Shown piece after piece: positions 1 through 64,000 of a stretch of DNA of 64,000 nucleotides. Position 1 is the stretch's first letter; each line of letters opens with the position of its first letter. The stretch is from contig OZ024743.1 in assembly GCA_964016885.1 (NCBI GenBank), positions 151,094,001 through 151,158,000 of the forward strand, read 5' to 3'. The position numbers and the translations under genes are program-made. Below the pieces are notes generated by a model. It saw only the letters and a list, made by a program, of their open reading frames with translations, made no database searches and was not told the DNA's origin. The stretch is from Eledone cirrhosa (Eukaryota).

Positions 1-321
1 TATGAGAGAATTTGTTAGGCAGAAATTGTATGAAGTGAATACTGTGTGTATTTGCATGTTTGTTCTTTTCATTTTCGCATGTGATGCTGTAAGTCACAGT
101 CTGTGACCACTCATCCAACCCATGCAAGCATGAAAATGGATGTAAAATGATGACAATGATGATAATGATTTTTTAAATTCTATAACTACTCTCATTGGTT
201 TACAGGGAAGTGGGTTTTAATCACAGCTTGGAGATTTTTTCATGTAGTGTATCTTGGCCAAGACAGCCTGGTGAAATGTGCTTTTTCTGAACTATAATTA
301 TAGGAGAATTAGAAATTAGTA

Positions 322-553
322 CATAACCTTTTTGTTACCATATTTCTTAAGAAACACACTGCCTATTATTATCAAATAATTTAGAAAATAATCAAGAATA
401 ATATAACTGAATTTCTCTTTATTAAGAGGGATTTGGGAACACAACTTATCAAAGGTTTCTACATAAAATTATGATGAAAGATTTAAATTTAAATGTAGGC
501 ACTTTAAAATATACAAAACATGGGCAGTTTCAGTTTGGTATTAAAAGGGTTAA
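322..553. mobile_element. piggyBac-type MITE (family 2); related decayed copies near 48862-49040, 57300-57535 and 57787-58015
   Basis: Ends TAACCTTTTTGTTACCA ... TGGTATTAAAAGGGTTAA (imperfect TIR with a TTAA-like target). Confidence 0.5.
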
Positions 554-597
554 GACTAACAAAATACTCAAAGCTAACAACAACAACAAAAATGTAC

Positions 598-762
598 CAT
601 GGATGGGTAACAATCAGAAATATTCTTTTCATTCTCGTCATTGAGAGAAGACAACCATTCAAGCAAGATTTCTTTAGTAACACCGGTTATTTTGTGTTGA
701 AAATAGATATCTGGTGGAGTTCCAAATATATTTTCATTTCCATTCCTTCTTGAAACAGACAT
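598..762 (-). CDS. CNTD1: Probable first coding exon of a cyclin N-terminal domain-containing protein 1 (CNTD1/COSA-1-like) gene; the gene continues left of the window
   Basis: Exon 598-776 has an acceptor (caatttag) and a phase-0 GT donor. The peptide MSVSRRNGNENIFGTPPDIYFQHKITGVTKEILLEWLSSLNDENEKNISDCYPSM aligns by eye with the CNTD1 N-terminus as I recall it (GVVATETIEDALLHLAQQNEQAV). The identity comes from memory, not a search. Confidence 0.55.
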
Positions 763-1077
763 ATTTTCTTTATTTTCTAAATTGAGAAATAGCAAATATA
801 AATGGATTTTAATGTAGACATGGCATAAAGGAATATGCAAGAATAATGACTTAAGTATAAAAGATGAGAAGGGTATATTGTTTGTAAAATAAAACAAATA
901 TCATAATTATAAGGAAGAATTAAATGATTGATTTGAAAATATAACCAAAAAATACAAAGTATCTGATATATGTGTGTATAAACACACATGTAAACAAAAA
1001 ATACAAACAATCTGATATATATCTCTATATATACAGGTGTATACTTATTTTTATATATATTAATAAAAGATCGGAGG

Positions 1078-1130
<53 letters not shown>

Positions 1131-2251
1131 TATACTCATGGAAATTTGAATAATTTTATACACATATATACAATATATAAGCACACATATATGTATATAG
1201 AAATTCAAACACATTTTTATAAGCATAAATTATTTACATATATATGCATGCATATATAGAATGCATACATGTATATATTTACCAACATATATGTTTGTTT
1301 CCACATACACATGTATACATGTGTGTGTGTATGTATACACAAATATACATGTACAAGTATACATATATAGATCTATACACATACATTTATATGTGTGTGT
1401 GTGTATATATACATTACACATTTTAAGTATGTAAGTATATACATATACACGCATACAAATGCAGGTGCATACTTGTGTGTGTATAGAAAGGGGATGTAAC
1501 CAACTCCCATGTGTTTGTAAACCTTTATTTATAAAGAAGTCCGTGGGGATTTTGACATGAAGACAGTTACATGATAAATTCAAATGTATAGCTAGATGCA
1601 TAGAGCTAGTATTCATTTGTGTTCTGTGTGCTTTAAACCTTATTTGCTTCAGGACAACAGGAGTAATAAACCAGTAATATTTCTTCGATTGGAGAAAATG
1701 TTGAAGAGATGTCACAATTCTTATTGAAAGAAAGAACAGAAAGATAAAGAAATCAAGAAAGAAAAGAAAAATTAAAAAAAGATACTAAAAATTTATTGAA
1801 TTCTTGAAGTTAAGGGAAATCTCATTAAAATACTTTCAGACTTGAAATATATTAAAAACGTAAGCAGTAAAAAAAGGGAGGGAAGAAATATATATTGAGT
1901 TAAAAGAAAAATTTATAAAACACAGATACAATTCTAAAAATTGACAGAAGATGTCTAAATATGTCCTTTTTTGTGTAACTGAGTTACAAGACATGAAAAT
2001 AAAAAATATAAAATGGGGTGTGGAACAGAAAATACATAAATAACAAAGTAGAAGAAAATGCAATTTATTTAGATTTCTTTAATGATGGCACACATCATCT
2101 TACTGAAAAGGAACACATACGTATGTAACTTTTTAAATAGACAGATAGATACATTTATACATGCCTACATCAGTGAGCATGTGTATGGCTGAGTGCATAT
2201 AAACATCTATATGAGTCTGTGTAGGCGTGTTTATACATATCCATCTATTTA

Positions 2252-2306
<55 letters not shown>

Positions 2307-3429
2307 GCACATGAAGAATGTAGCAGGGGAGTATTTATGAACAAATATATGCATGTATATGATGGTACACACACACACAGATATATATATATACATATAT
2401 ATAATATATATATATATACACACACACAAACAAACAAATTAAATAGACAAATGAATTAAAAACATTTTTTACATCGAGAGAGAGATAATCACAAATTTCA
2501 ACATTAATATTTTGTACAATTCTAGAAATTAACTAACTTGTTTGTATGTTGAAGAAATTAAGAAAATAAATTACAGAATTCTAGATACATAATTTTTTTA
2601 AATGTTAGATTACATCGATATAATCTAATAAAGAGAGAATATTACAAGTGATAAAATCTTGTATCTAATCTAAGGTTGATTAAAAATAAAATGTTTATGA
2701 GCAAAATAAGGTTTTGTTTTAAGAACCAGGTCAGTTTTTATTGAGGAGCTGACAGATGACCATAGGTATTCCAGCCATGACTAACACGTCTTTCATTACA
2801 CATAGTGTATCTGATATCACATTATCTAGTGTGTTGTTCTTTTAGTATGGTAGGATGTGATTTGTTGAAGATTTGGTTCTAACTTCTAGCAGGACGAGTG
2901 ACCACATAGAAACTCATTCACATACACACCTCGTTGTTTGGCTCAGGTCAACTCTGATCGAATAGACATGATCAAAATATTGCTATCATGAATTATTTCA
3001 GTTTAGACAAAAAAAAACTTTTCCACAGCACCAACCAGCTGAACTCCCTTCCTGAGAACTGTGTTTTGAGGGGCTCTGCTGGAGTCAGCAGCAACACACA
3101 CAACTACATGTTGCTACCTACCAAAAGAAGAATTAGACCAAATACACAAAACGAAGTTGAAACACAGGCTTGAATTGAAAGAATGGCTATAAATTTACAA
3201 TCATTACCACTTTAATATTTGCTAAATTTTCTTACAATCTTACTTTTATCATTTCCCCTTTCACCAAAGAAGCCGCTGCTACAAGTACTGTTAAACATAA
3301 ATGAGTCCCCTAGTTTGTTTCTTTTGTAAATCCTATAAATCCGTGAAACATATAAATATACACAAGGTCCGAACACAAAAGAACCAAACTCCCACTGTCA
3401 CTGCCTCCATCTTTCACACTCTCCCATCT

Positions 3430-4847
3430 CTCACTATTGTGAGCAAATGGAGGCCCCCATTGCTGGTTGCCCTGCGGCCCCAGTGGACAGAATGGAGAAG
3501 GCGTTTCCGTGGATGGTTAGGGAAATGTTTGGAAGAGTCATTCCACCTTGTGAGGCTCACACCTGTGGGTAGCCAGCTCTGTGCCGATGGTGGTGAGCAG
3601 GGAGTTCTCCACTGCCACGGGCCCGACCGCAAACCTGGAGAACAACCAATATTTGGAGAGTTTACTCTCCTCAGCCTGAAGTACAGCAGAGCCTGGGTTA
3701 GTTGCAGACTGCACCAGGTTGCTGCTGGATAATATGTTGCTGCATGTGATATCCCAGAATAGGAAGATAGTCATGCCATCCCCTCAGTCCAGCCCTGCTG
3801 GCACGAGCTGGGAGGGGAAGCCTGCAGTCTCCAAGCTATGCTTTATGACCTCATTGAGAGAAACATGGCGTATTCCAACAAGGAGGTTGTTGAAGTTCTT
3901 CTACAATGGAGAGAGCTGGTTTTGTCTTTTCCTGACACAGTAGAGGTCAAATGGAGACAGAGAGTTTGGGACAACATGCATTTGAAGGCTACCTTTGACT
4001 CTCTCTTCGACTAATCAGATCAGTTCTCAAGGTGCCACCTACTGTCTGCTAGCATCAGATTCTCAGGAGACTGGGTTGAATCCCTACCCATGGCCAACAT
4101 CAGTGGCCTACTCAGCTTGGACAAGCTTTGTGTCTCCATTGCCCTTAGAGTGGGAACCAATCTCTGTATAGGACTGAAATGTCAGTGCGGTAGGCTTCTT
4201 GACTCCACAGGCTTTCACGGCCTATCTTTGTGTCACACTGAACTAAACCTCATCATAAAGAGGGCTTTGGCTCAGGCAAACATCCTCTCAATTTTGGAAC
4301 CACCTGGGTTGTTTAGAATTAATGGGAAAAGGCTTGATGGTCTTACCCTGTGCCCCTGGATAAGAGGCAGGTGTCTTATCTGAGATGTCACAGTTAGTGA
4401 CTATTTTGCTTCTTCCCACATCCTGGATGCTGCAGTTAGGGTGAGAACTACTTCTTCTGTAGCCGAATGGTACAATATTCTGAGATACCGAAATCTGTCA
4501 GTTAACAACCTTTTCTAGCCTGTGGGGTTGGGCCGCTGTCTGCAAGGTTCTTGTCATCACTGGTGATGCTCATGAGGGCGCTTGGCTGTTCCAGCGCATC
4601 AGACTCACCATCACCCAAGGTAATGCTGCGAGTGTGCAGGCTTGCCTCAGATATTATTAGAGAGGTTCCAGTGCTCCTCGCGATTTCGTTTTCTTTTGTT
4701 ATGGCAGCAGTTCGTTTGTACAACCCTTTCGCTTGTCTTTCGATGTCCGAGATGTGTAGTACCTGTTTTCTGTTGTTGTTTTTTTATATTTGTAATATTG
4801 TTTATACAATTGTGAATAAAACTTGTAACGCATAAAATAAAAAAAAG
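3430..4847 (+). mobile_element. Decayed CRE-clade non-LTR retrotransposon (RT thumb to RLE, A-rich tail)
   Basis: Peptides LPMANISGLLSLDKLCVSIALRVG..CQCG..GFHGLS, HTELNLIIKRAL..LEPPGL..GKRLDGLTLCPW..GRCLI, and AWLFQRI..I.QGNAASV. Contains stops and deletions. Same family as 18842-24560. Confidence 0.85.
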
Positions 4848-6179
4848 TCAACCACATCGACTTTACACGGCTCAATGACTTTCGTTATAGACGTCATCAC
4901 TCTTGAAGTGGAAGAAAAAAAAAAGCTGTGGGCTTTCAGGAAAAAGACCACACCTTCGTATCGAAAAAATGAATTTATGAATTTTTTCCTTATTTGTATG
5001 TTTTGCCAAAATTGTAATCTCCTAAGATAAAATTCAAGGAAAAAAGATGTTTAAAAATCTGATTTTGATATTTCTTTTTTACAGAACCCTAATTTCCAAT
5101 GTATAAGGCAGAAATCTGAAGAAATTTTCAAGAAATAAAATAAATAAAGACAATGGAGTCTGCTTATTCTAACTCTCTCCCACTCCTCGAAAAGAAAAGA
5201 GCGTAAATGGCTGAGAATTCAAGACATACATCCACCAGGTTACCCTCGGCCAGAATCAACCTCAAAGAGCAAGTGACAAAGTTTCTGTCTTGCACGGGTC
5301 GAGTTGACCAGAGGCTATGGCAGATGACATTGCGCCAAGCTACCGTGCAGTGATATCGAACGCAGCACTTCATTACTGCCAAATGAATAAACAACGATGC
5401 TCTTGCTTGATAAAGAAACTTTAGTAGCGGCCAACCATATCTCCACTAAATCATATATTACCCATCTTTAAAATGGAAGGATACGCGGATAATATAGTCA
5501 TGGATGTAATGTTTGAAAATAGAATATAATGGTCATGGCTGGAATACTTTTTATCAGAGGTTTGGTCAATCAAGGTTGGCCCGGGGTTAAACGACAATGA
5601 CACCATTAACTCAAAATGTTGTCGCTAATAATACTTTTGTCTTTGTTGTTGTGAGTTGAGTTTTTGTTATCAAAACAATTATTTTTAAAATCGTTGTTTT
5701 TGCTTAAACCTTAAGGTGACATTTTTTGATGGACAACTATTTGGGTGGACATTCTCTGACCAATTAATATGTTAAAGACGGCACAAATAATAAATAGTAT
5801 AGTTACAAAATACTTTATACCTTGAAAACGTGTTGCTACAATTTTAAAATGCAAGAAAATGTTTTATTTTTAATAGAATGCATACAAATAAACATACTTT
5901 ATATTTCTAAAAAATAAAAAAAAAAGGCGGGGGTGAAGTGAGAGAAGACATGCACACTCAATTACACGCCAAAACAACTTTTAAATTACTTGAAATCAGA
6001 TATGCCATAAAAAAAAAAATTAAAACGTTTTCTCTCTCTCTATATATATATATATGTATACACACTCACACACACATATATATATATATGTATAGTAGGA
6101 ATATGTTCAATTCAAAGAGTGTTTTTAAATATTAGTCGTTTTTGTTTATTTGTAGTATCTAATTTAAAGTGAAACTTAC

Positions 6180-6250
6180 CAAATAATGCTGTTTTTATCT
6201 TCTCGACAAGTGACTTTCAACACAATGGAGAATATCAATGAAGCAGACGA
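6180..6250 (-). other. Candidate 5'UTR exon of the minus-strand (CNTD1-like) gene
   Basis: Acceptor cgtacag and donor G|GTAAG on the - strand; no ATG-initiated ORF. Confidence 0.45.
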
Positions 6251-6531
6251 CTGTACGTTTAGAAGATTTATTTTCGCACAAAAAATAAATGATAAGGATT
6301 AAAAAATAAAGAATAGACAAGATGTCATTAAAAACGATTTAAAATATTTCAATTGCTTACATATGATTATAGACTGTTGAACTTTGAATCTAAAAAGAAA
6401 GTAGTTCAATAAAGTCTATTTCAGTCAAATGTTGATTGATGTCTGTTTTCAGGATTAAAGAGGATAAATTCTCAAAGATAGCCTAATGAATTATAATTTT
6501 AACACCGGACTTCTGTAAACGAATAGCTTAC

Positions 6532-6700
6532 CTTGTTTGACGTGATTGTACTGCACAATTACAAGAATGGAATAATGGACATTTAATAACAACGTAACAG
6601 AAATACTTTTATTTACTTTATCAATTACTATTCTGACTTGTTGATCCAAAATGGAGGAATTATGTCTGTCACCATTGTAAACTCCTTTAAATGAAAAATA
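6532..6700 (-). promoter_or_regulatory. Candidate first exon / promoter region of the minus-strand gene
   Basis: Strong donor AAG|GTAAGC at 6531 (-), local CpG retention, and a YY1-like AAAATGG motif at about 6648. The left boundary is fixed by the donor; the right boundary is approximate. Confidence 0.4.
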
Positions 6701-7769
6701 TCAGGGCGTGATCAACATAAAATTTCATGTGTACATTAATAGTAATCGTTGAAATTGTTTGTATGTTTTCAAAATAAAATTGTATTGCCACGTTTTACGC
6801 CAATGTCTACATTTATCTTTAGTAATGTAAAGGAGAGAGTCTCTTGCTTGACCTGCTAGAAATAGCAACCAAGTTCTCCCACCTCCCTGTCTTAAAAAAG
6901 AAGAGATACATCGATCAATGTAGTCATAGATATACGAAAAGGCAAGATGGTCACGAGTGAAATATCTTTGCTTATAGAATTATACAACCAGATCTCATCT
7001 TGTGTTAACAATTATTCCTTGTCGGATGACTGGGAAAATAACAGAAACTACTACTTCATGAATAGACAAACAATAAAGTGGGCACAAAATATTTAATGTA
7101 GTGGGCTAATAAATGAAAATCACATGCTTAAAGAAGCATTATCTTGATTAAATTTTGGTCAAGAAAACCAGGGAAGACAACCCCAGAATTTATATTGATT
7201 CAAAATTAAGAATAGAAAGAAGTAGGGAATGAGTCTAATCTTTGGCAATATGGTAGCAACTCTTGGCATGTTTTGGTCTTATTAAACATCATCAGTGAAG
7301 CCTAACCTTTCCCACTAGATATTAGAATGACTTCAGAGATATGTTATAAATAAACAGTTATATGTTAATCAAAAAGAATAATTGAAGGGAAAATACCCAG
7401 GAATGCCTGCTGCTTGAAAAACAACTAGTAAAGTGGGCTGTAACATACTTAATATATAAGACAATGCATTTTAATTAATTAAAATTACACTGCAATGGCA
7501 TAGAAAATAATTTTCTTAATGATTAATTCTGGCCAAGAAGGATGTAAGAATCTCAGTCAAATATGGTACAAAGGGGAAAAGCATAATTCCCCGACCTCAT
7601 GGGATGTCTCTCTGGCTTATCTTCTCCAGAATTCAGTATATCCTTGGTCCTTAAGCACCCAGCCCAAGTCTACTCTATTGCCAGAAAATGTCCCCATGTG
7701 GTCAATATGCATGGAACAAAAAAATCTATGGCCTGCTTCCCTAGCTTTCATTTACCAAGAGAGCAAGAA

Positions 7770-9250
7770 AGTCTCAAACACCTCTGCTACTTCCTGCCTT
7801 TACTCCCGTGATCTCACAGCCCCCTGCTACTTCCAGCAAGGATCTCAGGCCCAATGACATCACTGGCCTTTATACTTCCAGCAAGGCTCCAACTCCACAT
7901 GCTTGCCTGATCTCAAAGATCATCACATCAACTCACTCCATGAGAAAATCCACCATACATCCGAGTCCCCTATGTTCCCGCTGTGACCGCCTCAGAGCTG
8001 GGACGCTGCTCACATCCTCTCATTCTTTGTTATTGTCCATCAAATTAACAATCCTGTAGACATCCAGGTCTTGACACATCATTTCATCCACAGACACGTT
8101 TCAGGAATTTATGACTGTTACTGCTCCCTTCCTCATCCAGACTTCCTCTCTGACTTGTACGAATGCAGTTCCTCTCCCTTCAACAGGTCACTCTATGTGT
8201 CACTGATTCTTTGACCTAACCTGACCAAGGTGACATGTTACACCAAAACCCTGCCTCAATTGGTGATATATGTCCCCTCTACACCATGACCTTGATTGTG
8301 CGATGGTGTCTCTCTACGATCCCATTTTCATTTGGCCTATACACTGCTCTGAAGAAGCAGTTCACATTCCACTTTTCAACCATCCACAGAGCCCTACTAA
8401 ACGAATATTTTGTGGAATTTTATCCGCAATCCCTGTTATTATTTCCTTCCATATTACCATCTGCCCTGGTCCACAATCAACCATCAAGAGATTTGTCCCC
8501 TGACAGTAGTGTATCACATTCACTACCAGTCATTTCCAGTTGTGTTCCACGGGGATGTTTCCTGTCTCATGCAGGGTTGATAGATTGATACTTGTCACAG
8601 CTCCCAACCATTTTCTGCATGCTCTGTCTGATAACATTGGAGTCCATTTTCCTGACTAGGAACAGGGTCCTATCCATTCCTATGTGATGCATAATATGCA
8701 GTCTCTTTAGCTCTGAGTCATTCAACTGACACACTGCAGTTACCCCAACTCAGAATCCTCTGTCACTTCCAGAACGTCTGCCATATTCTTTTCTGAGGGC
8801 ATGAAGACCACACTCAGCTTCAGGTCAAAATTCAGTGGTGAGCTCTCCCAGAATTCCCATGTTGCGCTTTATTAACATCTCTGCTGCCTCTTTCATTCAT
8901 ACTCTGCTCTCATTGGTAATTACTAATCTTACCTATCCAAGTACAATGGCTGTATCAGTTTGGATTTCGATATGTGGCCTAACCTCGTTTTTTATCAGCT
9001 TCACTACTGCCATTAGTGGCAACACTCTACTCTTTACCTCCTTCTTCCAGGGGATTAAAATACCCTTCTCGATCCATCTTTCCACCTCTCCTTCAAACTC
9101 ACTTCTGGTATCTCCTTTCGGGGTATGCTGATAGCAGCTCACCTTATTACTTAATGTTGGGGCATCTCCCTTCCAGTACCACTCAAGTGTCTACCATTGA
9201 CCATTAAACACAGCCTGAAAATCCTTGTCTTTAATGGTGTGTGCACATTA
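7770..9250 (-). mobile_element. Decayed Gypsy-type LTR retrotransposon pol remnant (RT N-terminus, integrase, part of the 3' LTR)
   Basis: FEGEVERWIEKGILIPW..VLPLMAVV..KNEVRP (RT start), HHIGMDRTLFLVRK..C..QSINPA (integrase zinc-binding region) and LRRSQR near the end. Many stops. Confidence 0.7.
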
Positions 9251-9269
9251 AAGTAAGTGAGTACATTAA

Positions 9270-9880
9270 AGTACATGAGTAAACAATGAGGAAATACAAA
9301 GACCTTATCTGTGAGCTGACAAAAGAGAGGTATCAGTGCAAAATGTAGCCATTGGAAGTTAGCACACAAGGATTTGTCACAGCTTCCATGTACCAATCAC
9401 TAGGTCAGCTCAAAATCAAAGGTGAAAAAAGAATAGTAATGATCAAACACCTATCAGAGACTGCTGAGAATAGCTCAATGTGGCTATGGTCAAAGAGGAA
9501 TGACAGCTGGAGCTAATATATTATACATCAAGCCACTAAAAATAGATTGCTGCTAAAATAGATATTCCCCATTAGGTTGAAAACCCAGGTTTAGTAGGTT
9601 TAAATATATATAAAGTGTTAATTCTACTGATGTTTGTGGCTGATCGGTGTAACCCATAGGAACGAGAAACAAGATCCAAGATTACTAGAAGGCCCAGATT
9701 CATAACCTGATAGAAGATAAAAATCAGCAGGAGGACACCTAGGGTCATGATCTAGGTGGGCCCAGCTCTCTTAGAGTGTCAGGAGGTTCCAAGAGCTGAA
9801 ACACTTGCTTGATGACAGTTCTCCTCTAAAGATCCTCCTGCTGACCACTCGCCCCATCATGAGTTTCTGCCTTCCACATG
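9270..9880 (+). mobile_element. 3' fragment of a Hero-clade RLE non-LTR retrotransposon
   Basis: KYKDLICELTKERYQCK..PLEVSTQGFV..LSETAENSSMWLWSKRNDSWS* fits the Hero C-terminus pattern (PxEVGxRGF ... AExxSxWLW), followed by a 3'UTR. Confidence 0.7.
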
Positions 9881-10679
9881 AACATAAACATGTTATTCAA
9901 TATATCAAAATAAAAACAATCTAATATCTGCTTTGGGTTTCAATTTGTTTGGAGTTTTTTCTTTGTCCTTCTTTTACATGCCTTCCTAGTACACGCTGGT
10001 ATATTGTTCCATTGTTGTAGGAACAGAAGTGTTTTAATGTCTCTTGTGCACAGTGTTATATCTCAAAAGATGTTATTTGCAATTGTTACTACTTTCACAG
10101 CACACATTAAAAGTGATCAGTAATTATTGTATCCTTCTCTCTCTCCTTTAAATAAATCTCAAATGGAAATATATGTGTCCAAAAGACTTGGTCACTGTTT
10201 CATTTTCCTCATTTCTATAATCAAGGCACAATGCTTTATTTAGTAAACAGTTATCATTGGATTGGCAATCTTAGTTAGAGCGTCAGACACCATGCTTCGT
10301 AGCATATGGTTATGCCCCTTTACCTTCTGAGTTCAAATCCCGCCGAGGTTAACTTTGCCTTTCATCCTTACGGGATCAATAAAATAAAACACCAGTAATG
10401 CACTGGGGTTGATTTAATCGACTTTCTTCTCCCCCAAAATAGTTGGCCTTTTGCTTAACCCTTTAGCATTCACATTACTCTATATTAATAATAATAATAA
10501 TAATAATAATGAAATATTGTGTACAGTGCTCAGGTGCACTCATCAAAAAGTGTATGTATAGTACATAGGGTAATGTACAAACGTCAGGAAAATGAACAGT
10601 GCATGAGTCATGATACACACATGTGTGCATGTGTATGGAAGGGGTACATCAGGTGTAAATGTTCATGTTGAAAAAGAGT

Positions 10680-11292
10680 CTGTCTGAACGAGAATTTCAC
10701 ATGTGCGTGTGTTCGATTCTGTGTCTGCAAATTTTTCCTAGTTTGTTAAAGTTTGCTGCGTATTCGAAATGTAGGTCGACACATTCCAACGAAAATGGGG
10801 TACTGCTAATTAATTTTTTTATATATATTCACACAACACCAGATCCTATCATTTTTTTTCTTTTTTCGGGGTCACCACTTATAACAAATTACTGGTGTGT
10901 ATGAATATAACAAAACACTAGGTTGTGTATATAACGTTTAATTAACAATTTGAGGTTATGTAGAACAGTATAGTTGACATGTCAATGAGTAGTAGATGAA
11001 AGAATGAAGTAAAGTTATTTGTTAGCGTTTTGAAGTTAGCTCGCAAGAGGCCATGTTAGGGTTGCCAGACGAACGCGCCTGGCCGAAGGGCCAGGCAGGT
11101 TAGAAGACCAGGAGCCGAAAGGCAAATGAAGGTAGAGAGCTGAAAGTTATTCCCTTTATAGGTCCTGAGATGGAAGTGACAAAAAGGGCTCTGCCACCCC
11201 CAACTGGAAGCAACTCCAACTACTTCCTGTCTAGAGAGCGTTACTCTATTGGTGATGTGATCGTCACAACAAGGGAGGCAACTCTTGCTACA
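10680..11292 (-). mobile_element. Older LTR (about 10879-11292) plus tRNA-Trp PBS and partial internal region; a relative of the TRIM at 22904
   Basis: On the - strand it begins TGTAGCAAGAGTTGCCTCCCTTGTT and ends ..CCAGTAATTTGTTATA, followed by TGGTGACCCCGA. Shares motifs with the 22904 LTR. Confidence 0.75.
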
Positions 11293-11365
11293 TATGTAAA
11301 GAGAAATATATATAAATTGGAGAGAAAATATATGGCCTAAGATTTATGACTTCAAACTGACTTAA

Positions 11366-11574
11366 CCCTTTAGCATTTAAACTGGCCATATCCAGCCAGA
11401 ATTCTCTCACCTCATTCTGTTCAGACCAGCTGTAACCAGCTGCTCATACTTGCATTAAGGTATTGTTCTCAAAAATAAATAATATCAAAATCTCATAGAT
11501 TCGATATTATGTAAGATAAAGCCTTTACCACAAAAATACAATTGTATATATAGAGTAATGTGAATGCTAAAGAG
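11366..11574. mobile_element. piggyBac-type MITE (family 1)
   Basis: TTAA|CCCTTTAGCATT ... AATGCTAAAGAG|TTAA. Confidence 0.8.
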
Positions 11575-12246
11575 TTAAACATGATCAACAAGAAGAAATG
11601 AAAAAGTGACAACAATTATTCATTATCATCATCATCACTTTTTAACATTAATTTTTCCATGTTAGCATGGGTTAGATGAGTTGTCTTGTTGCGAGATAAG
11701 ACAGATCGGGTGACCAAGACTTGTTAATACACAACTGATTTTAGCTTGGTTTCTATGGCTGGATGCCTTTCCTAATGCCAACCACATTAATTATTATATT
11801 AAATAAAAGGAAAATGATTCCTGTGAAATTTACAATTTCATGATAATACATTATATTTGGGTTATGTTCTACTCAGTAATGTGATGTCATCTCATAATAT
11901 CTTCATTTCCTTTATCAAAAAAATATTGCTGTAGGAAAAGGGGGATTTTGTAAGCTCTCCTAGACTGTTGTGAGGAAGAAAAAATAACTGGCATTCAAAT
12001 AATGAGAATTACTTGAATATGCCAAGATTCATTTGATCTATAGCCCACATAGTCTGTTTTCCATCCCACCCAATCTCATCATCATTCAGTTTCATCTGAT
12101 TTAATGTCTTCTTTATTTGTCACAAGCATTGAACGTTTTGGTAGCCTCTTTCAAAGCATCTCTCCAGAGTGTTCGTTCCAGGAATATGTTATGGTCCAGG
12201 TTTCAGATCATCCTTGATTATCTCTTCCCAGGTCTAAATTAGAGGA

Positions 12247-12530
12247 AGGTGCATGGCCTAGCAGTAAGGGTGTTGGACCTACGATCATAATGTCATGGGT
12301 TTGATTCCTGGACTAGGCTGTGTGTTGTGTTCTTAAGCAAAACACTTCGTTTCACATTGCTCCAGTATACTCAGCTGAAAATGAGTACCAGCAGAAGCTG
12401 AGAGTTTAACACTGATGGATTGGTATCCTGTCCAGAAGGGAGTCATGTACTCTGAGTTGCTTAACACCACGGTAAACAGAATAAGCACCAGTCTGATGAG
12501 CCTTCAGGTTTGAGACAGACTTTAGACTTC
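12247..12530 (+). mobile_element. tRNA-derived SINE with CORE-like middle (second copy at about 52068-52270)
   Basis: A-box-like TGGCCTAGCAGT and B-box-like GGTTTGATTCC, then TTGTGTTCTTAAGCAAAACACTT..TTGCTCCAG..CTCAGCTG. Confidence 0.7.
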
Positions 12531-13554
12531 TTGATAGGAGCATTACATAGTTTCATTTTCTTGACTGCTTCCAGGATTGCATCTTCTGATACATACATGG
12601 CTGGGTCTTCATATTGAATAAATACTTCTTTCAATTTATTATTATTACTGCTAAATGCAGACCTCTCAAGTTCCTCTGAATTCCAGAAAGTTACTGCTGT
12701 GTATTCAGGATTACATTATCCTAATTAAGCATAACTATAGTTTAGTGTCCCTTACTAAAGTTGTTTCTTAATAGTGCATACTTTTTAATGAAATTTTTCA
12801 GAGATATATTTATTATGTTGATGAAATAAAGAAAGTAAAAAAAAAAAAGAGAGAGAGAACATTATCAAATAGTTCCCACTCTTTAAAGCTTTCATTTATT
12901 GAATACTAAGCTCATAAAAAAAATATTATTATTATTTAATTGCATCAACAATATAGTAATATACCTTCGAAAACGTATCTCTGCAAAATTCTATAAAATA
13001 AAAAAAAACCTTATCAAAAAAGTTATGAGGAAATGTAATTAAGCTTCTTGTTATTTGTCTCATCGGCAGAGTATCAGACACCATGCTTTACAGCATAGAG
13101 TTATGGCCCTTTGCGTTCTGAGTTCCAATCTCGCCGAGGTTAGCTTTGTCTTTCATCCTTACGGGGTAGATAAAATAATGCACCAGTAATGCATTGGAGT
13201 AATTTCTGGCCTTGTGCCAGAAGTAAAAACATTACTTGTCTACCTCCTCCATATTAGATGGTAAGGTGTGATTTGAGGGAAATGTGGCTGCTATTTCTAG
13301 CAGGTCAAACGATCGGTGTAAGAAATAATGAACGAAAAAAAATTTTTTGATCAACAAACTATACAAATAACGATTTAACATCCAGATTGCGTAATTGACT
13401 GTGCATTTCCTCTTCCTTTTCTCTTTTTTTCTGACTTTTATGTTTTGTTTTGTTTTATTTTTGTAAATCATACATAATGTACATAATTTGTAAAATTGAA
13501 AAGCAGCAATTACCTCCCTTACAACTTAAATTTAGTAGTAGACTTTACTGTTAA

Positions 13555-15840
13555 ACAACGGATCGCAGGTGGCGGATAGCGATACGACTACCATTTATGA
13601 TGGCTAGTTGCAATATATGCGGGCAACTGCCGGACAAATAAGCATCCCCTAGAGGGTTTGCCTCTTACTAGAGGATTTGCTTCTTGAAGCTGGGGCTGAA
13701 AGATGGGTCTCTGTGGGTGGGGCAAGTTTATGCACCAAACAAGGAGTCCGAATACAGGTCCTTCCTTGAGGAAGTCGCTGTAGCGTTAGATGTAGTTTAG
13801 ACTGAATCATATTTCCTGATGGGAGACTTCAATGCACATGTTGGCACTGACCACCTGACATGGAAAGGTGTGATAGGAAGGAATAGTGACTCCGATCTAA
13901 ATACTAATGGAGACTTCTGTTCTAGCAATGGACTCTCTATTATGAATACCTTATTCCAGCACAGAGACACCCATAAATATAAATGGTATAAGGGGAATCA
14001 GGGACAGAGATCAATAATTGATTTTGTTATTGTCTCTGATCTCTTTGATTTTGAAGCCAAAGGACCCCCCCCCCTCAAAACTGGTAGGTCCAAGGTGACC
14101 TACAGAATAAAGTGGGAAGACTTGGTGGATAAGGAAGTTAGGACCAGGTATGCAGATACATCCAAATTCAGAGAACTCCCTGAACAAACTGAGGACATTG
14201 AGACAGAGTGGAGATTGTTCAGCGCAGCAGTTTCTGCTTCAACTGTTAAATGTTGCGGGCGAAAGAGACTTGGAGTGGCACCGGATGCAGGAGGACTCCT
14301 TGTTTCCAATTAGAGAGCAAAGATATCATCCGAGCAGTGAAGGAGGCTTACAAAGCTTGGGTTGGAAACAAGTCCTCCTTTGCGCACTTGCGGTACAAGC
14401 AGGCACGAATAATCGCAGCAGAGACAGTAAAGGTATCCAACGTTAAGACATGGGAGGACTTTATGGTTAAGCTGGAATCTGACTTCAGATGAGCAAATAA
14501 AGTGTTCTGGCAGACTATCCACCGGCTTCGTAATAGAAGCCCTCTCCCACACCTGTTACCAAGAACATGCCTGGGGTTCTCTCTTCAGAGAGGTGCCTAC
14601 TCGCGAGGTAGAGAGAATACTTTTCAGATCTCTTAAACCCGATCACAACAGTATCTTCGGATAAACACGAGGTGGATCTGGGAGCGGTGACTAATCTCTC
14701 AGAGGCTGAGGTCACAAGAGCAGCTAAAGAGCTCAAATGTGTTAAGGCAGCTGGGGAAGATGAAATCCGGTCCGAGATGTCAAACGCCTTAAATAAAGAA
14801 GGTATTCTCTGGCTGGCTCGTGTGTGCTGAGTGGCCTTGATCGCTGGAAAGGCACCTAAGCAATGGCAGTCCGGAGTGATAATCCCAATTTTCAAAAAGG
14901 GAGACAAGAGAGATTGTTCCAATTATATAGGGATCTCCTTGTTAAGCCTCCCCGGTAAAGTCTATGCTAAGTGTCTGGCAAAGAGATGCAAGGAGATTGT
15001 CGAGTCTAATCTAGCTGATGAACAGTGCGGGTTTCGCGCCAGACGCAGCCCAGCAGACCAAATATTCACACTGGAGCAGGTCTTCGAGATATTGTGGGGG
15101 TATTGCCAAGAGGTATATTCTTGATCCTCGGGACATGCTGTGGAAGGTTTTCCAGGAGTATGGGATCGATGGTCAACTTCTTAGTGCCCTGATGTCTCTA
15201 TACGAAAGCCCGAGTATTTCTGTTCGGATAAATAGTGCTAAATCTAAACAATTCAATGTGTGAGTCTGACTCCGTCAAGGATGTCTACTGTCACCTCTCG
15301 CCAAGGCTAACTTTGCCTTTCATCCTTACGGGTCGATAAAACAAAGTACCAGTAATGTACTGGGTAATTGCTGGCCTTGTGCCAATAGTAGAAACAATTA
15401 TTTACATGAACAGGATTGACATGTGCAGCCGAGTTGGAAGTAGTATCACGACTGGCGGCAGTAAAATCAGTCAGCTGGAATTTGCAGACGACATGATGAT
15501 ACTTAACTCGACACAAGGTGATCTCCAATTTGCACCTGATAGGTTTGATGCCGAGTGTTGCATGGCTGGAATGAAAATTAGTGGAACAAAAACTGAGATA
15601 TTCATCCTCTCAAGGAAGCCTGCACAGTGCACTCTACATGTAAATGGAGTTCCACCGAAGTAGGTAGAGTTCTCGGGGCCGTATTCACGAGTGATGGACA
15701 GCAGGAAGCTGAATTAAGTGCAAGAATGGCAGGAGCTGGTGCGCTAGCTTCAGCATTCAGTAAAGTAGGCGTAAAAGACAAACTCGCTATTTTCAATCTG
15801 ATATTCGTTCCAACACTTACTTATGCTCATGAAGAAGAAT
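13555..15840 (+). mobile_element. Decayed RTE-clade LINE (APE + RT) interrupted by a SINE at about 15298-15400; further fragments of this family at 46890-47590 and 56490-56660
   Basis: APE motifs MGDFNAHVG and SIIDFVIVS. RT motifs IPIFKKGDKRDCSNY.GISLLSLPGKVYAK, EQCGFR, RQGCLLSP and LEFADD. Frameshifts and stops present. Confidence 0.9.
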
Positions 15841-15869
15841 TGTTTAGATGTTTTCTTTTAGTTTAAGAA

Positions 15870-16390
15870 TACAGAGTGCTACAGACCATACGGCAGAACA
15901 ATCTTCCTGTTCCAAAATTGTAAGCCCCTTATCTGGGATGTGGCCTACAGCGATACTTTCTCCAACGAAAACCTGATGAAATTCGCGTCAGATACAGGCT
16001 ACCTTGCCTGACAGACTAAATATCGCCAGCAGGAAAAGTGGTAGCCGCTTATCGAGAGGTTTACCGTCGATCATATAACAGTGGAATCGGCTGCTGTCCC
16101 AGATCTCCGAACCACCTCCCTGCCGACTCTGATTTGTATACAGATAGCCATTCCTAAGAACTAATCCAACGAGGTTGACTGGCTCATTCAGCGAATCTTC
16201 CTTGCCATTTCCCGAGCAACGTATTCGCTATTCTGTCTGTCGGGACTATCGAGCAACTAGAAAATCTGGATGTTGATTTATTTAGTGTAATCGTTGTTGT
16301 TCTACCTAGCTGGTTGTAAAGGTCATTAACAATAGCTGAAGTAGCTACAAAGCAAATGTATTGTTTGTATACATTTCAAAATAAATAAAT
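15870..16390 (+). mobile_element. Old CRE-like RLE 3' fragment
   Basis: RPYGRTIF..KPLIWDVAYSDTFS ... DWLIQRIFLAISR corresponds to the RPDG..LVWD..LFQRxxxAI RLE region. Confidence 0.65.
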
Positions 16391-16751
16391 ATTTTCTTTT
16401 ATTATGTTTTATTGAATGGTTTTAAATTTAACTGTTGCCCGTGAGAGTGATTGATTATTCCAGAGTCGTACCTTACTATCACCCATGACAATAGTGTGAG
16501 CGTGTTGGGTCGCCTAAAAATTATTAGAAGGGAAACTCCAACTATCCTTGCTGTGGCGAGTGATTGAATGTGCATCTTCTCCCACATTTTTCCTCTTTTT
16601 TTTTTTTACATAAATTTGTTTATTTGTATACATTATACTGATATAAAGTTTACACTTATTAAAAAATATATATAATATAATATACAATGCAAGTAAATTT
16701 AAATATTTTACAATCAAGATCGCCACGGAACTATTTTATATAGGAACTAGT

Positions 16752-17192
16752 TTATCCAGCACCGTTTATACTTAAACTGGATGTGATATCTTCTACTGGG
16801 AGCTATATTTATTTAGAAAAAGGTATTGTTATTATTTTAATATTCAATCAATTACTTACTAAAGTTGATAAATGTTCTTATTTCCTTTGTTATACCATGA
16901 ATTGTGTGTTATTTTTAGATACTAGTTGTGTTCTGGCTGAAGGGCATATAATGTTATTGACTAAATACGTCTCCTCATAAACTTTATCGTGGTTGTCCTT
17001 TACAGCATTTCTCTTATTTTGTATGTATATAAATTATAGAATAACTTCTATCATTTACTTAAGTCATTAATAACATGATTTTTTCATACAAGTTAATTTT
17101 TCTTTCTCACTTACGGTGTAGTTGTTATTTTGTAATGCTAGGTCAGACACAACCAATTCTGTTTTCGCCGTGACGACCCGATCGTTTCCCAT
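16752..17192 (-). CDS. Possible small 3-exon orphan gene or pseudogene fragment, join(complement 17115..17192,16896..17012,16752..16802), 81 aa
   Basis: Two short GT..AG introns (102 and 93 nt), both phase 0, give MGNDRVVTAKTELVVSDLALQNNNYT-RNAVKDNHDKVYEETYLVNNIICPSARTQLVSKNNTQFM-LPVEDITSSLSINGAG*. The acceptors are A-rich and weak, and I recognise no homolog. Confidence 0.3.
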
Positions 17193-17899
17193 AACAGCTC
17201 AGGCCTGATATTTCTTTTTATGTGTTCGTTTTTTTTTTAAAAAAAGCTAGTAAGGTTATCTGATTTGGCTGCTATTTCTAGCAGATCGAGGGATCATGAA
17301 TTAGTTTCCTCTTTGGATTGTTTATTTGGCATCTTAAATTCGTACCGGCCACTGAACCAAAGTAACCATCCAAATGAACCGGAAACTTAAGAAGCCAATG
17401 AGGGAATCTGTGCGCTTGCTCAATTTGTGAGAAATAATAGTTAAATGTCTCTCATATTACATCTTACCGTCTAAAAAAAAAACAAGGATACGTAAATGAA
17501 ATTTTAAATACACTATGTCTGAGATAAAGGTGGGATAACCGTATCTGGAATGCCTTTGACCGTAGGTTTGCTCGACCACGGTTGACCTGAGGTTAAATAA
17601 GAAGCTTTATTTTATTGTTGATATTAAGGATTAGCAATATTTCTTTTTTTGTGAAGTTTTTAAATCTGCCAATCCCGACATCCGAAAATGTGTCCATACA
17701 ATGAATATAATACAATTTATATAATTGTTTCTACTTTTGGCACAAGGCCAGCAATTATCAGTGCATTACTGGTACTTTATTTTATCGACCCCATAAGGAT
17801 GAAAGGCAAAGTCAACCTCGGTATATAATGACACCAAAAATTGCTCGCAATTCGTTAAGAAGGTCAAATATGTCAAAACCGTGTATAATGACACAAAAA

Positions 17900-18130
17900 T
17901 ATAAATTCATGAACAAAAATAATAAAGGAAAAAGGGGTGAAATTTACCGCCAAGTGCGACAATCGACAATACCTTACACCTTTGGGGTTAACTGTACACT
18001 TTCAGGCAAGCCAACACGCTCGCAGCATTACCATGGGTGATGGCTGAAATACCCAGGCACCTTCACGGGCATCACCCGATACCTCAGTAAGGCGAGCTGC
18101 CAGTGAATAACTTCGCTGTCAGCGGCCCAA
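17900..18130 (-). mobile_element. Short CRE 3' end fragment
   Basis: The reverse complement matches 24085-24235 (GGGCCGCTGACA..GAAGGTGCCTGG..GGTAATGCTGCGAG). Confidence 0.8.
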
Positions 18131-18841
18131 CTGAATAAGACTATGCAGATATACAGTACTAGAAAAAGGAAGAAAACAAAAAGGTGGAGAGAAGACCCGC
18201 ACACTCACTGGATAATCTCAGGGAATCAACTCACATACGTGAGGTACAACCATATTAATCAGTTGGACATTGGTGTGTAAACATGTCTTGTGTGAAGAAA
18301 TAAAGAATCACGGAATATATTTGGTCGATTTAACGTCCCAGGCAGTTTTTGTTACCAAACTGACAACCGAGTCGCATGTATATTCCTCGAAGTACAATTC
18401 ATTTAATTCATCATATGCCTTTTAAAACTGATTTATAAAAATATATTTCTTTTGTCACTAATCATTCATATTAAATGTATATATGAGCTAGATTTGGACA
18501 ATTATTTTTGTTCATTGTCCCACATGAATTTAACATGCCAAGTCTCAGTTATATCTTCTTATATAAACGAGGTCGTGTATCATGTGTAAGCCAGTAAACA
18601 TTGTAAACCAAAATGGTAAGATTATAGCGAAAGGAAACTGACTCCTTTTTTAACCGCGTCTCTTCAATTTTACGCTATCATTTGAGAAAAGTATTAATAC
18701 CAATCTACCTATTTCTTATACACCCAAGGGGAACAACTTTTCTGAACCTAGCAATCTCGCAGTTACAAAAATAATTCATTAATTGTAAGCAGTACGAGAA
18801 ATAAAATTCTAATTTTATTTTTAATTCATTAATTTACTTAC

Positions 18842-21790
18842 GTTTGCCGCATCGGCATCTTAAACCCATGCAGACGTCAGCTCCCACTCTGAGGGCGATG
18901 GAGACACGAAGTTCGTCCAGGCTGAGTAGGCCACCGACGTTGGCCACGGGTAGGGTATCAACCCAGTCGCCTGAGTATTTGGCGCTGGCAGATATTAAGC
19001 GGCACCTTGCAAACTGATCTGACTGGACGAAGAGGGAGTCGAAGGTGGCCTTCGAACTTATGCTGTCCCAAGTTCTCTAACTTCGACTGTCCTCCACCTT
19101 CTCAGGAAGAGTCAAGCCCAACTTACTCCATTGCTGGAGAGCTTCACCCAACTCCCTGTTGGAACTAGTCCATGTTGGAGAGGAGAGGATGCTGCTACCA
19201 GGGCGGAGCAAGCGTAGGTGGAGGAAAGGAAGCAAGGGAGAGAAAGGGACAAACACTTACGAAAACCAAGACCCCCAAATAGCTTGGGCAACGCAGCCTG
19301 ATCGCGAGACTCTGGAGAGAATCTAACATTGACCAGGCACTCGAGTCTCCCGAAGATTAGGTCGTCGAAGCGTTGGAGGCAGGACGGAAATCTGTGAGAG
19401 GGGCTGACTTTGAGCAGATACAGAAGCTTAGGAATAGATAGATAGTTGCTGAGTATGAAGAAACCTTGATGGGGTTCGATAACCTCAATATTCTTCGGCA
19501 GCTGCTCAAGGCCAACCATCTTCGATTGGAAGATTGACTCGAAGGCAAGGTTTGTGATTGGGGCTCCTAAGGAGCACCAAGCCGACGGGGGAGGGACCGC
19601 GATGGAAGGGAAGGACTCTGCAAACAGGTCGAGTAGCTGTTGCTGTTGAGAAGCCGGGCTGGTTGAGGATCCAGAGCTCACATTTGGAGCTATTGACCTG
19701 GAGACCCCGGCGGCCAAGCTCCTCAACCATCTTGTTGGCAGTGGCGAGAACCATTTCCGGAGTTTCCCCCCAAACAGGCGTGGTCGAGGTACCAGACATT
19801 GAGGTCCAACTCAACCCCCATCTTGGTGACGTCATCAATGCCCAGTGCAAACAGAGTGGGCCCGAGTGGGTCACCCTGTTGGACTCCTGAGGCAGAGGTG
19901 ATGATTTGGTTACCAAAAGAGAGGTAAGAGGGCTCCCGATAAGCCTGCCAAGCAAAGTGATAGAGTTGTGGTACCCTCTCTCTTACTGAGCCAAGGACGA
20001 CGTCGCGGCTGACGGAGTTAAAGGCGTTCCTGAGGTCAAGTTTGAGGATGGCCATGAGGGACGAGGAGGGCAAGTTGGTAAATGCTCTGGTAGCGTGGAC
20101 AGCAGACTCACATACCAACTTGGTACCTACCCCCAGCTGGATGGGGGAGAATTCCTCCGCCAGTGAGTCGGAGACCAACAGCAAACACGCCTTTGCAGTG
20201 AGGCGGCGAAGGGTGCAGCCAACCGCAATGGGGCGCAAGTCTCCGTTGGGCTTGGTGAGACCAAATAGCTTCGCACCGAAGAACAGTGGGCGGATGAACG
20301 GGAGAATGTTCACTGAAGAGACTTGATTCACAAACTGATTCAGACTCTCCAAGAGCTCGAGTCCGGCGTCACCGGCCGATAAGGAGATACCATCCTTGAG
20401 GTGTTGAGGACGAAGGCCGTCAATTCCCGCGCCTGACCCAGCAGGGAAGTATGAAATCGCCTTTCTGATGATATCGGTGGTGTAATCCGGTCTCGAGTAT
20501 TCTGGTGGTTCGGGCCAGTGTAGCTGATCATCTGGGGGTGCCGATGGGTGCTTCTCTTTCAGTCGCTCAAGAGAATCAGAGTTGCACGGAGCAAGAGAGG
20601 ACATAGAAGAGAGGAGACGGACAGCCCCTTTAATGTTAAATTCGCTGAATTTGGCATTGACCGCTCGCTTGAGGTCTATCGGTTGTCTGTTGGTGGACAC
20701 CGAGCTCGATGTCGAACTGAGATGAGACGTGGTTGGGGTGGACTCAAAGAGCTGGAACTGCCGCTTCAGAGAGGACGTGATGGAACCCGAATTCGCATTG
20801 TGCACTTGAAGAGAGATGAGGGGAAACAAAAACAATTTCTGCCAGTCAGACCTATTGTTGGACGAGCAAACGTTTTCAATAAATTAGAGAGGGCACATAC
20901 AAAGCTATTCCGAGCTCCCTTAAGGATCCGGTTAACGAGCTTAGATTTGGAGAAACCCTGTGGCAAAGTAGAGAGTTGGTCATCGAAGCGTGGGGCATCT
21001 CCACGGAATACATCGGAGCTGAAGTGGCACCGATTACAGGTCCAGTATTGAAGCCTTTCGGCTTGAGCTTTGGTGATGCCGACACAGCTTCTGTGGTAGC
21101 TTGCGCCGCATAGGTGACATTTAATTGTCTGTAAGTACCGGCTAGTGCGGGCACAGAGAACGCAATCAGGTGGTGGGCTGACAGCAGCCGGCAGTAGAGG
21201 GCCAGCGTTGGAATTCGATGGAGGGAGTGAGTCAGTAAAGTCAAGCAGCAGTGGTTCTAACGGTGGGACTAGAGCGGAGGTTGGGCGGTGGGCTAACAGT
21301 TGTAGGGGAGGTGGGGTTGTCCGGGTTGAATTCGCTCGGAATCTGCGGTGAAGAGGAGCGTGGTAAGTGGGGACAAGTTAGCTCCTCTCGTGCGTGCCGA
21401 AGTTGGTGGAGAATGAAAGGTCGAAGGCTGACCGGTTGTCACATAGTCGTTCCACCAAGCAGGACTCTTGGTCGTTCGACGCATGCCACCGTCACCTAGA
21501 GTGGACTAAGTTAAAGTGGAGGCAACTTTATCAATCGGCAATCACCGGTGATAGTTCGATCGAAACATCGGGCCACCAACGGGTTGAACGAAGATATAGG
21601 TGGGCTGTGCGCGAGGACGAAGTGAGCAGAAGGAGGGATAGAAAATGGAGAAGGAGGGAGAAGATTATGAGTGCGTGGAGAGGAGTGTGGTCATGTGAGA
21701 GGCAGGTAAATACAGTGGAATAGAAAGAGCAATGAACATGCAAAGACAAATAAAAACGTTAGAAGTACAAAATTTAAGGCTGTGAGTTTG
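18842..21790 (-). mobile_element. CRE-clade non-LTR retrotransposon, 5' two-thirds (5'UTR, PHD finger, RT, thumb), 3'-truncated at CRCGK; inactive
   Basis: ORF 19723-20835 has GIDGLRPQHLKD, LRPIAVGCTLRRL, QLGVG..EAVHA, KLDLRNAFNSVSR, GVQQGDPLGP and WYLDH (catalytic YxDD mutated). Frameshifts link it to the 19112-19726 ORF and to the upstream PHD frame. Confidence 0.92.
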
Positions 21791-22649
21791 TGTAATATTT
21801 CGCATGGGTAAATCCACAGTAAAATCAGAAATTGTGAGTTTGTGTAAATTAAATGGTACCCGGTTCAGTTATATTCAAATATTGTAAGCGCGTCCATTGA
21901 GAATATCGTTGAGATGTATGCGAAAATGTAAACAAATATTTATATCCCAGACAGAAATGTTAATTTCCACTTCTATATACTCTTTTATATAATTATCTGC
22001 TGGTGGATTTTGTATTTCGCTCTATATCTTAACTGAACTTTCTGTGTTATCGCCGTTATGAAATTCAGTTTCTACAATTTCTCATTGAATTATGTTGCTA
22101 AACTGCCAAGCTATTTCATCCGATTACATTCTGGTTTTAAACATTTCTTGACAGTTCTCTATAAACTTTTCTGGCTATCATTTCTTTTGATATGGTGTAT
22201 TTTCAATCCATGTTTCGTTTTTGTATCAGAAGGGCCTCAAAAATTCTGAATACGTTTGCTGGATATTACTTTCTGTTCGGCCGTAAAATTTACATTTAGT
22301 ATTAATTTTCCATATAGTTGTGTTTCAGTTTTTTCATTTACTACTTTTTTTACTTAGTTATGTTCAGTATGGCTTTACCAATAACAAAAAGCTTCTTTAA
22401 GCATTCTTTCACATAGTCATGTTTACATAAAGGTTACAGTCGTAGTAGTTGTTGCTGATGTTTAGCACCAGGTCACCGGTGATTGAGCAGGCTTGTGATC
22501 AAATGCGTTCCAACGATGTCAATCCCGTGTTGTTTGAACATCTAGGACTACGTTATTCAATGCTTTTTAAGATGGAAAGATGAAAATGAGGGGAATCTGG
22601 CTGCTATTACTAGCACGTTCGAACGACTATGTGGAGGCTCTCTCTTTGT

Positions 22650-24555
22650 ACTGGGTTGATGGCCTACCTGTGGCCAACGTCGGTGGCCTACTCAGCCTGG
22701 ACGAACTTCGTGTCTACATCGCCCTCAGAATGGGAGCTGACGTATGCATGGGTTTAAGGTGCCGTTGTGGCAAACTCCTCGACTCCACAGGCCTCCACGG
22801 TCTTTCTGCCGCCTGAATGCCGGCTGCTTCGCACGTCACACGGAGCTAAACCTCATCTTCAAGAGAGCTTTGGCCCTGGCGAACATCCCCCCAGTCTTGG
22901 AACTGTAGCGGTTGTCTCCCTTGTTTTGATTAGGATCTAGACGGGAGGTGGAACCCTTTCTGCAACTTCCGGTCAGAGCCCTATAAAACTAACAACGTTA
23001 AGCTTCCTTCCTCTCTCTTTGCCTTTTCGGCACCAGGTCAAGAGTCTTCTCATTTGGCTCTGCCATTAATTTGGCCAACAGGCGCCTGGCCTTAGCCAGG
23101 CGCCCTCTGCCAGCCGCGTTTGCCTGGCAATCAAAACGGTAACTACTAACTTTGTTTCATTCTAACATCTATCTTTGACATGTCAAGTATTCTATCTACC
23201 GTTAATTAAATATTATATACACAAACATTGTCTCGTTTTGTTACATTCATACAACCAGTAATCTCGCTATATTGGTGACCCCGACGTGATGGATAGATGG
23301 ATGTCCAGTCGTTCTCTGGCCAAGAGCGGTTGGCTACCTTGATATCTATCATTGATTTTTCCAAACATTCTTTTGTCGTAATTTTCATGCCTGTTACAAC
23401 ATTCTCGCCAACTTGCTACATATTTTCATTTCGATTTTTATACACTAAAATTCTGGCGGGAGGTTATGTAGCGGTTGTCTCCCTTGTTTTGATTAGGATC
23501 TAGACGGGAGGTGGAACCCTTTCTGCAACTTCCGGTCAGAGCCCTATAAAACTAACAACGTTAAGCTTCCTTCCTCTCTCTTTGCCTTTTCGGCACCAGG
23601 TCAAGAGTCTTCTCATTTGGCTCTGCCATTAATTTGGCCAACAGGCGCCTGGCCTTAGCCAGGCGCCCTCTGCCAGCCGCGTTTGCCTGGCAATCAAAAC
23701 GGTAACTACTAACTTTGTTTCATTCTAACATCTATCTTTGACATGTCAAGTATTCTATCTACCGTTAATTAAATATTATATACACAAACATTGTCTCGTT
23801 TTGTTACATTCATACAACCAGTAATCTCGCTATAGAACCATCTGGGTTGTCCAGAAGTGATGGCAAAAGACCTGACGGCCTTACCCTGTGTCCCTGGTCG
23901 AGAGGCAGGTGCCTTGTCTGGGCGTCATTGTTCGTGACTCTTTTGCTCTCTCCCACATCCTGGATGCTGCGGTTAGGACGAGAGCCACAGCTTCCGCAGC
24001 CGAGCGGAGTAAGACCCTCAAATACTCTGATCTGTCGGCTAGCTACCTTGTTCAGCCTGTGGCTTTCGAGACGTTTGGGGGGAGTCGGGCCGCTGACAGG
24101 TTCCTCTCTTCACTGGCGGCTCACCTAATAGAGGTAACTGGCGAATCTCGCGAGGGCGCTTGGCTGTTCCAGCGCATTAGCCTCGCCATCACCCGAGGTA
24201 ACGCTGCGAGTGTGCTGGCTTGCCTCAAAAGTCATTAGGGAGGTCGCCCAGTACCCTTCGCTGCTGTCTTTTGCTCTGGTGTTGGCTCGGTTGTTCACCC
24301 CTTCCTTTACATTTTCTTTACTGTTTCAAACGAGGATTTGTTTGTTTGTTTTTTTAGTACTGTTTGGTATTTCTTCTTACGTTTCCACACAGTTTTTTTT
24401 CCTCTCTTCTTTTATTTAAACATTGCCTTTCTCCCTTCCCTTCCCCTAAATCTTTTCCTTACTTTCGTTATTTAATTTTTTTCCCTCTTTTTTTTTCTTT
24501 TTGTTATTGCAAACATTATATAACCGAATTGAAATTTGTCTAATAAATAAAACTT
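22650..24555 (+). mobile_element. CRE-clade element, 3' part (CCHC + RLE, T-rich 3'UTR), split by a TRIM insertion
   Basis: WVDGLPVANVGG..CRCGK..GLHGLS..RHTELN..LEP|..DGKRPDGLTLCPWSRGRCLVW..KYSDL..VQPVAFETFGG..WLFQRISLAITRGNAASVL. Confidence 0.92.
22904..23834 (+). mobile_element. Non-autonomous LTR retroelement (TRIM-like): LTRs 22904-23271 and 23467-23834, 195-bp internal region
   Basis: Two 368-bp direct repeats with no difference seen by eye, termini TGTAGCG..CGCTATA. PBS TGGTGACCCCGACGTGAT (23273-23290) is complementary to the tRNA-Trp 3' end. Purine-rich GGCGGGAGG precedes LTR2. 4-bp TSD GAAC at 22900-22903 and 23835-23838. Confidence 0.95.
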
Positions 24556-24689
24556 ACGTTTGTGCATAAGAAGTTGAATATCAAAAGTGGATTTTGTCGG
24601 GAATCAAATATGAGCCATAATATTGTTACCTGTGTACTAAATGAAGTAGTTTGTAACAAATATTAAATTGGCATCTATATATGTATATG

Positions 24690-24940
24690 TGTGCTGTCAG
24701 AACGAGTATCCCCCCACCTCCAACTATCTTACTCTCAGGCCAACAGACTGGAGAATACATTGTACCGGAGGATGGTGAGGGAGACGCACTGGAACAGCCA
24801 CTCCACCTTGTGGAGCTTGTACATGCAGACAGCCAACTCCAATCCAATAGCCGTGAGCAGGGATGTAGTCTAGGAGCCCAAAACACTGAAGTCTCCACTA
24901 ATGGGATTAAATGGAAGTCTAAGCTAATGGAGCTAACATT
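24690..24940 (-). mobile_element. Old CRE-like RLE 3' fragment
   Basis: VETSVF ... VEWLFQCVSLTILRYNVFS corresponds to the ET-G ... WLFQRxSLAIxRGN end. Confidence 0.65.
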
Positions 24941-54847: not shown

Positions 54848-57099
54848 GTAGGGTTAATATAATCAATTATAATGAAAGCAAAATTGCTATACTGCAGCAA
54901 TTTTGTGATACCCTTAGGGAGACAAGGTATGTAACTCTGCTTGGTTCAACTAGTTTTGTCAATAAGCAGGACAACAAACTAACTACAAAAATAAGTCCTC
55001 TCAATAGCATGAAAATATCCAAATTTACATCCCATACACGGAAAAAGATTATAACACAGTAATGAAAAAAAAAAGAAATATGTTCTCTATCATACTTGCT
55101 TATATGTATATCTCTAATATAAACCTTGTTTCATTGAGAAACAAGGAGAAGTAAAGCTGAGGTAGTAGTAGTTGTAGTTGACATATTAAAATGTTAGCAT
55201 CTTGATATATGTTTGTACAGGAATTGGTCTAAAGAGAATATGTCACCTAAAATAATCACAATAAGGAGTCAACTAGGGTGCCTTTATGTGCTGACTCAGC
55301 CTGCTGAAAGTAGCCACCAAATCTTCCTCGAATGGCATTCTACTGTTTTAACCCTTTAGCATTTAAACCAGCCATATCTGACCAAAATCCTCTCAACTTT
55401 TTCTGTTCAAACTGGCTGTAACTGGCCACTCATATTGATATTAAGGTATTGTTCTCAAAATAAATAACATCAAATTCTCATAGATTCGATATTACGTGAG
55501 ATAAAGCCTTTACCATGAAAATTAAACAGTATATATAAAGTAATGTAAATGCTAAAAGGTTAAACAATGTAAGATACATTGTCTGAAATATATAAAAAAA
55601 CAGGATGATTATGACCTGAGTGCCTTTCAAACAAGTGAAGGATCCTATATTTTGTTTCTCAGTATGTTAGAAACAAGGAAAGACAGGTTGTATAATGTTG
55701 TCCTATATGGGAATACCTTTGCAGCCAACAAAAGAGAAAACAAAAACATTCCAGCAGTGGCCATCCCAACTTTTTGTATGTATTCCTTTTTTTCAGAGAG
55801 TAGAACATGTTTTGAGAAAGATTTGACTGCTATTCCTAGCAAGATGAACAGCCATGTAGAGGTATCCTAGTTACTTCCACCTAGCATCTAAGCAAATATA
55901 TACCAAAGTTAACTCTGGTGGAATTTTAAATCGGAACTAATAAAAATGAAAGTAAATACTGTAGGCCATTACCATTTATGTTAGCAAGATACTCGTAATA
56001 TTAGCAAAGCCTTTGACCATGTTATAGAACTTACAATTTAATCTGATCTCATATTACTGTGTTCATTTTGTCTTCCCTGAACTGTGGTGGCTTGTCCAAT
56101 ACATGTTGGCATGAAAAGTGGACTTTATGATGATGATGTGTGTGCTGCATGCGTATGCCAGTCACCAGAAACTGGTGTTTATCTATGACCTTCATATAGC
56201 AATATTTTCTGTAGTGGTTTGATGAACGTCAGTGGTAAATACCATACTTAAGAAAATGGGATATATATTGGTGTCAGGAAGGGCATCCAGCCAGAGAATA
56301 CTATCTAAAAAACATGGCTTATCTAAGGCATGCCAGTATACATAAGTAGATTTAAAAACAATGGCGATGATAGTCGTTGACTAGCTAAGAAAAAAAAAAT
56401 GAAACAAAACTGTGTTATAGTTGTATTACTTACTGATTATGTGTAGCAAGTAAGAGGAATTGTATTTAATTGTTTCATTTTATTGGCAGGAGACCCAAGG
56501 TAGACCCCAAGCCAGATGGTTGGATAACATCTATGAGCTCAGCTGGTCTCGCTTGGGCATCCAGCTGGATCAGTTGTAAATGGTTCCTTCTGACAGGAAC
56601 TGCTGGGAGTAGTGTTTGAGGGCTCTGGCCCAACAACTCTCTCAAGAATAAGTGAGTTAAAAAGAAGAATCATCATTTTATTGATAACCATAGTCAGTAT
56701 TAACTAGCACTGATAGTTAACAAATATTGTTTACTGTGATAATCTATGGCATCCAGCCTTATGAAATCTGTTAAACAAAGGGTTGGGAGGACCCTTCAGC
56801 TTTGTTAAAGACATTACAATTTTCCTAGTGGTGGTGTCCTGTAGAGTGCAGGACCATTTGTATGCAAGAAGCAGGCTCCCAGTCCAACTGAGAGGTCAGT
56901 AGCTCCACTTGAGTACTGGCTCAGTCTGTGAAGACCCCGTCCAAACCTTGCTAACAGAAAACAAATGTTAAATGATGATGATGATGATGAATCAATTTCC
57001 AAAATTGAACATTTGAAAATATACTAAACTTAATGCCCTTTTATTTTGTTCCTTTGAAAACACTGGTTTCTTTTCCAAAATTGAATTTTACATTAAATT

Positions 57100-57142
<43 letters not shown>

Positions 57143-60100
57143 TAAAAGAAAATTTATTTATTCTTCCAGGAAATGTTCTATTATCAAGATCTGCTGTGAG
57201 TATTTTGTTATAACTCATTTATCATTTCATGAATAATTACTAGTTTTTCAATGACATTTTTCCTGCTAGGTGAACCAAGTTGAATAAATTTTAGAACAGC
57301 TTCATTACCATATTTCTGATAAAAGACACAGCCTAGGATTTTCAATTAGATTTTTATATGATGAAGAATTTAGAGGATTTAATAATATAACTAACTTATT
57401 CATCATTAAGCTGATGTTTAGAGTATAACTTAACAAAGGTCCTTATGTACAATTATGATAGGTTTTAGATGAATATATACATTTTAAAATGCACAGCTTT
57501 GTCAGTTTCAGGTTGTTTGATATCAAAAGGGTTAAACAATTTAGAATTTATCAAAAGCAGCAGGAATAAACTTAAAAAAGAAACCCTAAAGCATTTTAGC
57601 TGACTTCTCTTAATATTATTTTTAGTTACTAACTTTTAATATTTAATATCGTTATAGTTAAGTAATTAGTCAATTTAATTTCTGATAGTATTACAAAACT
57701 CAAGTTAGGACAAGGAAAGCAGATGCTAAAAGACGATGATGATGATAATTACGAGAAACAATTTATTAGTTGGAGGAAAAATATGTTAACCATTTTGTGG
57801 TTGTATTTTTAATGAAATACATTATATTTTCATTAATTAAGGAAGAATTTTGAATGATTTACTAAAATCATTAACTATTTCATTACTAAGATAGTCATTT
57901 AACATGTGTTCTTATATAAAATTATGTTGGAAAATTTTGATTTAAATAGGAACCATATAAAATGAGTGGTTTAGTTTCATAGAACCAGGGCCAGTTTTGG
58001 CATCAAAAATGTTTAGAGAACATAGTCTGGTATGTGACAGAGGCCTGATTTACATATTACTATAAGTATCAGACTGAAATAAATATTGACATTGATATGC
58101 TAAACTAAACCGTTAAAGTTACATTTCAATAACTGAAACAGTAAAAATATATATTCATTGACTAGGTTCGAGCAACTACAGACAATTGGGCAATAAATTT
58201 GTTGAAATTAAGAGTAGATAGGGTGTTCCCCTCCCTCACAAAAAAAAACATTGATAGATTGTATAGATAGAAGCATAGACATCTTCTATTGTATTTGTCT
58301 CAGCATGTGCTGCTGTACCAGCTAACTAATTTTGATAGAATAAACAAACTAGTTTTATAGACAGCTTATTTTAAAATATAGTATTTTTTTTATTGATGAT
58401 TTTATCTTTTTAAAGGGAATTGAAGGATTTCACAATGCTCGAAAAGGTACAAACATTGCTGGACAAGCAACAGGAGTGTCAGCTGGAGAGGTTTGTATTT
58501 TTTTGTTTAATCACCTGGTGTATTTAAAATATATTTCAATGTTTTCTGAAAATAACCCATAAAGAGAACTAAGTAAAAGGAGATGTGATATTGGATGAAT
58601 TGTTTTGACAGATGATTGTAATTACATGACTCTCTCTTTGTACAGAGCCTACAAATGTTAGAAAAAGTGAAGAAAGGAAATCATGTCATGTCCTGTCTTT
58701 AGCACTACAATACAGTGCAACAAATTAAGCTGGTTCCACAATAAAATGCACCTTGCTTATCCTGTAAAGTAGCGGTGCTGGTGCTATGACAAAAAGCACC
58801 CATTCCACCCTGTAAGTTGGTAGTGCCAGAGTTGCTATACATGCTCCCAGTACATACTGTAAAGTGATTAGCATTAGGAAGGACATCTATCTGTAGAAAC
58901 CAAGCCAAAAATGGAAAGTATGAGCAAGACATTATCACCCAACCAATCTAGCCTCAGCCTGTCTAACCCATGTAATCATGGAAAATAGAGGTTAAATGGG
59001 GATAATGTTGATGATATTGTTTACATCTGAGGCCATTTCAGTTATTATAGCTCAAACTAAGAGATGCAGAAAACCTCTGAGGAAGAGCCCTACTGTAGTA
59101 GTAGTGCAATTACAATAATCCAGTGTGCACTGTTGAAGATTACCTGGATATTGAATTGTAATGGACACAAGTCAAACCTTGTGCTCTAGCATTAAAAATA
59201 TATAAAAAGATGCAGTATTGCAAACTCTGCTATACATGCCAGCATGGGGAATAGACATAAAGTCAAATGACTGTGTGTTTATATAATAATGAAAATTATT
59301 GTGTACAGAGCTCAGGTGCACTACAACTCATCAAAGGTGCATGTATAGTACATAGAATAATGTACAAATGTCAGGAAAGTGAACAGAGTATGAGTCATGG
59401 TATACACACAGACACACACATACGTGCGTGCATGTGTATGGAGGGTTAATATCAGGTAAATTGTTGGCAAATTTTTTCATGAAGCATGGAAGTTTTGAAG
59501 GATGCAGTGTCCTGATTACATCTGAAGCAGGTAGTTTGTTCCATGCTTCAGCAACTCTGAGCATGAAACAATGTTTCTGAAAGTCATGGAAGCTGTACTG
59601 TTGTCTGATTCTGTAAGCATGTCCACAGGCGTTAGACATATAGAATTCAAAAAGGTGGTCAGGGTTGTATTGGAAAGATGGTTGATAATTTTGTGACTAC
59701 CAAGTGAGTTGCCAGACGTCAGAGCTTTAATGTATCCATGCCCAGAGAAGCAAGGTGTTTCTGAACAGTTTCCAGGAGATCAATATATATAAATATATAT
59801 GATCATCATCATCATGATACAATGATGATATATATATGAAGGGCTTATGCCCGAAAGATCGTACCATCATTTCAAATCTGTTACAAACCTTTTTCTCATG
59901 TTGATTTGAATTGCTTTTAGTTATTAATGTGCGTTGAAATAATAGCTTTTGACTGTCACTGGAGCTATTAGTTAGACAGCAGTGTTTTTTTTTTTTAATT
60001 CTTCAGGAAGAACTTGTTCTCATGTTTACATTTTTATCATAAAATCTTGTCTTTTGCTTAGGATCTTACAAAGTTTCATTATACTGTTTTACATTGCTAC

Positions 60101-60230
60101 AATGTTCACTATTGCCCAATCACACATATCACTGTAATCACAAGTGCATGTTGAGTTTCTTATGCACTAGAATCTTAATATCATCTTGCCTCTCACTTAT
60201 ATATCACCATCTTAAGTATGTTTTTCCATG

Positions 60231-60265
<35 letters not shown>

Positions 60266-63200
60266 CATAATAAATTGCATGTATCCAGTTTAGAATAGTT
60301 ACACCATATCCCTGTGTCATAAGTGAGGAAGGGCATCTGGCTGTAAAATATTGCATCAAAAGTTGTGTTCAACTCATGCCAGTAAAATTGATGTAAAAAC
60401 AATAATGATTGTATGATATATGGAATCTAGCTGTACAGAAGTATCATCACCGTTTAATGTCTATTCTTCCATGCTAGCATTGGTTAGATGAGTTGTCTCA
60501 TTGTGCAACAAGCCAGGTCAAATGACCATGTCTTGCGCATACAGAACTGATTTTGGCTTGTCTTCTACGATTGGATGCCCTTCCTAACACCAACCACAGT
60601 GTATACAGGGGTGCTTTTCATTGTGACACCTTATATCTTTTTCACGTACTCAATCATTCTATCTCCCCCTTTCTTATATACAACCAGCTTTATGACAATT
60701 TTAAAATGCTTTCCAGCTTTTACCTTTATTATGAATGAAGAATTAATGGCAAGCAATACTTGGTTGGACTCCTGTTGGTGCTTATAATTTTTATGAGGGT
60801 TATTTGTCATTGCAAACATTAAATAAAGGTAGAAGTAGCTTGCTATGTTGGATATATTTAGTGAAAGTGAAATGGTTGGTGTTAGGAAGGGCATCCAGCT
60901 GTAAAATATTTGCCAAACAATGAGTTGGGTGAACTCTTCAGCTGTGTTAAAGATATAGCAATGTACTTGGTAGAATGTTGGAACATATCTAAGTAAGATA
61001 TAGGCCATTTGAGAGAGATCAGTACCTCTACTTGAATACTGATTTGACTTGTGAAGACCTGTCCAACCCTTGCTAGTACAGTAGGCAGATGTTAAATGAT
61101 AATGATGTAGTTATAAACTATCCTACTATAGCATGATTGAAAAAGAAAAATACATATAAATACCTAATTTTAGAGGGAATGTCAAGCATTTTTTAATGAA
61201 ATCAGTAATATTGTCACCCAATAAACAGTAGATATGTAATTCGAGTTATTTATCAGTCAGCCCATTGCTCTTTTCTGTTTCAAATTGGTTCTTATAAGGT
61301 CTAATATATTTTATTATGCTTGATTATGAACTCTGGCTGTCATAACAGCAACTGTTTAAGACAGCTAATGTCCCACCAATATTGTATTCAACTACTTCAA
61401 ACATTTCACCCCATATCACTTGTGTAACGAAATCAATTTTTAAAAAAATGTCTAATTCTTTTTTTGCTGAAATATAACATTGACTTTCTGAAAGTGTTAA
61501 CACTATTTTCTTTTTCTTTCAGAAGGCTGTCAATGCTGGTATAAAGAATATACGGGTAGCTGTACAAGGCATTGGTCCAGGACGTTTTGTAATTATACTT
61601 TTGTTAATTCAATATATATACATATATAGTATAATTAAAATTTCATACACTTAACATGCATACACACCCTCAGGTTTTGGGGTCCAGTTATAGCCACCAC
61701 TGTAAAGGGTAGGAGCTGTTTCAATGCACGTCTTTCATTGGGTACCAAGACAAAATTACTTTGGGCTTCTATCTATGAATATTCTGCATACATGAGCAAG
61801 ATAAGGTCAGCCGACCAGGACAACCAATCTAACCCATGCTAGTGTGGAAGAATGGATGTAAAATGGTGATGATGTATTTACATACATACATACATACAGT
61901 TATTATTGAGTAGTGTAATTTCTATTTATCTTAATTGAATAAGCATTATTATGATAATATAATTGCTTCATAATTAACTATGGAGGATTGTGTAGTGATA
62001 AGTTCATTAAGAAACATGTAATACTTACAATAATTCACACACATTACACCATAAGCTAATATATTTGTGACCCCATGTATAAATAAGCAACCATTTTATT
62101 TATATACTATGAAGATGTGTAGAAACATTTAAAGTGTATTGGTGTAGCTGTTAATACCTAAGGGCAATCCACAGGTCCTTCTCTCCACATTTAAAATGAC
62201 TATTGTGTCGATTTAAGTCACCTTTCATTTAATATATATATAAAGAATTATATATCTCTATCTAGGCCAGGTAAAATTCCCGAGATCCATGGACTAGTTC
62301 TCTCCAGCAGTCTCTGTCCCTCATTATCGCTGCCACGTCCTGCGTCTCCAACAGACCAGTGTCTGTCCTTTGGGCATCAACATACGTTAACCTTGGTCTT
62401 CCTCTTCCAGTGTGTCCATGTAGGGGTTCCCAAAGGAGCACTGAGTGCAATGTCGGTGAGCATGTCCAGCTAACCACAGTCTCCTCTGTGTCACTTTTGA
62501 GAAGCTCTCATACAACTGAGTTTTTCATCCTCAGTGTATACTGATTAATGTTCAGAGCCATCCTCAGCATTCTCGCGTAGCACCCATCCACCATCTGAGT
62601 GAGTTTCTTGGCCAGTGTCCAAGTCACAGACTCCATTACAGCAATGAAGAGGCGGATTTTCAGGTCTTTACGAAGGTCCAACTTCCACACCGATCTCAAG
62701 CTGTGGCACGTCGCCCAGGCTTTGCTCTTCCTCTCAACCACATCATCTTCTTTGCTCCCAAATACAGGAAGTCCTCAACCAATTCTAGCGGCTTCCTGCC
62801 TAGATTAGTAATCCCCTCTGGCTTCTCAACATTCTTTACCAGATATTTTGTTTTAGTCTCATTCATTCTCAACTTCCTGCATCAAATCCTCTGCCTCCTT
62901 CACTGTATTTGTCACCAAAACTATGTTGTCGGCAAATTCAGCATCCTATATCTTTTTCGCCTTAACTCTCCTGCTCTGAGCCTGTGCTACAGTAAAGCCA
63001 GAGTCCTGGTGTTTCTCCAGTGCCAGGCGCATACAATAGTCCACTACAATGATAAAAAGGTAGGGAGCATTCTGATGCTGAGGAGGATATTAGAGGGAGC
63101 TAGAGCAAAGTGCCTTCCTGCGGTCATGGTTTTCATTGACTTTAGGAAGGCCTTTGATTCTGTGGACCGTCACTGCCTGATGAAGATCTTACAGGCTTAT

Positions 63201-63906
63201 GGAATCCTCAAGAAGATAGTGGACCTGATATTACTGCTCTACACCAACACCAAAGCCCAAGTCATTATATATCTATATACGTTTAAATTTGGTGGTTTAC
63301 CACTGGGTAGAATTGGTCATTCTGCAATGTGAGGAAAGTACTCACCATTAGGCAACTCATATTTCACTTTTTATATATGAGACTTTCAAAACTGTTTTTT
63401 CAGCTATCCCATCTTTATTGTGTAGCAAGTTTGCTGAGAATTAGATGTTACAGCAAGCAGGTTAAATAAATATACAGAAGATTAGGCCAACAAGGAACTT
63501 CTACATGGTCTCTTGACCTGTTAGCAGCCAAATTTTCTTTTAAAGCATATCCTACTTTCTTAAAAATGTTATCTAAGACTACATTAGACAATGTAGTGTT
63601 AGATACATGATACCTGGAAAGGTTATTGCTGACCTGGGACTTAACAACATAGGATGTGATAATGTCTATCTTATAGATAAACAGCTAATAACTTCTTCCA
63701 GCTATAAATCACATGGCAAGAAGAGAATATGACCAAATTTCAAATATAATGCCTACAAATCTTGTTTCATATATTTATAATATCAATTTTTTTTTCAGCC
63801 TGCAATAAAAGGTTTACAACTAGCTGGTTTAAATATTGTATCTTTAACTGACACAACACCTATAACTCATTGTAATGAGCGACCTAGAAAACAGAGGAGA
63901 CTTTAG
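44804..63906 (+). CDS. MRPS11: Mitochondrial small ribosomal subunit protein uS11m; join(44804..44882,48585..48726,54653..54780,57170..57195,58416..58490,61523..61588,63799..63906), 624 nt, 207 aa
   Basis: Manual splicing: all six introns are GT..AG with polypyrimidine tracts and consistent phases (1,2,1,0,0,0). The protein has uS11 motifs (AHIKSTKNNTIISI, SAGIEGFHNARKGTNIAGQA, VAVQGIGPGR, AIKGLQLAGLNIVSLTDTTPITH..RPRKQRRL*) and an N-terminal acid-free, presequence-like extension (MLSSILRNVGQSCVNSPLKNKLLSVS). Confidence 0.95.
46135..46440 (-). mobile_element. Old LINE 3' fragment (Jockey/CR1-like)
   Basis: VSSLSLF ... SPSFLHRTAII.N ... LQVFQLNIN resembles the SFFxRTxxxWNxLP..FKxxIN LINE C-terminus. 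Confidence 0.5.
48585..48726 (+). CDS. MRPS11: MRPS11 coding exon 2 (NPLLQSQALHISSPRMVLDKDNRLKKWTLMENKDQLHISDTVEVES)
   Basis: T-rich acceptor ending tcag, open frame, donor AG|GTAAC. Phases fit both neighbours. Confidence 0.85.
50864..51056. mobile_element. hAT-type MITE
   Basis: TIR CAGAACTGTCAACTCTC / GAGATTGGCAGGTCTG; 8-bp TSD TGTATATA on both sides. Confidence 0.8.
51469..51613. mobile_element. hAT-type MITE
   Basis: TIR CAGGCATGGACAAACT / AGTTTACCCATGACTG; 8-bp TSD ATTTAGGT on both sides. Confidence 0.85.
52530..53200 (-). mobile_element. R4/Dong-like RLE retrotransposon 3' end in (TAA)n, with a second copy of its 3' tail at about 53060-53200
   Basis: HIPEKVSENDKATIFWDMPIHTDR..LLIDV..KYKDLVIEITRMW..IPIILGALG..QKIAQIGTVHILRKVL; the tails end in (TAA)n. 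Confidence 0.85.
53450..53770 (-). mobile_element. Second R4/Dong-like RLE fragment
   Basis: KRSCLIIDVACLFDKRV and VVPIVIGALGT motifs, with frameshifts. Confidence 0.65.
54163..54572. repeat. Nested inverted repeats (foldback)
   Basis: Outer arms 54163-54230 / 54503-54572; inner hairpin 54403-54449 / 54458-54504. Confidence 0.9.
54653..54780 (+). CDS. MRPS11: MRPS11 coding exon 3 (PDIFPTLRTPDMLVEGVPYKHLHIAHIKSTKNNTIISISEHN)
   Basis: tttttcag acceptor, GTAAGT donor, uS11 HIKSTKNNTII motif. Confidence 0.95.
55352..55559. mobile_element. piggyBac-type MITE (family 1) in MRPS11 intron 3
   Basis: TTAA|CCCTTTAGCATT ... AATGCTAAAAGG|TTAA. Confidence 0.8.
57170..57195 (+). CDS. MRPS11: MRPS11 coding exon 4, 26-nt microexon (GNVLLSRSA)
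   Basis: ttcttccag acceptor and GTGAGT donor. Required to convert phase 1 to phase 0, and it supplies the G-x-V-x3-S-A segment of uS11. Confidence 0.9.
58416..58490 (+). CDS. MRPS11: MRPS11 coding exon 5 (GIEGFHNARKGTNIAGQATGVSAGE)
   Basis: AG/GT boundaries; uS11 GF-x-N-A-R-K-G-T motif. Confidence 0.95.
59280..59780 (-). mobile_element. CR1/L2-like LINE 3' fragment (same tail at about 10510-10660)
   Basis: GHAYRIRQQYS.HDFQKHCF.LRVAEAWNKLPASDV pattern. Confidence 0.75.
61523..61588 (+). CDS. MRPS11: MRPS11 coding exon 6 (KAVNAGIKNIRVAVQGIGPGRF)
   Basis: Strong polypyrimidine acceptor; GPGR motif. Confidence 0.95.
62258..63266 (-). mobile_element. 5'-truncated RTE-like LINE with a 5' inversion, in MRPS11 intron 6
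   Basis: Minus strand 62258-63068: APYLFIIVVDY..AEFADN..LLWEP.HG..GRGRPRLTYVD. Plus strand 63069-63266: ILMLRRILEG..FIDFRKAFDSVDR..AQVI. 11-bp TSD ATTATATATCT. Confidence 0.88.
63799..63906 (+). CDS. MRPS11: MRPS11 coding exon 7 to the TAG stop (PAIKGLQLAGLNIVSLTDTTPITHCNERPRKQRRL*)
   Basis: Acceptor tttttcag; basic uS11 C-terminal tail. Confidence 0.95.
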   Translation, partial: PAIKGLQLAGLNIVSLTDTTPITHCNERPRKQRRL

Positions 63907-64000
63907 GTAGTGTTCTTTTCTTTGTTTTATCAAATCCCTTTGATGTTATTGTATGATCTGTTATTTGAAAAATTTCAGCATTACCAAAATTATTTTCTAT

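What the first reader, a model, noticed from the sequence alone, without database searches (positions are those of the whole stretch)
22904..23834. Very young TRIM-like miniature LTR retroelement primed by tRNA-Trp, nested in a CRE
A 931-bp non-coding element: two 368-bp LTRs with no difference seen by eye, only 195 bp internal, an 18/18 PBS for tRNA-Trp, a PPT-like tract, and a 4-bp GAAC TSD whose removal restores the CRE frame (LEP). Both LTRs end in TATA rather than canonical TACA, so the non-canonical end was propagated through retrotransposition. Identical LTRs imply recent or ongoing mobilisation by a Gypsy-type partner. TRIMs are mainly known from plants, with few animal reports, and I know of none from cephalopods.
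Basis: partly seen in the sequence, partly recalled or inferred. Interest (0 to 1): 0.75.

Follow-up and report, generated by a model that had tools for sequence, protein, structure and literature searches.

The report
Single shrunken retrotransposon from primer misjump
This 931-base jumping gene is a single shortened copy of a common 2.1-kb gene-less element, not a miniature family; it was likely made in one copying error when DNA copied from the tRNA primer landed at the wrong spot, which suggests one way miniature retrotransposons can be born.

Summary
The anatomy is real: identical 368-bp LTRs, a 195-bp interior, an 18/18 tRNA-Trp PBS and a GAAC duplication. It is not a TRIM family. Its junction occurs once in the 3.0-Gb genome, while 289 sites keep the undeleted form. 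The parent is a ~2.1-kb non-coding LTR family (1,162 exact LTR starts). About 1,165 bp were lost between two GTGAT words, the first being the PBS end. TATA ends, Trp PBS and 4-bp TSD are the published CsRn1-clade norm; a coding CsRn1-type family sharing the 3' UTR is the likely helper. The family carries a natural marker: 307 copies have a two-mismatch PBS and 76 the exact tRNA complement. Rearrangements at the PBS end occur in 13 of 76 exact-PBS sites and 0 of 307 mismatched ones (p=3e-10). So the copy likely came from tRNA-templated plus-strand strong-stop DNA that jumped by microhomology. Two other stand-alone deletions arose the same way, each single-copy. Reads did not bridge the junction (inconclusive). 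The scan already noted the fold-back products and the tRNA read-through on other DNA of this genome; the deletion class and the full marker count were not in the notes I saw.

The parts
22900..22903 (+). Left copy of the 4-bp target-site duplication (GAAC)
   Evidence: empty form with one GAAC in public contigs
22904..23271 (+). 5' LTR, 368 bp, TGTAG...CTATA; TATA-like box 22980-22988; GC-rich inverted repeat 23081-23104
   Evidence: 99% identical to the nearest family LTRs
23273..23290 (+). Primer-binding site, exact 18-nt complement of the tRNA-Trp(CCA) 3' end; most family copies carry two mismatches here
23286..23290 (+). GTGAT microhomology at the deletion junction: last 5 nt of the PBS and also parent interior position 1180; about 1,165 bp missing relative to L010
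   Evidence: junction single-copy
23286..23466 (+). Last 181 bp of the parent interior, 100% identical to the 29 best-matching parent loci
23455..23463 (+). Polypurine-tract-like sequence, similar to the partner family's PPT region
23467..23834 (+). 3' LTR, identical to the 5' LTR
23835..23838 (+). Right copy of the target-site duplication (GAAC)
22650..24303 (+). Host: broken 3' fragment of a multicopy non-LTR element (restriction-like endonuclease region; CRE label recalled, not tested), interrupted by the insertion
   Evidence: 69% match to window 4070-4728 on both sides of the insertion

Best explanation
[quoted passage not shown] Shown: single copy, parent structure, junction microhomology, exact-tRNA PBS, 13/76 versus 0/307 association, partner homology and chimeras. 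Inferred: the strand-transfer step, co-packaging, and which integrase acted. The copy keeps LTRs, PBS and PPT but has not amplified in this assembly; whether it retains a packaging signal is unknown.
For: Junction single-copy; 289 undeleted sites; parent interiors 1295-1431 bp in 23 of 29 loci. The junction sits on GTGAT, which occurs at only two other places in the 1,360-bp parent interior. PBS types after the LTR end: 76 exact, 307 two-mismatch. All 76 exact sites were read or placed (the 13-site C14 array in part): 13 sites, 12 events, are rearranged at the PBS end. All 307 mismatched sites are accounted for: 297 continue normally and 10 are point variants; Fisher p=3e-10. Both PBS types end in the same GTGAT, so repair-type deletion would be expected to hit the commoner type more. 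The exact PBS is scattered over the LTR tree (21 changes, shuffled mean 23.7, 84 of 500 shuffles as low), so it is not one subfamily. Other junctions show PBS-end microhomology: 7 nt in L130, 3 nt in L119, L121, L124, L125. Partner family: CHCC Gag, RT-RH-IN, 3' UTR 92.6% over 485 nt and 96-97% over 140 nt to the parent interior; L162 has a parent-type 5' LTR and a partner 3' LTR inside one GGTT duplication; L115, L122 and L130 join the PBS to partner sequence. Ty1/Ty3 make a tRNA-bearing dead-end strong-stop DNA (PMC5371799 passages); HIV-1 deletions with junctions at the tRNA copy are reported (PMC12657518 passages).
Against: No intermediate was observed. Simple stand-alone deletions number only 3 (p=0.005 alone); the strong statistic rests on pooling fold-backs and partner captures. 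L118, L120 and L122 show zero exact suffix match (only offset or imperfect homology). L115 may be an ordinary PBS-to-PBS transfer onto the partner. The patterns need an exact LTR end, so diverged copies are missed; the one-mismatch PBS class has no denominator. No listed contig or read bridged the junction. The LTR tree was poorly resolved (46 of 69 inner branches open). Parent and partner LTRs align only loosely (234 identities over 341 aligned, 113 gaps).
Confidence: 0.75

Rival explanations
1. A full-length copy that already had the exact PBS lost its interior by microhomology-mediated repair after insertion, or by an ordinary minus-strand template switch between the two GTGAT words.
For: 5-nt microhomology fits both processes; about 50 intact exact-PBS loci exist, including the nearest LTR relatives L086 and L060; minus-strand switching is described as the most widely accepted source of large deletions in HIV-1.
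Against: Neither process should prefer exact-PBS copies, yet 0 of 307 mismatched copies are rearranged at the PBS end and 3 of 3 simple deletions carry the exact PBS. Identical LTRs leave little time after insertion (divergence under 0.8% at 95%).
Confidence: 0.13
2. It is a member of a true TRIM family that is mobile as a 931-bp unit, with other copies in other individuals or missing from this assembly.
For: All cis elements are present; LTRs identical; size under 1 kb.
Against: One junction in 3.0 Gb. Among the first 100 of 1,162 LTR starts listed (counted by hand), 30 of 37 same-strand neighbour spacings under 3.6 kb are 1.6-1.9 kb and none is 0.4-0.9 kb.
Confidence: 0.07
3. The short form is an assembly artefact (mis-join or collapse).
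For: No listed contig or read bridged the junction in four runs.
Against: The two LTRs match each other exactly but differ from every other LTR compared (at least 3 differences), and the 4-bp duplication matches; a join of two different copies would break both. The tool warns that holes prove nothing.
Confidence: 0.04

Closest known systems
TRIMs (biv-TRIM PMC6934838; ta-TRIM PMC4558846; plant TRIMs PMC4717578; Helenus/Ajax PMC10886601)
   Same: Under 1 kb, two direct repeats, PBS and PPT, no coding sequence, TSD; plant TRIMs are proposed to derive from internal deletions of larger elements.
   Different: Single copy, not a family; 368-bp repeats exceed the 100-250 bp of the narrow definition; the immediate parent is itself non-coding. 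The 2.1-kb parent fits only the broad (<4 kb) definition quoted in PMC4558846.
CsRn1 clade of Ty3/Gypsy (PwRn1, AgCR1-14; PMC2582038)
   Same: tRNA-Trp PBS, 4-bp TSD, TGT...ATA or TGT...AAA ends; partner has CX2HX9CX3C Gag and overlapping gag and pol frames.
   Different: The window element and its parent encode nothing; placement of the partner by RT phylogeny was not tested.
Aberrant second-strand-transfer deletions of retroviruses (HIV-1, PMC12657518; Pulsinelli and Temin 1991, title only seen)
   Same: Intact LTRs, deletion starting at the end of tRNA-copied DNA, resuming further down the minus strand.
   Different: The HIV cases read here carry 7-54 extra tRNA bases; the window junction is at base 18. 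Here the products are germline insertions of a retrotransposon, marked by a natural PBS mismatch.
Ty1/Ty3 dead-end plus-strand strong-stop DNA (PMC5371799)
   Same: Most copies keep their own PBS rather than the tRNA sequence (307 versus about 50 intact loci).
   Different: Inheritance of the tRNA copy looks leaky here (about 14% of intact loci), and the tRNA-bearing strand apparently yields integrated rearranged copies.

Membership tests
TRIM (narrow definition, PMC6934838) | Total length under 1,000 bp, non-coding | tested here: met
   931 bp, no ORF of 120 codons
TRIM (narrow definition, PMC6934838) | Terminal direct repeats of 100-250 bp | tested here: not met
   368 bp; about a third of plant TRIM subfamilies also have LTRs of 250 bp or more
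TRIM (narrow definition, PMC6934838) | PBS, PPT and TSD | tested here: met
   PPT short
TRIM (narrow definition, PMC6934838) | Dispersed family mobilised as the short unit | tested here: not met
   1 junction in the genome
CsRn1 clade (cis features of the element and parent) | tRNA-Trp PBS | tested here: met
CsRn1 clade (cis features of the element and parent) | 4-bp TSD | tested here: met
   20 of 21 distinct elements with both ends in a locus
CsRn1 clade (cis features of the element and parent) | LTR ends TGT...ATA or TGT...AAA | tested here: met
   ATA in 23 of 23 parents; AAA in partner copies; norm
CsRn1 clade (partner family) | CHCC Gag signature CX2HX9CX3C | tested here: met
   L166 Gag
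CsRn1 clade (partner family) | RT-RH-IN order, no env or chromodomain | tested here: met
   Pfam on the two L166 frames; no other frame of 200 codons between its LTRs
CsRn1 clade (partner family) | RT/RH phylogeny with CsRn1 and Kabuki | not testable with these tools
Aberrant second-strand-transfer product | Junction at the end of tRNA-templated DNA with intact LTRs | tested here: met
Aberrant second-strand-transfer product | Direct evidence from reverse-transcription intermediates | not testable with these tools
   needs extrachromosomal cDNA sequencing

The most novel reading that the evidence does not exclude
The tRNA-bearing strong-stop DNA that is a dead end in Ty3-like elements is a standing factory of TRIM-sized elements: it builds complete LTR-PBS-PPT-LTR minis in one step, resets their PBS to the exact primer, and this 931-bp copy is a newborn TRIM caught before amplification. 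The PBS mismatch would then be a natural barcode that lets assemblies report which plus-strand pathway made each copy.
Probability: 0.3. Interest if true: 0.65.

Novelty: new variant of a known kind. Interest (0 to 1): 0.4.

Why it matters
TRIMs are thought to arise by internal deletion, but the papers read here do not name the step that makes the deletion. This family supplies a built-in marker that separates tRNA-copied from RNA-copied primer sites, and every rearrangement at the primer end falls in the tRNA-copied class. That makes the birth of miniature elements testable from assemblies alone, and it extends a yeast and retrovirus mechanism to germline insertions in an animal. As a report of a new TRIM family, the finding fails.

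Tried and rejected
TRIM family: rejected. TATA end as a novelty: rejected. Exact-PBS subfamily as the explanation of the association: not supported by the tree. A tRNA-Trp gene matching the two-mismatch PBS: none among the 86 matches; one gene (L186) matches the one-mismatch PBS of L122 and of partner copies. First partner candidates: the C14 array (L077, L111-113) is a segmental array of the non-coding element, and L078/L079 are not coding; the L062-type coding family shares only the PBS region. L084 also has a GAAC duplication but unrelated flanks. Read support: contigs of X1 and X4 and RAD-seq reads of X15 and X16 did not bridge the junction; inconclusive. The empty-site joint in X1 and X4 cannot show polymorphism because the host is multicopy. 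No RNA holder listed. A direct genome-wide count of all short-interior copies was not obtained, so short forms with junctions away from the PBS end are only sampled (listing; L033, L185). Pulsinelli and Temin 1991 and Lauermann and Boeke 1997 are not held. Dfam and Repbase could not be checked. Paper searches listed no cephalopod TRIM report; searches listed no paper tying second-strand-transfer errors to TRIM origin; supplements were not read.

Full report
Observation. The element is as described. The LTRs at 22904-23271 and 23467-23834 are identical over 368 bases, the interior is 195 bases, and GAAC flanks both ends. The PBS (23273-23290) is the exact complement of the 3' end of genomic tRNA-Trp(CCA) genes plus CCA. 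The host is a broken fragment of a multicopy non-LTR element; a paralogue in the window reads through the same site, and public contigs show the empty form with one GAAC. The organism was not identified, and 'CRE' is a recalled label.

It is not a family. A search with the interior gave 1,286 candidates, 40 scored; only the window matched the whole query, and the other 39 matched from base 37 onward. The junction pattern occurs once, exact or with one mismatch. The undeleted version of the same 3' site occurs 289 times, and the LTR start 1,162 times. In 23 of 29 parent loci where the 5' LTR end could be located, the interior is 1,295-1,431 bases and every LTR ends CGCTATA; the five interiors meant for translation, of which four were printed, show no frame above 220 codons and shifting frames between copies. 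Six of the 23 have no difference between the compared parts of their LTRs, so the family is young. TSDs are 4 bases in 20 of 21 distinct elements (after merging array and duplicate rows). Relative to L010, the window copy lacks 1,165 bases between the GTGAT that ends the PBS and a GTGAT at interior position 1180; the word occurs at only 15, 1103 and 1180.

A natural marker points to the mechanism. After the LTR end, 307 sites carry a PBS with two mismatches to the tRNA and 76 carry the exact complement. No gene matching the two-mismatch form was among the 86 matches. I read the 76 exact sites (the 13-site C14 array through four stretches). Thirteen sites, 12 events, are rearranged at the PBS end: three stand-alone deletions (window; L118, interior 804, LTRs 368/369, TSD kept; L120, interior 139, 5' LTR truncated), one deletion in a three-LTR element (L121), five fold-backs (L117, L119, L124, L125, L126/127), one deletion with filler (L128) and two joins to partner DNA (L115, L130). 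Each junction other than the fold-back type appears once. L129 is a point variant and L033 is deleted 24 bases further on; both were counted as not rearranged. Of the 307 mismatched sites, 297 continue normally and the other 10 are point variants. Fisher p is 3e-10 on sites, 2e-10 on collapsed events, and 0.005 for the three simple deletions alone. On a tree of 74 LTRs chosen for coverage and identity, the exact PBS needs 21 changes against a shuffled mean of 23.7, so it arises repeatedly; support on that tree is weak.

Model. In Ty1 and Ty3 the first plus-strand strong-stop DNA copies the tRNA and is a dead end, so the PBS is not inherited from the primer (PMC5371799, passages); retroviruses inherit either form about equally (PMC7472051, section 13 read). 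This family sits between: about 50 of about 357 intact loci have the exact PBS. Selection by tRNA fragments could also skew that ratio (same section). I infer that the tRNA-bearing strand sometimes anneals by its last bases to a wrong place. Landing near the 3' end of the minus strand gives the window element in one step, with LTRs identical by construction and the PBS reset to the tRNA sequence. Exact microhomology is 5 bases here, 7 in L130, 3 in four others, and 0 in L118, L120 and L122, where homology is offset or imperfect. HIV-1 deletions joined at the tRNA copy are reported (PMC12657518, passages). A 1991 paper on deletions from strand-transfer errors was seen only as a reference title; its content is recalled.

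The helper. A search with an integrase frame from L072 scored 146 of 3,502 candidates; I fetched 20 with long frames. Eight belong to a coding family whose 3' UTR matches the parent interior (92.6% over 485 bases in L166; 96-97% over about 140 bases in L162, L179, L180), with a Trp PBS, a similar PPT region and a similar LTR start; the other 12 show no such match. LTR pairs in L163, L165, L166 and L180 are 98.6-100% identical. L166 has a CX2HX9CX3C Gag and RT, RNase H and integrase domains. L162 has one LTR of each family within one TSD. L122 and L130 carry inverted partner pol (100% over 278 bases; 97.7% over 516) and L115 the partner 5' UTR right after the PBS. Co-packaging is inferred from these chimeras.

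Comparison. Trp PBS, 4-base TSD, TGT...ATA or AAA ends and CHCC Gag define CsRn1-like elements (PMC2582038, section 6 read and passages); the clade is common in cephalopods (PMC6238403, passages). The TATA end is therefore ordinary. TRIMs are defined as under 1 kb with 100-250-base repeats (PMC6934838, first fifth read) or more broadly under 4 kb (PMC4558846, passages), occur in insects, cestodes, bivalves and other animals (PMC10886601, passages), and are proposed to come from internal deletions (PMC4717578, passages). The window copy is TRIM-shaped but fails the family test; the parent is a TRIM only by the broad definition.

Limits. Reads did not bridge the junction, which neither confirms nor refutes it. 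Expression is unknown. Patterns needed an exact LTR end, so older copies were missed. Short forms with junctions away from the PBS end were only sampled. Earlier scan notes on other DNA of this genome already describe the fold-backs, the read-through and the dead-end analogy; they pointed me to PMC2582038, which I checked.

Verdict. Observation confirmed; interpretation partly supported. A single-copy mini derivative of a CsRn1-dependent non-coding family, likely born by a misplaced plus-strand jump (0.75). Novelty: new variant of a known kind. Interest 0.4.

Noticed in passing
parent interiors, e.g. L010 oriented interior 1-60: The family's PBS runs on for about 13 more tRNA-Trp-like bases with a substitution at the tRNA position-58 equivalent (numbering recalled), followed by a second degenerate LTR-end/PBS. 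Also noted by earlier scan finding e1-10321918.
   Followed up: partly
window 11292-10670, minus strand: Old 5' fragment of a sister subfamily: LTR from 11292, truncated PBS at 10877, 74% match to the LTR and to the parent 5' interior.
   Followed up: partly
L162 (G000:C3:288173000-288180500): Coding element with a parent-type 5' LTR and two-mismatch PBS and a partner-type 3' LTR inside one 4-bp duplication.
   Followed up: yes
L062-L073: All 12 loci are PBS sites of other Trp-primed LTR families with tRNA read-through; in L072 the read-through joins directly to integrase sequence, and in L067-L069 and L073 it reaches near the anticodon arm.
   Followed up: partly
L188 (=L121) and L033: Three-LTR elements whose first cassette is a mini unit (interiors 186 and 55 bp) with the exact PBS and whose second has the mismatched PBS; in L188 LTR1 matches LTR3 (349/351) and the middle LTR differs.
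   Followed up: partly
G000:C1:315541900, C2:220936063, C2:280683094: Recurrent 46-bp tandem duplication of LTR end plus extended PBS.
   Followed up: no
G000:C14:21370177-21464595: 13 copies of one element, mostly at about 5.7-kb spacing, a segmental array.
   Followed up: partly
runs X5 and X6 on window 23286-23488: Contigs of two other organism labels hold the parent's 3' interior at 0-1 differences over 137-189 nt: shared recent family or transfer; not examined.
   Followed up: no
G000:C4:353.39-353.49 Mb: Array of about 36 tRNA-Trp-like matches; one checked is a tRNA-Trp gene.
   Followed up: partly
window 31751-32120 and 35275-35644: 370-bp inverted pair, 96.8% identical, inside fragments of an endonuclease/RT non-LTR element; looks like a local inverted duplication.
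   Followed up: no
window 38160-39966: 1.8-kb TA microsatellite that explains the six overlapping long frames there.
   Followed up: yes
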